A stretch of 64,000 nt of DNA from an uncultured Candidatus Saccharibacteria bacterium. GTDB lineage: Bacteria > Patescibacteriota > Minisyncoccia > Phycocordibacterales > JACOZG01. Both the position numbers and the translations under genes were made by a program. The notes under the pieces are model-generated. The model did no database searches. It was not told where the DNA came from and was given only the letters and a program-made list of their open reading frames with translations. The DNA lies in contig CAYWPU010000002.1 in assembly GCA_964460805.1 (NCBI GenBank), positions 18,663 to 82,662 of the forward strand, given 5' to 3'. Shown here piece after piece: positions 1 to 64,000 of this stretch (positions are counted from its first letter, which is position 1; each line of letters starts with the position of its first letter).

Positions 1-632
1 GTGGTGCTGGCGGCCAGGCTGGCTTGGGTATAGACCGGATCAAGCGTTATGCGCATCTCTTTGGCTTGGGCGAATTATCTGGCGGACCGTTCCCCGGCGA
101 GGCGGCAGGCGTAGTGCCCAGTCGTGAGTGGAAAGAATTAAACTTCAACGGCGAGAGCTGGCTGCTTGGCAACACTTACCACACGGCTATCGGCCAATAC
201 GGCTTCCTCGTTACGCCGCTCCAGATGGTCCGCGCTGTGGCGGCGCTCTCTAACGGCGGTCGCTTGCTCCGGCCCACCTTGCTGGCCGAGAGCGAGCAAG
301 CGCCAAGCTGGACAGAGATTGCTGGCATTGACCCGGCTGATCTAGAAATAATCAAAGAGGGGATGCGCTTGGCAGTGACAGAGGGCACGGCGAGCGGGCT
401 CAATCTGCCCACGCTAGAGATCGCAGCCAAGACCGGCACGGCTGAGCTGGGGACTACCAAAGAGCAAGTGCACTCGTGGGTAACGGGCTTCTTCCCTTAT
501 CGCAACCCGCGTTACGCATTTGCTGTAGTGATGGAACGCGCGCAACGCACTAATTTGGTTGGCGCCACTTACGTGATGCGGCAAGTTTTTGACCAGCTTG
601 CTATCACCGCGCCTGAGTATCTGGAGAATTAA
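1..632 (+). CDS. Penicillin-binding protein (PBP2/MrdA-like transpeptidase), C-terminal fragment; 5' end lies outside the window
   Basis: In-frame from the window start. Translation shows a transpeptidase C-terminal region with KTGTA (K-T-G motif) and a conserved GFFPY..NPRYA tail. Confidence 0.8.
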   Translation, partial: GAGGQAGLGIDRIKRYAHLFGLGELSGGPFPGEAAGVVPSREWKELNFNGESWLLGNTYHTAIGQYGFLVTPLQMVRAVAALSNGGRLLRPTLLAESEQAPSWTEIAGIDPADLEIIKEGMRLAVTEGTASGLNLPTLEIAAKTGTAELGTTKEQVHSWVTGFFPYRNPRYAFAVVMERAQRTNLVGATYVMRQVFDQLAITAPEYLEN

Positions 633-670
633 GAAAAAGCGTTATTTTTAAGCACATTTTGGCAAACACT

Positions 671-700
671 TGACAAGTACATAGTGATGGGTGTATAATA
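671..700 (+). promoter_or_regulatory. Sigma70-like promoter (TTGACA-18nt-TATAAT) upstream of the small ORF 740..961
   Basis: cTTGACAagtacatagtgatgggtgTATAATagg, followed by an AAGGGAGA SD and ATG at 740. Confidence 0.5.
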
Positions 701-739
701 GGGGTTGGTCCTAAAGACTGGTACTTTTACAAAGGGAGA

Positions 740-961
740 ATGGCAATGTATGTGGTCGTCATGTTCAACAATGTCAACGGTGTTTCTGAGGAAGTCGTTG
801 GACAGTTTTCGTCTATTAAAGACGCCGAAACTTGGTTGACAGGGAGGTTTTGGAAAAAGACTGACCAACCATTTGCCGGTTGCCAGTGGGTAAAAAACTG
901 TGGCCTAACTCACTGGTTTGCGAGGGTGGCTTCTGTTGTGGATGCAAAAACACCATCTTGA
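740..961 (+). CDS. Hypothetical small protein (73 aa)
   Basis: ORF with its own consensus promoter, a GGGAG SD and a strong intrinsic terminator directly downstream. No recognisable family. Confidence 0.5.
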   Translation: MAMYVVVMFNNVNGVSEEVVGQFSSIKDAETWLTGRFWKKTDQPFAGCQWVKNCGLTHWFARVASVVDAKTPS

Positions 962-977
962 CATCACTCAACCCAAA

Positions 978-1014
978 GCCCCGCGCGAGATGATCGCGCG
1001 GGGCTTTTCTTTTT
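978..1014 (+). terminator. Rho-independent terminator
   Basis: 10-bp GC stem gccccgcgcg / cgcgcggggc with a 7-nt loop, followed by TTTTCTTTTT. Confidence 0.75.
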
Positions 1015-1043
1015 GCAAAAAATCGTTTACAATAACAGGCAAT

Positions 1044-1505
1044 ATGACAACTGATTACTTGAGCAAGGAGAAGCACGCCGAGCTCACGGCGGAACTGGAG
1101 GATCTCAAGATGACGCGTCGCAAGGAGGTAGCCGAGCGACTAGAGTTTGCCAAGTCGCTAGGTGATCTCTCTGAGAATGCCGAGTATCACGCCGCGCGGG
1201 AGGAGCAGGCAGAGATAGAAGATCGCATCACGCAGTTGGAGAACTTGCTCAAGAATTCAGAAATTATTGCTATCCATCACAGTGTGGCCGTGGAGATCGG
1301 CTCGGCACTGACGGTGGAGAAGATGGGAGAGGGGACTAAGCTCAAGCTGATGATTGTGGGCTCGGAGGAGACTGATGTGCACAACGGCAAGATCTCCAGC
1401 CAGTCGCCCATTGGCGCGGCGCTCTTGGGGAAGAAGAAGGGTGAAACGGCTGAGGTGCAGACACCAAAGGGGACCGTCACTTACAAGATTATTAGCATTG
1501 ACTAG
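1044..1505 (+). CDS. greA: Transcription elongation factor GreA
   Basis: MTTDYLSKEKHAELTAELEDLK...SPIGAALLGKKKGE: GreA N-terminal coiled coil plus FKBP-like C-terminal domain. Start trimmed to the internal ATG at 1044; the track ORF begins at 918. Confidence 0.9.
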   Translation: MTTDYLSKEKHAELTAELEDLKMTRRKEVAERLEFAKSLGDLSENAEYHAAREEQAEIEDRITQLENLLKNSEIIAIHHSVAVEIGSALTVEKMGEGTKLKLMIVGSEETDVHNGKISSQSPIGAALLGKKKGETAEVQTPKGTVTYKIISID

Positions 1506-1508
1506 CTA

Positions 1509-3035
1509 ATGGCCTCGCTCGCAGAGATCCGCGCTGAGAGGGAGAGGAAGTTGGCGCTCTTGCAGGAGCGCGGGCTGGAGGCGTATCCGGCTAGCACGCG
1601 CCGTGATCATACTCTGGCAGGGGTGGTGGCGAGCTTTGATAAATTAAGCAAGAGGAAGAAGGCGCTCTGGCTGGCTGGCCGCGTACGGGCGATCCGCGGC
1701 CAGGGCGCGATTTTGTTTATTGACTTAGACGACGGCACTGGCAAATTGCAGTTAGTTTTTAAGAAAGACGATTTGTCTGCAAAAGATTTTGCATTACTGG
1801 GAGAAGCTCTAGATATCGGTGATTTTATCCAGGCGAGCGGCACGCTCTTCTTAACTAAACGACAAGAGAAGAGCCTGGCCGTGCAGAGCTGGCAGATGCT
1901 AGTGAAAAGCTTGCGGCCACTGCCTGATAAGTGGCACGGCTTGCAAGATGTGGAAGAGCGTTACCGCCGGCGTTACTTGGATGCCTTGATGGCGCCGGAG
2001 GTGAAAGAGCGCTTCCTACTGCGTTCTAAAATTATTTCTGCGATCAGAGAGTTTTTAGATAATGAAGAATTTGTAGAAGTGGAGACGCCCGTGCTCCAAC
2101 TTGTGCCGGGTGGTGCCAGTGCCGAGCCGTTTATCACTCACCATAATGCGCTAGATATTGACTTGTATTTGCGCGTGGCGGAAGAGTTGTATCTCAAGAG
2201 ATTTCTAGTAGCTGGATTGCCAAAAGTTTATAGCATCGCGCGCAATTTCCGTAACGAGGGAATAGATCAGACGCATAATCCTGAATTCACTATGCTGGAG
2301 TGGTACGAGGCTTATAGCGATGCGGCCAAGCAGAGAGAATTTGTGGCTAAATTATTGCAAGCGCTGGTGAAGCAGATTTATAAAACCAAACACTTCACTT
2401 ATAACGGCGAGAAGATAGACTTGAGCAAAGACTTCGCAGTTGTTTCTTATTACGATTTATTGAAGCGTCACGCGCTCATCACCGAGCCGGATAAGATCAG
2501 TCGTGATGACCTAGCGCTCAAGGCGAGCCAGTTGGGTGTAAAGCTGGACGGCGGAGAGAGCCGAGAGAAGTTGCTAGATGCTGTTTATAAAAAAGTCTGC
2601 CGGCCTAAATTAATCCAGCCAACTTTCTTAATAGACTTCCCCGCGGATTATCTTCCGCTCGCCAAGCGCAAGAGCGATGATCCGAGCCTGGTAGACGCCT
2701 TTCAGCTAATCATCGGTGGCGTGGAGGTAGTTAAAGCGTTCTCGGAGTTAAACGATCCGGTGGATCAGCGTTTGAGATTTGCCGCTCAGGAGGCGAACAG
2801 AGAAGCAGGCGACGCCGAGGCGCAGAGGATTGATGAGGACTTCTTGGAAGCGCTGGAGTATGGCATGCCGCCGGCTGGCGGAGTGGGCATTGGTATTGAT
2901 AGACTAGTGATGTTGCTCACCGATACTCAGAATATTAAAGAAGTGATCTTCTTCCCCACACTTAAACCCAAGATTCAAGATACTAATAATGTTGAAGAAG
3001 CTAACGAAAATGAAAAAAATAATCTCACTGCGTAG
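1509..3035 (+). CDS. lysS: Lysyl-tRNA synthetase (class II) with a short Asn/Glu-rich C-terminal tail
   Basis: N-terminal OB-fold anticodon-binding region; class II motifs FRNEG and GGVGIGIDRLVM; typical LysRS architecture. Confidence 0.95.
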   Translation: MASLAEIRAERERKLALLQERGLEAYPASTRRDHTLAGVVASFDKLSKRKKALWLAGRVRAIRGQGAILFIDLDDGTGKLQLVFKKDDLSAKDFALLGEALDIGDFIQASGTLFLTKRQEKSLAVQSWQMLVKSLRPLPDKWHGLQDVEERYRRRYLDALMAPEVKERFLLRSKIISAIREFLDNEEFVEVETPVLQLVPGGASAEPFITHHNALDIDLYLRVAEELYLKRFLVAGLPKVYSIARNFRNEGIDQTHNPEFTMLEWYEAYSDAAKQREFVAKLLQALVKQIYKTKHFTYNGEKIDLSKDFAVVSYYDLLKRHALITEPDKISRDDLALKASQLGVKLDGGESREKLLDAVYKKVCRPKLIQPTFLIDFPADYLPLAKRKSDDPSLVDAFQLIIGGVEVVKAFSELNDPVDQRLRFAAQEANREAGDAEAQRIDEDFLEALEYGMPPAGGVGIGIDRLVMLLTDTQNIKEVIFFPTLKPKIQDTNNVEEANENEKNNLTA

Positions 3036-4560
3036 CAAGAGAGTCTGGTGGTTGCTGGCACTGGCGCTGGTTATTGTGATTGGTGGTGTGGTGGTTGCGG
3101 CGCGCAACGGCGAGGATAATGCTAATTTGATTGTCCTTGAGCCAGCCACACTAGAGCAGAGCGTAACCTTATCGGGGCAGGTCAAGCCGGCTGGTAAGGC
3201 GGATCTCGCTTTTGATCGTGCTGGACGCGTGGGTGCCGTTTTGGCCCAAGTGGGTGACCGGGTGGAGCTTGGCGCGGTGCTGGTGCGCTTGGCCAGTGGC
3301 ACTCTCTCGGCCGAGCTGGAGCGAGCTCAGGCTGACCTGGCCACAGAGCAGGCGCGCTTGGCCGAGCTGGAGCGTGGCGCCAGAGCCGAGGACTTGGCCG
3401 TGAGTCGGGCTGAGGTGGCGCGGCAGGAGGATGACTTTTTAGATAGTCAGAAGAATATGGTGTACGTTTTGCAAGACACCTTTGTGCGAGCCGATAATGC
3501 TCTGCGTTACGAGGCTGATCCGCTCTTCATCAGCCCGCGCAGTAGCTTGGCGCGTTTCGCCTTCAATACCAGCAACACTTCCCGGGCAGAGCGGGTGGCC
3601 GATTGGCGCAGCGACTTTGAGTACAAGATGGCCGATTGGCGCAATCAATTGCTTGCTCTCGGCGCTGGCAGTGACTTATCAGTTTATTATAGCCAGGCAA
3701 AGGCGATTCTCTTAGAGATGCAAGTTGGCTTTGATGATCTGGCTTATCTGGTTAATCTTGTTCCCTCTAGCGACACAGCCAATGGGATCACTGGCTCTGA
3801 GGCTCGGACCAAGATCTCCGCGGCTCGGGCGGCAATCAGTGCCGCGCTGGATGGCCTGGAGAGCGGCTGGCGGGACTATAATAGCTCTTGGAACGCTCTG
3901 GAGGTGGCCAAGCGGGAACTCTCGCTAGATTTGGCCGGTGCCTCGGCTGAGGAGGTCTCGGCCCAGGCCGCGCGAGTGCAGGCGGCCAGCGCCAGTGTGA
4001 GCGCCGCGCGGGCGGCCTTGGGTGAGTCGGTCTTGGTTGCGCCATTCCCGGCGTTGGTTACTTACCAAGAGGCGCGCGTGGGTGAGGTGGCAACTGCGGG
4101 AGTGGTGCTGGTTAAATTATCCGCCATTGATCCGTTTATTATAGAAGCCAATGTGCCGGAGGTAGATATTGTAAAAGTGAAGACGGGAGATATTGCTGCG
4201 GTTACGCTAGATGCTTACGGTCCCACGGTTGAGTTCCAGGCCACTGTTGGCCAGATTGATCCGGCTGAGACGGTGCTAGACGGCGTGCCGACTTATAAGA
4301 TTACTCTCCACTTCACCGCGCTTGATGAACGTATCCGTTCCGGCATGACAGCTAATATCTCACTTGCTACTGGCTTGCGTGAGGGCGTGCTAGCTGTGCC
4401 GCTCCGCGCGGTGAGCACCAGCTCTGGTCGCAGTACTGTGCGCGTTAAGAAAGGTGAAGAAATTTTTGAACAGGAAGTGGCGCTTGGCCTTGTCTCGTCT
4501 GACGGTCAAGTGGAAATTTTATCTGGTTTGCAGGCAGGAGATAAGGTGGTGATGCCTTAG
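2989..4560 (+). CDS. HlyD/MFP-family periplasmic adaptor protein (efflux or secretion adaptor) with no adjacent transporter partner
   Basis: N-terminal TM helix, a biotinyl/lipoyl-like beta hairpin (VKPAGKADL...VLVRL), a long coiled coil and a C-terminal beta-barrel. The start may instead be MKKII near 3010. Confidence 0.7.
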   Translation: MLKKLTKMKKIISLRSKRVWWLLALALVIVIGGVVVAARNGEDNANLIVLEPATLEQSVTLSGQVKPAGKADLAFDRAGRVGAVLAQVGDRVELGAVLVRLASGTLSAELERAQADLATEQARLAELERGARAEDLAVSRAEVARQEDDFLDSQKNMVYVLQDTFVRADNALRYEADPLFISPRSSLARFAFNTSNTSRAERVADWRSDFEYKMADWRNQLLALGAGSDLSVYYSQAKAILLEMQVGFDDLAYLVNLVPSSDTANGITGSEARTKISAARAAISAALDGLESGWRDYNSSWNALEVAKRELSLDLAGASAEEVSAQAARVQAASASVSAARAALGESVLVAPFPALVTYQEARVGEVATAGVVLVKLSAIDPFIIEANVPEVDIVKVKTGDIAAVTLDAYGPTVEFQATVGQIDPAETVLDGVPTYKITLHFTALDERIRSGMTANISLATGLREGVLAVPLRAVSTSSGRSTVRVKKGEEIFEQEVALGLVSSDGQVEILSGLQAGDKVVMP

Positions 4561-4598
4561 TTTTTCCAGAAATTTTAGAGTAAAATTTTTTGCTTATC

Positions 4599-4625
4599 AA
4601 AGCTCTGTCTAAGAGCTTTTTTCTT
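4599..4625 (+). terminator. Intrinsic terminator after the adaptor gene
   Basis: aagctct-gtcta-agagctt followed by TTTTTCTT. Confidence 0.55.
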
Positions 4626-4646
4626 GTGTCTAAAAAACTGGTGAAA

Positions 4647-4714
4647 TGTGGATAACTTTGGTTGTGCGGGGGAGGCTGGTGGGTTAAAATGGTAGGCAAG
4701 TGGGGAAAAGTGGG
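4647..4714 (+). promoter_or_regulatory. Array of GTGGG-type direct repeats (putative MraZ operator) about 35 nt upstream of the mraZ start
   Basis: TGTGGATAA (4647), GTGCGGG (4664), GTGGG (4679), GGTAGG (4691), GTGGG (4700), GTGGG (4710), at roughly 10-16 nt phasing. Confidence 0.55.
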
Positions 4715-4748
4715 TAAAACTAAATAGTGCTGTTTTTGAGAATAATCC

Positions 4749-5183
4749 ATGCTGATCGGCGAATACAAACATACTCTGGATGAGAAGAAGCGCCTGGCAA
4801 TACCGGCTAAATGGCGTAAGGAGATTGGTCGCCAAGTGGTGATCACGCCCGGCTTGGATAACTGCTTGTTCGTTTACACCTTGCGGGAGTGGAAGAGAGT
4901 CTCGGAGAAGCTTGCTAGTCTCTCCATGTTGCGTGCCGATACGCGGAGCTTTAACCGCTTCATGCTCGCGGGCGCGGCGGAGAGCGATGTGGACAAGATG
5001 GGGCGGATCCTAGTTCCCGATCATCTCAAAGAGTTTGCTGGCTTGGGTACGCGCACGGTGGTGGCGGGAGTGCATAGCCGCCTGGAGATCTGGGACGAGA
5101 GCCGCTGGACTGCCTACAAGGCCGAGGTGGGCAAGCGTGCAGACGCGCTGGCGGAGAAATTGGGTGAGATTGGCGTCTTCTAG
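4749..5183 (+). CDS. mraZ: Transcriptional regulator MraZ
   Basis: MLIGEYKHTLDEKKRLAIPAKWRKE: duplicated MraZ/SpoVT-AbrB domains; first gene of the dcw cluster. Confidence 0.95.
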   Translation: MLIGEYKHTLDEKKRLAIPAKWRKEIGRQVVITPGLDNCLFVYTLREWKRVSEKLASLSMLRADTRSFNRFMLAGAAESDVDKMGRILVPDHLKEFAGLGTRTVVAGVHSRLEIWDESRWTAYKAEVGKRADALAEKLGEIGVF

Positions 5184-5215
5184 GCGCATCACTTCAGATT
5201 TTAGATTTAGATCAG

Positions 5216-6106
5216 ATGCATAAGCCGGTTCTTTTACAGGAAGTGCTAGAGGGTCTGGGGCCTCAAGCTGGGGAAACGGTATTGGATCTCACAGTCAATC
5301 GCGGCGGGCATAGCTTGGCGCTCTGCCAGGCGCTCTCTAGCACGGGGCAGCTGGTGGGGATAGATGCTGATAGCGAGGCCTTGCGCGAGGCGGCCCGGAA
5401 TCTCCGTGCTTGTCCCTGCTTGGTTACCTTGCTTGAGGGCAACTTCCGGCAACTGGATGAGCTCTTGCGCGTGGCCGGCATCGGCCAGGTGGATGTGATC
5501 CTCGCGGATCTTGGCCTGAGTAGCCAGCAATTAGACAGCGCCGGACGCGGCTTCTCGTTTAGCAGAGAAGAGCCGTTGGGGATGACTTTCAATCCCAAGC
5601 CGGAGCCTGGCGCGCTCTCCGCTTTTGAGATCGTCAACTTCTGGCAAGAAGAGAGCCTGGCTGATGTGATCTACGCCTATGGCGAGGAGCGCTTTGCCAA
5701 GAGGATCGCGCGGATGATTGTGCAAGCGCGGCAGAGTACGCCGATCTCTACCACCACGCAATTAGCTGAGATTATCCGGCAAGCAGTACCCAGCTGGTAT
5801 GCCCACGGCAAGCGCCATCCGGCCACCAAGACTTTTCAGGCGTTGCGGATCACCGTTAATGACGAACTAGGCGCGCTCAAGGATGGCCTCAATGCCGCCT
5901 GGCTCCGGCTCAAGACAGGTGGACGGCTGGGGGTAATCAGCTTCCATAGTCTAGAAGCAAGGATTGTGAAAGAGTTCTATCGCGCGCGGGAGGCAGAGGG
6001 AGCGGGGGAGATCTTAACCAGTCACGCTATTAAGCCAAGCCGCGCTGAAACTCTTGAGAACCCGCGCGCCAGGAGTGCGCAACTGAGAATCATTAAAAAA
6101 TTATAG
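5216..6106 (+). CDS. rsmH: 16S rRNA (cytosine1402-N4)-methyltransferase RsmH (MraW)
   Basis: MHKPVLLQEVLEGL...DLTVNRGGHS: SAM-dependent MTase fold in the canonical position after mraZ. Confidence 0.95.
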   Translation: MHKPVLLQEVLEGLGPQAGETVLDLTVNRGGHSLALCQALSSTGQLVGIDADSEALREAARNLRACPCLVTLLEGNFRQLDELLRVAGIGQVDVILADLGLSSQQLDSAGRGFSFSREEPLGMTFNPKPEPGALSAFEIVNFWQEESLADVIYAYGEERFAKRIARMIVQARQSTPISTTTQLAEIIRQAVPSWYAHGKRHPATKTFQALRITVNDELGALKDGLNAAWLRLKTGGRLGVISFHSLEARIVKEFYRAREAEGAGEILTSHAIKPSRAETLENPRARSAQLRIIKKL

Positions 6107-6127
6107 AAAATTAAAAAAGTTAAAAAC

Positions 6128-6457
6128 ATGACAGCTAGTAATTTAAATATTTTATATACTCGTCAACGCCTCTTTTGGCGTTGTTTAGCTGTCGCTGTTT
6201 TGCTCTTGGCCAGCTATCTTTATCTGGTAAATAGCGCGGTTTTTAATCTCGTTGCCCGTGAGCGCTTGCTCGGTAATCTTAATGAAATGCGCAGTAACGT
6301 GGTAGCTCTAGAGTCCGAATATTTGGCATTATCTGGGCAAGTCACAATGGAGTTGGCCCGCGAGCGCGGCTTCCACGACGCCACGGCTAGTGCGATCTTT
6401 GTAGAATTGCCAACCCAGAGCTCTGTGGTGGCTCTCGCTCCGGCTGTGCTAGAATAG
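6128..6457 (+). CDS. ftsL: FtsL-like cell-division protein (single TM helix plus coiled coil)
   Basis: 109 aa with an N-terminal TM segment and coiled coil, lying between rsmH and ftsI as expected for FtsL. Confidence 0.5.
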   Translation: MTASNLNILYTRQRLFWRCLAVAVLLLASYLYLVNSAVFNLVARERLLGNLNEMRSNVVALESEYLALSGQVTMELARERGFHDATASAIFVELPTQSSVVALAPAVLE

Positions 6458-6463
6458 GCGATT

Positions 6464-8167
6464 ATGGCGGTTAATCCGGTCTTGCGGATAAGGCTTATTT
6501 CTCTTGCGATTTTTCTTTTTTCTGTGTTGCTTATTGCGCGCTTATTTTTTCTCCAAGTTGTTAAGAGTGATTTCTATACCGAGCGGGCGGATCGCCAGTA
6601 TCAGCGTCCGGCTGCAACTCTGGCCGAGCGAGGAGTGATCTCTTTCCGGCAAAAAGATGGACAATTGGTCTCGGCGGCCAGCATGCGTGATGGCTTCCTT
6701 GCCGCCATCAATCCCAGAGTTTTGCAGAATCCGGAAGCTGTCTATGAGCGCCTGTCGTCACTAGTTGATCTAGACCGCGATGTTTTCTCTCGGGCCACGC
6801 AGGCCAATGCTACTCACAGAGAGATTGCGACCAAACTGAACGAGAAGCAGGCCGAGACGATCAAGAGCTGGGAGATCCCAGGCCTCGGTGTGCTCAAGAG
6901 CCGCTGGCGCTTCTATCCCGCAGGCCGCACCGCCAGCCACGTGCTGGGCTTGGTCAATTATGAGGGAGAGGGAGTCTATGGTTTAGAAAAAGAATATGAT
7001 GATGTGCTGGTGCGTGATGAAGATCAGACCTTTAGCAGTTTCCTCGCAGAAGTATTATCAGACGTGGGTAGCGCCTTGTTTAGCCGCGACACTAACCAAA
7101 CAGAAGCGGATCTCGTTTTGACTATTGAACCAGTGGTCCAAGATACGCTGGAGACCGAGCTCTCTGCGCTCAAGGATAAGTACAATGCCGAGTCTGCCGG
7201 GGCGGTGATCATGGATCCGGTGACGGGCGAGATTATCGCTATGGCGGCCTTGCCCGACTTTGACCCCGGCGCGAGGCAGAGCAGCTTGGAGCCGCTGGCT
7301 AATCCGTTGGTAGAACGGACTTATGAAATGGGCTCCACCTTCAAGCCCCTCACCATGGCCGCGGCGCTGGATGCTGGCGTGGTTAAGGCCTCTACCACGT
7401 ATGATGACCGTGGCACGCTCACGATTAATAACAAAGTGATCAGCAATTATGACGGTCGAGCACGAGGCGTGGTGCCCATGCAGGAGGTGCTCAACCAGTC
7501 GCTCAATACCGGAGTGGTGTTTGCGATGCAGAAATTAGGTCAGGAACGCTTCCGCAATTATGTGGTCAATTTTGGCCTTACCGAGGAGACTGGCGTAGAC
7601 TTGCCTGGCGAGGTGGTGGGGAATAATAATAACTTGCTCCAGAGTAACCGCGAGATTGAATATGCCACCGCCTCATACGGCCAGGGGATCACAGTTACGC
7701 CACTAGCTCTAACTCGTGCTCTGGCCGCGCTGGCTAACGGTGGTCGCTTGGTGCGTCCGCACGTGGTGGCCGAGATCAAGCGCCATGACTCCAAACTCTC
7801 CGAGCTCACACAGCCTGAGCTGGGTCGGCAGGTCATCAAGCCGGAGACTAGCAAGGAGATCACCCGGATGCTGGTGGAGGTGGTAGACACAGCGCTGGTG
7901 GGCGGCAAGTACAAGATGGATCGTTATCGCATTGCGGCTAAGACAGGCACCGCGCAACAAGCACGCCTCTCCGGCGGCGGTTACGATCCGGAGCGCTTCT
8001 TGCACTCCTTCTTTGGCTATTTCCCCGCCAGTGATCCGCAGTTTATTATTTTTATCTATTTAGTCCGGCCGATTGGCGCGCGTTATGCCTCTGACACTTT
8101 ATCAGCGCCATTTATGTCTCTGACTAAATTTTTGCTAAACTATTATAATGTTCCGCCAGATCGCTAA
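6464..8167 (+). CDS. ftsI: Peptidoglycan D,D-transpeptidase FtsI (class B PBP)
   Basis: N-terminal TM helix, dimerisation domain and transpeptidase motifs STFKP (SxxK), SxN and KTGTA. Confidence 0.9.
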   Translation: MAVNPVLRIRLISLAIFLFSVLLIARLFFLQVVKSDFYTERADRQYQRPAATLAERGVISFRQKDGQLVSAASMRDGFLAAINPRVLQNPEAVYERLSSLVDLDRDVFSRATQANATHREIATKLNEKQAETIKSWEIPGLGVLKSRWRFYPAGRTASHVLGLVNYEGEGVYGLEKEYDDVLVRDEDQTFSSFLAEVLSDVGSALFSRDTNQTEADLVLTIEPVVQDTLETELSALKDKYNAESAGAVIMDPVTGEIIAMAALPDFDPGARQSSLEPLANPLVERTYEMGSTFKPLTMAAALDAGVVKASTTYDDRGTLTINNKVISNYDGRARGVVPMQEVLNQSLNTGVVFAMQKLGQERFRNYVVNFGLTEETGVDLPGEVVGNNNNLLQSNREIEYATASYGQGITVTPLALTRALAALANGGRLVRPHVVAEIKRHDSKLSELTQPELGRQVIKPETSKEITRMLVEVVDTALVGGKYKMDRYRIAAKTGTAQQARLSGGGYDPERFLHSFFGYFPASDPQFIIFIYLVRPIGARYASDTLSAPFMSLTKFLLNYYNVPPDR

Positions 8168-9440
8168 ACACAGCATCGCGCGCTTTTTAAGATTAGAAGC
8201 GCGCTTAATCCTCCGCAAATATCGCCCCAAGATCATTGCTGTTACCGGCAATGTTGGCAAGACAGGCACCAAAGAGGCGATTAAAGCCGTACTCGCTACT
8301 AAATATAGAGTGCGGGCGAATCAAAAGAGCTTTAATAGCGAGCTGGGCGTGCCGCTCACGATCCTCGGTTGTGATAATCCGTGGTGGGATCCAATTGCTT
8401 GGCTAAAGGTCTTTCTGGAGGGCTTAGTCTTGATCCTCTTCCGCTCGCAGTATCCTGAGTGTCTAGTATTAGAAGTGGGTGTGGATCGCCCGGGCGATAT
8501 GCGGGAGATCGTGAGCTGGCTCCGGCCGCAGGTGGCGGTGGTCACGCGCCTGCCGGACTTGCCCGTGCATGTGGAATATTTTGATTCGCCCGAGCAGGTG
8601 GCGGCGGAGAAGTGGCTGCTCGCCCAAGCCGTGCCAGAGTCTGGCGTAGTGATCTATAACGCTGATGATGAGAAAGTGCGCGAGCTGGCTACTAGTCTCA
8701 AGTGCCAGACGCTTGGCTACGGTCTTGCTGAACTAGCCCAAGTGCACGGCTCTGATGCCAAGATTAATTACACTGATGATAAGCCGGTTGGCCTTGCTTT
8801 GAAAGTTGATTATCTTGGCGATAGCACGCCCTTCCAGCTCTCGGGAGTGCTTGGCTTGCATCAGATCTATCCACTCTTGGCGGCTGCTGCTCTTGGCGTG
8901 GAGGAGGGGATCAACTTGGCAGAAATGAGCCAGGCCTTGGCGAGCATTAGCCTGCCGCCTGGCCGGATGCGCCTCTTGGCTGGTATCAAAGACACGGTCA
9001 TTATTGACGACACTTATAACTCTTCCCCAGCCGCGCTGGAGGCGGCGCTGGAGACGATGAGCGACTTGCGTGTGGCCGGGCGCAAGATCGTGGTGCTAGG
9101 GGACATGTTGGAACTGGGGCCGCATACCATTGAGGCTCATCGCCGGGCAGGAGCGCAAGCCGCGCGCGTGGCGCACTTGCTGGTGACAGTAGGCCTGAGG
9201 ATGAAGTTTGCTACGGAAGAGGCAAGCAGGAAGAAGATGGGTAAAAAGTCCCTGCACCACTTTGATGATTCCCGTGCGGCCGGTGCCTGGCTGCAGAACG
9301 AGATCCAGCCTGGCGATGTGATCTTGGTGAAAGGCTCGCAGTCGCTCCGCATGGAGCGCGCCGTGGAGGAGATCATGGCCGAGCCGGAGAAGCGGAAGGA
9401 CCTGCTGGTGCGGCAAGAGCCAGAGTGGCTGAAAAAGTAG
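8148..9440 (+). CDS. murF: Mur ligase family protein, MurF-like (UDP-MurNAc-tripeptide--D-Ala-D-Ala ligase); short N-terminus
   Basis: P-loop VTGNVGKTGT near the N-terminus and an IIDDTYNSSPAALEAAL motif like MurF DDSYNANP. It sits in the dcw cluster after ftsI. Confidence 0.65.
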   Translation: MFRQIAKHSIARFLRLEARLILRKYRPKIIAVTGNVGKTGTKEAIKAVLATKYRVRANQKSFNSELGVPLTILGCDNPWWDPIAWLKVFLEGLVLILFRSQYPECLVLEVGVDRPGDMREIVSWLRPQVAVVTRLPDLPVHVEYFDSPEQVAAEKWLLAQAVPESGVVIYNADDEKVRELATSLKCQTLGYGLAELAQVHGSDAKINYTDDKPVGLALKVDYLGDSTPFQLSGVLGLHQIYPLLAAAALGVEEGINLAEMSQALASISLPPGRMRLLAGIKDTVIIDDTYNSSPAALEAALETMSDLRVAGRKIVVLGDMLELGPHTIEAHRRAGAQAARVAHLLVTVGLRMKFATEEASRKKMGKKSLHHFDDSRAAGAWLQNEIQPGDVILVKGSQSLRMERAVEEIMAEPEKRKDLLVRQEPEWLKK

Positions 9441-9463
9441 AAATATGTTATAAAGCAGAGCGA

Positions 9464-9538
9464 GGCCCTATCGTCTAATGGCTAGGACATTACCCTCTCA
9501 CGGTAGAAATCGGGGTTCGAATCCCCGTAGGGTCACCA
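9464..9538 (+). tRNA. tRNA-Glu (anticodon CUC)
   Basis: Cloverleaf folded by hand: acceptor GGCCCTA/TAGGGTC; D-arm GTCT..GGAC; anticodon stem TTACC/GGTAG with loop CTCTCAC (anticodon CTC); T-arm CGGGG-TTCGAAT-CCCCG; discriminator A; encoded CCA. Confidence 0.85.
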
Positions 9539-9579
9539 AAGCATGCATCAATTCAGCTCATTATTTTGTAAAATAAAAT

Positions 9580-10155
9580 ATGGCCGAAGATATTTTTTCC
9601 TACGTATTACTAATCGGGATTGTTAGTAGTGGTATATGGGGTATTTCTGTAAAAGTTCGAGAACTTTCTAGTTTTGTGAAAAAGAACGGATGGCGACCTA
9701 TTAGGAATAAGATTAAGCAATTTTTTATTAACATACTCCGGGTCACGGTTTATACCATTGTTGGGCTCGGATATTTGTTTGGCCTTGTTTTTATACCCAT
9801 TCGGTTTGAGTGGATTCTAGGCAATGAAGCACGCACAAATGTTTTTATGATCTGCTATCTCTTTTTAGGTTTTCTTGTTTTTTATTATATGAATGGAACA
9901 AAAAGAAGAGGCACGAAAAATCCTGTCGCTATTCTCTCAGAAGATTTCATTTCCTTTAAAAATGGTATAAAAGAATTTATACAAGGGTTGGATGTTTTAA
10001 TGACCGTACTTTTTGCTTTAGGAAGATGGCTACTCACTATTCTCGGAGTGATTACAATTACTGTCCTTGGAGTTTGGTTAATTGTGGCTCTGGGACCTCT
10101 TTGGATTATCGCCATTATACTTACTCTCATTCTGTTGGTACAGATAGGTCGATGA
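9580..10155 (+). CDS. Hypothetical polytopic membrane protein (191 aa) on a ~37 % GC islet
   Basis: At least four hydrophobic helices. AT-rich composition contrasts with ~55 % GC flanks. Lies immediately 3' of the tRNA-Glu. Confidence 0.7.
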   Translation: MAEDIFSYVLLIGIVSSGIWGISVKVRELSSFVKKNGWRPIRNKIKQFFINILRVTVYTIVGLGYLFGLVFIPIRFEWILGNEARTNVFMICYLFLGFLVFYYMNGTKRRGTKNPVAILSEDFISFKNGIKEFIQGLDVLMTVLFALGRWLLTILGVITITVLGVWLIVALGPLWIIAIILTLILLVQIGR

Positions 10156-10238
10156 ATGATCGTGTGGTCGTGCAGTTGGTGCAAATGGAAAATCAAAACA
10201 TCTAGTGTTCTTAGCCAAATTAGTCTAAACTAGCTCTA

Positions 10239-11594
10239 ATGTCTCGTCTCTGGCGGCAAGCGGTTCCGGCCTGGGTGGTGCTCATTTTGATCCTGCTCGC
10301 GGCAGGCGCTTTTCTCTATTACCGCCAGCCGCTCTATCGTTACGACCTGGTGGTGCCCAGCTTACCCGGCGAGGCGGAGGACTCTGGCTTGGTCTATGGC
10401 GCCAATCCGCAACTCTCTAATCAAGACTTCTTCCAGCGGGCGCGGCAGGCGTTTATCAGCCAGCAGGCGAGCTTTGTGGAGGCTGATCTCTCTGAGCTCA
10501 AATTGCGGGTCTATGAGGCGGGCGTGGTAGCTCTGGAAGTGCCGATCTTGGCCAAGGGGAGAGAAGGCTCTTGGTGGGAGACGCCGGCGGGCTTGTATAA
10601 GATAGAGACCAAAGCGCGCAATCACTTCTCTTCTTTTGGACAAGTTAACCAGCCGTGGAGCATGGCCTTCCAGGGCAATTTCTTCATCCATGGCTGGCCG
10701 GAGTATCCGGATGGCCGGCCAGTCTCCAGTCAGTTCTCCGGCGGCTGTATCCGGCTCTCCAACGAGGATGCCGCGCGGGTCTACCAGCTCGCCAGCATTG
10801 GCATGCCGGTTTTGGTCTTCAATTCTGTTTCAGTCTCTGACAACAGAGTATTTGCTATCCGGAAGCCGGAACTAAGCGCCACACACTACCTCGCGGCTGA
10901 CTTAGACAGCAATTTTGTTTTCCTGGCTCATCGTGAACGCGAACAAGTGCCGCTGGCTTCTATTACTAAATTAGTTACGGCTCTCGTTTCTGCCGAATAT
11001 ATCAATTTAGACGCGTCAGTTTTGGTCACCGAGCAAATGTTAACAGCTTCCACTTCTCGCCCGCGCTTGGTGCCGGGCCAGAGCCACACGGCCTACCAGT
11101 TGCTCTTCCCGCTCTTGCTGGAGAGCAGTAACGAGTCTGCTGAGGCGCTGGCGCGAGTGGCTGGCCGCGAGCGCTTTATCAAACTGATGAACGATAAGGC
11201 CAGAGCCATTGGCATGACAGACACGCGCTTTGCTGATCCCTCTGGTATCTCAGCCAGCAATATTTCTACTGCTGAAGATATTTTCACTCTCGCTAAATAT
11301 ATAGAGTCTAACCGGAGCTTTATCTTCAAGCTCACGGCGGGTGACCTCACCACTAGCGCCTACGGCGCGCCGAGCTTCCCTAATCTCCAGAATCTCAACG
11401 ACTTTGGCGCCGATCCGCGCTTCCTGGGAGGCAAGGTGGGCTTAGCCACGCTCGCGGGCGAGACGGCGGTTTATGTTTTTAGAGTAAATATCGCTGGCGA
11501 AGAGCGCCGCGTTGCGCTGGTCTTGCTGGGCGCAAGCGACCGAGTAAGCGACGCCAGATTGATGCTAGACTATATCACTACCCAGTTTCAGTAA
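10239..11594 (+). CDS. Fusion protein: L,D-transpeptidase (YkuD domain) plus D-alanyl-D-alanine carboxypeptidase (S11/PBP5-like)
   Basis: N-terminal TM helix. YkuD motif HGWPEYPDG...SGGCIRLSNEDA (His/Cys catalytic pair). C-terminal half carries SITK (SxxK), SSN (SxN) and a GKVG (KTG-like) motif. Confidence 0.8.
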   Translation: MSRLWRQAVPAWVVLILILLAAGAFLYYRQPLYRYDLVVPSLPGEAEDSGLVYGANPQLSNQDFFQRARQAFISQQASFVEADLSELKLRVYEAGVVALEVPILAKGREGSWWETPAGLYKIETKARNHFSSFGQVNQPWSMAFQGNFFIHGWPEYPDGRPVSSQFSGGCIRLSNEDAARVYQLASIGMPVLVFNSVSVSDNRVFAIRKPELSATHYLAADLDSNFVFLAHREREQVPLASITKLVTALVSAEYINLDASVLVTEQMLTASTSRPRLVPGQSHTAYQLLFPLLLESSNESAEALARVAGRERFIKLMNDKARAIGMTDTRFADPSGISASNISTAEDIFTLAKYIESNRSFIFKLTAGDLTTSAYGAPSFPNLQNLNDFGADPRFLGGKVGLATLAGETAVYVFRVNIAGEERRVALVLLGASDRVSDARLMLDYITTQFQ

Positions 11595-11631
11595 AACCTC
11601 AGTTTGTACATAAAGTAAAAAATAAAAACAA

Positions 11632-12600
11632 ATGCTAGTAGATGATATCCAGATCAGAGTAAGCGGTGGCAAGGGCGGCCGGGGAGCTGTCGCCTTTGAG
11701 CGCAATAAGCTCGCGCTCGGGCCCACTGGCGCGCGCGGCGGTAATGGCGGGAGCGTCTATATGGAAGGTGTTTCTGATATTGGCGCGTTGGCCCAGTTTA
11801 GGTTTGAGAAAGAGAAGCAAGCCGAGGACGGCGGCCCGGGCCAGAGGCAGTACCGCGATGGTGCCACAGGCAAAGATGTGACCCTGCAAGTGCCGGTGGG
11901 GACTGTCATCCACAATCTTACCACCGGCTTTGACCAGGAGATCACCAAGCTGGGGGAACGCGTGCTGGTGGCCAAGGGCGGCTTGGGTGGCCATGGCAAT
12001 TTCTACTTCCGCTCTTCTCGCAATACTTCGCCCGAGCAGTTCCAGCCTGGCTTGCCCGGTGAGGATTTCCAGCTCCGGCTGGAGCTCAAGCTCATCGCTG
12101 ATGTGGGCTTTGTGGGCCTGCCGAACGTGGGCAAATCTAGCTTATTAAACGAGCTGACTAATGCCAAGAGCAAAGTGGCTAACTACCAATTCACCACGCT
12201 TGAGCCGCACCTGGGCGCTTATTACGGCTTGATTCTGGCTGACTTGCCGGGCTTGATAGAAGGCGCGGCGGAGGGCCGGGGATTGGGGATCAAGTTCTTG
12301 CGTCATGTGGAGCGGACTAAGCATATTTTCCACTTTATTTCTGCAGAATCTCTTGACCCACTGACTGATTATAAAATAATCAGAACGGAATTAGAAAATT
12401 ATAATGCAGAATTATTAACTAAATCAGAGACAGTTTTCTTGACCAAAGCTGATCTAGTAACAGAGAAAGAGTTAGAGAAAAAAATAAAGTTATTAGCAAA
12501 GAATAAAATCGCTGTTCTGCCAATCTCTGTGCTGGACGACGAGAGCATCAAGCAAGTCAAGAAAATTCTAGATAAATTAGTAAAAGAGAAAACCGCTTGA
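11632..12600 (+). CDS. obg: GTPase Obg/CgtA
   Basis: Obg-fold N-terminal Gly-rich region (VSGGKGGRGAVAFE, GGNGGSV) and G-domain motifs GFVGLPNVGKSS and DLPGLIEGA. Confidence 0.9.
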   Translation: MLVDDIQIRVSGGKGGRGAVAFERNKLALGPTGARGGNGGSVYMEGVSDIGALAQFRFEKEKQAEDGGPGQRQYRDGATGKDVTLQVPVGTVIHNLTTGFDQEITKLGERVLVAKGGLGGHGNFYFRSSRNTSPEQFQPGLPGEDFQLRLELKLIADVGFVGLPNVGKSSLLNELTNAKSKVANYQFTTLEPHLGAYYGLILADLPGLIEGAAEGRGLGIKFLRHVERTKHIFHFISAESLDPLTDYKIIRTELENYNAELLTKSETVFLTKADLVTEKELEKKIKLLAKNKIAVLPISVLDDESIKQVKKILDKLVKEKTA

Positions 12601-12648
12601 CACGATTGTTATACTGGTAGAGAGGTAAAAAGAAGGGAGGTGATAGCC

Positions 12649-12696
12649 ATGAACATCGCATACGATTGCGATTGTGGCGGCGGTTGCGGCGGCTAA
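12649..12696 (+). CDS. Tiny ORF encoding the Cys/Gly-rich 15-aa peptide MNIAYDCDCGGGCGG
   Basis: Near-perfect SD AAGGGAGGTGA five nt before ATG; stop TAA; a perfect 14-bp terminator hairpin 20 nt downstream. No terminator separates it from obg. Confidence 0.4.
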   Translation: MNIAYDCDCGGGCGG

Positions 12697-12717
12697 GGCC
12701 CAGGCATCCGTTCCCCG

Positions 12718-12757
12718 GCCAACAGCGTTGCAATTGCAACGCTGTTGGCTTTATTTT
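12718..12757 (+). terminator. Rho-independent terminator
   Basis: gccaacagcgttgc-aatt-gcaacgctgttggc followed by TTTATTTT. Confidence 0.8.
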
Positions 12758-12801
12758 GACTTTTTCTTTGCTCTATAATTCATGATAGACTGAGGGAAAT
12801 T

Positions 12802-13851
12802 ATGACTATTTTGTATATCTTAATTGGTTTGATTGCTGGCGGGGGATTGGTTTGGCTCTTGCTCCAGAGCAAACAGCGCGCCACTGGGCCGGAAGATAAT
12901 CAAGGCTTCCTCCTCATGCAGAACCAGCTCAACGAACTAACGCGCGTCCTAGACAGCAAGCTTTCTGAATCAACCAAAACTCTACACGATTCTGTCCGGA
13001 CGCAATTTGGCGAGTCGCAGAAGTTGATTAGAGATATCACCAAAGAACTGACTCAAGTGCAGGAGACGGGCAAGCGCGTAGAGGGCTTTGCGGATCAGCT
13101 CCAGAGCCTGCAGGATATCTTGAAGAATCCTAAGCAGAGAGGCATCTTGGGCGAGTATTATCTGGAGACTTTGCTCAAGAACGTGCTGCCCACTGGCTCT
13201 TACCAGATGCAATACGCGTTTAAAGACAGCACGATTGTGGATGCTGTGGTCTTTGTGAAAGATAAAATCATCCCGATTGACTCTAAGTTCTCGCTAGAGA
13301 ATTATAATAGATTAGTGGAAGAGCGTGACAGCGTAGAGAGGGAGAGACTAGAAAAAACTTTCAAGACTGATCTCAAGAATCGGATAGACGAAACAGCTAA
13401 ATATGTGAAGCCGAGCGAGGGCACCATGGACTTTGCCTTCATGTTCATCCCGCACGAGGCGATCTATTATGATCTCTTGGTCTCGCAAGTAGGCGCGCTC
13501 AAGGTCAATACTCGTGATTTGATAGAATATGCGTTTAAAGAGAAGCACGTGATCATTGTCTCGCCCACGTCTTTTCTCGCTTATCTCCAGACAGTCCTGC
13601 AGGGCTTGAAGGCTTTGCAGATAGAGGAGTCGGCTAAATTAATCAGGGATAGAGTAGAGGATCTTGGCAAGCATATCGCCGCCTATGAGCAATACTTTAG
13701 CAAGTTGGGAGCAAGTCTCGGTACTACTGTCAGTCACTATAACTCAGCGTATAAAGAACTGAAAAAGATTGATAAAGACGTGGCACGGGTGACTGGCGCT
13801 AGCAGTCAGATGGAGCCGCTAGCGCTAGAGAGGCCGAGCCTGGACGATTAG
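12802..13851 (+). CDS. rmuC: DNA recombination protein RmuC
   Basis: N-terminal TM helix, long coiled coil and a C-terminal RmuC nuclease-like domain (DAVVFVKDKIIPIDSKF...); TATAAT and SD lie upstream. Confidence 0.85.
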   Translation: MTILYILIGLIAGGGLVWLLLQSKQRATGPEDNQGFLLMQNQLNELTRVLDSKLSESTKTLHDSVRTQFGESQKLIRDITKELTQVQETGKRVEGFADQLQSLQDILKNPKQRGILGEYYLETLLKNVLPTGSYQMQYAFKDSTIVDAVVFVKDKIIPIDSKFSLENYNRLVEERDSVERERLEKTFKTDLKNRIDETAKYVKPSEGTMDFAFMFIPHEAIYYDLLVSQVGALKVNTRDLIEYAFKEKHVIIVSPTSFLAYLQTVLQGLKALQIEESAKLIRDRVEDLGKHIAAYEQYFSKLGASLGTTVSHYNSAYKELKKIDKDVARVTGASSQMEPLALERPSLDD

Positions 13852-13869
13852 AAATTAGTAAAAAACCAG

Positions 13870-14184
13870 ATGAGCGATTTTACCAAAAGAGTGCATCAGG
13901 TGGTGAGGGCTATCAGGCCCGGTAAAGTGATGAACTATCGCCAGGTGGCCGAGGCAGCTGGCTCGCCGCGCGCGTGGCGAGCCGTGGGGCGCATTATGGC
14001 GCGCAATCACGATCCGCATATCCCGTGCCATCGCGTGGTGCGCTCGGATGGCCGCACCGGTGGCTATAATCGCGGTGGGGAACAGGTAAAAGCCAGCTTG
14101 CTGGCCCAAGAGCAGAAGACGGGTAAGAGTGTTAATTTGGGCAAACTGGAAACGCTCCAGCAGAGGCTATCTGGCGGGAATTAG
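13870..14184 (+). CDS. MGMT-family protein: stand-alone O6-alkylguanine-DNA alkyltransferase C-terminal (DNA-binding/active-site) domain
   Basis: The IPCHRVV (PCHR) active-site motif and the HTH of the Ogt C-terminal domain are present. Only 104 aa, so the N-terminal Ogt domain is missing. Confidence 0.75.
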   Translation: MSDFTKRVHQVVRAIRPGKVMNYRQVAEAAGSPRAWRAVGRIMARNHDPHIPCHRVVRSDGRTGGYNRGGEQVKASLLAQEQKTGKSVNLGKLETLQQRLSGGN

Positions 14185-14186
14185 CG

Positions 14187-15281
14187 CTACTTCAATAATT
14201 TCTCAGCCTGGCGCAGGGCGATCTGGCGTGGCAGGGCGCCAGTCTTCTTCAATTCTTTCAATAAGCTAGTTACGCTCGCGCTGATCTTCTCGTCCACCAG
14301 CTTGAACATTTTATCTGCTTTATAACCCTTGTGCTCGGCGTAAGATGAGATCACGCCGCCGGCATTGGCCACAATGTCGGGGATAATCAGGATATCTCGC
14401 GCGTGCAGTTGCGCTTCGTATTCCTCGCGCATCGGGATATTGGCGCCCTCCACAATAATCTTTGCTCGCACTTGCTTCACATTTTTCTCGTTTATCACAT
14501 CTGGCAAAGCCGCAGGGGTCAAGACGTCTACAGGTAGCGTGAAAATCTCTGCGTTAGTTAATTTTTTAGCAGAGCTATCTGGATAATTAATCATCGAGCC
14601 GCTCTGCTTCTTAATTTTCCAGGCTTGTTTATAGTCCAGGCCAGTTTGCAAGTAAACTGTGCCCTTAGAATCAGAAATAGCCACAATCTTTGCTCCCATT
14701 TCTTGCAAGAACTTGTGCGCGAACATGCCCACATTGCCGTAGCCCTCAATTGCTACGCTCGCGCTGTTTATGTTGATATTTTTAAACTTGAGTGCTAGCT
14801 CTGCCGCGCGCGCCACGCCGTAGCCGGTACTCCCCAGCTCGTGAGGCAGGCCGCCAAGCTTGCTGGGCTTGCCGGTGGCGGCTTTTCTATTGCCCGCGGC
14901 TTGCACAAATTGCGCCATCTCTAGCTCCGTCATGTTCACGTCCGGGCCGGCGATGTAATACTTGATGAGCAGTGGCTGGAGTTCGCGCGCAAACCACTCC
15001 ACGATCTCTTTCTTCTCTTGCTTGGTGTGTGCGCGAGGATCAAAATTGATGCCAGACTTGGCGCCGCCGAAAGGGATACGAGCCAGAGCGTTCTTGAGCG
15101 TCATGGCGCGGGCTAGGCGCGAGACCTCTTCCTCCGTCACACTCGGCGTCATCCGGATCCCGCCTTTACCCGGGCCAAGCTGGAGATTATCTATCACCAA
15201 GTAGCCCCAAGACTTGAACTTGTCATTATAGACTTTTACCACATACCGCGGGCCAATTTTGTCGCCAGTTAGCTGTGTCAT
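14187..15281 (-). CDS. Glu/Leu/Phe/Val (ELFV) family amino-acid dehydrogenase
   Basis: GGIRM, the PFGGAKSGI catalytic-Lys region and a GYGNVG Rossmann motif. Start trimmed to the internal ATG (MTQLTGDK...) about 80 codons below the track start. Confidence 0.85.
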   Translation of the reverse strand: MTQLTGDKIGPRYVVKVYNDKFKSWGYLVIDNLQLGPGKGGIRMTPSVTEEEVSRLARAMTLKNALARIPFGGAKSGINFDPRAHTKQEKKEIVEWFARELQPLLIKYYIAGPDVNMTELEMAQFVQAAGNRKAATGKPSKLGGLPHELGSTGYGVARAAELALKFKNININSASVAIEGYGNVGMFAHKFLQEMGAKIVAISDSKGTVYLQTGLDYKQAWKIKKQSGSMINYPDSSAKKLTNAEIFTLPVDVLTPAALPDVINEKNVKQVRAKIIVEGANIPMREEYEAQLHARDILIIPDIVANAGGVISSYAEHKGYKADKMFKLVDEKISASVTSLLKELKKTGALPRQIALRQAEKLLK

Positions 15282-15316
15282 CGTGGGACTATTATACTCT
15301 GTAATTAAATTTTGCA

Positions 15317-15359
15317 AAATAAAAAAGACCCTCTCCGAAATAAATCGGAATAAGGGTCT
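15317..15359 (-). terminator. Probable intrinsic terminator (interrupted stem plus T-run on the - strand) between the hypothetical gene and the dehydrogenase gene
   Basis: agaccc/gggtct plus an inner tccg/cgga stem, followed on the - strand by TCTTTTTTATTTT. Confidence 0.45.
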
Positions 15360-15378
15360 AGAGGGCCAGAGTGTGGCC

Positions 15379-15990
15379 TTAACTTGCATGACGGAGCGCC
15401 GGGTCGTTGCCGCGCCAGACGTCCCCAAGCCAGTGCCAGCGCAGGACCACCTCGCCGCCGCCCTCGCAGAGATACGGGACGTCGAGGCTGCCGAGGGGGA
15501 ACCGCACGAGACTCTTCCAGCCAAAGATGGCTTTGCCCTGGAAGTGTTGGCGGAAGAAGGCGATGCCTTTCTTCCGGATTTCTTCCAAGTCGCGCAACCC
15601 CAGGCAGGTCTTGAGCAGATCCTTATCTCTCAGATAAGCATAGATGGTCCGACCAGTGACACAACCGCCACCCTTCTTCTGATCTTCATGGAGCCATTGC
15701 TCCACTTGGCCGATGTGGTACTCGGAGGGCCCGGTATTCTTCAGCTCAGGGTGAACAACTGCGTATATCCGGCTCGGATACTTGGGACGAATCGAGCGGT
15801 CAACGCGAATGAGGGTGGCGGGAGTAGAATCAATCTTGGCCTGATCCAGCATTCTGGCAACAACACCAGAATCTAAAGCATGTTGGAAGGTGTCCTGATC
15901 CACCCCCTTGTCCTTCGCCATCTTCCGGACTTGGTCCAGCTGGCCCGAGGTCAGGGGTTTGTACTTCCGAGTTTCCGGCGTTTTCGTCAT
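15379..15990 (-). CDS. Hypothetical protein (203 aa) with unusually high GC
   Basis: AGGGAGAT SD 8 nt upstream of the ATG. Protein-like composition. About 65 % GC versus ~55 % flanks. No family recognised. Confidence 0.6.
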   Translation of the reverse strand: MTKTPETRKYKPLTSGQLDQVRKMAKDKGVDQDTFQHALDSGVVARMLDQAKIDSTPATLIRVDRSIRPKYPSRIYAVVHPELKNTGPSEYHIGQVEQWLHEDQKKGGGCVTGRTIYAYLRDKDLLKTCLGLRDLEEIRKKGIAFFRQHFQGKAIFGWKSLVRFPLGSLDVPYLCEGGGEVVLRWHWLGDVWRGNDPALRHAS

Positions 15991-16130
15991 CTGACTATCT
16001 CCCTATGTGGCTCACTCACCAGCTCCGGCAACGCGCTGGGACCAGTAGCGGGCGGTTAGATGTCAAACAGCTAGCAACCCCTATTATAGCAAATTAGCAA
16101 AACTTGTCAAGCGGGGGAGAGTCAGCTATC

Positions 16131-16160
16131 TTGCGTTTATTTAGCCTTTCTGCTACAATC
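16131..16160 (+). promoter_or_regulatory. Putative sigma70 promoter of rplU (TTGCGT-17nt-TACAAT)
   Basis: tcTTGCGTttatttagcctttctgcTACAATctctccactATG. Confidence 0.45.
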
Positions 16161-16168
16161 TCTCCACT

Positions 16169-16486
16169 ATGAAATTGGCAGTAATCAAGACGGGCGGCAA
16201 GCAGTACGTGGTCGCCGAGGGCGATAAGCTCAAGGTGGAGAAGTTGCCGGCTTCTGAGGCCAAGAACGGCGAGTTGGTTTTTAGCGAGGTTCTGCTCACC
16301 GACGACGGCAAGTCGGTCAAATTAGGCGCGCCGCTCGTCTCTGGCGCGAGCGTTACCGCCAAGCGCGTGGCCGACTCTCGTCACCCCAAGATCACCGTTG
16401 TTAAGTATAAGAACAAGACTCGCTACCGCGTGAAGCGGGGCCACAAACAGCCTTATACGGAGGTGGAGATCACAGCCATCAAATAA
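16169..16486 (+). CDS. rplU: 50S ribosomal protein L21
   Basis: MKLAVIKTGGKQYVVAEGDKLKVEKL... is a typical bL21. Confidence 0.95.
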   Translation: MKLAVIKTGGKQYVVAEGDKLKVEKLPASEAKNGELVFSEVLLTDDGKSVKLGAPLVSGASVTAKRVADSRHPKITVVKYKNKTRYRVKRGHKQPYTEVEITAIK

Positions 16487-16493
16487 CTCTTAA

Positions 16494-17126
16494 TTAAGTC
16501 GTCTCGCGATTCCGGAGCGCATTCTTGATCGTTTCCGTATCAGAATATTCTAGTTCCACGCCGGTAGAGAGGCCGCGGCCGAGCGTGGAGATTTTTATAT
16601 TATGTTGGTTAGTAATAGGCGAGAGGTATTTTTTTAGAAACTCAATCGTTGTGTCGCCTTCCTGATTCGCGGAAACAGCAATGATAATTTCTCTCAAGCT
16701 ATTATTCTGTTTGGTTTTTTCTTCTATCATTTTTAGCAATTCGCGCGCGCGGATGCTATTAGCCGGTTCTTTATCTAAGATCTTCACCAAGCCGCCAAGC
16801 ACAAAGAAGTAGCCATTATACTGCGCGCCTGATTTATTGATATTTTCCAGATCTATATCTTTTTCTACAAGCATTAATAATCCAGCATCGCGGCTATCGT
16901 CTGCGCAGATCTCGCAAGTCTTACTGCTGTTCTTGTTGAAGAATCTGAAGCAGGTCTGACACTGGCTCGTCTCGCGCTTGAGCTCAGTGATCTGGCGCAA
17001 GAGTTGGTCGGTAATGCTATTTGGCGCATGGAGGAGATAATAGACAAAGCGCTTGGCCTGCCGCGGTCCAATGCCCGGGAAGCGCATAAAGCTCTCAACT
17101 AATTTTTGGATCACAGCATCGCTCAT
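16494..17126 (-). CDS. recR: Recombination protein RecR
   Basis: HhH (FPGIGPRQAKR), C4 zinc finger (CQTC...CEIC), Toprim domain. Confidence 0.95.
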   Translation of the reverse strand: MSDAVIQKLVESFMRFPGIGPRQAKRFVYYLLHAPNSITDQLLRQITELKRETSQCQTCFRFFNKNSSKTCEICADDSRDAGLLMLVEKDIDLENINKSGAQYNGYFFVLGGLVKILDKEPANSIRARELLKMIEEKTKQNNSLREIIIAVSANQEGDTTIEFLKKYLSPITNQHNIKISTLGRGLSTGVELEYSDTETIKNALRNRETT

Positions 17127-17149
17127 CTTAAGTATTTAGGGTTTGAAAT

Positions 17150-18520
17150 TTAAAAGCCGCCAAAGTCGGCTTTTTCAATAGTCTGGAAGCTGGTGCGCGC
17201 TTCGTCAAAGTAGAGCTGCACTTCTCCCGTTGGACCGTTACGGTGTTTGGCAATAATAATTTCAGCAATGTTCTTCTTGTCTGAGTTCTCGTTTAGCTTG
17301 TCTTCCCGATGGATAAACATCACCACGTCAGCGTCTTGCTCAATAGAGCCGGAGTCGCGCAGGTCAGAGAGTCGGGGCTTGCCGCCGCGTTGCTCCACTT
17401 GGCGGTTAAGCTGGGAGAGCGCCAGCACCGGCACTTCTAATTCTCTGGCTAAGCCCTTGAGCGAGCGCGAGATCTCTGTCACTTGTTGGACCAACGAGTC
17501 GCTATCGCGGCGGGGGATCATGAGCTGGAGATAGTCCACAATAATCAAATCTAAGCCATTTTCTGCTTTTAATTTTCTCGCCACCGCTTTCATCTTGCTG
17601 ATATTATTAGACGCTTCGTCATCAATAAAGATTGGTGCCGAGGCGAGGCGATCCAGTGCGTCGCGTAGCCGGGCAAAGTCGTCATCTTGTTTGATCTTGC
17701 CTGTGCGCAAGTGCCAAGAGTCCACGCGGCTCTCGCTAGCAAGCAGTCTGTCTACTAATTGCTGTGAGCTCATCTCCAGCGAGAAGATGCCAACCGATTT
17801 GCCGTGCACGCAGGCGGCATTGCGCGCGATATCTAGCGCGAGAGAGGTTTTACCCACGCTCGGCCTGGCGGCGAGGATAACCAAGTCAGACTTCTGCAAG
17901 CCTGAGAGCTTGTTGTCTAAGTCGCGGAAGCCGGTGGGCACGCCGCGCAGTTCATCGCCAGATTTGTGAAGTTTATCAAAGCGTTCCCAAGCTTCTACCA
18001 AGCTATCTTTGAGGTGAACAAACGCCTTTTTAGTATAATTGCCGATATTGAGAATCGTGTGTTGTGCGCGATCAAACACGTTGTCCAGATCCTCGCTCTC
18101 GCTATAACCTAATTCTGTTATCTCTTCTGCCGAGGCAATTAGTTTCCTCAGTGCGGCTTTCTTCTTGATAATCTCAGCATAATATTTAATATTCGCCGCG
18201 GAGGGGACTGAGCCGGCCAGCTCGGCCAGATAATTAGCGCCGCCGATTGATTCCAGTTCCTGCTTATTTTTCAAGCTCGCTGTGACTGAGACTAGATCAA
18301 TCGGCTCGCGTTTATCAGAGAGCTCCTGCATTGCGGTGAAAATGCGCCGGTGCTTCTCGGCATAGAAGTCGGGCGCGGCGATCACATCACTGATCTCGTG
18401 CATGCCGTCTGGCCGGAGCATCAGCGAGCCGAGCACCGCTTGTTCGGCAGAGAGATCCTGCGGCGGCAAGCGCAGGTTAGTCTTGGTGTTGGCATAAGGA
18501 CTAACGGGCATGATGAGCAC
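17150..18520 (-). CDS. dnaB: Replicative DNA helicase DnaB
   Basis: N-terminal DnaB domain, Walker A (ARPSVGKT) and RecA-like core motifs. Confidence 0.95.
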   Translation of the reverse strand: MLIMPVSPYANTKTNLRLPPQDLSAEQAVLGSLMLRPDGMHEISDVIAAPDFYAEKHRRIFTAMQELSDKREPIDLVSVTASLKNKQELESIGGANYLAELAGSVPSAANIKYYAEIIKKKAALRKLIASAEEITELGYSESEDLDNVFDRAQHTILNIGNYTKKAFVHLKDSLVEAWERFDKLHKSGDELRGVPTGFRDLDNKLSGLQKSDLVILAARPSVGKTSLALDIARNAACVHGKSVGIFSLEMSSQQLVDRLLASESRVDSWHLRTGKIKQDDDFARLRDALDRLASAPIFIDDEASNNISKMKAVARKLKAENGLDLIIVDYLQLMIPRRDSDSLVQQVTEISRSLKGLARELEVPVLALSQLNRQVEQRGGKPRLSDLRDSGSIEQDADVVMFIHREDKLNENSDKKNIAEIIIAKHRNGPTGEVQLYFDEARTSFQTIEKADFGGF

Positions 18521-18648
18521 ATTCTAACATCTTGCCGTTACCCCCTCGCAAGCTTGCAAAAATGGCTCAAACTGCATAAGCTGGGGATAGTCCAGTTCGT
18601 TCACTTTAGGGCAGAAAGGAGCTATTGAGACTGGGCTTTATTATTTTA

Positions 18649-19197
18649 TTAACCAATAATCTCCATTACCCGTTTTACGGCGTCTTGGAAGTGACCATCG
18701 GGATTCTCCACGATTGCGTCAAAAGTTCCGGCCAATTCCAGTTCGCGTTCAGTCGTTTCTAGGCGTTTAATTAGCTCGGCTGGATCAATATTTGTTCTGG
18801 TACGGATTAGTCGCTCTTTCACGTCAGCTAGATTGCCTGGGCGGATAAAGATCGCTAGAGCATCGGGGATTTTGTCTTTCAGAGTTTGCGCACCCTGGAC
18901 ATCAATAATAGCAAAGACGTAATCGTGTCTCTGACGGAAATCAGCCAGGGCTGTTCTAGAGGAGCCATAGAGATTGCCATAGACTTCTGCGTGTTCAAAG
19001 CAATCGCCACTGTTTATCCTGCTTTCAAATTCTTGACGAGTGATAAAAAAATAGTCTTCGCCTTCATCACTCCGGCGCGGTCTTGTCGTCATGGTGACCA
19101 GCCGAGCCGCGTTTGGCAGCTTGGCTACCAACGCTCGCACTAGCTCGGTCTTGCCCGCCGCTGACGGACCAACGATCACAATAAACTTCCCAGCCAT
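18649..19197 (-). CDS. gmk: Guanylate kinase
   Basis: P-loop GPSAAGKT and TTRPRR..E.DG.DYFF motifs. Confidence 0.9.
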   Translation of the reverse strand: MAGKFIVIVGPSAAGKTELVRALVAKLPNAARLVTMTTRPRRSDEGEDYFFITRQEFESRINSGDCFEHAEVYGNLYGSSRTALADFRQRHDYVFAIIDVQGAQTLKDKIPDALAIFIRPGNLADVKERLIRTRTNIDPAELIKRLETTERELELAGTFDAIVENPDGHFQDAVKRVMEIIG

Positions 19198-19289
19198 GTT
19201 TGCTTATTAAACCATAGGGTGCTAGCCTGAGGCTAGTTAGCACCTACAAAACACAAACGCAAGTAGTATAGAACAGAAAGGAGGTTGCC

Positions 19290-19817
19290 ATGGCGCAGCC
19301 AGAGCTTAAAGAATGTACGGTTGGCTACCTCCTTAGGGAGAGTAGTCAAGGGACGCAGACCCTGCTTGGTTTGCGAGATTCTCGCCGCTTCAGCGGTATC
19401 TGGAATGGTCCGGGCGGCGGGAGGGAGGAAGGAGAGACGATTATTGACTGCCTGGCGCGCGAGTTGCGAGAAGAGATTGGCGTTGAGATTAATAAGAAAT
19501 CAGTCCGGCATTTTGCCACAGCTGGGTTCTACCATCCCAATGGTGATAACTGGCAGCTTGAGTGGCTGGTACACTTCCTTACCATTACAGATTGGACAGG
19601 GGAACCCCGTCTGGTGGAAGGTTTCAGCATACTGGAATGGTTCCTGCTTGATCGATTGCCTTTCCGTCAGATGATGGCCGATCAGGTAGCCTGGTTGCCG
19701 TTGGCGCTCAGCAATGAGAACGGCCGTTTGTTGCAAGTGAAGATCTTTTATGGCGATCGGGACGCCAGAGTAATCGTCAAGGGAGATTGGGAATTTGTTC
19801 CAAAGGGTGGGCATTGA
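19290..19817 (+). CDS. NUDIX hydrolase (MutT-like)
   Basis: Nudix box GGGREEGETIIDCLARELREEIGVE. Confidence 0.85.
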   Translation: MAQPELKECTVGYLLRESSQGTQTLLGLRDSRRFSGIWNGPGGGREEGETIIDCLARELREEIGVEINKKSVRHFATAGFYHPNGDNWQLEWLVHFLTITDWTGEPRLVEGFSILEWFLLDRLPFRQMMADQVAWLPLALSNENGRLLQVKIFYGDRDARVIVKGDWEFVPKGGH

Positions 19818-19828
19818 GAACCACCCCA

Positions 19829-19860
19829 AGCGGGCTAGCAAAAGCCCGCTTTTCTTATTT
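19829..19860 (+). terminator. Rho-independent terminator after the NUDIX gene
   Basis: agcgggct-agcaaa-agcccgct followed by TTTCTTATTTTTATTTT. A second hairpin gggtgg..ccaccc spans the stop codon. Confidence 0.65.
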
Positions 19861-20976
19861 TTATTTTATCAACCCTAACCCAAACACTTTCTCAAACTCG
19901 CGCCAGGTTTTCTTGTTATCTGGCAAGATGGTGAGCGCTTTAGCTGTGTTCAGATCGTCATTAATTGCTTCCAGAAATTGCTGTTTCAAATCTTGATTAA
20001 CCTCTTCGCCCTCGGGCAGATTTTCTATTTTCTTTTTCAGTCTCTCGTAGCCGGTCTGCGCCGCTTGGATTGCTTCCCAGGTAAAATTAATAGTTGTGCG
20101 ATACTTGGCCTGCAAGAGCCAGTATCGGTAAGCCAGCGGCGAGATATTTTTCTCTTCTAAACTCCTGAGTGTAATAAAATTGTTGAGGCTCTTGCTCATT
20201 TTCTCGTCTTGCACGTTCATAAAGCCGCCATGCAGCCAGTAGCGCGCCAGCGGTACGCCGTGGGCCGTTTCGCTCTGGGCAAGCTCGTTCTCGTGATGAG
20301 GGAAAATCAGATCCGTGCCGCCGGTGTGGATGTCTACCGTCTGGCCCAGTGTGGCGCTGATCATCGCCGAGCACTCAATATGCCAGCCTGGTCGGCCTCG
20401 CCCAAACGGCGCATCCCAAGCCACGCCAGCGTCTTCGTCTTTCTCAAATTTCCAGAGGGCGAAATTTTCATCGCCAGAGGCACTTTGCGCTCCCAGACGG
20501 CCAGATAAAGCCCCGTAATTTTTCGCTTCTCTAATGTCAAAATAGAGGCCATCAGGGGCAATGTAGGCCGCTTTTTTGGCTAGCAAGGCCTCTATTAACG
20601 TGATCATGCTATTTATGTATTCAGTGGCATGTGGTGTAATATTAGGCTTGAGAATATTTAGTTTTGCCAGATCTTGCCAGAACAAATCTTCAAATTTTTT
20701 TGTATATTCTGGTAAGGGGATATTTTGCTCGCGACTCGCTTTGATTGTTTTATCATCCACGTCCGTGATGTTCATCACTTGCTTCACCTCATAATCATTA
20801 AACTCTAAAACGCGGCGCAAGATATCATTAAAAATATAAGTCCGGAGATTGCCGATGTGCGCGTAATCATAAACTGTTGGCCCGCAGGCGTAGATAGAAA
20901 CTGCCCGCTCGCCCGGCGGGGGAGTGAAGGCTTCTTTCTGCCTCGTGAGAGTGTTGTAGAGTTTGATCACAGCCAT
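19861..20976 (-). CDS. cysS: Cysteinyl-tRNA synthetase, short form (371 aa; C-terminal anticodon-binding region absent)
   Basis: CGPTVYDYAHIGN (HIGH), zinc-site Cys residues and KMSKS are present. The protein ends soon after the catalytic core. Confidence 0.9.
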   Translation of the reverse strand: MAVIKLYNTLTRQKEAFTPPPGERAVSIYACGPTVYDYAHIGNLRTYIFNDILRRVLEFNDYEVKQVMNITDVDDKTIKASREQNIPLPEYTKKFEDLFWQDLAKLNILKPNITPHATEYINSMITLIEALLAKKAAYIAPDGLYFDIREAKNYGALSGRLGAQSASGDENFALWKFEKDEDAGVAWDAPFGRGRPGWHIECSAMISATLGQTVDIHTGGTDLIFPHHENELAQSETAHGVPLARYWLHGGFMNVQDEKMSKSLNNFITLRSLEEKNISPLAYRYWLLQAKYRTTINFTWEAIQAAQTGYERLKKKIENLPEGEEVNQDLKQQFLEAINDDLNTAKALTILPDNKKTWREFEKVFGLGLIK

Positions 20977-21869
20977 TTCTTTTTCTTGGCGAGCCAGAAC
21001 ATGCCCGCGAGGAGCAAGAGCATGATCACGAGACTGAAGTAAAAGTCGTACTCTGGGGCAATAAACGTGGGCAGGCGAGTGCTGGTGCCAAAGATCTGCG
21101 CCACCAGATTAAGAGGAAGGAAGATGAAAGCGAGCACCATCAGGAGCTTCATAATCTCGTTAGTCTTAATAGAGAGCAGAGAGGCGTTGGTGTTACGGAG
21201 GTCATTAAAAGTTTGCCGACTACTCTCCACCATCTTCCAGACACGGCGCTCTTCACCGCAGATTGCTTGCAGATAATAGCGGAATTTGTTGCCAAATAGT
21301 TCCTCGCCAGCGCTCGCTAGAGAGCCTAAGATCTCCCTATGCGCCTTGAGTGTCCACTGGCAACCCAGTAGCTCGTGATTGATGCTAGCTAGTGTCGCGA
21401 CCACCTCGCGCTCGCGACCGGAGAAGACCTGAGCCTCCACCTCTTTAAGTCTCTGGTTCAAGATATCAAGAGAGCGCTCAGTGTCTCTGTAGACCTCTTT
21501 CAACATATAGAACAAGATAAAGCCAGCGTGGATCTTTTCCTGACTATTTTTTGACAAAAAATCAGTTTCAAAGATTTTAGCAAAGTTCTCCAGCGAGCCG
21601 ATGGGCTGGTAGTGGGCGGTGACAATAAAGTTTTTACCAATCACAAAGTCAATCTCCTGGCTTTGCTCGCAATCAATGCAAGGGAAATGCAGTACTAAGT
21701 AGATCAAATTATCATAAACATCCACCTTAGAGCGCTCGCTGGGTTGCTCTAGCTCGCCCAATACCAGCTGGTGGATCTTGTGCTCTTTACCAATCTTGGC
21801 GACCTCGCTCTCAGCCGGAGACTCTAGGTCCAGCCACACAATGTCTTTATACTTAAATTGCTTGAGCAT
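20967..21869 (-). CDS. CorA-family divalent-cation transporter with a non-canonical GMN position (G-T-S)
   Basis: Cytoplasmic CorA N-domain plus two C-terminal TM helices. The loop reads ...LVAQIFGTSTR... where CorA has YGMNF. Confidence 0.75.
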   Translation of the reverse strand: MLKQFKYKDIVWLDLESPAESEVAKIGKEHKIHQLVLGELEQPSERSKVDVYDNLIYLVLHFPCIDCEQSQEIDFVIGKNFIVTAHYQPIGSLENFAKIFETDFLSKNSQEKIHAGFILFYMLKEVYRDTERSLDILNQRLKEVEAQVFSGREREVVATLASINHELLGCQWTLKAHREILGSLASAGEELFGNKFRYYLQAICGEERRVWKMVESSRQTFNDLRNTNASLLSIKTNEIMKLLMVLAFIFLPLNLVAQIFGTSTRLPTFIAPEYDFYFSLVIMLLLLAGMFWLAKKKKWL

Positions 21870-21941
21870 GCGCGTTAGAGATATTTATATTCAGAGATAT
21901 TCTAGTTTGATATTATAGCACGGAAACTATAAGATATAGAG

Positions 21942-23168
21942 ATGCGGCGTTCAGTCTCCCTCTCGTTATTAGCTCTCGCTCTGGTGCTAGCCTTCTGGGC
22001 CGGAGCTCACTCTCGCGGCACGTCAGAGGCTGTGGCCGGGAATCAGCCTGCGGCGGTTGATCTGTCACTGCTCTGGCAAGCTTGGCGGATTATTGACGAG
22101 CGCTATGTTGATACTCATTATGCGTCTTCTACTGCTACCAGTACCCGCCCGGTGAGTGATGAGGAGAAGGTCTGGGGTATGATTGGCGGCCTGGTCAACT
22201 CTCTTGGCGATCCTTATTCTGAGTTTTTACCACCAGAGGAGAATCGTCTGTTTGAGGAGGATATCCGCGGCGCCTTTGGCGGCATTGGCGTAGAGATCGG
22301 CGCGCGCGCGGGCAAGCTCACCGTGATTGCGCCGCTAGAAGATAGTCCGGCGCAGAAGGCGGGCTTGCGGGCGGGGGATCAGATTATTGCAGTAGACGGC
22401 CAACTCACCGGGCAACTCTCTACTGGTGAGGCGGTTAATATGATCCGTGGCAAGATTGGTACTGCAGTGACGCTGACTATTGCGCGGGAGGGCTTGGGGA
22501 CAAAAGACTATGAGATCACTAGAGAAGAGATCCGAGTCCCCACAATAGAGACAGAAATTTTGCCCCAGGATATTTTCTTGATCAGATTATTCAATTTTGG
22601 TGCCACCTCGCCCAACCTCTTCCGCGGTGCCTTGCGAGAGTTCATCCTGAGCCGGTCTAAGCACTTGATCATTGATTTGCGCGGCAACCCGGGCGGCTAC
22701 CTGGACGCAGCCATAGACATGGCTAGCTGGTTCCTGCCAGCCGGCAGAGTGGTAGCGATAGAAGATCATGGCGACGATAGCGCTGATAAAATCTACCGCA
22801 GTCGGGGATATAATATATTTAATTCTAAGTTCAAGCTGGTGATCCTAATAGACCAGGGGAGTGCCTCAGCCTCAGAGATCTTAGCCGGCGCACTCTCCGA
22901 GCACGGCCAAGCCACGCTGGTGGGAGAGCAGACCTTTGGCAAGGGATCGGTGCAAGAGCTGATACAGTTAGAGGGGGATAGCGCGCTCAAGATTACTGTG
23001 GCGCGTTGGCTCACGCCAAACGGCTTGTCTATCTCTAGCAATGGTCTCACGCCGGACGTGCTAGTTGAGGTGCCAAAAGATCAAAATCAAGATCAAGTTG
23101 GAGATCAAGAATCAGATGAGTCGGATTTAATTTTAGAACAGGGAATCAAGACAGTCTTGAGTTTGTAA
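21942..23168 (+). CDS. ctpA: Carboxyl-terminal processing protease (S41, Ctp/Prc-like) with PDZ domain
   Basis: Signal/TM segment, PDZ domain (GIGVEIG...GDQIIAVDG), S41 catalytic-Ser motif GSASASE and a TFGKGSVQ Lys. Confidence 0.9.
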   Translation: MRRSVSLSLLALALVLAFWAGAHSRGTSEAVAGNQPAAVDLSLLWQAWRIIDERYVDTHYASSTATSTRPVSDEEKVWGMIGGLVNSLGDPYSEFLPPEENRLFEEDIRGAFGGIGVEIGARAGKLTVIAPLEDSPAQKAGLRAGDQIIAVDGQLTGQLSTGEAVNMIRGKIGTAVTLTIAREGLGTKDYEITREEIRVPTIETEILPQDIFLIRLFNFGATSPNLFRGALREFILSRSKHLIIDLRGNPGGYLDAAIDMASWFLPAGRVVAIEDHGDDSADKIYRSRGYNIFNSKFKLVILIDQGSASASEILAGALSEHGQATLVGEQTFGKGSVQELIQLEGDSALKITVARWLTPNGLSISSNGLTPDVLVEVPKDQNQDQVGDQESDESDLILEQGIKTVLSL

Positions 23169-23177
23169 TTAGAAAAT

Positions 23178-23621
23178 ATGAAAGTAATTTTAACCAAAGA
23201 TGTGGCAAAAGTTGGCCGGATTGGCGAGGTGAAAGAGCTAAGCGATGGCTATGCGCGGAACTTTATCATTGCGCGCGGCTTGGGCTTGGCGGCAACGGCA
23301 GAGAACTTGGCGCGATTGGAAGCAAAACAGCAGAAGCAATTGGAATCAGAAAAAGTAGCGCTAGATTTATTGCAAAAAGATTTGGAGAAGTTAAAAGCCA
23401 AGCCTATCGTGATCACTGTGCGGGCGAGTGAAACTGGCCACCTCTTTGCGGCTCTACATAGAGAGTCAATATTGGCTGAGTTGCAAAAACAATCCGGCTT
23501 GCGCTTGGGTGCCGAGGCACTAGTGCTGCCTCAGTCTATTAAGTCGCTGGGTGACTACGAGATAGGAGTCAAGCTTGGATCGCGCTTGGTGGGGAACTTT
23601 ACTTTACAGATACGGTCTTAA
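23178..23621 (+). CDS. rplI: 50S ribosomal protein L9
   Basis: [34 protein letters not shown]: bL9 N-domain, linker helix and C-domain. Confidence 0.9.
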
Positions 23622-23871
23622 GCTTCTTCTGCTTGCCGTTAAAGTGGGTGTGCTTCTTGTCGCCAAAAACGACTTTACCAGAGCTGAGGGCAAAGAGAGT
23701 GTGATCCTTGCCGGTGCCCACGTTCTCTCCAGCACGGAAGTAGGTGCCACGCTGGCGGACGATGATAGAACCAGCCTGGGCTGTTTCCCCGGCATAGAGC
23801 TTAACGCCCAGGTACTTGGGGTTGGAGTCGCGCAGGTTCTTGGCTGTTCCGCCGGCCTTCTTTGTTGCCAT
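23599..23871 (-). CDS. rpmA: 50S ribosomal protein L27
   Basis: [12 protein letters not shown]...[32 protein letters not shown] is a canonical bL27. Its 3' end overlaps rplI convergently by ~20 nt. Confidence 0.95.
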
Positions 23872-23913
23872 GGTCTATAATTTACTTAAAGATTTGCTAA
23901 ACTAGTTAAGACA

Positions 23914-24294
23914 ATGAGTATAGACGAAACTTGGCAGGCGGTCAAGCGTTATCAGGATCAGCTCTGGATCACGCTGATGGTAGTAGCCGGTGCTAGTCTC
24001 TCGCTTGGCCTGTGGCAACTGGTTGCCAGCCGTGCCAGCCACGAGCCTCTGGTGATAGAGAATGTACCGGAGCAAACCAATAATCTTGCTGGTGTGTCAA
24101 GTGGCGCAAGTGCCGGAGCAGGGGAGAGTAGGGCGCTGGGGCAATATGTGGCTTCAAAAAATGGGAGCAAATATTATCTGCCGAGTTGTGCGGGAGCGAA
24201 TAGGATCAAAGAAGAGAATAAAATCTGGTTTGCCAGCGTGGACGAAGCCAAGTCCAGAGGATATGAGCCTGCGGCTAATTGCAAGGGGCTATAA
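23914..24294 (+). CDS. Hypothetical membrane-anchored protein with a small C-terminal two-Cys module
   Basis: One TM helix, a Gly/Ser/Ala-rich linker and C-terminal ...YYLPSCAGANRI...WFASVDEAKSRGYEPAANCKG. Confidence 0.5.
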   Translation: MSIDETWQAVKRYQDQLWITLMVVAGASLSLGLWQLVASRASHEPLVIENVPEQTNNLAGVSSGASAGAGESRALGQYVASKNGSKYYLPSCAGANRIKEENKIWFASVDEAKSRGYEPAANCKGL

Positions 24295-24380
24295 GTAGAA
24301 TATAACCACGTCGTACAATCATTCTTTTGCGACATTAAGCTTAGGGCAAAAATAGACTGAGCCCTCCCCTAGTGTAAAAA

Positions 24381-24424
24381 CAAAAAACCAGCGCTTTATT
24401 TTTCCAGCGCTGGTTTTTTTTGTT
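24381..24424. terminator. Bidirectional intrinsic terminator (A-run, 10-bp stem, T-run)
   Basis: aaaaaaccagcgct-ttatttttcc-agcgctggtttttttt lies between convergent genes. Confidence 0.7.
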
Positions 24425-24454
24425 TTTGTTCTCAGCTATTAGCGAGATTGGTTT

Positions 24455-24877
24455 TTACTTGGCTCCCCAACAAGGCTGGCTCCAGACCCAAGGCTTGGGA
24501 CCCTGGCGCTTGAGCATCCACATGGCGTAGCCAATATTGCCCTCGGTGCTATAGATATCGTAGCCAAGCTCAATGCTCTTCTCTAAGTGATACTTCTCGT
24601 TGATCTGGAAGAGACCCACGTCATTATCGTTGTGGATGCCACGCAGAGGCTGGCCGTCTTTGCCGAACTGGCGATAAGTACTCTCACAGAAGGCAATCCG
24701 GAGCGCCAGGCTCTTATCTACACCGGCTTCCTCAGCTTTGGCGGCAATTAAGTCGCGCACAGAGGGTGCGGCCTGTGGCTCTGGCTCGGACTCCACGGCC
24801 ATCTCTACTACTGGCGCCGGAGCGCTGGCGATGAGATTGCTGTTGATCTGAGCGGGATTAAGGGAACCCAAGGTCAT
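24455..24877 (-). CDS. Lysozyme-like / SLT-domain lytic transglycosylase (secreted)
   Basis: Signal-like N-terminus, an Ala/Pro/Glu-rich linker, then a FCESTY...GLFQIN...GY motif typical of SLT/transglycosylase-like domains (catalytic Glu in CES). Confidence 0.65.
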   Translation of the reverse strand: MTLGSLNPAQINSNLIASAPAPVVEMAVESEPEPQAAPSVRDLIAAKAEEAGVDKSLALRIAFCESTYRQFGKDGQPLRGIHNDNDVGLFQINEKYHLEKSIELGYDIYSTEGNIGYAMWMLKRQGPKPWVWSQPCWGAK

Positions 24878-24955
24878 GAGGCTTGCGAGGCCTATTTGTA
24901 AGATTGTAGGAATAAGTTAAAAGGAAAAACGGCCTAGTTGAGCCGTATAAGTCCA

Positions 24956-24984
24956 TTCTAGCATACCCTGGTTTTCTTGTCAAG
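24956..24984 (-). promoter_or_regulatory. Sigma70 promoter (TTGACA-17nt-TAGAAT) for the SLT gene, read on the - strand
   Basis: The reverse complement reads cTTGACAagaaaaccagggtatgcTAGAATgg. A second TTGACAAG copy and the hairpin aggggaaatatcgtcccct lie just upstream. Confidence 0.5.
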
Positions 24985-25001
24985 AGGGGACGATATTTCC
25001 C

Positions 25002-25196
25002 CTAACTTGTCAAATAGCGCCAAATATCCACCAACTGGTGCCAGGCGGCGACAATCTGGAACCATAATTTATTAAAAAGTGGTTTGAGTTCCAACTTTTC
25101 CACCCAGTGCCGCAGGTCAATATTGAAGTAATTGAGCAGGATCACCGCCACAATGAGTATAATCAAGAGCTTGATGAATCCCCTGTTATTTTCCAT
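25002..25196 (-). CDS. Hypothetical small membrane protein (64 aa)
   Basis: One TM helix (LLIILIVAVILLNYF), directly downstream of and translationally adjacent to the M23 gene. Confidence 0.4.
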   Translation of the reverse strand: MENNRGFIKLLIILIVAVILLNYFNIDLRHWVEKLELKPLFNKLWFQIVAAWHQLVDIWRYLTS

Positions 25197-25198
25197 AT

Positions 25199-26449
25199 CT
25201 ATAAGTATAAGACAGGATCAAGATAAGCGCGAGTGTCAAAGATGGGCATAACATAAGTACCCGGGCAGACCTTGCTCTTGAGCGACTGGATCTGTACGCC
25301 ATCTGCCGCGGCAACGGTGAAGTGGAGATGCGGCCCGGTGGCATAGCCGGTCATGCCGCTATAGCCAATTAACTCCCCTCGCCCCACGCGCTGTCCCTGG
25401 CTCACTTTGACCAAGCTCAGGTGGGCCGAGAGCGTGGCCAGGCCGTTATCGTGCTTGATTAGTACCCATTTGCCATACGAGGCACCGCGGCAGACGGTAT
25501 CTGTATCGCCGGTGCCAGCCACCACGCCGGCCGCCGCTGACTTGATCGGCGTCCCCACGCTGGCGCGGAGGTCAATGCCGTTGTGCGTGCCCGAGGCATA
25601 GAGGCGCTTGGCATCGGCCGTCTGGCCAAACTGCTGGGTGAGGAAGGGGTTATCCACCGGCCAAGCCAGCACGCCCTTGCCGATGCTGGGCAAGCTGCTC
25701 GGGTCCAGCACCAGCTTGAGTTGGGACTCAAAGTCGGCCAGCTCGCGTGCAAAGGCCTCACGCCGGGCTCGACTCTCGGCAAGTTGTTGCTGATAACTGG
25801 CCTCTTGGTTCTTGGTGCTGGCGAGTAGGGCTTGTTGCTTAGTGCGCTCGGCGGCGGCGATCTTCTGCTGGTCGGCCAGCTCGCCCTTGAGCGCAAGTAA
25901 TTTAGTTTTAATTTGCTCAGTATCCACCACCTGCACGCCTAGATCCGTTTTTAACTCCTTTAGCTCGCGGGCGGACTGGCTCAGCGTCTCCTGCAGTTTG
26001 ATCGTCTGATCTTCTGCAGCTAGGAAATCAGAGAAATAGCGATAGCGCACCAGCAGCTCGGGCAGGCTCTCTTGGCTCTGCTCGGCTAGGTCGCGCATCA
26101 TCTGGCGCAGAGCGATCTCATGCTCCTCAATACTGCCAGTGGCTCTATTGATACCCAAATTTAGCTCTTCCAACTTCAGCGTAGCTGATTTGATCTCAGC
26201 TTCTGTCTTGCTGATCTGGTTGTTTAACTTTTTGATAGAGAGGTTGATCGCGTCCACTGCACCCTGGAGCGTGCTGGCTTGCTTGGCAGTGCTGGCTAGT
26301 TGCTTCTCCTGTTCGGCAATAATCTCGTCCAGCTTCTCAATCTCGCTCTGCCGCGCACCGATCTGCTGGCGCAGTTCGCTGGCTTGGTCTGCGCGAGCAC
26401 TGGCGGCAAACAAGAGAGAAAAAACTAAAAAGATAAAAAAGCGCTTCAC
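25199..26449 (-). CDS. M23-family peptidase with a long N-terminal coiled coil (EnvC/NlpD-like murein hydrolase or activator)
   Basis: Signal peptide, ~250 aa of coiled coil and a C-terminal M23 domain with an HxxxD/HxH-type metal site (GIDLRA..., GPHLHF). Confidence 0.85.
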   Translation of the reverse strand: MKRFFIFLVFSLLFAASARADQASELRQQIGARQSEIEKLDEIIAEQEKQLASTAKQASTLQGAVDAINLSIKKLNNQISKTEAEIKSATLKLEELNLGINRATGSIEEHEIALRQMMRDLAEQSQESLPELLVRYRYFSDFLAAEDQTIKLQETLSQSARELKELKTDLGVQVVDTEQIKTKLLALKGELADQQKIAAAERTKQQALLASTKNQEASYQQQLAESRARREAFARELADFESQLKLVLDPSSLPSIGKGVLAWPVDNPFLTQQFGQTADAKRLYASGTHNGIDLRASVGTPIKSAAAGVVAGTGDTDTVCRGASYGKWVLIKHDNGLATLSAHLSLVKVSQGQRVGRGELIGYSGMTGYATGPHLHFTVAAADGVQIQSLKSKVCPGTYVMPIFDTRAYLDPVLYL

Positions 26450-26476
26450 AGGCTTGATTTTAACAAGAATGGCAAT

Positions 26477-27631
26477 CTAAATCACCCCCTTCAGTCTTTC
26501 CAAACTCTCTTTTTTACCCAAAACACTAGCTACAGTAAACGGATCCGGGGACTTGGCAAGGCCGGTGAGCGCCACGCGCATGGGCCAGAGCACCTCCCCT
26601 CTCCCCTTCTCCGTGGCGTAGTCCCAGATCGCGGCTTTTATTTTTTCGGTAGTGAAATCAGTTTCTGGTATTTGCTCTAGTAATTTAATAACTGTTGGCA
26701 AGTGCTCTGTAGTTTTCAATAATTCTGGTGAGATATTTTCTGGTCTATTTGTGAAAAATTCATGTTCACTTTTCAGTCGCGCCACTTGCTCTGCTTCTGG
26801 CAGATTTTTTATATACTCTTTGTTATACCAATCTAATTTATCTGTGTTGAAAATAGCGCCGGACTTTTGCACTTCGGCTAGATCAAAATTTTTCACCAAT
26901 TCTTCTAAGCTTAAGATTTCCGGCAGATTCTTGACCTGCAGCGACCAGCCGAGCGTGGCGAGATAATTGATCATCGCTTCCGGCAAATATCCCAGCTTGG
27001 CATAGTCTGCCACTGCTGTAGCGCCATGTCTCTTGCTCAGCTTAGACCGATCTGGCGCGAGGATAAGCGGAATGTGCGCGTATTGTGGCCGCTCGCCGCC
27101 AAGCGCTTCTAGAATCAAAATCTGTCGTGGTGTATTAGCCAGGTGCTCTTCAGCCCGGATCACGTGTGATATCTTGAGATCCATGTCGTCAACCACAGAA
27201 GCAAAGTGATACACCGGCGATTCTAGATTGCGTGCGATAATAAAATCACCTAGTTCTTTAGTATCAAAGCTTACCTCGCCTTTAATCAGATCAGTAAAGC
27301 CGACCCGCTCCCCGGCACTGCGTAGCCGCACCGCTTCGCCATCTAAGTAAGCCTTATCTGCTTTAATTAACGCTTCTAGTTTGCTCTTGTAGAGCTCTGT
27401 GCGCTCTGATTGCCGGTAAAATTCATCATAATCTAATTTAAGCCAGGCAAAGCTGTCTAATATAGATTGCTCAAATTCTAGTTCAGAGCGCTCTTGGTCT
27501 GTGTCGTCTATGCGCAGGATAAATTTGCCATTTTTTTGCCTCGCAAAAAGATAGTTAAACAGGGCCGTGCGGGCGCCGCCGAGGTGCAGGTGGCCGGTGG
27601 GGCTGGGAGCAAAGCGGACGCGTGTGCTCAT
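26477..27631 (-). CDS. gltX: Glutamyl-tRNA synthetase (short form, 384 aa)
   Basis: PSPTGHLHLGGART (HIGH) and KLSKR (KMSKS) present. The protein ends after the anticodon-binding helix region. Confidence 0.9.
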   Translation of the reverse strand: MSTRVRFAPSPTGHLHLGGARTALFNYLFARQKNGKFILRIDDTDQERSELEFEQSILDSFAWLKLDYDEFYRQSERTELYKSKLEALIKADKAYLDGEAVRLRSAGERVGFTDLIKGEVSFDTKELGDFIIARNLESPVYHFASVVDDMDLKISHVIRAEEHLANTPRQILILEALGGERPQYAHIPLILAPDRSKLSKRHGATAVADYAKLGYLPEAMINYLATLGWSLQVKNLPEILSLEELVKNFDLAEVQKSGAIFNTDKLDWYNKEYIKNLPEAEQVARLKSEHEFFTNRPENISPELLKTTEHLPTVIKLLEQIPETDFTTEKIKAAIWDYATEKGRGEVLWPMRVALTGLAKSPDPFTVASVLGKKESLERLKGVI

Positions 27632-28758
27632 GCTCGCTCGTGACCAAGTGCTAGTAAAATTATTTCCTCAGCAATCGCTCGCGCCGCCTCTGGCCGGGCA
27701 AAGTTCTTGGCCCCGGCGCTCATGGTTTGGCGCAGTTCCGGCTTGCTCATGAGGCGGTTTACCTCTGATAGCAAAACAGACGGCGTGAGATTAACTTGCT
27801 CTATCACTATTGCGCCACCAGAGCGCGCGTAGGTGAAGGCGTTGCTCCGCTGGTCATGACTGATTGGCTCGGGAATCGGAATGATGATAGAGGGCAGACC
27901 CCAGGCGGCAATCTCAAAGATAAAAGACCCCGCGCGGGAGATAATCAAGCTAGACACGCCAGCAGTCATCCTGAGCGCGTCAGAATTGAGATTGGCAAAG
28001 AGGTGATAACGATCGCGCAGGCCGCTCTTCTCCAAGATTGTCCGCGAGCGCTTCTCTATCTCATCGTAATTATCTTTGCCAACTTGGTGGATCACTTGGT
28101 AGTGCTCTAGCAGTTTGGGCAAAATGTCTAGAACTGTGTTGTTTATCACGCTCGCGCCCTGGGAGCCGCCGGTGATGAAGATCACGGGTGTCTCCGGCTC
28201 TAGATGCAAGAACTCGCGCGCGCCCTGGGCGATGGGATGGAGCAGTTCGCTACGGATGGGGTTGCCAGTGATCGCTGTTTTCTCTTGCGGGAAATAGGTT
28301 TGCGCTTCTGGATAAGAAATGGCGATGCGCGTGGCGAACTTGGCGCTCCAGAGGCTGACTCGGCCGGGGTGAGAATCAGACTCGTGGATGATCACTGGTA
28401 AGCGCAACACTTTGCTTGCCAGCAAGGTGGGGAAGCTGGCGTATCCGCCTTTACTGAAGACGAGATCGGGATAAATTACATATAACTTCCACAGGGCGCT
28501 TAAGAAGCCGTGCAAAATTTTAAATAAGTCAAAAAAATTAAGGAATGAAAAATAGCGCCGCCACTTGCCTGCGGAGATCCGGTGGAACTCAATCCGGTTC
28601 TCAAACAATAGACGCTCGTTATAGGGCTCGGTGGATAGATAATAAAGCTTGGCCTCCACCAATTTTTGCTCTTCTACTAGTCTATTGAGGCCCTGAGCAA
28701 CGGCAATGATGGGATAGAAGTGGCCACCCGTGCCGCCGCCGGTGAAAACAATTTTCAT
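27628..28758 (-). CDS. murG: UDP-GlcNAc:MurNAc-pentapeptide-undecaprenol GlcNAc transferase MurG
   Basis: MKIVFTGGGTGGHFYP... GT28 N- and C-domains. Confidence 0.95.
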   Translation of the reverse strand: MKIVFTGGGTGGHFYPIIAVAQGLNRLVEEQKLVEAKLYYLSTEPYNERLLFENRIEFHRISAGKWRRYFSFLNFFDLFKILHGFLSALWKLYVIYPDLVFSKGGYASFPTLLASKVLRLPVIIHESDSHPGRVSLWSAKFATRIAISYPEAQTYFPQEKTAITGNPIRSELLHPIAQGAREFLHLEPETPVIFITGGSQGASVINNTVLDILPKLLEHYQVIHQVGKDNYDEIEKRSRTILEKSGLRDRYHLFANLNSDALRMTAGVSSLIISRAGSFIFEIAAWGLPSIIIPIPEPISHDQRSNAFTYARSGGAIVIEQVNLTPSVLLSEVNRLMSKPELRQTMSAGAKNFARPEAARAIAEEIILLALGHERA

Positions 28759-28761
28759 AAA

Positions 28762-29859
28762 TTAGCGGTTCAGATATTTAGAGATATTAACGATGATACC
28801 AGCTTCAATCAAGACTAATAACAAAGCCGTTCCGCCTTGACTCACAAACAACAACGGGGTGCCATTGAGCGGCACCAAGCTGAGCATTGAGGCGATATTA
28901 ATGAAGACGCCGGCGATGATCATTATAACAATGCCGACTATCAGCAGTCTACTAAAGTGGTTTGGCGCTCTAGTTGAAAGCTTAAGGCCAGATAAGGCGA
29001 AAGCGAGAAAGAGCAGAACCAGAATAGTGCTACCAGCGAGGCCGAACTCTTCCCCAGCTACGGAAAAGATAGAATCACCGATTGGTTCTGGTAAGTACTT
29101 AAACTTTTGGATACTCTGGCCAAAGCCGCGCCCCAGCACGCCGCCAGAGCCAATGGCAATTAGCGATTGATTGACCTGGTAAGAGTTGCCGAGCACGTCC
29201 TCGTTTGGCTTAAAAAAAGTCTGGATCCTGGCTTGAGTATAAGGCTTGAAGGCGATGACTGTCCCCAACGCCAGGCTTGCTATCAGCAAGAGCAAGGCGA
29301 GGTCCCGCCAGCGCGCACCGGCCACAAAGTACATTGCTACTCCACTCGCAAGCATGATACCGAGCGTGCTCATGTCTGGTTGGGCGACCATCACAGCGCC
29401 CACTATGCCGGTGACAATAAGGAAGGGCAGCAAACCGTGTTTAACCGACTGCACACCCTCTCGCGCTTTAGCCAGCCAAGCGGCGAGATAAACCACATAG
29501 CCTAATTTAAGGAATTCTGAAGTCTGGATAGAGATGCCGGCGATACTGATCCAGCGTCGTGCGCCTTTGAGGTCTAGACCTAAACCGGGGATGAAGACAG
29601 CAAGAGTGAAGAGTAAGCTGGCTACAAAAATTGCCAAGCTGAACTTTTGCCAGTATCTGTAATGCAGTTTACTCACTAGGAGGAAGGCGAATAGTCCGAT
29701 GAGCATGATCACAAACTGCTTAACGGCAACCAGATTGAAGCGCGCGCCTTCCCTACTCAGCAAGCCAAGCGAGGCGGAAAAGAAGATGAAGAAGCCGGTC
29801 AAGGTAAGCAGGATGACCAGAGCAAAGAAGATGCGATCAGATTGGCGGCCGCGGTTCAT
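28762..29859 (-). CDS. ftsW: SEDS-family peptidoglycan glycosyltransferase FtsW
   Basis: Ten-TM SEDS topology with conserved loop motifs; sits between murG and mraY. Confidence 0.9.
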   Translation of the reverse strand: MNRGRQSDRIFFALVILLTLTGFFIFFSASLGLLSREGARFNLVAVKQFVIMLIGLFAFLLVSKLHYRYWQKFSLAIFVASLLFTLAVFIPGLGLDLKGARRWISIAGISIQTSEFLKLGYVVYLAAWLAKAREGVQSVKHGLLPFLIVTGIVGAVMVAQPDMSTLGIMLASGVAMYFVAGARWRDLALLLLIASLALGTVIAFKPYTQARIQTFFKPNEDVLGNSYQVNQSLIAIGSGGVLGRGFGQSIQKFKYLPEPIGDSIFSVAGEEFGLAGSTILVLLFLAFALSGLKLSTRAPNHFSRLLIVGIVIMIIAGVFINIASMLSLVPLNGTPLLFVSQGGTALLLVLIEAGIIVNISKYLNR

Positions 29860-30944
29860 TGGCTAGCGAGGATGATAATCACACCCAAGATGGCAGTAAT
29901 AACGCTGATAATCCAATAACGCATCACCACCTTGCCGCTAGGCCAGCCAATTGCCTCAAAGTGATGGTGCAATGGCGCTACCAGGAAGAGCTTCCGTCCG
30001 CGGAACTTTTTTGACAAGAGCTGGAGGATGACTGAACCGGAAGAGAGTACTAATGGCAGGGCGATGATCGGCAGGACCAGTATCCCGTGTCCCCCGCCCA
30101 GGTTATCGGTCATGAAGGCGACAACGGTGAGAGTGATGGTAAGCGCCATTGTGCCAGTCTCGGAGAGATAATAACGAGCGGGCGGGATATTGAACCAGAG
30201 AAAAGCGAGAATCCCGCCCAATATGGCGGCGCAGAAGGCGGCGAGATTAATTTGATTTTGCGAGAAGGCGATGACACCATAAGCGGCAAAACTGCTGGCA
30301 AAGACGCCGCCCGCTAAGCCGTCTAGGCCGTCAATCACGCCGCCAGAGTAAACCGCCAGGCTAATGATAGCGAAGATCGGTATTAGCCAGATCCCAACGT
30401 CCAGAGAACCCAGGGTGCTATCACTGCCAATGCTGATTACGCCCAGCTTGCTATAGAACCAATAACCGCAGAATAATCCTAGTGCTGTGATGGTGAACAG
30501 GCGCTTGCTGAGCGAGAGTCCTCCGCCGATATATTCCCCGCTATTGCCGGTCCCTTCTCTGGTGACTAAGTAATCATCTATTAAGCCAACCAAGGCGCCT
30601 ACCAGGAGCGTCATCAGTGGGATCCAGGTCTGGTTGCGAGAGAGAAAGTCTAATTTAACACTTAGCTCGCCAGGCAAGAGCGCGGCCCAGGTCCAGATAC
30701 CCAGAGTGGTGAGCGTCGCGCTCAGCCAGACAATAATCCCGCCCATGCGGGGTGTCTTCTTTTGTTCATCATTGTGGATAGAGGCAGAAATAGTGGCAAC
30801 TTGGCCGTCTATCGTCTTCCGCACGCTCTGCTTTTTCCACATTTTATGCTTGTAGAGATAATTGGTGAGAGCTGGCGTAAGGATAATACCCAAGATGAAA
30901 GAGAAAGTGATCGGCAACAGAACTTTAATGACATCAATCAGCAT
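29856..30944 (-). CDS. mraY: Phospho-N-acetylmuramoyl-pentapeptide transferase MraY
   Basis: Polytopic protein with MraY DD/DG loop motifs (LIDDYL, GLDGLAGG). Confidence 0.95.
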   Translation of the reverse strand: MLIDVIKVLLPITFSFILGIILTPALTNYLYKHKMWKKQSVRKTIDGQVATISASIHNDEQKKTPRMGGIIVWLSATLTTLGIWTWAALLPGELSVKLDFLSRNQTWIPLMTLLVGALVGLIDDYLVTREGTGNSGEYIGGGLSLSKRLFTITALGLFCGYWFYSKLGVISIGSDSTLGSLDVGIWLIPIFAIISLAVYSGGVIDGLDGLAGGVFASSFAAYGVIAFSQNQINLAAFCAAILGGILAFLWFNIPPARYYLSETGTMALTITLTVVAFMTDNLGGGHGILVLPIIALPLVLSSGSVILQLLSKKFRGRKLFLVAPLHHHFEAIGWPSGKVVMRYWIISVITAILGVIIILASQ

Positions 30945-30954
30945 ATTTTTTAAA

Positions 30955-31494
30955 TTAGTTTTTGACTGGATTGCTGTTACTCAACTTCTCTTTCAGTTTG
31001 TCATAATCTGGTAGGTCGCTCACCTGGCTCAAGCCAAGATGCTGGAGCAGTTCAAAAGTGGGACGATAGAGAAAACTGCGAGCATCGGCCGGATTAGGCA
31101 CGCGCTCCACCAAGCCGCGGATCATCAAGTGGCGTAAAATAAAACTAGAATTGACTCCTCGGATATAGTCCAAGTCTGCGCGAGAAATTGGCCCGCGGTA
31201 GAGCACTGTGGTGAGTGTCTCCAAACTAGCTTTACCCAGGTCGCGAGAGAGAGCCTCTTTTGCTAATTTCTCTAGCAATGCGCTCGCGTCTGGATGTGTG
31301 CCCAGAGCAAGCTCATCATCTTTTTGGACTAAAATTACACCACGATTCTGGCTAGAGAGCGTGTGTTGTAATTTTGCCAGTGCTTCAAGCACTTCAGCCC
31401 GACTCCGGCCCAAGACGCGAGCCAGTTCTGCCTGGCTCATTGGCTCGGCTTGCCGGAACAGGATCGCCTCAATCTGTGCTTCTAGACTCAACAT
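30955..31494 (-). CDS. scpB: Segregation and condensation protein B
   Basis: MLSLEAQIEAILF....MSQAELARVLG: tandem winged-helix ScpB. Start trimmed to the internal ATG, which is preceded by TTGTCT-17-TATAAT. Confidence 0.9.
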   Translation of the reverse strand: MLSLEAQIEAILFRQAEPMSQAELARVLGRSRAEVLEALAKLQHTLSSQNRGVILVQKDDELALGTHPDASALLEKLAKEALSRDLGKASLETLTTVLYRGPISRADLDYIRGVNSSFILRHLMIRGLVERVPNPADARSFLYRPTFELLQHLGLSQVSDLPDYDKLKEKLSNSNPVKN

Positions 31495-31546
31495 CTTTAT
31501 CTTGGCAATTATAGTCGTTCCAGCCCTTTTAGACAATAAATTAGGC

Positions 31547-31586
31547 AATAAAAAAGGTCCCGGCTGCCTCGCACGCAACCGGGACC
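31547..31586 (-). terminator. Intrinsic terminator after scpA (- strand)
   Basis: The reverse complement reads ggtcccgg-15nt loop-ccgggacc-TTTTTTATT. Confidence 0.6.
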
Positions 31587-31664
31587 AACTATCCGCGCAG
31601 CTCCCGCTCCGCACTCACACAACGTGTGTAAGCCGGGTCATACTATACTAGCCTGGCAAAGTTG

Positions 31665-32402
31665 TCAAATATATTTGGGCACATCAGCTGAGCTGGGCTC
31701 AATCTGGATATCCGCAAAGTGCTCGCCTTGCTCTGCTTGTACCAGCCCTCGCTTTACCAGTTCCAACATTCCCAAGAAGCTCACGATCACGTTTACTTTC
31801 TCTTTTTTATCTTTAATAAAATCATGGAAGCTCGTCTTGAGCGCCGTCTGCACTCGCTGGGCTAGACTCTCTATCACTTCTTCCAGATTCAAGACTTTCT
31901 GCACTATCACTTGCGGCAGTTTTTCTATCTTTGGCAGATTATTGATCACGTTGTTCACCGAGGCGAGGAGGCTCTGCAGAGTCAGATCACGACTGGGAGC
32001 AAAAACGGACACAATCTCTTTGCTCTCCTGGCGCGAAAAAATAATTTTCCTGCCATAATTCTTCTTCACATTTTCGCTCAGCTTTTTGATTTCAGCATAA
32101 AGTGCCAATCGCCGCTCCAAATCCGCCATACTCCCCTGCTCCTCTTCGCTCACCTTCAGTTCCGGCAAGAGCGAGATAGACTTGATGAGCATCAGTGTGC
32201 TGGCGACCAAGATAAAGTCAGCCATTTGCGCTTTGCTCGCGTTATGATCATTTTCTAATTTATCTAAGTGCGAGATAAAATCATCGGCCACTGCTGCCAG
32301 CGAGACGCGTGAGATGTGCATCTTCTTCTCTTCCACCAGCCTCAGCAAGACCTCCAGTGGCCCCTCAAAGTCTTCCAGCTTGATCTGAAATTTGACAGTC
32401 AT
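31665..32402 (-). CDS. scpA: Segregation and condensation protein A
   Basis: MTVKFQIKLEDFEGPLEVLLRLVEEKKM... is a canonical ScpA N-terminus. Confidence 0.9.
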   Translation of the reverse strand: MTVKFQIKLEDFEGPLEVLLRLVEEKKMHISRVSLAAVADDFISHLDKLENDHNASKAQMADFILVASTLMLIKSISLLPELKVSEEEQGSMADLERRLALYAEIKKLSENVKKNYGRKIIFSRQESKEIVSVFAPSRDLTLQSLLASVNNVINNLPKIEKLPQVIVQKVLNLEEVIESLAQRVQTALKTSFHDFIKDKKEKVNVIVSFLGMLELVKRGLVQAEQGEHFADIQIEPSSADVPKYI

Positions 32403-32486
32403 AATTAGTTGTGATAGTTATATTGTAGTTGGTTCATTGAGAGAAAGCAACCTTTTACCGCCTCTGCGAGGCAAGTGAGGGAAGAT

Positions 32487-32990
32487 ATGGTTACGCTTAT
32501 TGGTTGGGTTGTAATGGTCATTGCTCTGGTATTCTTTGTGGTTGGCCTTTTCACAGAGAAGATGAAGACGAGATATGTCGTTCTAGCTATGCTTCTCATT
32601 ATCTCTGCCTTGCTTTTTCTCAGTTCGTTGCCGCCAACACCCCGCTCGCCAGGGCAGATTGCGGAAGCGATTGAAACCTCGGTTGGTCGGCCAGTCGGCG
32701 TTACGCCTTTCCCCTCCGAGGGCAGTGTGCTCACGGTGTTGGACGCGGCGTGGGATCGGGTAAGTGAACTGGGATCCTGTCGTATTGTTGTCCAAGACCA
32801 AGACGGGCGCCTCTACTCAGCACTGGATAGCAACTCCCAATCTCCGTCATTATGCTTGCGCAAGGGCGAGAAGGTGAGATTAAAGCTGGTGCACTGGTTC
32901 CGGGATGAGACTAAGCAGGCGAACATCGTGCTTATAGCCACACGCGCTGTGAGTGCAACGCCTGCCCCAGTTCCTTTTGCTGGTAACTAG
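32487..32990 (+). CDS. Hypothetical membrane protein (two N-terminal TM helices plus a soluble domain)
   Basis: GAGGGAAG SD before the ATG at 32487; the track ORF starts at the upstream GTG at 32475. No family recognised. Confidence 0.5.
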   Translation: MVTLIGWVVMVIALVFFVVGLFTEKMKTRYVVLAMLLIISALLFLSSLPPTPRSPGQIAEAIETSVGRPVGVTPFPSEGSVLTVLDAAWDRVSELGSCRIVVQDQDGRLYSALDSNSQSPSLCLRKGEKVRLKLVHWFRDETKQANIVLIATRAVSATPAPVPFAGN

Positions 32991-33003
32991 GGGAACCCAT
33001 AAA

Positions 33004-33033
33004 AGCCACTTGCATTTCGCGAGTGGCTTTTTA
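33004..33033 (+). terminator. Probable intrinsic terminator
   Basis: agccact-tgcatttcgcg-agtggct followed by TTTTT. Confidence 0.5.
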
Positions 33034-33170
33034 CTCCATTTGACAGACAAAGCGTGTTTTGCTAGTCTCTTGTGTTCTCAGATCTTTGTGAAGTTAATCC
33101 GCCAAGGTTGGCGGGTTCCAAGCCTCAAGGATATTTGAGGCAAAAGCCTAGGGAAATTGGAGGACGTTGT

Positions 33171-33527
33171 ATGAGAAGTGCAGGAAGAGTTGGAGCAGTG
33201 ATCTGTGGATTGGCCCTCTTGGTGGGTTTGATTACTCACCAGGGAGAGGCCGGAGTGGCCTCGGCTTCGTCTTTGCTGACGCCTGTGGCCATTACGGGCC
33301 AAGTGGCGGTGGCACTGCCGGTCGCCATTGAGGAGCCGGATCCGATCCCGCCGTACGACCTCTGTGACTGGGTCTACGACGAGATGCGTTATTACCAGGA
33401 CCAGGCCTGGGCCTGCTTCTTGCAGAACCCGGACAATCCGCCTCCGTGTTACTACAGCTACACTGAGGCCTGGATCAACATGGCCCAGTTGGGCCAGATG
33501 CTCGGGTGCCGCTGGATCTCGCAGTAA
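33171..33527 (+). CDS. Small secreted Cys-containing protein (118 aa, signal peptide, four Cys)
   Basis: GGAGG SD; MRSAGRVGAVICGLALLVGL signal peptide; mature part with C...C...C...C and Pro/aromatic-rich sequence. Start chosen at the internal ATG of track ORF 33072..33527. Confidence 0.6.
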   Translation: MRSAGRVGAVICGLALLVGLITHQGEAGVASASSLLTPVAITGQVAVALPVAIEEPDPIPPYDLCDWVYDEMRYYQDQAWACFLQNPDNPPPCYYSYTEAWINMAQLGQMLGCRWISQ

Positions 33528-33545
33528 CAAACGGTCGTCCAAGAC

Positions 33546-33586
33546 AAGACCCTGCTCGCACTTTGCGAGCAGGGTCTTTTTTTATT
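33546..33586 (+). terminator. Rho-independent terminator (13-bp stem)
   Basis: agaccctgctcgc-acttt-gcgagcagggtct followed by TTTTTTTATTT. Confidence 0.8.
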
Positions 33587-34104
33587 TAAGATGCGAGTTT
33601 TTTATAAGCAAATCGCTCAAGTTCACCCGCTATGTCAGCATACCTTTTCCCACACAACATGCCACCGGCCAGTAACTTCTCTTGGGTCACTTCTGCCAGG
33701 CACCATTCTGGTTTAGTAAATTTATTCTTCGCTTCTGCTGTGGCAAACTCCACATCCACCAGCACTAAGCCAGCTAATTCTCCAGCAAAAACATCAATTT
33801 CATAATTAGTCCCGTTTTCCTTATACAAATAGCGCGTTTTCGCCACCCGCTTGCCTGGCAACTGGCTTAATTCCGCAAATTCCTCGGATCTGAGCGGTAT
33901 AGTCGTCTCAAATTGACGGGAAGCGTCGCCTTTCACAATAGGTTCTTTTTTAGTGATTTCGTACTTATCGCCGTTCTTCCTAATCCTCAGGTTCGGATGG
34001 TCAGAAGCTGCGGGAATATAAATATCCAGCATCTCTTTCTTCTGCGCCTGGGCAAGTCCGGCCGGTAAATCTTTTGCGAGGTATGTTAGTTCTAGTTCTT
34101 CCAT
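33586..34104 (-). CDS. CYTH-like domain protein (triphosphate tunnel metalloenzyme family; adenylate cyclase class IV/ThTPase-like)
   Basis: N-terminal MEELELTYLAKDLP resembles the ExExK beta-strand start of CYTH proteins. Length and acidic/basic strand pattern are consistent. Weak assignment. Confidence 0.5.
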   Translation of the reverse strand: MEELELTYLAKDLPAGLAQAQKKEMLDIYIPAASDHPNLRIRKNGDKYEITKKEPIVKGDASRQFETTIPLRSEEFAELSQLPGKRVAKTRYLYKENGTNYEIDVFAGELAGLVLVDVEFATAEAKNKFTKPEWCLAEVTQEKLLAGGMLCGKRYADIAGELERFAYKKLAS

Positions 34105-34113
34105 AATCTTATT

Positions 34114-34383
34114 CTAGTGCTTTTCTGCCACAATGTAGCGACAACCTTTCTCTCCTACCAAACCGGCGTGTACTTTGCCCCGCGGAATGTTTATGTCATC
34201 TCCTGCTTGCAAAATCTTTTTTACACTATCCATTTCAATTTCAATCTCGCCAGTGAGAATCACCAGTTTAGTATCAAATGGATGCGTGTGACTTGGATCT
34301 GCCTCATGCGGTTCAGCATCCCAAATATAAACTTTATCCCAATTGCTGTTTCTTAATTCTGCCACTAATTCCTTCTCAGTCAT
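34114..34383 (-). CDS. Cupin-domain protein (~89 aa)
   Basis: HTHPFDTKLVILTGEIEI...GDDINIPRGKVHAG: two-His cupin motifs. Start trimmed to the internal ATG, which is preceded by a GAAAGAGG SD. Confidence 0.7.
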   Translation of the reverse strand: MTEKELVAELRNSNWDKVYIWDAEPHEADPSHTHPFDTKLVILTGEIEIEMDSVKKILQAGDDINIPRGKVHAGLVGEKGCRYIVAEKH

Positions 34384-34396
34384 CCTCTTTCTGGTT

Positions 34397-35764
34397 TTAA
34401 TTTCCTGCCAACGGCAAATCAATCCGGCCCATGTCGCGCGGGAAGACAGAAGCTTCTTTAACGTTCGCGAGCTCCAGCATTCGCGCTGTGATGCGTTCCA
34501 AGCCCGTAGAACAGCCACCGTGCGGCGGGAGACCGTACTTGAAGGCTTGCAAGTAGAACGCGAACTTTTTTGGATCCAGCCCCCTCTCCTCTATCTTTTG
34601 CACTAATTTGTTGTAATCATGGATCCGTTGAGCGCCGCTATTGATCTCTAAACCGCGGAAAAGCAGGTCAAACGAGAGCGAGAGCTCAGGATTAGCCGGA
34701 TCCTCGTGGGTATAGAACGCGCGCTTGGCAGTGGGGAAATGGGTGATGAAGACGAAGTCGGAGCCTAGCTTCTCCCGCGCATACTTGCAGATCTGTCGCT
34801 CGTGCTCCGGTTCCATGTCTGGCTCGCCCACTGCTTTGCCGCCATACTCTTTTTCAATAATCTCCTGAGCCTCGCGGAGAGTGAAAATGGGGAAAGCTTT
34901 CTCCGGCAAGAGCGCTGGCGTGGTGCCTAGTCTTGCTAGCGCCTGGGCGTGATTTTTTGCCACAGTGGTTGCCACGTCGCGCATCACGCTCTCCAATACC
35001 GCCATCACCTCGCTCGGATGCTCAATAAAGCCCATTTCAAACTCCAATTGCACTATTTCTGCCAAGTGCCTAGTAGTAGCACTCTTCTCGGCTCGGAAGG
35101 TTTTGGCAATCGTCATTACTCGCTCTAGTGGCCCCACCATGATCTGTTTATAGAGCTGGCCGGAAGTGGCAAGCAGGGCCCGGTGGCCGTAATAATCAGG
35201 GATCTCAAAGACGGCCGCGCCGCCCTCGGCATCGCCGCCGACCAGTACCGGCGCGGTAAATTCTGTAAAGTTCTGCGCCAAGAGAGATTGCCGGAAAGTG
35301 TTCAAGATCGTAGCCTGGACAGCAAAGATATCGCGATCGCGCTGACTGCGCAGTGTGTAGGGACGATAATCAAAGCGCGTCTCTATATTCAAGTCATCAA
35401 CGTCTTTATCAAACGGGATCTCTTCCGCTTCGTTCAGCACTTCTATCTCTTTCACTTGCAATTCCAGATCGCCATTTGGCTCGTCTTTATTAACGAGCTT
35501 TTCCGGTCGTTTTTGTACCAGGGCAGTCACCTGTACTACCCACTCCGGACGGAGGGCCTTAGCGGCCTCGTAGGCCCTCTGAGAGGCCTCTGGAGCCCCT
35601 TCTTTGGCAGGCAGAACGACCATCTGCACCTTGCCGGTTGCGTCTCTCAGATCAATAAAGATCAGCTTGCCGTGGTCACGGCGCGTGTCTACCCAGCCAG
35701 CCACTACTACTTCTCTTCCCTCTTGCTGCCCGTGCAGGTTGCTTAGATAAGTGCGGTTTTGCAT
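34397..35764 (-). CDS. aspS: Aspartyl-tRNA synthetase, archaeal/eukaryal-type short form
   Basis: N-terminal OB fold; class II motifs FRAEKS..TRHL and GGCSTGLERITARML; ~455 aa with no GAD insertion domain. Confidence 0.9.
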   Translation of the reverse strand: MQNRTYLSNLHGQQEGREVVVAGWVDTRRDHGKLIFIDLRDATGKVQMVVLPAKEGAPEASQRAYEAAKALRPEWVVQVTALVQKRPEKLVNKDEPNGDLELQVKEIEVLNEAEEIPFDKDVDDLNIETRFDYRPYTLRSQRDRDIFAVQATILNTFRQSLLAQNFTEFTAPVLVGGDAEGGAAVFEIPDYYGHRALLATSGQLYKQIMVGPLERVMTIAKTFRAEKSATTRHLAEIVQLEFEMGFIEHPSEVMAVLESVMRDVATTVAKNHAQALARLGTTPALLPEKAFPIFTLREAQEIIEKEYGGKAVGEPDMEPEHERQICKYAREKLGSDFVFITHFPTAKRAFYTHEDPANPELSLSFDLLFRGLEINSGAQRIHDYNKLVQKIEERGLDPKKFAFYLQAFKYGLPPHGGCSTGLERITARMLELANVKEASVFPRDMGRIDLPLAGN

Positions 35765-35766
35765 AT

Positions 35767-44332: not shown

Positions 44333-45031
44333 CTAGCTAATTGCGTCCGCAGGAATGGAGGTGGAAACGGGTAGCAGATTTGGCTTGCCCATGAGTCCCC
44401 CATGGCCCATGAAAACATACCACTGCTCCGTTGAGAGCATCGTGCTGGCCAGAAAGAAACCTTGGAACCCTGTCCACTCATTGTAGAGTTGGGCAAAAGG
44501 AACACGCAAGTTCCCAGTCTGATTTTCCTCCAACACCACATGGACCTGTCCATGTGAGGCGGCCTGATTCAGGTTCCTTGTGACCTTGAGAAGATCGGAT
44601 GTTAGCTTTCCCAAGATCGCAATGCGCGCCTGGATGACCTCCAAGACCGCTCGGAATCCACCAGCTCGAGCAAGACCAACCACCTCACTCCACGAGGAGT
44701 CGCAGACGAGACCAGCACCAACAAAACAGTCGCCCGTTGCTTGCAGATCCAACGAGTGGAGGGTTGGGAGATCCTCAAACCGAGCCTCCTCCATCTTTTC
44801 CCGAAGGGCAACCAAATGATCGTCCATTTGGGAAAGGTGGGCCACCGATGAATTGAGGTTTTCTTCCATTGCCTGGAGTGAACCCTTGTGACCATCGAGC
44901 TCGAAGAGAATCACATCTTCAAGCGCAACATTTGCGAGCTCGAATTGACTCCGAGCAAGCGACATGGAGCGCGAGAGCTTTGTGCTCTGCGGCAAATAAT
45001 GGCTACAAGGTTGGTGGTTTATTCCACCCAT
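44333..45031 (-). CDS. Hypothetical protein (232 aa)
   Basis: AAGGTGA SD before the ATG. TTGACA-16-TATACT promoter ~75 nt upstream with a structured leader. No family recognised. Confidence 0.55.
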   Translation of the reverse strand: MGGINHQPCSHYLPQSTKLSRSMSLARSQFELANVALEDVILFELDGHKGSLQAMEENLNSSVAHLSQMDDHLVALREKMEEARFEDLPTLHSLDLQATGDCFVGAGLVCDSSWSEVVGLARAGGFRAVLEVIQARIAILGKLTSDLLKVTRNLNQAASHGQVHVVLEENQTGNLRVPFAQLYNEWTGFQGFFLASTMLSTEQWYVFMGHGGLMGKPNLLPVSTSIPADAIS

Positions 45032-45257
45032 AAATCACCTTACTTTCCGGGCCTCAGCCCTGTAAAGACCTGACTGGCACCATACCAGTACTGAGGTAAA
45101 GTATATAGCTAGCCGCGATGGTGTCAAGTATTACTTCCTCAACATGTCCAAAGCACCATCCGGATAGATTTTGACTTGCTCACCTTTCACATCCAGCAAA
45201 GAGACCCAAGATTCGGTGTTACCCGTATCTAGTATCCTGATTTCTGTTTGCTGTCGC

Positions 45258-45686
45258 TCATTCAAGTTGATCTTCAACAGTCTCAGTTATCTCCGAGATG
45301 TTGGTGGATTCTGGATCAGGTTGATCGTTTTCTGTCTCGGGCTCAGTCTCAATCATCTCTGCACACTCGTCCGCTGGATCATCACCACAGACCGTCTCTT
45401 CGCAAGGGATGAGGCCAGAGACGCACTCGTCCAGACAAGAGTTATCAGCGCATTTGGGGAAGTCGCCAGCAGGAACAGAGAAAATCCGATAATTCTCCAG
45501 TTCATTTGGCGGACAGTCTCCGGTACTACAATCGCGAGTGAAGCACACCTCCCCCGCAGGATCGCACGGAGCCTCTACGATAAAATTATAGTCTTTCAGA
45601 ACAAGAAACTTATAGCCGGTACTGGCGATTACAGCAACCACCGAGAGCGATAGTATCCAGAGCAAAACCTTAGTTGATTTTTCCAT
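45258..45686 (-). CDS. Secreted or membrane-anchored Cys-rich protein (12 Cys) with a highly acidic C-terminal tail
   Basis: N-terminal signal/TM helix, then ...APCDPAGEVCFTRDCSTGDCPP...KCADNSCLDECVSGLIPCEETVCGDDPADEC..., followed by a Glu/Asp/Thr/Pro-rich tail. Confidence 0.6.
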   Translation of the reverse strand: MEKSTKVLLWILSLSVVAVIASTGYKFLVLKDYNFIVEAPCDPAGEVCFTRDCSTGDCPPNELENYRIFSVPAGDFPKCADNSCLDECVSGLIPCEETVCGDDPADECAEMIETEPETENDQPDPESTNISEITETVEDQLE

Positions 45687-45721
45687 GGTCTTTCAATTAT
45701 ATAACACCAGTTTACCTTGTC

Positions 45722-45765
45722 AAAAATAAAAACAACCGCGCTTCTCGTGAGAGAAAACGCGGTTG
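45722..45765 (-). terminator. Intrinsic terminator (- strand) after gene 45774..46340
   Basis: The reverse complement reads caaccgcg-17nt-cgcggttg-TTTTTATTTTTG. Confidence 0.7.
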
Positions 45766-45773
45766 CAGTGTAA

Positions 45774-46340
45774 CTAGTCTAGCTGAAAAACCCAACGGAA
45801 GGCGACAATTATCGCCGACCAGCGGATAGTCCAGTAGAGATTGGCGACAACGGTTGAGGCCAGGAAGATTTTCCAATCTCTCCGGCTCATGCCGTTATAC
45901 TGGTAGCTCCCCTGGCGCAGGTAGAGCATCGTCATCGTAGGATCCTCTTTGATGGAGAGGATCACGAACGCCCACACATCGCCACGGTGTAAGAGCTTGG
46001 TAATCCGGCCTCGCCAGCCTGGTACCACCGCTCTCCCCTTGAGGTCCTTGATCGCCTCAAAAGAGAACCAATCCTTTTTAAGTCTGTCATACAACCAGAT
46101 CTCAAAAAGATTAAACGGCACAGAGAGCGGAGTCATGATCGCCCAAGCAGCGGCACTGCCCCAGCTCTCGCCCCAGATCCTACTGAGCCAGACAATCATT
46201 GCCGGGTAGGCAATGTTGTCAAAGACAAAATCTAGCCCAGCCTTGCCGGCATAACCAGTACCAAAGGCACCAATCCGCCGCACAGCAGCTCTCCAGAAGT
46301 CGCCCCAGTTGGACGACTTCCTCTTGGAAATATCGTCCAT
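45774..46340 (-). CDS. Hypothetical membrane-associated protein (188 aa)
   Basis: Two to three hydrophobic helices with Trp-rich segments; no family recognised. Confidence 0.55.
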   Translation of the reverse strand: MDDISKRKSSNWGDFWRAAVRRIGAFGTGYAGKAGLDFVFDNIAYPAMIVWLSRIWGESWGSAAAWAIMTPLSVPFNLFEIWLYDRLKKDWFSFEAIKDLKGRAVVPGWRGRITKLLHRGDVWAFVILSIKEDPTMTMLYLRQGSYQYNGMSRRDWKIFLASTVVANLYWTIRWSAIIVAFRWVFQLD

Positions 46341-46483
46341 CTCTAGACTCCTTCTATTGTAAAAGACCCATCTTGGAATAGCCTCACTTGAGACTAAATA
46401 CCCCCTGTCTCTATGTTAGCATAACCAATATATTTTGTCAAGTATGTTCTTGGATTCAGATACAACAAAATAATGAACAGGAT

Positions 46484-46636
46484 TCACCGCTTCCTCTGGA
46501 TCAGAGCGTAGGCAAAGCTCCAGGACCAGTAACCTGCCCGGCCAATACACCACAGCACCACCATGGTTTGCTCAGGGAACCAAGTAATCAAGCGGACTAG
46601 TGTGAGACCAATAATGGTTAACCAAAACAAAGTCAT
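46484..46636 (-). CDS. Possible small hydrophobic protein (50 aa; below the ORF-track size cutoff)
   Basis: ATG..TGA ORF MTLFWLTIIGLTLVRLITWFPEQTMVVLWCIGRAGYWSWSFAYALIQRKR with one TM helix plus a Trp-rich amphipathic segment. No SD found. Confidence 0.3.
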   Translation of the reverse strand: MTLFWLTIIGLTLVRLITWFPEQTMVVLWCIGRAGYWSWSFAYALIQRKR

Positions 46637-46647
46637 CGCAAGAGAAG

Positions 46648-47148
46648 TTATGCAAGGGATTTTAAAAATTCTCTTTTCCTTTCTTCCGGACTGAAAGATA
46701 AAGAATAATCCCAGGCTTCACTGTAGATATTGTTGCCAAATTTTTTATCTAGTTCTTTGTCCCAAGCTACAGTTTCTTGAGCGAATTCATCGCCATACAG
46801 ATCAACTAGTACATCGTAAAGCGCTAGAAATAAAACTTTATGTCTAAGCAAACTGCTCTGTGCTCCCATCTTTATCAATTTATACAGTAGACGATGACCA
46901 AGCTCATGAACCAAGACCGCCTTCTTGCGTCCTAAGTCTAAAGTATGACGAAGGGTTAAGGGGTGCGAGTAGCCCCGACAATGGAACACTGTGGCGTTGA
47001 TAAAATTCTCACGAAAATTCAGCCCCGTTATCTTGGTCCAAGCAGTAGTGATCCGTTCACCCTCTTCTTTCCAGATTTTCTCGTACTCTGCTACTCCTGT
47101 GTGGAAGTCTTCAAGGTCAGAATCTGGGTGAAAATTTATCTTTAGCAT
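46648..47148 (-). CDS. Putative zinc metallopeptidase (HExxH motif; ImmA/IrrE- or SprT/WLM-like)
   Basis: VLVHELGHRLLY contains HExxH in a hydrophobic helix context; 166 aa. Confidence 0.55.
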   Translation of the reverse strand: MLKINFHPDSDLEDFHTGVAEYEKIWKEEGERITTAWTKITGLNFRENFINATVFHCRGYSHPLTLRHTLDLGRKKAVLVHELGHRLLYKLIKMGAQSSLLRHKVLFLALYDVLVDLYGDEFAQETVAWDKELDKKFGNNIYSEAWDYSLSFSPEERKREFLKSLA

Positions 47149-47186
47149 CTTGTGTTTGCAAGAGTTTGCAAGAAAAGAAAAAGAGT

Positions 47187-48251
47187 CTAAATCCCCTCGC
47201 CCTTTAATTCCTCCACTGTTGCTCTAGCCTTTTTAGAAAGTTTAGTCGGGATCTGGATCACTGCGCGGATCAGGAGGTCGCCGCGGCGGCCACTCTGCGC
47301 TGGCACGCCCCGGCCAGGCACGCGGATGATCTCGCCATAGGCTACACCCGCCGGGATCCTCACCTTCACAGCGCCATCAAGCGTTTCTATTGAGTACTCA
47401 GAGCCAAGCAGGGCATCTGTCAGTTTAACCGGCAAGTCCATAGTCAGGTTCTGCCCGTCACGGCGGAGGAACTTGTGCTTTTCCACATGCACTCGCACGT
47501 AGAGGTCGCCGGCCACGCCGCCCTGGGCCACCGCTTCGCCTTTATTCGCAAGTCTGATCATCTCGCCATTCTCAATGCCAGCTGGCACGACAATTTTAAT
47601 TTCTTCGGTTTTCTTCAGTACTCCACGACCAGAGCAATTAGCGCAAGGCTTCTCTGGCACTTTACCCGAGCCACGACACACCTCACACTCCCGCGCAACA
47701 GAGAAAGTACCCAGGAACGAGCGTCGAGTCTCGTGGATCTTGCCTTTGCCAGCGCAGGTAGTGCAAGTTTTCTGCGTTGCTCCCACTGCAGCGCCAGAAC
47801 CGGAGCAGGTCTCGCAGAGACCAATTTTATTAATCAGCACCTTCCGCTCTGTGCCAAAAATTGATTCTGCAAAGCTGACTTGGATATCTACTGAGATATC
47901 GCGCCCGCGCTTAGCTCCGCCTCGCCGCGCGCTACCAAAGAAGTCACCAAAGATATCACCCAAATCAAACTCAAAGTCCGCTCCGTTCTGACCGGTGAAA
48001 TTGCTAAAGTCAAAACCAAAACCGCCCGGATTGCCGCCACCAGCACTGGCCGAACCATAAGCATCATATTGCCGGCGTTTGCCCTCGTCAGAGAGCACCT
48101 GGTAAGCCTCGCTCACTTCCTTGAACTTCGCTTCATCTCCGCCTTTTTTATCCGGATGATACTTGTGCGCAAGCTTATGGAAAGCTTTTTTAATTTCCTC
48201 TTTAGAGGCCTGCTGGCCAACGCCTAAGATTTCGTAATAATTCTTAGACAT
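47187..48251 (-). CDS. dnaJ: Molecular chaperone DnaJ
   Basis: J-domain with HPD (YHPDK), G/F region, four CxxCxGxG zinc-finger repeats, C-terminal domains. Confidence 0.95.
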
Positions 48252-50128
48252 TATTTATTTTGTTCAGGTTCACCACTCGCTGGTGGCTCCTCAGCCGGTG
48301 GAGTCTGGTTCTGGTTTGCCTTATTGATCGCCTCGCCGATCTTCTGCATCGCGGTTGAGAGCGCCTCAGTTGCTTGTTTAATTACCGCCAGATCTGAGTT
48401 CTCTCTCGCCTTTTTTACCGCTTCTATCTTCTCTGTTACTTCAGTCTTTATCTCCTCAGCAATTTTGCCTTCCGCGTCTTTTAGCGCCTTTTCTGCTGTG
48501 TGGATCATCTGATCAGCCAGGTTGCGCGTTTCAGCTAATTCTTTTTTCTTCTTATCCTCATCAGCGTGCAATTCTGCGTCTTTCTTCATCTTTTCAATTT
48601 CTTCGTCAGTCAAGCCAGAGCGCGCTTCTATCCGGATAGACTGCTCTTTGCCAGTCGCTTTATCTTTAGCCTTCACGCTCAAGATGCCGTTGGCATCAAT
48701 ATCAAAAGTCACTTCCACCTGCGGCATACCGCGTGGCGCTGGCGCAATGCCGTCTAAAATAAATCTGCCTAATGATTTATTATCAGAGGCCATCTGCCGC
48801 TCGCCTTGCGTGATGTGGATCTCTACCTGAGTCTGATTATCCGCGGCAGTAGAGAAGACCTGCGAGCGCGAGGTGGGGATGGTTGTGTTCTTCTCTATCA
48901 GTTTAGTACTCACTCCGCCAAGAGTTTCAATACCAAGCGATAGCGGTATCACGTCCAACAAGAGCACGTCTTTCACGTCGCCCTGGAAGATGCCTGCCTG
49001 GATCGCCGCGCCTACCGCCACCACCTCATCCGGATTGATAGAACGATTTGGTTCTTTACTAAACAAATTCTTCACCGCCTCAATAATCGCCGGCATGCGC
49101 GTTTGCCCACCCACCATGATGATCTCTTCAATATCAGCCAACTTATAGCCCGAGCTCTCCACCGCGCGCTTGGTGATCTCAATGGAACGATCAATATACT
49201 CCCGGGCCAAGTCTTCCAGCTTGGCGCGGCTCAGCTTGAGCAAGAGATGCTTGGGCCCAGAAGCGTCAGAAGTAATAAAAGGCAAGTTGATCTCAGTCTC
49301 CACAATAGTAGAAAGCTCGTGCTTCGCCTTCTCTGCCGCTTCTTTCAGTCTCTGGAGTGCCAGTTCATCTTTAGTGACGTCTATCCCTGACTCTTTTTTA
49401 TACTCATCAGCAATCCACTTGATGATCTTCTGATCAATATCTTCGCCACCCATGTGTGAGTCGCCGTCTGTGGCCTTCACCACAATGCTTTGTTCACCTT
49501 CCTCGCCAGTGATCTCTAAAATAGAAATATCAAATGTGCCGCCGCCAAAGTCATAGACAGCCACTTGTTCGTTTTTTCGCTTATTAAAGCCGTAGGCCAG
49601 CGCCGCGGCGGTAGGCTCGTTGATGATTCTTCGAACTTTAAAGCCCGCAATCTCGCCAGCATCACGTGTCGCCTTGCGTTGTGAGTCATCAAAGTAAGCC
49701 GGCACCGTGATCACCGCTTCCTCAATCTTCTCGCCCAGGTGCGCTTCGGCGTCTTTCTTCAACTTTTGCAGGATCATGGCTGAGACCTCTTCCGGCCGGT
49801 AGAACTTCTCGCCCAGCTTCACCTTCACCCCACCCTCATCTGCTTTTTCAATCACATAAGGCGCGGTTTGTTTATCTCGTTGGACATTGGGATCCTCAAA
49901 CTTGTGTCCCATCAGGCGCTTAACACCATGGATGGTATTCCGAGGATTAGTCACCGCCTGGCGCTTAGCTAGCAAGCCCACCAATCTCTCTCCCGACTTA
50001 GAGAGACCAGCAATAGATGGCGTAGTCCGCGCACCCTCGCTATTTTCAACAATTTTCGGTTCTCCGCCCTCAATATAAGCCATGGCGGAGTTGGTAGTAC
50101 CCAGATCAATACCTAAGATTTTTGCCAT
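48251..50128 (-). CDS. dnaK: Molecular chaperone DnaK (Hsp70)
   Basis: [18 protein letters not shown] and other Hsp70 signatures. Confidence 0.97.
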
Positions 50129-50154
50129 AATTTATATTTTTGTGATTTTAATTT

Positions 50155-50697
50155 TTATATCTTGTGGCCGACTTTGACCATCGCCGGCCGGATCACCTTG
50201 TGATGCAACTGATAGCCCTTCTGGATGACCTCCAGCACCAGATTATCTTCTTCTGCTTTGTTCGTGTCAATATTTGCAATCGCCTGCGCCAGATTGGGAT
50301 CAAAAGTCTGGCCAATCGGATTAATTGCCTCAAGACCGTGGCGCTGGAAGATGCCCTGCATCTTGTTCGCCAGATTCTGGATCCCTTCGCGCCAAGTCTC
50401 GTCAGTATCAGCCAGGCTCAAGGCTTGGTCAAAGCCGTCCATCACCGAGATAAAGTCTAAGAGCAATTTCTCGTTCGCAAATTTTGCCAATTTCTCTGCC
50501 GCTTGCTCGCTGGTTCTCTTGAGATTGGCATAATCAGCACGCAATCTCTGGCTTGCGTCTAAGTACTCCTGTTTCTCAGCTTGGCAAAGCTTCAGTTTAT
50601 CACGCAGTTTCTTCAGCGCCTCTCCAGCCCCGGCCTCTTCTGACACCACTTCTTCTGTCCCCTCTGCCTCAATAAATTCTTCTTCCTCGTACTTCAC
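50155..50697 (-). CDS. grpE: Nucleotide exchange factor GrpE
   Basis: Long N-terminal helix plus a C-terminal beta domain with typical GrpE motifs (RLRADYANLKRT, ...HHKVIRPAMV). Confidence 0.95.
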   Translation of the reverse strand: MKYEEEEFIEAEGTEEVVSEEAGAGEALKKLRDKLKLCQAEKQEYLDASQRLRADYANLKRTSEQAAEKLAKFANEKLLLDFISVMDGFDQALSLADTDETWREGIQNLANKMQGIFQRHGLEAINPIGQTFDPNLAQAIANIDTNKAEEDNLVLEVIQKGYQLHHKVIRPAMVKVGHKI

Positions 50698-50716
50698 CGC
50701 AAGGTTAAATAAATAA

Positions 50717-50890
50717 TTAAGCTAAATCTTCCTCACTTTGCTCTTTTTGCTTCTGTTTCAGCTCAGCATGGCGGCCGTCTTCGCAAGTGCAATCAGCCAA
50801 GATGTCGCCGTTCTGTGGGCAATCAGCCGTCTGGCAAACGCCAGGCAGCTCTGCCACACCCTCACAAGCAGTACACGTGTAGTGCGTCAT
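50717..50890 (-). CDS. Possible small acidic Cys-rich (zinc-ribbon-like) protein, 57 aa (below the ORF-track cutoff)
   Basis: MTHYTCTACEGVAELPGVCQTADCPQNGDILADCTCEDGRHAELKQKQKEQSEEDLA contains CxxC, CxxxxC and CxC. It sits between rpsI and grpE on the same strand. No SD. Confidence 0.4.
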   Translation of the reverse strand: MTHYTCTACEGVAELPGVCQTADCPQNGDILADCTCEDGRHAELKQKQKEQSEEDLA

Positions 50891-50926
50891 GATAGTTATA
50901 TTAAATTAACAAAACAGCTGATAAAA

Positions 50927-51331
50927 TTACCGCTTACTCCACTGCGGAGACTTGCGAGCCTTCTTGAGGCCGAACTTCCTCCGCTCTTTCATTCTAGCAT
51001 CCCGAGTCAAGTGTTGTCCCTTCCGCAAGTCAGCCTTTTTCTCTGGCATCAGTTTAAGGATAGCGCGAGCCAAGCCGTGCGCCAGTGCGCCAGCCTGAGA
51101 GTGGATGCCGCCGCCCAAGACCCTCACACTCACAGAGTACTTCTCTCCAGGCAGAGTCTCAGTCAGCGGCTGAGTCGCCACTAGCCGCATCTCCTCAGTT
51201 GGGAAGTATTTATCTAGAGTTTTTCCGTTCACAAAGAAGTGGCTCTTGTTATCGGCCATCAGGCGCACGCGGGCCACGGCCTCCTTGCGCCGACCCAGTC
51301 CCTCGTAATATTGCACTGTATTTTTTGTCAT
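50927..51331 (-). CDS. rpsI: 30S ribosomal protein S9
   Basis: Typical uS9 with the C-terminal ...KKARKSPQWSKR. Confidence 0.95.
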   Translation of the reverse strand: MTKNTVQYYEGLGRRKEAVARVRLMADNKSHFFVNGKTLDKYFPTEEMRLVATQPLTETLPGEKYSVSVRVLGGGIHSQAGALAHGLARAILKLMPEKKADLRKGQHLTRDARMKERRKFGLKKARKSPQWSKR

Positions 51332-51342
51332 AAATTATTTGC

Positions 51343-51696
51343 TTATTCAGTAATGTGCAATTGACTCAATAATTTAGCGCGGAGCTTATTGCGTGGCAAC
51401 ATCCCGGTGATAGCGTGGCGCAATGGCTCAGTTAGGCCATGCTTGGCCGCCACATCAGACATGCTTGGCTGTCTCAAGCCGCCGGGGTAACCACTATAAC
51501 GCGAATAAGTCTTGGCTGTCAGTTTATTACCAGAGATCTTAAGCCTACCGGCATTGCTGATCTCCACCCGCACTTTGGGTGCAATGTGGCGCGCATAATC
51601 TGGAGTCGTTTTGCCACGTAAGATCATCGCCGCCTCGGTGGCTACTCGCCCTAAGGCTCTCCCGCTTGCATCAATTTTATAAATTTGCGTATTCAT
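51343..51696 (-). CDS. rplM: 50S ribosomal protein L13
   Basis: uL13 sequence; lies in the canonical rplM-rpsI pair. Confidence 0.95.
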   Translation of the reverse strand: MNTQIYKIDASGRALGRVATEAAMILRGKTTPDYARHIAPKVRVEISNAGRLKISGNKLTAKTYSRYSGYPGGLRQPSMSDVAAKHGLTEPLRHAITGMLPRNKLRAKLLSQLHITE

Positions 51697-51718
51697 GATT
51701 CAGGCTACTTCTACATTT

Positions 51719-52069
51719 TTACACTAGCTCAATCAGCGCCCTCGGGCTGGCGTCGCTGCGCCGAGCTGGTAACTTGATAATCCGAGTATAACCACCCGCC
51801 CGGCCAGCATAGCGCGGAGCCACGTCTTTAATCAACTTTTGCACGCGGGCTGGCGTACCCAGCTGACTAATCAGCTCACGGCGATTGGCTAGAGTATTCT
51901 CTCTGGCGCGGGTGATCAACTTCTCCACATAGGGTCGGAGTTCCTTGGCTCGCGCCTCGGTGGTCTCAATCCGCCCATGTTTAATCAAGCCCTCCGCCAG
52001 CGAGCGCTTGAGCGCCAAGCGTTGGTTGCTCTCTCGGCCAAATTTACGATTGTGATTACCGTGCCGCAT
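51719..52069 (-). CDS. rplQ: 50S ribosomal protein L17
   Basis: MRHGNHNRKFGR... is a canonical bL17. Confidence 0.95.
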   Translation of the reverse strand: MRHGNHNRKFGRESNQRLALKRSLAEGLIKHGRIETTEARAKELRPYVEKLITRARENTLANRRELISQLGTPARVQKLIKDVAPRYAGRAGGYTRIIKLPARRSDASPRALIELV

Positions 52070-52077
52070 AATAATTA

Positions 52078-53043
52078 TTAAGCCTTCAAGCTCAAGCCAT
52101 TAGACTCTAGAATATCTTTGATCTCTTGTACACTCTTACCGCCCAAGCCATCTATCTCTACCAGGTCCTCCTCCCGCTTGCGAGCCAGACCGCCCAAGGT
52201 GCGGATACCAGCCGCCGCTAGGGCCTTGATCGTCCGGCTGGAGAAATTGACCTCCTCCACGCGGATCTTTAGCACGTCCTGACTGGCTGACTCACGCTTC
52301 TCTCCAGCCTCACCCAACTCCTTAGCCGGAGACTCTAACTCCGGATCCTGGAAGCCGATAATTGCCTTAAGCTGAGTAATCATAATGGCAATAGAATTCT
52401 CTAGTGCCTGGTGCGGCGTGATGGTGCCGTCCGTCTCAATGTGCAGGCGCAAGCGATTATAGTTAGTCATATCGCCCACGCGCATGTTCTCCACCTCATA
52501 GCTCACTTGCCTAATAGGACTAAAAACAGCATCAAGATAAATCGTGCCAATCTCATTGGCTTCACGACGAAAGAACTCTTTGGCTACGTAACCCAAGCCC
52601 TTCTTCACATGCATCTCAATATCCAGGCTCGCTTTCTTATCTGTGAGCGTGGCAATCACTAAATCTTTATTGAGGATCTCTACCTGGCCACCTGCTTTAA
52701 TATCGCCAGCAGTCACCACACCCTCACCCTTAGCAGAGAGTTGGATTCGTTCTGGTCCCTCACCAGAGAGCTGGAAGCGCACCTTCTTGAGCGCCAAGAT
52801 AATACTGATTACATCTTCTTTTACGCCAGATAGCGTAGCAAACTCGTGCTCGGCGCCAGCGATCTTGACTGCCGTAATCGCCGTGCCAGACATAGACGAG
52901 AGGATAATCCGGCGGAGCGAGTTCCCCAATGTGTGACCATAGCCAGGGAAGAGGCCCTCAATCTCGTAAGAGCCGCGATGCTGATCCTCGCTGATGATCT
53001 TGGGCTTGGATGGGAGAACGATATTTGTTTCTATCATATTCAT
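52078..53043 (-). CDS. rpoA: DNA-directed RNA polymerase subunit alpha
   Basis: N-terminal dimerisation/assembly domain and C-terminal alpha-CTD (...LGGKSVQEIKDIL...). Confidence 0.95.
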   Translation of the reverse strand: MNMIETNIVLPSKPKIISEDQHRGSYEIEGLFPGYGHTLGNSLRRIILSSMSGTAITAVKIAGAEHEFATLSGVKEDVISIILALKKVRFQLSGEGPERIQLSAKGEGVVTAGDIKAGGQVEILNKDLVIATLTDKKASLDIEMHVKKGLGYVAKEFFRREANEIGTIYLDAVFSPIRQVSYEVENMRVGDMTNYNRLRLHIETDGTITPHQALENSIAIMITQLKAIIGFQDPELESPAKELGEAGEKRESASQDVLKIRVEEVNFSSRTIKALAAAGIRTLGGLARKREEDLVEIDGLGGKSVQEIKDILESNGLSLKA

Positions 53044-53082
53044 AATTTTACTTATAATTTATATAAACTTATTTTGTAAAAA

Positions 53083-53739
53083 TTACACTCGGCTATAGAA
53101 CTCCAAAATAGCACCAAAATTGATCTCGCTCTCTGTGGTGCCCAAGAGAGGCTTAGCCAAAACCTTGCCCTCCTTTGCCAACTCGTCATAAGCGAGCCAG
53201 GGCGGGACCTGCCGACCAGCGGTCTCTTGCCCACTTGCCGTGTCATTAGCACCTGCCAAGCGGCCGGCACCTCCAGCCCGGCTCTCAGGACGGATCGCCA
53301 CCTTGTCGCCCACAGCCAGCTGATGAGAGGGAATATTGAGTCGGCGGCCATTCACCACCACGTGACCATGAGTAACCAATTGCCTGGCCGCGCCGCGCGA
53401 GGGCGCCAGTCCGAGACGGAAGACGGCATTGTCCAGACGCAATTCAAGCAACTGATACAAGCGCACCTGGGGTGTCTCAGTAGAGCTATGCTTCTCGCGG
53501 ACAGATTTAACATAGCTTGCAAACTGCCCTTCTTTAAGCAGGTAGGTATAGCGCGCCTTCTGCTTCTCCAGCAACTGCTGGCCATATTCAGAGAGAGCGC
53601 GAGGACGCCGGCCAGTGCTCATACCACCCTTCTTGCCGCCCTGGCCAGCGGTAGTGAGGCTAAATTTAGCCGTCTGAGTCTTCGGGAAAACCCGAGCCCC
53701 AAGGCGACGAGCGATCTTAAATTTTGGTCCGATAAGCAT
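53083..53739 (-). CDS. rpsD: 30S ribosomal protein S4
   Basis: MLIGPKFKIARRLG... with an S4 RNA-binding domain. Confidence 0.95.
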   Translation of the reverse strand: MLIGPKFKIARRLGARVFPKTQTAKFSLTTAGQGGKKGGMSTGRRPRALSEYGQQLLEKQKARYTYLLKEGQFASYVKSVREKHSSTETPQVRLYQLLELRLDNAVFRLGLAPSRGAARQLVTHGHVVVNGRRLNIPSHQLAVGDKVAIRPESRAGGAGRLAGANDTASGQETAGRQVPPWLAYDELAKEGKVLAKPLLGTTESEINFGAILEFYSRV

Positions 53740-53760
53740 AATTAAATATAAAAAATTATT

Positions 53761-54192
53761 TTAGACGCGGCGAGGCTTCTTGGGCTTGGGGCCATTAAAC
53801 GGCACCGGAGTGGTGTCTTTAATGCTGTTGATTACTAAGCCCTTACCAGCAAAGGCGCGGATCGCTGCCTCCCGACCAGCACCCACGCCACGCACCACCA
53901 CATCTACCTCCTTGAGCCCGAGAGCCTGGGAACGGTCAACCAGGAGCTCTGCCACCTTGCCGGCCGCAAACGGTGTCCCCTTCTTGGCACCCTTAAAGCC
54001 AAGAGAACCGCTAGAAGACCAGAGATAAGCATTACCAGAGGCATCAGCCAGCAAGATCTTGGTATTATTATAAGTAGCCTCAATGTGGAAAACGCCAGCG
54101 GCTAGCTTCTTCTTACCAGTAGCAACTGCCGCCTTACCAGCTACGCCAGCATTATCTACCCCAGATTCAGTGATGATACGTTTCTTACCCAT
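53761..54192 (-). CDS. rpsK: 30S ribosomal protein S11
   Basis: uS11 sequence. Confidence 0.95.
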   Translation of the reverse strand: MGKKRIITESGVDNAGVAGKAAVATGKKKLAAGVFHIEATYNNTKILLADASGNAYLWSSSGSLGFKGAKKGTPFAAGKVAELLVDRSQALGLKEVDVVVRGVGAGREAAIRAFAGKGLVINSIKDTTPVPFNGPKPKKPRRV

Positions 54193-54199
54193 AAATTAA

Positions 54200-54580
54200 T
54201 TATTTCTTCTCCACCTTCTTACGGCCACTGCCCATAGTCTTGCGGACGTTACCTCGGCGAGTGCGCGAGTTAGTCTTGGTCCGCTGGCCACGGCTAGGCA
54301 ACTTTTTGGCATGCCTGGACCCACGATAGCTCTTGATGTCAATTAAGCGCTTGATGTTCCCCGCTACCTCTCGCTTGAGGTTTCCTTCTGTTTTATATTC
54401 ATCAATAATCCGACGGATAGTGTTCTCCTGGTCAGCGTTCAGGCTCTTGGGCTTCTCGCTATAATCAATCTTGGCGGCATCCAAGATCCGCCGAGCGCGA
54501 CTGCGACCAATGCCATAGATCGTGGTCAAGGCAACCTCGATCCTCTTTTCATCTGGAATGGTGATACCGGAGATGCGCAT
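54200..54580 (-). CDS. rpsM: 30S ribosomal protein S13
   Basis: MRISGITIPDEKRIEVALTTIYGIG... is a canonical uS13. Confidence 0.95.
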   Translation of the reverse strand: MRISGITIPDEKRIEVALTTIYGIGRSRARRILDAAKIDYSEKPKSLNADQENTIRRIIDEYKTEGNLKREVAGNIKRLIDIKSYRGSRHAKKLPSRGQRTKTNSRTRRGNVRKTMGSGRKKVEKK

Positions 54581-54609
54581 GTGTTACTTATTTATATTTA
54601 AGTATTTAC

Positions 54610-54726
54610 TTAGGCCTGCTTCTGCTTATGACTGGGTTTGGTCCGGCACAAGATATAGAGATGGCCGCGGCGGCGGACCATCTGGCAATCGGCACAACGC
54701 TTCTTGATTGACGCGCGGACTTTCAT
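54610..54726 (-). CDS. rpmJ: 50S ribosomal protein L36 (38 aa; not in the ORF track)
   Basis: Hand translation of the - strand gives MKVRASIKKRCADCQMVRRRGHLYILCRTKPSHKQKQA, a canonical C-x2-C-x12-C-x4-H bL36 lying between rpsM and infA. Confidence 0.9.
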   Translation of the reverse strand: MKVRASIKKRCADCQMVRRRGHLYILCRTKPSHKQKQA

Positions 54727-54731
54727 TATTT

Positions 54732-54953
54732 TTACAGTCTTTTAATAATTCGGCCTTTGCCACCATAAGGATCCAGGAGTACTTCCACCCTATCACCCAC
54801 CAGGACCCTGATGCGATGGATCCTCATTTTACCCGACAGATAAGCCAAAATAGCTCTATCAGGTTCCAGGGAAACCTCAAATAAGGTGTTGGGTAAGGCC
54901 TTGACTACAACACCAGAAACCACTTCTCCTTTTTCCATTTTTTGGTTAACCAA
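54732..54953 (-). CDS. infA: Translation initiation factor IF-1
   Basis: S1-like OB fold; GVVVKALPNTLFEVSLE..ILAYLSGKMR is canonical IF-1. Confidence 0.95.
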   Translation of the reverse strand: MVNQKMEKGEVVSGVVVKALPNTLFEVSLEPDRAILAYLSGKMRIHRIRVLVGDRVEVLLDPYGGKGRIIKRL

Positions 54954-54992
54954 GTGAGTGTAGCAGATAAGTAATCTGGGGTCAATAGGGGT

Positions 54993-56279
54993 CTAAACTG
55001 GCAAGAGTTTTATCTGGATCCTAGAGGGATTAACCGGCACTCTGGTTAACCACGGGGGTCGGAACACTACTCGCGCTCGTTCCAGACCCTTAACCTCGTT
55101 CAAGATCTCATTGACCTCATCTTTCTTTACACCCGCAAGCTTGCTGGTAAGCGCAGACACCTCAATCCGTGGCACCAAGTGAGCCGAGCCACGCACTCTG
55201 ATAGTTAAGCTCTCGCTCTCTGCCAAGTTGCCAGCCGGCAGGGGCTCAAACGATACGTCTAAATCAGCCAGATTGCTGATCAAGAGTTCGCTAGCAGCAA
55301 AATTAGCCACCTTAACACCAATTAGCTTATCTGTTAGAGACTGCCGCGGCAACATCAGACCCTGCAAAGTGAGAGCTTCTTTAATCATCACATTATCGCC
55401 ACCAGCACTAACAGACAGATCAGAAACATCTCTGATATCCACTTTGGTCAGATCATCAAATAGAACAAAAGAGGCGGGGATCTTGGCTCTTGCTTCTTTG
55501 AGCATTGCCTCTGTCACTTCGGCCCGCAGGGCCGTCCGGGCGGCTTGTTCATCGGCTGGCAAGACCTTCTTAATCTCTCCTACCGCTCCACCTGTGAAAG
55601 GTGTCTTGGAACGAGCATAGATTTTGTCATAACGCGGATCACCCTTGAGTCCGGGGATGGTGAAATCCGTGGCCTCGCCGTTACCCTCCACACCCGGAAC
55701 ATCAGCATACACAGTCACCTCTAGAGAGCCTGGCGTGCTTTTGCCAGCAATGGTCTGGATACCAGGCACATTCACCGCTTCCCGAATCCGGTAGATCTTG
55801 CCATTTTTAGCCTGGAAGCGCGTATTGGCAATGAGACGTTGAGACTCTTTGCTGTAATTATTATAAATAACAATAGTGCCAGAGGCTGGGCGATTTACCT
55901 TCTCCATACCAGAAGCTTTCACTGTTTTGCTCCCTGTCTGACTAGGCAAAGTGATGACATCAAAGCCGAGTCCAGAGCCATCGCGCGATAACTTGATCGT
56001 CTCATCCAGCACAATATCCACCGGTGCCGGGGTCAGCTCGATTGATACACGAGCCAGCACCCGCGTAGAGGCATAACCCAGCACAGCAAGCAACACCAGA
56101 GCCAGCACAGTCCACACCGGCCAGCCCCAGCGTCCTTGTTTGCGCTGATGATACTCGCTGGGTACGCGCATTGCCTCTGACGGAGGAGGTGGCAGAGGTG
56201 GAACAGCACTCTCGTGCTTAGGCGGCAAGATATCGCGGAGACTTTTCCTCTTCACTTTAATTTCTTGAAATTTGGCCAT
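54993..56279 (-). CDS. Hypothetical membrane-anchored protein (428 aa) with a Pro-rich cytoplasmic N-terminus
   Basis: N-terminal Lys/Pro-rich segment, a single TM helix and a ~350-aa beta-rich extracytoplasmic region. No family recognised. Confidence 0.55.
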   Translation of the reverse strand: MAKFQEIKVKRKSLRDILPPKHESAVPPLPPPPSEAMRVPSEYHQRKQGRWGWPVWTVLALVLLAVLGYASTRVLARVSIELTPAPVDIVLDETIKLSRDGSGLGFDVITLPSQTGSKTVKASGMEKVNRPASGTIVIYNNYSKESQRLIANTRFQAKNGKIYRIREAVNVPGIQTIAGKSTPGSLEVTVYADVPGVEGNGEATDFTIPGLKGDPRYDKIYARSKTPFTGGAVGEIKKVLPADEQAARTALRAEVTEAMLKEARAKIPASFVLFDDLTKVDIRDVSDLSVSAGGDNVMIKEALTLQGLMLPRQSLTDKLIGVKVANFAASELLISNLADLDVSFEPLPAGNLAESESLTIRVRGSAHLVPRIEVSALTSKLAGVKKDEVNEILNEVKGLERARVVFRPPWLTRVPVNPSRIQIKLLPV

Positions 56280-56285
56280 GAGTAT

Positions 56286-57350
56286 TTATATTAACATAAA
56301 AGCGCTATCCACCAAGAGTGGCAAGGCTACTCTGGCGACACTAGAGTCTACTAACGCGCCTAGATCTCCAGACTGCAGCAATTTTACCTCCACGCGACGG
56401 GAACTGAAAACGCTTCTATCCGGAATAGTCGTCTGCAAAATACGGAGGAAAACCGGCGCCAGACTATCGTCTTCGGCAATCAATGCAATCTCGCCAGACC
56501 AAAAGCGGTGACGGAGAATGTTGAGAATACTGCGCTCCAGCTCGTCCAACCAGGCCAGTTGCGCTGGCGAAATATTTTTAGCGACCTGTTCGTCCAGAGT
56601 AGCGCGTGCCACTGCCGGAGCAATACCATGTTTGGTTGCCTTCTCGCGGAGCAGACTATGCGAGCCAAGAGGATAAGAAAGCGTCTCCCAGATCACATTC
56701 TGCCAGACCAGAGCCAGCTCACTGAGCTCGGCGCTAATATCTAAGATCAAAAAGCTCTGACTAGCTGGCCGCAAATGCCTCAAGACTAGGAAAGAAGCAA
56801 AGCTGGCCGAGTGGAATTCTATCTTCTCGCGAGTGTGGTGAAAAGCATTCTGCACCAATTCCGCCAACTTCTCTACCAATGCGCGTGGAGCCAAGCTCAG
56901 ATAATGGGCCACTTCTAATTCACTAGCTCTCTGACCATGCGGCGCGGCAACCTCATAACCATTGAGAGTAAAGCGCATGATCTTGCTGTCTATTACGGTG
57001 TGCTGAGTATCAGCTTTCAGTTTAACCTGCTCAGTAGCAATCAGATCTGCAATCAGTTTTTCTGTAACCTTAAACGGCTTCTCGGCGTTCTGTTTAAGCA
57101 AATTAAGCCGTCCCGCAACAAAAGGCGAAGAGAGAAAAACAGCCACGCGCGCAGGCGAGCCGAGCTTGGCGCTGGACAAGCTTTGCACCACAGCACGGAA
57201 GGCTTCTGCAATAGTCTGAGAAAAAATCTGCGGGTCTAACTTCTCCTGGAAGCGGCACTCTTGTTCCGTAGCAAAAACAATTTTTCTGCCACTTAAAAGA
57301 GCGCCAGACACAGTACCACTCCCCACATGCACCACAGCAATAAGCGACAT
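56286..57350 (-). CDS. Hypothetical protein, possibly actin-like (ASKHA) ATPase fold (PilM/FtsA-like?)
   Basis: N-terminus MSLIAVVHVGSGTVSGALL resembles the phosphate-1 strand-loop of ASKHA proteins; weak. Confidence 0.4.
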   Translation of the reverse strand: MSLIAVVHVGSGTVSGALLSGRKIVFATEQECRFQEKLDPQIFSQTIAEAFRAVVQSLSSAKLGSPARVAVFLSSPFVAGRLNLLKQNAEKPFKVTEKLIADLIATEQVKLKADTQHTVIDSKIMRFTLNGYEVAAPHGQRASELEVAHYLSLAPRALVEKLAELVQNAFHHTREKIEFHSASFASFLVLRHLRPASQSFLILDISAELSELALVWQNVIWETLSYPLGSHSLLREKATKHGIAPAVARATLDEQVAKNISPAQLAWLDELERSILNILRHRFWSGEIALIAEDDSLAPVFLRILQTTIPDRSVFSSRRVEVKLLQSGDLGALVDSSVARVALPLLVDSAFMLI

Positions 57351-57375
57351 GTGTAAAATTATAACACAGAGACTA

Positions 57376-59121
57376 CTATTCCAACACCGCTTTTATCCTC
57401 CGTACTCCAGCCGCCACGGCTTCTTCTTTCAAGATTTTAAAATTCCCTTTCAGTTCGCCCGTATTAGCCACATGCGGACCGCCGCAGAACTCTTTAGAAT
57501 ACGCGTTTTCCAAATTATCACCAATAAAATACACACTCACCTGCTCGCCGTATTTATCGCCAAAGAACATCCGCGCGCCGGTTTTCTCTGCTTCTACTCT
57601 TGGCAAAACAATATTCCGTACGGGTAAACTCTCTTGAATTTTCTGATTCACAATTTCTTCTACTTTTCTCTTTTCTTCTTCTGTCATCTTCGCTCCGTGC
57701 GCAAAGTCAAAGCGCAGGCGTTCGTCCGTGATATTGCTCCCCTTCTGCGCCACGTGCCCGCCCAGCACGTCGTGTAGCGCCTGGTGCAAGAGATGTGTGG
57801 CCGTGTGATATTGCAACACCTTCTCACTAGTCCCCGCCAAGCCGCCTTTAAACTTTTGCTCAGCACCAGCGCGGGATAATTCCTGATGCTTTCTCATCTC
57901 CTCGTTAAATTTCTCTTCGTCAATTTTCTGGTCTTTCTCTTGCGCTAATTCTCTTGTCAGCTCAACCGGGAAGCCGTAGCTCGTCCATAGCTCAAATGCC
58001 CCAGCTCCCTGATCAAATCTCTTCTTGCCCTCCGTAATAGTCTTCAAAAATTTCTCCTCTTCGCTACGGAAAACTTCACGAATTTTATCTTTGTCCAAAT
58101 TGTGATAAACAGAAGCATAAGCTCGGCAATACCACTCAATAATTTTTGTCCCCGCTAGAGCCGGCAACATTATTACATTCATCTTGAACATCGCCCGACG
58201 GACCAGTCGCCGTAAAACGTAACCAGCATCTTTGTTCCCCGGCGTTATCCCGTCGGCGATTATAAAAACTGAGGTACGCAAGTGATCAGCAATTATCCTC
58301 GCGTCTCGCAGATTATAGTTTTGAGCTTCTGCCTTGATAATTTCCATCACTGGCGCAAATAAATCGGTTTCAAAAATATTATCTTTGCCTTGTAAGACCA
58401 TTGCCAAGCGCTCCAAGCCAGCGCCAGTGTCCACATTTTTCTGCTTCAGTTTGCCAATAACTTTATTATCGCGCTTCTCGTACTCCATAAAGACGTCATT
58501 CCAGATCTCAATCACGCGCTGTTCGCCGTCTGCTTTTAAGAAATCTTCTTTAGTCTTGATCTCGCCCTGTTCTGGACGCAAATCATAAAACATCTCTGTA
58601 TCCGGGCCGCAAGGGCCGTTCGGCCCCGGACTCCACCAGTTAGATTTAGCTGGCAAGAAATAAATCCGCTCTTCCGGCACGCCCAAGCTTTTCCAAATTC
58701 TGGCAGATTCTTCATCTCTCGGCGCGTTTTCGTCACCCGCAAAGCAGGTTACATATAATCTATCTGGTTCAAGACCAAAACCTTCCTCTTTACTTGTCAA
58801 TAATTCATAACTCCACCTGATCGCTTCTTCTTTAAAATAATCACCCAGTGACCAGTTTCCCAGCATTTCAAAAAAAGTATCGTGAGTATTATCGCCCACC
58901 TCTTCAATATCCTGCGTCCGCACGCACTTCTGCACGTTCACCAGTCTATTGCCAGCCGGATATTTCTGCCCGAGCAAATAAGGCACGAGCGGCTGCATGC
59001 CAGCAGTATTAAAGAGCACAGAGGGATCATTTTCCGGCACAAGTGAAGCAGACGGAATAACCACGTGTCCACGTTTTTCAAAAAAAGCCAAAAAGCGCCG
59101 TCTGATTTCCCCAGATTCCAT
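57376..59121 (-). CDS. alaS: Alanyl-tRNA synthetase, short form (catalytic, tRNA-recognition and editing-core regions; C-terminal C-Ala domain absent)
   Basis: Canonical AlaRS N-terminus (FLAFFEKRGH, FNTAGMQ) and the editing-site HxxxH motif (HTATHLLH). Ends at 581 aa. Confidence 0.9.
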   Translation of the reverse strand: MESGEIRRRFLAFFEKRGHVVIPSASLVPENDPSVLFNTAGMQPLVPYLLGQKYPAGNRLVNVQKCVRTQDIEEVGDNTHDTFFEMLGNWSLGDYFKEEAIRWSYELLTSKEEGFGLEPDRLYVTCFAGDENAPRDEESARIWKSLGVPEERIYFLPAKSNWWSPGPNGPCGPDTEMFYDLRPEQGEIKTKEDFLKADGEQRVIEIWNDVFMEYEKRDNKVIGKLKQKNVDTGAGLERLAMVLQGKDNIFETDLFAPVMEIIKAEAQNYNLRDARIIADHLRTSVFIIADGITPGNKDAGYVLRRLVRRAMFKMNVIMLPALAGTKIIEWYCRAYASVYHNLDKDKIREVFRSEEEKFLKTITEGKKRFDQGAGAFELWTSYGFPVELTRELAQEKDQKIDEEKFNEEMRKHQELSRAGAEQKFKGGLAGTSEKVLQYHTATHLLHQALHDVLGGHVAQKGSNITDERLRFDFAHGAKMTEEEKRKVEEIVNQKIQESLPVRNIVLPRVEAEKTGARMFFGDKYGEQVSVYFIGDNLENAYSKEFCGGPHVANTGELKGNFKILKEEAVAAGVRRIKAVLE

Positions 59122-59177
59122 ATTTATTATTTATTCCGATGATTTACTTGCTCCCACTCTAGCAGAATTCAGAGACA

Positions 59178-59204
59178 GAAAAAAGCCCCGCTTAGGTGGG
59201 GGCT
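59178..59204 (-). terminator. Intrinsic terminator after the ClpP-like gene (- strand)
   Basis: The reverse complement reads agcccc-9nt-ggggct-TTTTTTCT; the stem includes the stop codon. Confidence 0.5.
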
Positions 59205-59740
59205 TTGGTATCATCAACTGTGGCGGTGCTAAAATCGTCTAGTCCAGTGGCAATGCCAAGTTCCAGTGCTTCCTTGGCAGAAATGGAAGCTTCGTCCTTC
59301 ATCAATTCCCAGGCTCGTTCTTCCGAGCATTTGGTCAGAGCTACAATCATCTCCACCAACTTCCGCTTCTTGAAAGTGCCCGGCCTCAAACTGAGCTTGC
59401 GCTCAAATCCTACATCATTCTGTTCACCAAATGTAGCGACCTGAGAATGGAACAAAATCAATGCTCCAGGACCCATAATCCGTTCCTGGCCACTCAGGAA
59501 CACGGGCAAGAGAGCCGGTTCCAGTGTACCGTAGACACAGGTGTTCATCCTCAGACCAAATCTCTTGGCCACTCCAGCAAAAGTGAAACCGATATCAACG
59601 TGTCCACCGTTAGAGTCCAGCACCAGATTGATTCTCTCGTCCCTTCCCTCTTTGAGGATCTCGCCAATCTGCTTCGCTACTTGACCAAAACCCTCCCGAT
59701 TAGCCGGACCAACCCAAAAGACCATGTGTGGAGTATGCAT
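59192..59740 (-). CDS. ClpP/crotonase-fold protein: ClpP homolog with a substituted catalytic Ser (ClpR-like, probably non-proteolytic)
   Basis: Hand-aligns to ClpP: LDSNGG vs INSPGG. The GQAASMG position reads GTLEPAL (Ser to Glu). The His position is retained (LFHSQ). Confidence 0.6.
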   Translation of the reverse strand: MHTPHMVFWVGPANREGFGQVAKQIGEILKEGRDERINLVLDSNGGHVDIGFTFAGVAKRFGLRMNTCVYGTLEPALLPVFLSGQERIMGPGALILFHSQVATFGEQNDVGFERKLSLRPGTFKKRKLVEMIVALTKCSEERAWELMKDEASISAKEALELGIATGLDDFSTATVDDTKAPT

Positions 59741-59889
59741 TTCTTGTTCCTTTCTTTCCCCAGCTTTCTCAAAAATCTAAGCCAGACTACGCATCTGGCA
59801 CTGTTTAGTATTGTATCACATCCAAATAAATAATGCAAGATGCGGGAAATTATTGCTTTAATCGCGCCAGCTTGTGCTAGAATAGCCAA

Positions 59890-60570
59890 ATGGAAAACAC
59901 AAAATTATCTGCTCCCGTAGCCATTATCATTGCCGGTGTGATTATCGCCGGCGCCGTGCTCTATAGCAACCGCGCACCAAGCGCCAATCCTCCAAGCGCT
60001 CCCGCCAAGCCGGAGATCAAGTTTGAGGAACTCGCGCCGCTCTCGGCCAGCGACCATGTCCGCGGCAATCCCAATGCAGAGGTAGTCATTTTAGAATATT
60101 CTGACTTAGAGTGCCCTTTCTGCAAGAACTTCCACCAGACGATGTTGCAAGTGATGGAGACTTATGGCGACAAAGTAGCCTGGGTCTACCGGCATAATCC
60201 TCTCCAGATCCACCCCAAGGCGCAGGCCGAGGCTGAGGCCGCCGAGTGCGTGGCTGAGCTGGGTGGCGAGGACAAATTCTGGCAATATCTAGACGCGATC
60301 TTTGCCGTAACGCCCTCAAATAATGGTCTGGATCTCGCTCAGTTACCAGTGCTAGCCGAATCAGTAGGCGTTGAACGTGCGGCTTTTGAGACTTGCATGG
60401 CTAGCGGCCAGCACAAAGCACGGATAGACGCCGATGCCAATAGCGCGATTGCCGCGGGCGGTGGCTATACGCCGTTTAGCATTATGATCACCAAAGATGG
60501 CCCGGCAGAGCTGGGCGGAGCGGTCCCTTTTGACCAACTGAAGTTGAAGCTAGACGAAGCGTTAAAATAA
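59890..60570 (+). CDS. DsbA-family thiol:disulfide oxidoreductase (membrane-anchored)
   Basis: N-terminal TM helix; thioredoxin-fold CPFC active site in LEYSDLECPFCKNFH. Confidence 0.8.
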   Translation: MENTKLSAPVAIIIAGVIIAGAVLYSNRAPSANPPSAPAKPEIKFEELAPLSASDHVRGNPNAEVVILEYSDLECPFCKNFHQTMLQVMETYGDKVAWVYRHNPLQIHPKAQAEAEAAECVAELGGEDKFWQYLDAIFAVTPSNNGLDLAQLPVLAESVGVERAAFETCMASGQHKARIDADANSAIAAGGGYTPFSIMITKDGPAELGGAVPFDQLKLKLDEALK

Positions 60571-60595
60571 GTTAGCTTTGCTTCTTTAGACAAAC

Positions 60596-60630
60596 AACAA
60601 AAACCACAACAAATGTTGTGGTTTTTTTAA
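60596..60630. terminator. Bidirectional intrinsic terminator
   Basis: aaaccacaac-aaat-gttgtggttt, flanked by A- and T-runs. Confidence 0.7.
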
Positions 60631-60653
60631 ATTATTATTTTACAGCCCTCAAA

Positions 60654-61886
60654 TTAATATCCCATCAATTTCTTCGCCTTATCGTGCTGGCGGATCTTCT
60701 CGTGCGCCTTGGCCTCAATCTGCCGGATGCGCTCGCGGGTAACACCGAACTCTTGTCCCACCTCCTCCAGCGTCCGCATGACACCGTCCGTGAGACCGTG
60801 ACGCATTTCTAATATTTTCCGCTCTTTGTCAGAGAGGTCAGACAAGATCTCTCTGATCTGGTCACGCAGGATGCGCTGGGAGGAGTTTTTGTCTGGCGCG
60901 GCAATCTTTTGATCTGGGATAAACTCACCCAAAGTAGAGCGTTCTTCGTCGCTATTAGTGGGCTTATCTAGCGAAGTCGTAGCCTGGTCAATCTGTTCAA
61001 TAGTGTAGACCTTCTCAATATCCACGCCCATCTCCGTGGCAATCTCGGCTGAGAGCGGCTCACGGCCCAAGTCTTGCGTTAAGCGCCGGACAACTTGTTT
61101 GTACTTAGCAATCGTCTCCACCATGTGGACGGGGATTCTGATTGTCCTGGACTGGTCAGCCAGCGCGCGGGTCACCGCCTGGCGGATCCACCAGGTTGCG
61201 TAAGTAGAGAACTTGTAGCCGCGCGTCCAGTCAAATTTCTCTACGGCTTTAAAGAGACCCAGATTACCTTCTTGGATTAAATCTAAGAGTGTGAGATCAG
61301 AACTGCGGCCAATATAGCGCTTGGCAATAGAGACAACCAAGCGCAAGTTGGCATGAGCAAGCGCCTTCTTGGCCTCCTCATCACCCGCCAGGATCCGCCT
61401 CGCCAGTTCCCGTTCATCTGCTGCCGAGATCAATTTATATTTACCAATTTCTTTCAAATACATCTGCACCGAGTCTAGCGAGCTGCCAGCCACTTTTTCT
61501 AGGATTTTTGACTCATCCACCTCCTCCAGCAAGCCACCCTCCTCCAACACATCCACACCCGAGGCCTCAAAGCGGTCATAGATCTCATCCAGCAACGTGA
61601 GATTAGTCTCAATCGCCGGGAACTCCTTCAATAATTCAGCATAAGTGATAAATCCTCGTCCGCGTCCCTTCTGTAATAGTCTCTCAATCTTCTGCTCGTT
61701 CTGCTCCCGTTCACGTTGCGCGCTGGTTTGCGCTGGTTTAGAGCCCTTCTTCTTTATTACTTTTTTGCTAGCAACTTTAGCAAGCTTTTTAACTATTTTC
61801 TTCGCTTTAGCTTTGCCTGGAGATTTTGATTTTTTGCTCACCGCCTTCTGCGCCACTTTCTTCTTTTTCTTGATATTTTTTGCCAT
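60654..61886 (-). CDS. rpoD: RNA polymerase sigma factor RpoD (sigma-70) with a Lys/Ala-rich histone-like N-terminal tail
   Basis: Regions 2-4 conserved (..[14 protein letters not shown].., -35 HTH). The first ~55 aa are KKKKK/AK repeats. Confidence 0.95.
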
Positions 61887-61891
61887 AAATT

Positions 61892-63550
61892 TTACTTTTT
61901 ATTTTTTAAATCACTAATCTTTTTGTATAAAATATTCAACTGCTCCAAACATTCCTGCGCTAGTTTATCTTCTTTCTCATATTCCGCTCTGCCAAGACGA
62001 AAGCGCAAATCTTTCACCTCCTCCTGCCAGAGCTCCAGTTGCCAGTTCCGGTACAGCTCAGTTGCCTCTTGTTCCAGATTAGCCTGATCCATGCCAGCAT
62101 ATGCTAACTCTGCCGCCTGCGTCAACTCGTTCCGCCTCGGCTCAAGCGCTGAGCAGATCTCCACTCCAGACTCCAGCTCTACCCCTCGCCACCAGGCCAA
62201 GCCGCAGAGCCGTTCCAGTATCTTTTCCCCTTTGCTGGCCCGCACCGGCGCAGGAGCACTAGTAGCAGTCACTTCTTGCTGAACTGGTAAAGCGCGCAAT
62301 TTCTCTCTAATGCTGTTCTCCGATAACTGAGTGAGTAGCGCAATCTTAGCGAGATAATGATCACGATCATGCGCGTTGGGTAAGCGCGCTAGATAAGGAT
62401 ATACCTCCTCTTCAATCTTGTGGATCAGTGCGAGTTTCTCGCCTCCCTCGCCGCTCAAGCGCTTGAGTAAGAAGTCAATTGCAGGCAAGGCCGAGTCCAG
62501 CACCTCCTGCCAGAGCGCGAGGTCGCGCTGGATCAAGTCTGCCGGATCGGTTCCGTCTGGCAAATCTAGTAATCTAACACTGAGATCGTTCTCCAACGCT
62601 AGGGCAATACTCCGCCGTGCAGCATTAACACCAGCCGAGTCGCCGTCAAAGGCCATCGCCACGTTGTTCGTCAAGCGTTTTACAAGCGCGAGATGTTCAG
62701 CCGTGAGTGCTGTACCCGATACCGCTACAGCATTCTCTGTTCCAGTTTGGTGGGCCAAGATCAGATCCAAGTGGCCCTCTACAATGACCGCCAGATCAGC
62801 GCGGCGGATGGCCGATTTGGCACGATCAAAGCCGTAGAGAATTTTGCTCTTGTGATACAGCTCTGTCTCTGGGCTATTGATGTACTTGCCAGATTGCTCG
62901 TCTGCTTGGCCAAAGATGCGCCCAGAGAAGCCGACCACGCGGCCACCGGTATCGGAAATTGGAAAAATAATCCTTGAGCGGAAGCGATCGTAGAGCTGGC
63001 CACTCTTGGATGAACGCAGTGCCAGACCAGCTTTAATCATTAGATCATCGCTGTAGCGCTTGGTCCGGAGGTGCCCGCACAAGTTCTGCCAGCCAGCGGG
63101 TGCAAAGCCGAGCCGGAAGCTCTTGATCGTCTCCGGCTTCAATCCCCGGCTCAATAGATAATCCCGCGCCGCCGAGTTGCTTGCCAATTCGCTCTCGTAA
63201 TAATCCCGCGCTTGCTCTAGTACTCTGTACAAGAGCGCTTTTTCAGAATTATCAACTCTGGCACCGTGAGACTCCAGTGTGACTCCCGCGCGCTCGGCCA
63301 GCAATTTGAGAGCGCCAAGAAAGTCCAGACCCTCTACCTCTTCCACAAAGCTGATGATATCTCCGCCGCGATTACAGCCAAAGCAGTGATAAGTCTGCCG
63401 CGTGGGTGAGACAAAGAACGAGGGGGTCTTTTCGTTATGGAACGGGCAACGAGCCTTCCAACTTGTGCCCGCTTTCTCTAGTTTAAGGTAGTTAGAGACC
63501 ACCTCGACAATGCCGAGTTTAGCCTTGATCTGCTCTACCGCTGATGACAT
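61892..63550 (-). CDS. dnaG: DNA primase DnaG
   Basis: Zinc-binding [11 protein letters not shown]...HCFGC, Toprim domain, C-terminal helicase-interaction region. Confidence 0.95.

Positions 63551-64000: not shown

Follow-up and report, generated by a model that had tools for sequence, protein, structure and literature searches.

A single open reading frame in the 64,000-nt window (the whole stretch of DNA analysed here) encodes both a YkuD-type L,D-transpeptidase domain and a Peptidase_S11 D,D-peptidase domain. The ORF, at 10239..11594 on the + strand, has an ATG start and specifies a lone polypeptide of 451 aa followed by a stop codon. The ORF list, Pfam, three assemblies and the homologues all support a complete frame, in the order transmembrane anchor, YkuD domain, short conserved linker and S11 domain. 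We lean towards the view that the product is a membrane-anchored, extracytoplasmic, bifunctional stem-peptide enzyme of Paceibacteria/Parcubacteria-type Patescibacteria, in which the S11 half would supply tetrapeptide stems and the YkuD half would use them for 3-3 cross-linking. By analogy with known systems, the reading we prefer is that tetrapeptide supply is coupled to 3-3 cross-linking; which substrates are used, in what order the two reactions run and that they end in 3-3 cross-links is likewise what we infer.

Architecture of the fusion

The first-pass annotation had described one polypeptide joining a YkuD domain to a PBP5-like D,D-carboxypeptidase. The fusion itself holds: both Pfam matches are above their cut-offs and the architecture is conserved in homologues. 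The YkuD (L,D-transpeptidase catalytic) domain occupies aa 79-193 (10473..10817, + strand) and was assigned by Pfam and by alignment to LdtMt5; the match to PF03734 has E = 9e-15 and 56 bits, against a cut-off of 23.4, and covers profile positions 3-146 of 146. The Peptidase_S11 domain (serine D,D-peptidase, low-molecular-weight PBP) lies at aa 206-432 (10854..11534, + strand) and is supported by Pfam, PDB and Foldseek matches; PF00768 is matched over profile positions 4-237 of 239 (E = 1.6e-25, 90.4 bits, cut-off 27.6). Residues P190 and D201, in the linker between the two domains, are invariant. From the end of the S11 domain to the C-terminus at aa 451 there are 19 residues, with no additional Pfam domain. 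In the AlphaFold2 (AF2) model both domains are confident, with a mean pLDDT of 91.8; the pTM is only 0.65, so the inter-domain geometry is not fixed by it.

An N-terminal transmembrane helix was identified at aa 8-26, AVPAWVVLILILLAAGAFL (10260..10316, + strand), from Kyte-Doolittle hydropathy and the AF2 model. Averaged over 19 residues, Kyte-Doolittle hydropathy exceeds 1.6 in this segment alone, where it peaks at 2.6, and AF2 predicts a helix at aa 11-28. Such a helix would put the YkuD and S11 domains outside the cytoplasmic membrane.

A frameshift or stop codon between the two halves was looked for, and the identical 451-aa product was obtained from runs SRR33243633, DRR774217 and DRR774219. 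These three independent runs, together with hundreds of homologues that have an uninterrupted architecture and a conserved linker, rule out a frameshift artefact or a chimeric contig. The chance that adjacent genes were merged by a frameshift, or that the contig is a chimera, is consequently regarded as negligible.

Active sites of the two halves

Conservation was assessed over 113 sequences with a mean column identity of 49%, and the homologues span 100% of the query length. All the motifs quoted in the first-pass annotation (HGW, SGGCIRL, SITK, SSN and GKVG) were located in the ORF, in register with solved homologues. In the YkuD half, the catalytic histidine is His151 (codon 10689..10691, + strand), which is invariant and begins the H151-G-W tripeptide (10689-10697) in the context IHGWP. 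The active-site motif S167-G-G-C170-I-R172-L is at 10737..10757 (+ strand), with the codon of the nucleophile, Cys170, at nt 10746-10748. H151, S167, G168, G169, C170 and R172 are invariant in 113/113 sequences, and alignment to LdtMt5 (6d5a/4z7a) places IHGWP over IHANP and GGCIRLS over NGCINLS, so that both the His and the Cys motif are in register. Similarity to solved L,D-transpeptidases is weak, the best YkuD match in the PDB having E = 4e-4.

In the S11 half, the SxxK motif is S241-I-T-K244 (10959..10970, + strand), providing the nucleophilic serine and the general-base lysine; it is invariant in 113/113 sequences and corresponds to the SITK of 6muq. Loss of the catalytic Ser or Lys was looked for, and both are present here and invariant in the 113 homologues. 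The SxN motif, S296-S-N298 (11124..11132, + strand), aligns with S-E-N of 6muq and S-G-N of 4rye, and S296, S297 and N298 are invariant in 113/113, as are the flanking E295 and E299. The third motif, K399-V400-G401 (11433..11441, + strand), is a variant of KTG on the beta-3 strand, falling within the AF2-predicted strand 395-403; K399 and G401 are invariant, and GGKVG aligns with GGKTG of 4rye.

The KTG motif is otherwise nearly universal in penicillin-binding proteins, and K-V-G had been taken to raise the question of whether the S11 half is fully active. Among the 113 sequences the residues at position 400 are V (76), I (26), T (6), M (4) and S (1), ie V/I/M is the clade consensus (106/113) and T/S occurs in 7/113. 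The variant is therefore clade-wide and not a private defect, the catalytic residues are invariant, and relatives in which S11 is truly dead show all of its motifs decayed together. The doubt is thereby largely answered, although Val400 itself may affect activity. A second substitution is nearly private to this protein: position 403 is Ala here, and Thr or Ser in 106/113 relatives. With Val400 in place of Thr, and Ala403, substrate binding by the S11 half may differ.

The description of the S11 half as PBP5-like did not stand. The best sequence matches in the PDB are 6muq, 6azi, 4rye, 4ppr and 3mfd, the last being the catalytic domain of B. subtilis DacB (E about 1e-17), and the best scores overall go to short, single-domain PbpG/PBP7 and DacB enzymes; E. 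coli PBP5 matches with E of only about 1e-4. The PBP5-type C-terminal beta-sandwich and amphipathic membrane helix are absent, and the anchor is instead the N-terminal helix, the sole hydrophobic segment. Foldseek comparison with the same PDB chains gave target-normalised TM-scores of 0.65-0.80, which confirms the S11 fold. The NCBIfam models resemble the S11 half without claiming it, as it falls under every equivalog cut-off: the top model, the PbpG/PBP7 DD-endopeptidase NF008668, gives 89 bits against a cut-off of 294, the DacA model NF008059 gives 23.2 bits against 694, and the DacC/DacD-type models give 36-37 bits against 610-765. The S11 half is thus nearest to short PBP7/DacB-type enzymes, and by sequence it may be either a carboxypeptidase or an endopeptidase.

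If the S11 half were a PBP7-like D,D-endopeptidase, it would cut 4-3 links and the YkuD half would rejoin the freed tetrapeptide as a 3-3 link, so that mature wall could be remodelled or repaired without new precursor. This exchange of one cross-link for another is consistent with the rank of the PbpG model (89 bits, compared with 23 for DacA), with the annotation of 6muq and 6azi, the best PDB sequence matches, as DD-endopeptidases, and with the missing PBP5-type C-terminal domain, which is missing in PBP7 also; on general grounds, a hydrophobic residue where KTG has its Thr might suit a leaving group that is not free D-Ala. However, the carboxypeptidases M. tuberculosis DacB2 (4rye) and DacB1 (4ppr) and B. 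subtilis DacB (3mfd) practically tie with the endopeptidases in sequence (5e-17 versus 1e-17) and rank first in Foldseek, and the PbpG score is far under its model's cut-off. We consider it an unlikely account of the protein.

Reaction sequence and lineages with one inactive half

In the preferred reading, tetrapeptide supply for 3-3 cross-linking, the S11 half would form an acyl-enzyme at the D-Ala4 carbonyl of the stem peptide through Ser241, with participation of Lys244, Ser296/Asn298 and Lys399, followed by hydrolysis. As a carboxypeptidase the S11 half would free D-Ala5, and as an endopeptidase it would free the acceptor stem of a 4-3 cross-link; in both cases a tetrapeptide stem would remain. 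Cys170 and His151 of the YkuD half would then attack the bond between residue 3 and D-Ala4 of the tetrapeptide to give a thioester, and the tripeptide would be passed to the side-chain amine of an adjacent stem, yielding the 3-3 cross-link. The fusion would ensure a 1:1 local supply of the sole donor which an L,D-transpeptidase accepts. In C. difficile, according to PMC13344953, the tetrapeptide donors required by L,D-transpeptidases are made by DD-carboxypeptidases.

The chemistry of the YkuD half admits another outcome, in which S11 takes off D-Ala5 and YkuD, acting as an L,D-carboxypeptidase, takes off D-Ala4, leaving tripeptide stems and no 3-3 links; cross-linking would then be limited or tuned, or recycling fed. 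The YkuD fold also serves for L,D-carboxypeptidase, D-amino-acid exchange and protein-anchoring reactions, and the sequence cannot tell transpeptidation by this half from any of these, nor does it discriminate between successive trimming and cross-linking. Trimming is in keeping with a weak match to the L,D-carboxypeptidase ElsL (E = 0.007) and with the SGGC found here in place of the SHGC common in cross-linking L,D-transpeptidases (SHGC is seen in the 5bmq alignment). The ElsL match, however, reaches 16 bits against a cut-off of 270 and covers the active-site segment alone, and characterised extracytoplasmic YkuD enzymes mostly transpeptidate, with hydrolysis secondary. The L,D-transpeptidases of C. 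difficile do yield tripeptide as well, by a carboxypeptidase activity (PMC10980060). Our estimate is that trimming by both halves is improbable.

Among sister lineages at 42-44% identity, some lack one catalytic centre and some the other. In one (P0139) the S11 motifs are gone, reading AISR, EGSRMS and GGMFG, and in another (P0153) the YkuD cysteine is lost (SSGGIRL). Across 150 family representatives, 51 are without an intact S11 motif set and keep the YkuD His and Cys; 39 of these 51 have residues at all scored positions and 12 are gapped, several being truncated proteins. A further 16 of the 150 are without the YkuD His/Cys. Gaps at a scored alignment position, several of them through truncated proteins, affect 18 of the 67 defective representatives in all. 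Where S11 is dead, all of its motifs have decayed together. Where the YkuD cysteine is lost, 16/16 keep K-[V/I/L]-G with intact S, K and SxN, ie a K-V-G-type S11 is the only catalytic half left intact. Idle catalytic residues thus do decay in this family, and the fact that none has been lost in the present clade points to selection for activity, which argues that both halves are catalytically active in this protein.

The same lineages bear on whether the YkuD half could be the only catalytic one, with S11, weakened by Thr400Val and Ala403, serving mainly as a stem-peptide or D-Ala-D-Ala binding module, a targeting module or a structural partner, a part it has to play wherever its own catalytic residues have been lost. 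The 51/150 representatives which keep the YkuD His/Cys without an intact S11 set imply that a non-catalytic S11 is viable, and this protein lacks the Thr of KTG and carries the nearly private Ala403. Against this, S241, K244, S296, N298, K399 and G401 are invariant in 113/113 sequences, which is not expected of a mere binding module; moreover, the S11 motifs decay jointly in the dead lineages and the lineages without the YkuD cysteine retain an intact S11. We think it quite unlikely that the S11 half has no catalytic part in the present protein.

The lineages with a dead half show that the domain pair can persist without both activities. It is conceivable, though rather unlikely, that YkuD-S11 is an obligate two-domain machine peculiar to Paceibacteria-type Patescibacteria in which each domain also serves the other non-catalytically, for instance by substrate presentation or allostery. 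That would explain the full-length retention of the dead domain in the S11-dead and YkuD-dead lineages. The fully active form, to which the present protein would belong, would then be a dedicated single-polypeptide route to a 3-3 cross-linked wall. K-V/I-G would adapt the S11 site to a substrate or leaving group that is non-canonical, and its beta-lactam affinity might be lower as a result. No active copy was found beside the S11-dead or YkuD-dead variants on their contigs, which are short (3.9 and 7.5 kb).

Distribution, known systems and genomic neighbourhood

The YkuD-S11 fusion is old, widespread and common in Patescibacteria. A homologue search gave at least 1352 matches, and the best 120 of the 1352 all have YkuD plus S11; clustering at 50% identity gave at least 150 clusters with the architecture. 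Species-representative genomes contain 354 candidate stretches, ie up to 354 species genomes may carry it, and all the matches named to a taxon are from Patescibacteria. Besides forms with both halves active and the S11-dead and YkuD-dead forms, the family has a triple fusion with PGA_cap. Public databases already list the family, with automatically assigned names; each domain is a textbook enzyme, and nothing is mechanistically unprecedented. A literature search found no published description or experimental study of the YkuD-S11 architecture; subscription journals were thinly covered by it, and the absence is not proof.

Both halves can be set beside characterised enzymes. The YkuD half shares PF03734 and the His ... 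S-x-G-C-x-R pattern with B. subtilis YkuD, LdtMt2/LdtMt5, E. faecium Ldtfm and E. coli YcbB/LdtD, and those enzymes are extracytoplasmic through an N-terminal anchor, as the fusion protein would be. A point of difference is the residue preceding G-C, which is Gly in the fusion protein and not His or Lys. Known YkuD-family enzymes bear accessory domains which are non-catalytic (LysM, PG-binding, Ig-like). The short S11 enzymes PBP7/PbpG (6muq, 6azi), DacB2 Rv2911 (4rye/4p0m) and DacB1 Rv3330 (4ppr) are the best sequence and fold matches to aa 206-432, with an identity of only 26-30% and target-normalised Foldseek TM-scores of 0.68-0.80; SxxK, SxN and the K and G of KTG are aligned, and the PBP5-type C-terminal domain is lacking in them as in the fusion protein. 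Unlike them, the fusion protein has its S11 domain downstream of YkuD, and K-V/I-G replaces KTG in its clade. E. coli PBP5/DacA belongs to the same family S11 and has the same three active-site motifs, but the match is much weaker, and it has its own C-terminal beta-sandwich and amphipathic helix where the fusion protein has an N-terminal transmembrane anchor.

To our knowledge, the D,D-peptidase and L,D-transpeptidase steps are on separate proteins in every organism studied. E. coli PBP5 plus YcbB and E. faecium DdcY plus Ldtfm are two-protein DD-carboxypeptidase/L,D-transpeptidase pathways, in which the proteins are regulated separately; the fusion, in contrast, would unite both activities in a single chain through its short conserved linker, and coupling between them would follow by analogy. 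L,D-transpeptidases accept only tetrapeptide donors, and therefore cells reliant on 3-3 links depend on a D,D-peptidase. A conserved natural fusion is independent evidence, of the Rosetta-stone type, for coupling of the D,D-peptidase to the L,D-transpeptidase, and offers a compact system for structural study of the hand-over between active sites. Paceibacteria are a large uncultivated group, for whose wall chemistry the fusion makes a first concrete, testable prediction, namely 3-3 cross-links in the peptidoglycan. The K-V/I-G variant, like the reciprocal catalytic losses among the sister lineages, is a natural experiment on the contribution of each half. C. difficile has the same two chemistries in the proposed order in DacA/DacC plus Ldt1-5 (PMC13344953), also on separate proteins. 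For none of the enzymes covered by a 2025 review of L,D-transpeptidases (PMC12729407) is a fusion to a PBP-type peptidase described.

In the window the fusion gene closes a division and cell-wall cluster comprising MraZ, RsmH, FtsI, a MurF-type ligase and then an ORF without an assigned function. A search of the 64 kb at E <= 1e-3 turned up no further YkuD or S11 gene, and a promoter and terminator scan around the fusion gene gave nothing beyond the shuffled expectation. Synteny was examined by tblastn of MraZ, RsmH, FtsI, the MurF-type ligase, the 191-aa membrane ORF, Obg and RmuC against 80 related loci. Conserved synteny with cell-wall genes was not found among these, MraZ-RsmH-FtsI being upstream in one locus (L071) of the 80. 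A conserved operon partner was rejected, as the flanking ORFs gave only partial patterns across the 80 loci. A DUF4015-type protein is upstream in 13 of them (Pfam-assigned for the L085 neighbour only), and clustering of the flanking ORFs showed ScpA-ScpB, a stand-alone S11 gene and MraY, in that order, downstream in about 15.

Architecture of the fusion protein

The open reading frame at 10239..11594 (+) of the window begins with ATG and encodes a protein of 451 aa. Two Pfam-A domains were found in it, YkuD (PF03734) at aa 79-193, E = 9e-15 with 56 bits against a cut-off of 23.4, and Peptidase_S11 (PF00768) at aa 206-432, E = 1.6e-25 with 90.4 bits against a cut-off of 27.6. The YkuD motifs are IH151GWP and S167GGC170IR172L, and those of the S11 half are S241ITK244, ES296SN298E and GGK399V400G401. 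Residue-by-residue alignment with solved structures placed SITK on the SITK of the Yersinia DD-endopeptidase 6muq, S-S-N in register with S-E-N of 6muq and S-G-N of M. tuberculosis DacB2 (4rye), GGKVG in register with GGKTG of 4rye, and IHGWP and GGCIRLS in register with IHANP and NGCINLS of LdtMt5 (6d5a). Since the domains exceed their cut-offs and the motifs are in register with the catalytic motifs of solved homologues, these are not chance matches. The first-pass annotation had placed the YkuD, SxxK, SxN and K-V-G motifs in this one frame, and its coordinates are exact. The S11 catalytic Ser and Lys, whose loss had been considered, are both present on alignment, and neither a frameshift nor a stop, named beforehand as grounds against the fusion, lies between the halves. 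The identical product is encoded, with the same neighbouring genes, on contigs of three independent sequencing runs (SRR33243633, DRR774217 and DRR774219). The fusion is not an assembly artefact, an explanation to which we attach next to no weight given the identical ORF in all three runs.

The sole hydrophobic stretch, aa 8-26 (Kyte-Doolittle mean 2.6), is predicted to be helical, and the protein is probably bitopic, which would leave its two catalytic domains outside the membrane. In an AlphaFold2 model (113 homologues) both domains are confident, with a mean pLDDT of 91.8. The inter-domain linker (aa ~194-215) is short and the positions P190 and D201 are invariant, which hints at a fixed domain arrangement rather than a loose tether, the pTM of only 0.65 leaving the inter-domain geometry unsettled. 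Foldseek against the PDB matched the S11 half only (4rye, 4p0m, 3mfd, 6muq, 4ppr), and no solved chain spanning both halves was among the best matches listed (query-normalised TM-score <=0.48).

Retention and loss of the two catalytic centres

Conservation was determined over 113 sequences whose identity to the window protein is 48-82% (mean column identity 49%). H151, G152, W153, S167, G168, G169, C170 and R172 are invariant in the YkuD half, as are S241, K244, E295, S296, S297, N298, E299, K399 and G401 in the S11 half. For the wider family, 150 representatives were aligned to the family profile and scored at the catalytic positions. Both catalytic sets are kept in 84. In a further 51 the YkuD His and Cys are in place and the S11 motif set is not intact; 39 of them show a residue at each scored position and 12 have alignment gaps, several being truncated proteins. 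The reverse, S11 kept and the YkuD pair not intact, is seen in 16, usually with Gly or Ser in place of Cys; gaps affect six of them, and 18 of all 67 one-sided cases. Pairwise BLASTP gave an example of each kind. In the homologue P0139 (locus L084:2448-3836, 44% identical) the S11 half reads PIGAISRL, EGSRMS and GGMFG and SGGCIRLS is intact; in P0153 (locus L085:5418-6926, 42% identical) the YkuD half reads SSGGIRL and PIASVTKL, ESSNEA and GKVG are intact. The dead domain stays full length in these reciprocal pseudo-enzymes.

Catalytic residues that are no longer used thus decay quickly in this family, several motifs together. That they are strictly retained in the clade of the window protein is good evidence for the use of both centres in that clade. 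The 51 representatives with an intact YkuD pair and an incomplete S11 set would suit an S11 half that serves mainly in binding or targeting, as in the S11-dead lineages, but the invariance of the catalytic S11 residues throughout the 113 sequences makes this a decidedly poor prospect for the window protein.

Doubt had been cast on the activity of the S11 half by its K-V-G motif. The substitution is not peculiar to this protein: at position 400, 76 of the 113 sequences have V, 26 have I, 6 have T, 4 have M and 1 has S, so that a V, I or M is found in 106. In the wider family with intact Ser241, Lys244 and Lys399 it is T (31), V (21), I (18), N (14) or S (11), and the stand-alone S11 paralogues near the fusion in related loci have the canonical GGKTG in all those listed. 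All 16 of the YkuD-dead members have K-[V/I/L]-G with S, K and SxN intact. An inactive K-V-G-type S11 is hard to reconcile with these proteins, because it would be their only intact catalytic half. The Thr/Ser hydroxyl of KTG touches the carboxylate of the substrate or beta-lactam in penicillin-recognising enzymes, and a hydrophobic residue may still alter the binding of either. Nearly private to the window protein is Ala403, a position occupied by Thr or Ser in 106/113 relatives and by Thr in the closest, P0002 (81% identical).

Affinity of the S11 half and the proposed reaction

The S11 half had been described as PBP5-like; it proved nearer to the short PBP7/DacB-type enzymes. Of the NCBIfam models the PbpG/PBP7 endopeptidase scored best, 89 bits compared to 23 bits for DacA, all scores being far below the equivalog cut-offs. 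The short single-domain proteins 6muq and 6azi (annotated endopeptidases) were among the best PDB matches, at E about 1e-17, a value shared by the short single-domain mycobacterial DacB2 and DacB1 (4rye, 4p0m, 4ppr) and by B. subtilis DacB (3mfd), whereas E. coli PBP5 was far weaker (E about 1e-4). The PBP5 C-terminal domain is absent and the anchor is N-terminal. Because endopeptidases and carboxypeptidases score equally, the bond cleaved, D-Ala4-D-Ala5 or D-Ala4 to the cross-bridge, cannot be assigned from these matches. The PbpG/PBP7 score would accord with a swap of 4-3 for 3-3 cross-links by an endopeptidase and an L,D-transpeptidase, but with carboxypeptidases scoring equally we consider the swap unlikely.

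The best-supported reading, towards which we lean modestly, is that the protein processes stem peptides in two steps at the external face of the membrane. The architecture, the catalytic residues with their conservation and the anchor are shown by the analysis; the substrates, order of steps and product are inferred and would be as follows. The D-Ala4 carbonyl would acylate Ser241 of S11, and hydrolysis would yield the tetrapeptide stem; Cys170 of YkuD would attack the bond between residue 3 and D-Ala4 of the tetrapeptide, and YkuD would join the resulting tripeptidyl group to an adjacent stem as a 3-3 cross-link. It is established that L,D-transpeptidases use only tetrapeptide donors, made by DD-carboxypeptidases; in C. 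difficile, for instance, DacA and DacC feed the L,D-transpeptidases (PMC13344953), whereas here S11 and YkuD are on one chain. Sequential trimming, in which a DD-carboxypeptidase followed by an LD-carboxypeptidase would shorten the stem to the tripeptide, seems improbable. To our knowledge the Paceibacteria cell wall has never been analysed, and the fusion makes a testable prediction for it, ie 3-3 cross-links.

Distribution and genomic context

At least 1352 proteins match the window protein at E <= 1e-5 in a search limited to 8000 candidates, and PF03734 and PF00768 are both present in all of the 120 best. Wherever the source name gave a taxon it was patescibacterial (Paceibacterota, Parcubacteria, Taylorbacteria, Liptonbacteria, Wolfebacteria). 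When 1.84 billion representatives at 50% identity were searched exhaustively with a profile, 1973 proteins reached E <= 1e-30; of the best 150 (all E <= 1e-97) nearly all span both domains in one stretch, a few being truncated fragments. Seeding with the divergent K-T-G-type member P0236 again gave only Patescibacteria names (Giovannoni-, Sung-, Vogelbacteria), and some of the entries are in UniRef. With each GTDB species represented by a single genome, a scan yielded 354 stretches encoding a relative; the 80 loci kept are from Patescibacteria-type MAGs (labelled Wolfe-, Taylor-, Colwell-, Lipton-, Harrison-, Vogel-, Kaiser- and Nomurabacteria, or by pipeline 'uncultured Saccharibacteria') or are labelled only as unclassified 'bacterium'.

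This is an old and abundant architecture, which public databases already contain under automatic names such as 'L,D-transpeptidase family protein', 'D-alanyl-D-alanine carboxypeptidase' and even 'D-alanyl-D-alanine endopeptidase (PBP7)'. The window protein is one member of this large, apparently undescribed family. No published description was found in a full-text literature search, with most subscription journals outside its reach, nor did a check of a December 2025 L,D-transpeptidase review for fusions, S11 and domain architectures turn one up. YkuD and S11 are textbook enzymes and the functional link between their activities is well known, so a specialist would not be astonished. Of real interest are the natural, conserved fusion itself, which among the named matches is limited to Patescibacteria, the reciprocal pseudo-enzyme derivatives, the clade-wide K-V/I-G variant and the abundant triple fusions with PGA_cap. 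These YkuD-Peptidase_S11-PGA_cap (CapA-like) proteins of 740-820 aa are many in Patescibacteria (P0173, P0193, P0197, P0320-P0378), and in P0215 the order is PGA_cap-YkuD-S11.

In the window the fusion gene is preceded by a truncated division/cell-wall cluster (4749-9440, +) of MraZ (4749-5183), RsmH (5216-6106), an FtsI-type class B PBP (6464-8167) and a Mur ligase of MurF type (8148-9440), the first 20 nt of which overlap the PBP gene; FtsL might lie in the unannotated 357-nt gap between RsmH and the PBP. Obg and RmuC come after the fusion. Synteny is not conserved, MraZ-RsmH-FtsI being upstream in only 1/80 related loci. Elsewhere ScpA, ScpB, a stand-alone S11 gene and MraY are often downstream, with FtsW further downstream in a few. 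In about 15/80 loci (eg L024:8746-9846, L017:4174-5247, L030:2915-3952) that stand-alone peptidase (300-400 aa) is the third gene after the fusion, with ScpB before it and MraY behind; by tblastn it is absent from the ScpB-MraY position of the window. A protein of ~433-443 aa is directly upstream of the fusion in 13/80 related loci (eg L024 ORF 6) and is not beside it in the window; its equivalent upstream of the YkuD-dead P0153 (L085:3766-5097) is a DUF4015 protein by Pfam. The context thus points only loosely to a 'cell-wall gene' and identifies no fixed partner.

The window's own ScpA (32396-31701), ScpB (31491-30988), MraY (30953-29859) and FtsW/RodA homologue (29595-28777), located by tblastn, form a block of chromosome-segregation and cell-wall genes on the reverse strand (28777-32396). 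Behind a class II aminoacyl-tRNA synthetase of D/K/N type (1509-3035, +) comes a 523-aa protein that carries a HlyD-type membrane-fusion domain (2989-4560, +); as called, its ORF overlaps that of the synthetase by 47 nt and may truly start further downstream. The MurF-type ligase is separated from the fusion gene by a 191-aa membrane ORF (9580-10155, +) that has several hydrophobic segments and matches nothing in Pfam. It has a GC of 0.34, compared to 0.5-0.6 in neighbouring genes, occurs on each of the organism's three independent contigs and not in related loci, and may be a recent insertion.

Follow-up and report, generated by a model that had tools for sequence, protein, structure and literature searches.

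What is encoded by the very short, Cys/Gly-rich open reading frame (ORF) that lies between obg and rmuC in the window (the whole stretch of DNA analysed here, 64,000 nt in length)? An initial annotation, made from the sequence alone, had described it as a tiny ORF driven by a Shine-Dalgarno (SD) sequence, and this description agrees with what we found: the ORF runs from the ATG at 12649 to the end of the TAA at 12696, and the SD sequence lies 5 nt upstream of it. No gene call was found at this micro-ORF in the examined assemblies. We propose, with moderate confidence, that it would be an accessory and efficiently translated tri-cysteine micro-gene in a variable slot, and that the peptide itself would be the product, as a putative thiolate ligand.

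A search of GTDB downstream of obg gave 80 loci (Paceibacteria), in all of which the Obg identity to the window was 69% or lower. Neither obg–rmuC synteny nor the micro-ORF was found in these loci (0/80), and thus they are uninformative on the conservation of the micro-ORF. Closer Obg proteins were sought in a large protein collection, and their contigs were compared between obg and rmuC. The window Obg falls with the Patescibacteria, in the Paceibacteria/Parcubacteria group, and the cluster of ~80% identical Obg proteins includes a member named Candidatus Nomurabacteria. Two of the relatives are referred to throughout, namely L088, the closest one (Obg 90% identical), and L094, a more distant one (Obg 76%).

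Predicted expression signals around the micro-ORF

All features described here are on the forward strand. The obg gene (11632..12600 in the ORF list; stop codon at 12598-12600) encodes a 322-aa GTPase, and an identical protein carries the Pfam GTP1_OBG/MMR_HSR1 assignment. A TTGACA motif (12597..12602) overlaps the obg stop codon and forms invariant alignment columns among the relatives, even in those whose obg stop lies elsewhere. In the window, this motif is just 7 nt from the following -10 box, and in another relative (L226), TTGACA is 16 nt from TATAGT. The -10 box itself, TGTTATACT (12607..12615), is of the extended TGnTAnAnT type and is the predicted promoter of the micro-ORF, with a predicted transcription start at about 12622. 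It is conserved, and its counterparts are TGcTATAGT in L088 and TGtTATAGT in L094.

The SD sequence, AAGGGAGGTGAT (12633..12644), is conserved in L088 and L094. It contains two overlapping matches, AAGGGAGGTGA at 12633-12643 and GGAGGTGAT at 12636-12644, and the spacer to the ATG is 5 nt (tagcc, 12644-12648) when counted from AAGGGAGGTGA. The micro-ORF (12649..12696) comprises 15 codons and the TAA at 12694-12696, and encodes MNIAYDCDCGGGCGG. The initial annotation had called this SD the best anti-SD match in the window and those of most genes weak, and both statements were borne out. The predicted duplex with a generic anti-SD tail (16S 3' end) reached -23.3 kcal/mol, the lowest value among the 1343 ATGs on both strands of the window, whereas the median for the 69 non-overlapping long ORFs was -1.8 kcal/mol.

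In addition, extended -10 boxes of the TGnTAnAnT type occur about five times as often as expected in the 60 nt preceding the 69 gene starts (26 observed against 5.3 expected), and many of them are just 6-10 nt from the start codon. With the standard spacing between a -10 box and the transcription start, and with SD sequences nearly absent, this implies that most mRNAs of this genome would be leaderless or nearly so. Because most of the genes appear to be leaderless and poor in SD sequences, a leader with a 9-12-nt SD makes the micro-ORF a clear exception here. Furthermore, a scan of short ORFs showed that it is the sole Cys/Gly-rich one in the window.

The stop codon is followed by a C-rich spacer of 20 nt (12697..12716), which is unalignable between relatives and whose predicted pairing partner on folding is the G-rich 3' half of the ORF. 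Behind it stands an intrinsic terminator (12717..12757), which consists of a 14-bp perfect stem with an additional G-T pair, an AATT loop and then TTTATTTT. The core of the hairpin is a 32-nt perfect palindrome (12718-12749), extended by the G-T pair to 12717-12750. A G+C-rich stem-loop with a U-tract directly after it is the form of an intrinsic (Rho-independent) terminator, and the terminator after the ORF described by the initial annotation is therefore confirmed, with the hairpin and T-tract placed 20 nt past the stop. It is the sole 15-pair terminator-like site between 9000 and 16000, and the palindrome is unique in the window. The region folds more stably than shuffled sequences (z = -4.2), mainly owing to this terminator.

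Downstream of the terminator, rmuC (12802..13851, 349 aa; Pfam RmuC on an identical protein) lies outside the micro-gene and has a putative promoter of its own. This is the extended -10 box TGATAGACT (12783..12791), 10 nt before the rmuC ATG at 12802, which aligns with TGcTAAACT and TGtTAAACT in five relatives (L088, L094, L093, L225, and L226). A perfect TATAAT hexamer is also present upstream of rmuC, at 12774-12779.

The hairpin scan found no terminator-type hairpin between the obg stop and the micro-ORF, just as had been noted at the outset, and none before 12717. Since obg has no terminator of its own, obg transcripts would run into the cassette and end at the same hairpin. In this respect, the proposal that the micro-ORF is a 3' cistron of obg holds; however, the conserved extended -10 box in front of it means that it is probably also transcribed alone. 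Both extended -10 boxes are kept among the relatives despite saturated synonymous sites, and the relatives that lack the cassette retain the second (rmuC) box alone, directly after obg. Thus, we suggest that the micro-ORF is probably a self-contained unit of putative promoter, SD, ORF and terminator, and not merely a 3' cistron of obg. The use of this promoter and the high expression of the cassette are likewise what its signals would predict.

At least four other samples gave independent Logan assemblies with the identical sequence, and therefore the region is real and neither an assembly artefact nor a chimera. The contigs of these assemblies break exactly at the palindrome, which is an expected effect of de Bruijn graphs.

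The obg–rmuC junction in relatives

The same order of parts as in the window was found in L094, whose obg–rmuC spacer is 187 nt long: TGtTATAGT, GGAGGTG, ATG, an 18-codon ORF encoding MKSTYGCECGGGCGGGGR, TAG, a spacer, a 16-pair terminator, TGtTAAACT, and rmuC. The homologue of the micro-ORF is at 4012-4068 of this contig. In L088, the SD region (AGAAGGGAGGTGA, identical to the window over 13 nt), the 5-nt spacing, the ATG and a hairpin with a T-tract and a 9-nt loop are all kept. However, the ORF of L088 is 35 codons long, encodes a different peptide (MLRRWAIPEIAHCQEGCACPHSDKTNIRVGAFSFL) and runs through the hairpin. This peptide has three Cys within seven residues, in a different order from that of the window (C-x3-C-x-C). 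Since the ORF spans the terminator, terminated transcripts of L088 would be without a stop codon. The terminators of the relatives have the same form and place as that of the window but unrelated sequences, and the spacing from SD to ATG is kept in all three loci.

Other relatives have different contents at this place. There are just 21-33 nt between obg and rmuC, and no micro-ORF, in L089/L090, L093, and L095 (Obg 76-79%), and a terminator follows obg directly in L091/L092 (Obg 79%). A 182-aa gene, or a 151-aa gene together with a 174-aa gene, was found in L225/L227 and L226, whose Obg proteins are ~75% identical to that of the window and 93-95% identical to that of L094. None of these three cargo proteins had a Pfam match or an evident relation to the micropeptide. 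Meanwhile, L228 (Obg 74-76%) has a different neighbouring gene. Altogether, in seven other relatives, the micro-ORF is absent or other cargo genes occupy the same slot, and the comparison indicates that the obg–rmuC junction is a variable cargo slot, of which the micro-ORF is one alternative content. Other cargo in the slot of sister genomes is what would be expected if the micro-ORF is an accessory gene.

The carriers of the element are thus three loci (the window, L088, and L094), of which L088 is divergent. A scan of metagenomes and viral contigs with the back-translated pattern C-[DE]-C-G-G-G-C-G-G gave no further family member among the matches listed; these were nearly all out-of-frame readings of hydrophobic membrane segments of the VIAVVVVV type or of GC-rich repeats. 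The initial annotation had proposed to examine the Cys positions of the micro-ORF downstream of obg in related genomes, and the outcome is divided: all three positions are kept in L094, but L088 differs and seven relatives are without the micro-ORF. It had also reasoned that relatives retaining the SD and the hairpin with the ORF lost would speak for an RNA structural element. L088 goes part of the way, with both signals retained and a different, longer ORF that continues through the hairpin.

The comparison between the window and L094 bears on whether the ORF is coding. The two peptides share a core of 11 codons, Y-x-C-[DE]-C-G-G-G-C-G-G, with all three Cys positions kept, whereas the three residues after Met all differ, and so do the C-terminal tails. 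Within the core, 27 of the 33 nucleotides are identical (first positions 11/11, second 10/11, third 6/11). Five of the six differences are at third positions; four of these are silent, and the fifth replaces Asp with Glu. The one remaining difference replaces Asp with Gly. At least five of six differences would fall on the 11 third positions by chance with a hypergeometric p of ~0.01. For comparison, the third positions of obg and rmuC are 48-50% identical between the window and L094, which means that they are saturated, and outside the genes the two loci are alignable solely at the promoter boxes and the SD.

The bias toward third positions is the mark that selection would leave if it acts on the encoded residues, or at minimum on codon identity, rather than on an RNA helix, as judged from one informative pair and with L088 not conforming. 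The micro-ORF thus shows an SD-spaced start, an open frame and a signature of purifying selection, although the signature comes from a single informative pair and L088 diverges. The SD, the spacing, the core of the ORF and the terminator recur in place despite saturated synonymous sites, and this recurrence is more than chance. We conclude that the micro-ORF is probably a real, unannotated micropeptide gene. Compared with the initial annotation, the present analysis adds the putative promoter of the unit, the apparently leaderless genomic background, and the core that seems to be conserved as coding sequence in a distant relative.

Two other readings of the same sequence were rejected. The +1 frame of the window contains a hydrophobic stretch (IAIVAAVAAAKA), but it has no SD-led start, and the differences from L094 would hit its second positions. 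The micro-ORF and obg share a reading frame, with no further stop in between, in both the window and L088; however, a fusion of Obg and the micropeptide by stop read-through is not a conserved feature, since obg of L094 ends with TAA and an in-frame TAG follows.

Possible product and alternative explanations

The peptide MNIAYDCDCGGGCGG has 15 residues, of which 3 are Cys (20%) and 5 are Gly, with one C-x-C, a C-x3-C spacing and a conserved Tyr. The initial annotation was right on the number of codons and of Cys, but it had counted six Gly. No signal peptide or hydrophobic stretch is seen in the sequence of this peptide. A profile of the two peptides (window and L094) gave no match against all PDB sequences at E ≤ 10, and the 35-residue peptide of L088 had no match in the NCBIfam scan. 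At the RNA level, the only Rfam matches in the window interval were sub-threshold miRNA-like ones on the palindrome (at most 21 bits, against gathering scores of at least 54), and the spacers of L088 and L094 had none.

We propose that transcription from the extended -10 box (12607-12615), together with read-through from obg, would give a short RNA of ~135 nt, which would carry the near-perfect SD, the ORF of 15 codons and, at its 3' end, a very stable hairpin. The hairpin would end transcription, shield the message from 3' degradation and insulate rmuC. The exceptional SD would mark the ORF for efficient translation and so lead to an abundant, soluble and acidic peptide of 15 residues, in which three closely spaced Cys (C-x-C-x3-C) would stand in a flexible glycine context. 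This peptide itself may be the functional product, most likely as a thiolate ligand. For instance, it could be a mini-metallothionein, a metallochaperone or a thiol buffer for a soft metal or metalloid, or it could take part in redox chemistry. Our best guess from analogy is that the micropeptide may bind a metal or metalloid through its thiolates, or may serve as a thiol buffer; the metal- or thiol-binding role listed by the initial annotation is thus compatible with the data. Against our proposal, the carriers are just three loci, with a different peptide in L088, the other relatives lack the micro-ORF, the searches of PDB and NCBIfam gave no similarity, three Cys are few for a metallothionein, and a codon-sensing leader peptide would likewise be expected to keep its Cys and Gly codons.

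That last point leads to a second explanation, in which the ORF would act in cis as a translational sensor of charged tRNA-Cys or tRNA-Gly, or of ribosome availability, with the ribosome position tuning termination into rmuC and the gene of an MGMT-like protein, and with the peptide as a by-product. We consider this explanation rather unlikely. It can draw on an arrangement shared with mccA (PMC4231749), in which a tiny ORF with a strong SD is directly followed by an intrinsic terminator, on the Cys-rich sORFs that are Cys-responsive attenuators in mycobacteria (bioRxiv 10.1101/834739), and on the conserved codon identity. In addition, the 3' end of the ORF in the window (GGTTGCGGCG) can form 10 bp with the loop and 5' arm of the hairpin as long as the 3' arm has yet to be transcribed, with a duplex energy better than that of 95% of shuffles, and in L088, where the ORF spans the hairpin, a translating ribosome would work directly against termination. 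Each of the three leaders was folded twice, once complete and once lacking the terminator's 3' arm, and the duplex between the ORF and the 5' arm was compared with dinucleotide shuffles. However, the alternative pairing lacks conservation, since shuffles equalled or surpassed its stability in a fraction of 0.85 for L094 and of 0.21 for L088. Even in the window, the alternative helix has 4 G-U pairs and reaches -19.7 kcal/mol, against -31 kcal/mol for the terminator helix. Thus, of the three loci, the window alone has a candidate for a mutually exclusive antiterminator, namely this G-U-rich helix of 10 bp. Furthermore, in both the window and L094, ~20 nt separate the stop codon from the stem, a distance past the footprint of the terminating ribosome. 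Genes of an attenuator would be expected to serve the sensed amino acid and to depend on read-through, whereas RmuC and the MGMT-like protein are unlinked to Cys or Gly supply, and the conserved putative promoter of rmuC lies downstream of the terminator and is the sole one in relatives without the cassette. Finally, the Tyr, the acidic residue and the GGG triplet are also conserved, and a Cys sensor would not need them. These folds and shuffles gave no conserved antiterminator at the three loci, in line with the earlier remark that an attenuator is not supported, and a sensor of the polycysteine type (bioRxiv 10.1101/834739) is likewise unsupported. Termination may still be modulated by the ribosome as at mccA, but this would have no conserved structural basis at the three loci.

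The peptide may also be without function, and the locus would then be either a decaying remnant of cargo or an RNA element (an SD-like box and a hairpin) for the 3'-end formation or stability of obg mRNA, with an incidental ORF. The highly variable slot, the number of known carriers (just three), the retention of the SD and the hairpin but not of the peptide in L088, and the folding stability of the region, which is mostly that of the terminator, are all compatible with this idea. On the other hand, the window and L094 agree in the core at all first codon positions and all but one of the second, while third positions vary and the surrounding non-coding sequence is unalignable, a pattern that neither a remnant nor an RNA helix would be expected to show. 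In addition, the distance from SD to ATG is constant in the three loci, and no Rfam family matches. We thus regard a functionless peptide as unlikely. The possibility that the ORF encodes the precursor of a modified peptide is very improbable in our opinion. Such a peptide could carry Gly-Cys thiazoles of the microcin B17 type or, like microcin C, be modified at its C terminus, with the enzymes encoded elsewhere in the genome. The Gly/Cys-rich core of the micropeptide resembles those of TOMM and microcin B17 peptides; the patchy, accessory distribution is typical of such products. Meanwhile, a very small ORF with a strong ribosome-binding site (RBS) and a downstream terminator, giving a short transcript, is the layout for over-production of RiPP precursors such as MccA (PMC4231749), which speaks for a precursor-like build and not for identity. 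No modification enzyme, protease or exporter adjoins the ORF in any of the three loci, and no maturation, immunity or export genes are adjacent to it; the neighbours are housekeeping genes, namely those for a Mur ligase, a YkuD/S11 peptidase, Obg, RmuC, the MGMT-like protein, GDH, L21, RecR and DnaB. The further genes checked encode guanylate kinase, a NUDIX protein, CysRS, CorA and an S41 peptidase. In addition, the peptide has no leader or recognition sequence, with only 4-6 residues before the first Cys, and gives no hint of export. The suggestion of the initial annotation that it is a core-only peptide for modification thus finds no support in the neighbouring genes.

To return to the peptide as a thiolate ligand, the usual low-molecular-weight thiol pathways are not known from Patescibacteria, in keeping with their reduced metabolism. 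It is a quite speculative extension, and an improbable one, that some Patescibacteria would make their thiol or metal buffer ribosomally, as a tri-cysteine peptide of 15-18 residues that would be the bulk product of a dedicated mini-gene with the sole strong SD of a largely leaderless genome. If this is true, the peptide would take the place of glutathione, phytochelatin or metallothionein as a gene-encoded functional analogue, and would rank with the shortest functional gene products of bacteria. A thiol or metal ligand of this kind would give bacteria of minimal metabolism a very cheap means of buffering metals or redox state. A regulatory role would make the locus a new case in which a terminator is controlled through translation. 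Since just three carriers are known, the biological reach may be narrow. Genes this short escape gene callers, and hardly anything is known of the small proteins of the Candidate Phyla Radiation. The clean signals of this locus (predicted promoter, SD, terminator and codon-level conservation) make it a good candidate for a functional peptide of 15 residues.

Comparison with known systems

The micro-gene seems to be best classed with the unannotated bacterial genes of Cys-rich micropeptides. Among the known systems, the metallothionein (MT) of Neurospora crassa is a copper MT of 25 aa (PDB 1T2Y; GDCGCSGASSCNCGSGCSCSNCGSK, sequence verified). Both peptides are very short, gene-encoded, rich in Cys and Gly, and without hydrophobic residues. 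They also have C-x-C-G-x-G-C in common, which is CNCGSGC in the MT and CDCGGGC or CECGGGC in the micropeptides. However, the MT has 7 Cys against 3 in the micropeptide, so the latter could not form a metal-thiolate cluster as a monomer. Furthermore, the micropeptide is bacterial and has no detectable sequence relationship to the MT; the search of PDB with the two-peptide profile (E ≤ 10) found no relationship to the metallothionein family.

Soft-metal sites with three Cys, such as the C-x-C-x2-C of ArsR, occur within folded regulators. The micropeptide is similar to them in having three thiolates within 6-7 residues, which would be suited to trigonal As(III), Cu(I), Cd or Hg. In contrast to these sites, the three Cys constitute essentially the whole micropeptide.

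The mccA gene is the 7-codon precursor gene of microcin C, with termination under the control of the ribosome (PMC4231749). Like mccA, the micro-gene has a tiny ORF with an efficient RBS and an intrinsic terminator directly after it, from which a short, abundant and stable transcript would be predicted. However, mccB-type or other maturation genes are absent downstream of the micro-gene, and the next gene has its own putative promoter. In addition, we found no conserved upstream sequence at the micro-gene that would weaken the terminator.

Mycobacterial polycysteine sORFs are leaderless and have consecutive Cys codons, and an RNA duplex controls the RBS of genes of Cys metabolism without a terminator (bioRxiv 10.1101/834739). 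The micro-ORF differs from them in having an SD, separated Cys codons, a strong terminator behind it and downstream genes that have nothing to do with cysteine. Common to both systems is an unannotated, Cys-rich short ORF that precedes another gene, in a genome with many leaderless mRNAs. The micro-gene would also be useful for studying the coexistence of SD-led and leaderless translation in one organism.

Variable cargo between obg and rmuC

The junction of obg and rmuC (window 12600-12802) was compared between the window and related loci (L088, L089, L093, L094, L095, L225, L226 and L227). The results showed that this junction is a variable cargo slot. In some loci, the slot is empty (21-33 nt), whereas in others it carries the micro-ORF cassette, one gene of 182 aa, or two genes of 151 aa and 174 aa; no Pfam matches were found for these three genes. 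In the loci that bear the cassette or other cargo, the left border of the insert is a conserved TTGACA plus promoter, and the right border is the extended -10 box of rmuC. Furthermore, the Obg proteins of the two relatives with cassette versions differed in their identity to that of the window (90% for L088 and 75% for L094), whereas their RmuC proteins were nearly equal in this respect (85% and 84%, respectively). These identities hint at recombination at the junction.

In addition, obg and the micro-ORF share one reading frame in the window (12598-12696), in L088 (3051-3200) and in L094. In the window and L088, there is no stop codon between the TGA of obg and the ATG of the micro-ORF. In L094, a TAG interrupts the stretch between them, although both are in frame. 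The shared frame is probably a coincidence.

Among the contigs from Logan that match the window (L081-L087), those from at least four independent samples start or end exactly within the 32-nt perfect palindrome of the cassette terminator, at window 12720-12747. These ends are breaks of the de Bruijn graph at a self-complementary sequence, and therefore terminators of this kind break up Logan assemblies systematically. Within the same strain, contig L083 (SRR36307055) stops 10 nt inside the micro-ORF (corresponding to window 12658) and not at the palindrome. This end could be caused by low coverage, or by strain polymorphism within the micro-ORF in that sample.

Start signals in the window

Throughout the window, many start codons have an extended -10 box (TGnTAnAnT) at a distance of 6-10 nt on their 5' side, for instance those at 6464, 8148, 12802, 16169, 23914, 26449 (-), 37584 (-), 56279 (-), 57350 (-) and 59890. 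Meanwhile, Shine-Dalgarno sequences (SDs) are nearly missing from its genes, with a median predicted duplex of -1.8 kcal/mol. Because of these two features, the sequence suggests that the transcriptome of this Patescibacteria genome is largely leaderless.

An ATG at 26581 (-), internal to and in frame with a 384-aa ORF (26477-27631, -), is led by GGGGAGGTG (-20.5 kcal/mol), the second-best SD of the window. This SD may point to a start site within the ORF, or to an ORF whose start was called incorrectly. Only one long ORF in the window is preceded by a strong SD (AGAAAGGAGGTTGCC-ATG, -17.5 kcal/mol). It is the gene of a NUDIX hydrolase (19290-19817, +) and adjoins a cysteinyl-tRNA synthetase gene on the opposite strand (19861-20976).

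Cys/Gly-rich ORFs in other contigs

Among the matches listed for the nucleotide pattern of C-[DE]-C-G-G-G-C-G-G in metagenomes (L097-L216), most were hydrophobic membrane segments of the V-I-A-V-V-V-V-V type, matched out of frame; one such segment belongs to a conserved human-gut gene that occurred in dozens of the contigs. Searches for Gly/Cys micro-ORFs by motif should be read with this caveat.

An SD-led 29-codon ORF, MTETHVDGGCCGGGCECGGGCGGGIICGC, shares the CECGGGCGGG string (L141, 113-202, -) and was found in a GC-rich, unrelated metagenome contig (Ga0307416_100319280). It lies directly 3' of a 189-aa ORF with a Cys-rich C-terminus, which we take from its appearance to be a putative ECF-type sigma factor. 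MTETHVDGGCCGGGCECGGGCGGGIICGC may be the partner of this protein, a small Cys-rich peptide with an anti-sigma or metal-sensing role.

Another tiny Cys-rich gene adjoining obg was seen in a different Paceibacteria genome (L013): an SD-led 25-codon ORF, MCPCGSGKKAIDCCFVSPETHEAKV (2615-2692, -), is located immediately 3' of obg on the opposite strand and contains a SEC-C-type zinc motif (C-P-C-G-S-G-K-K...C-C).
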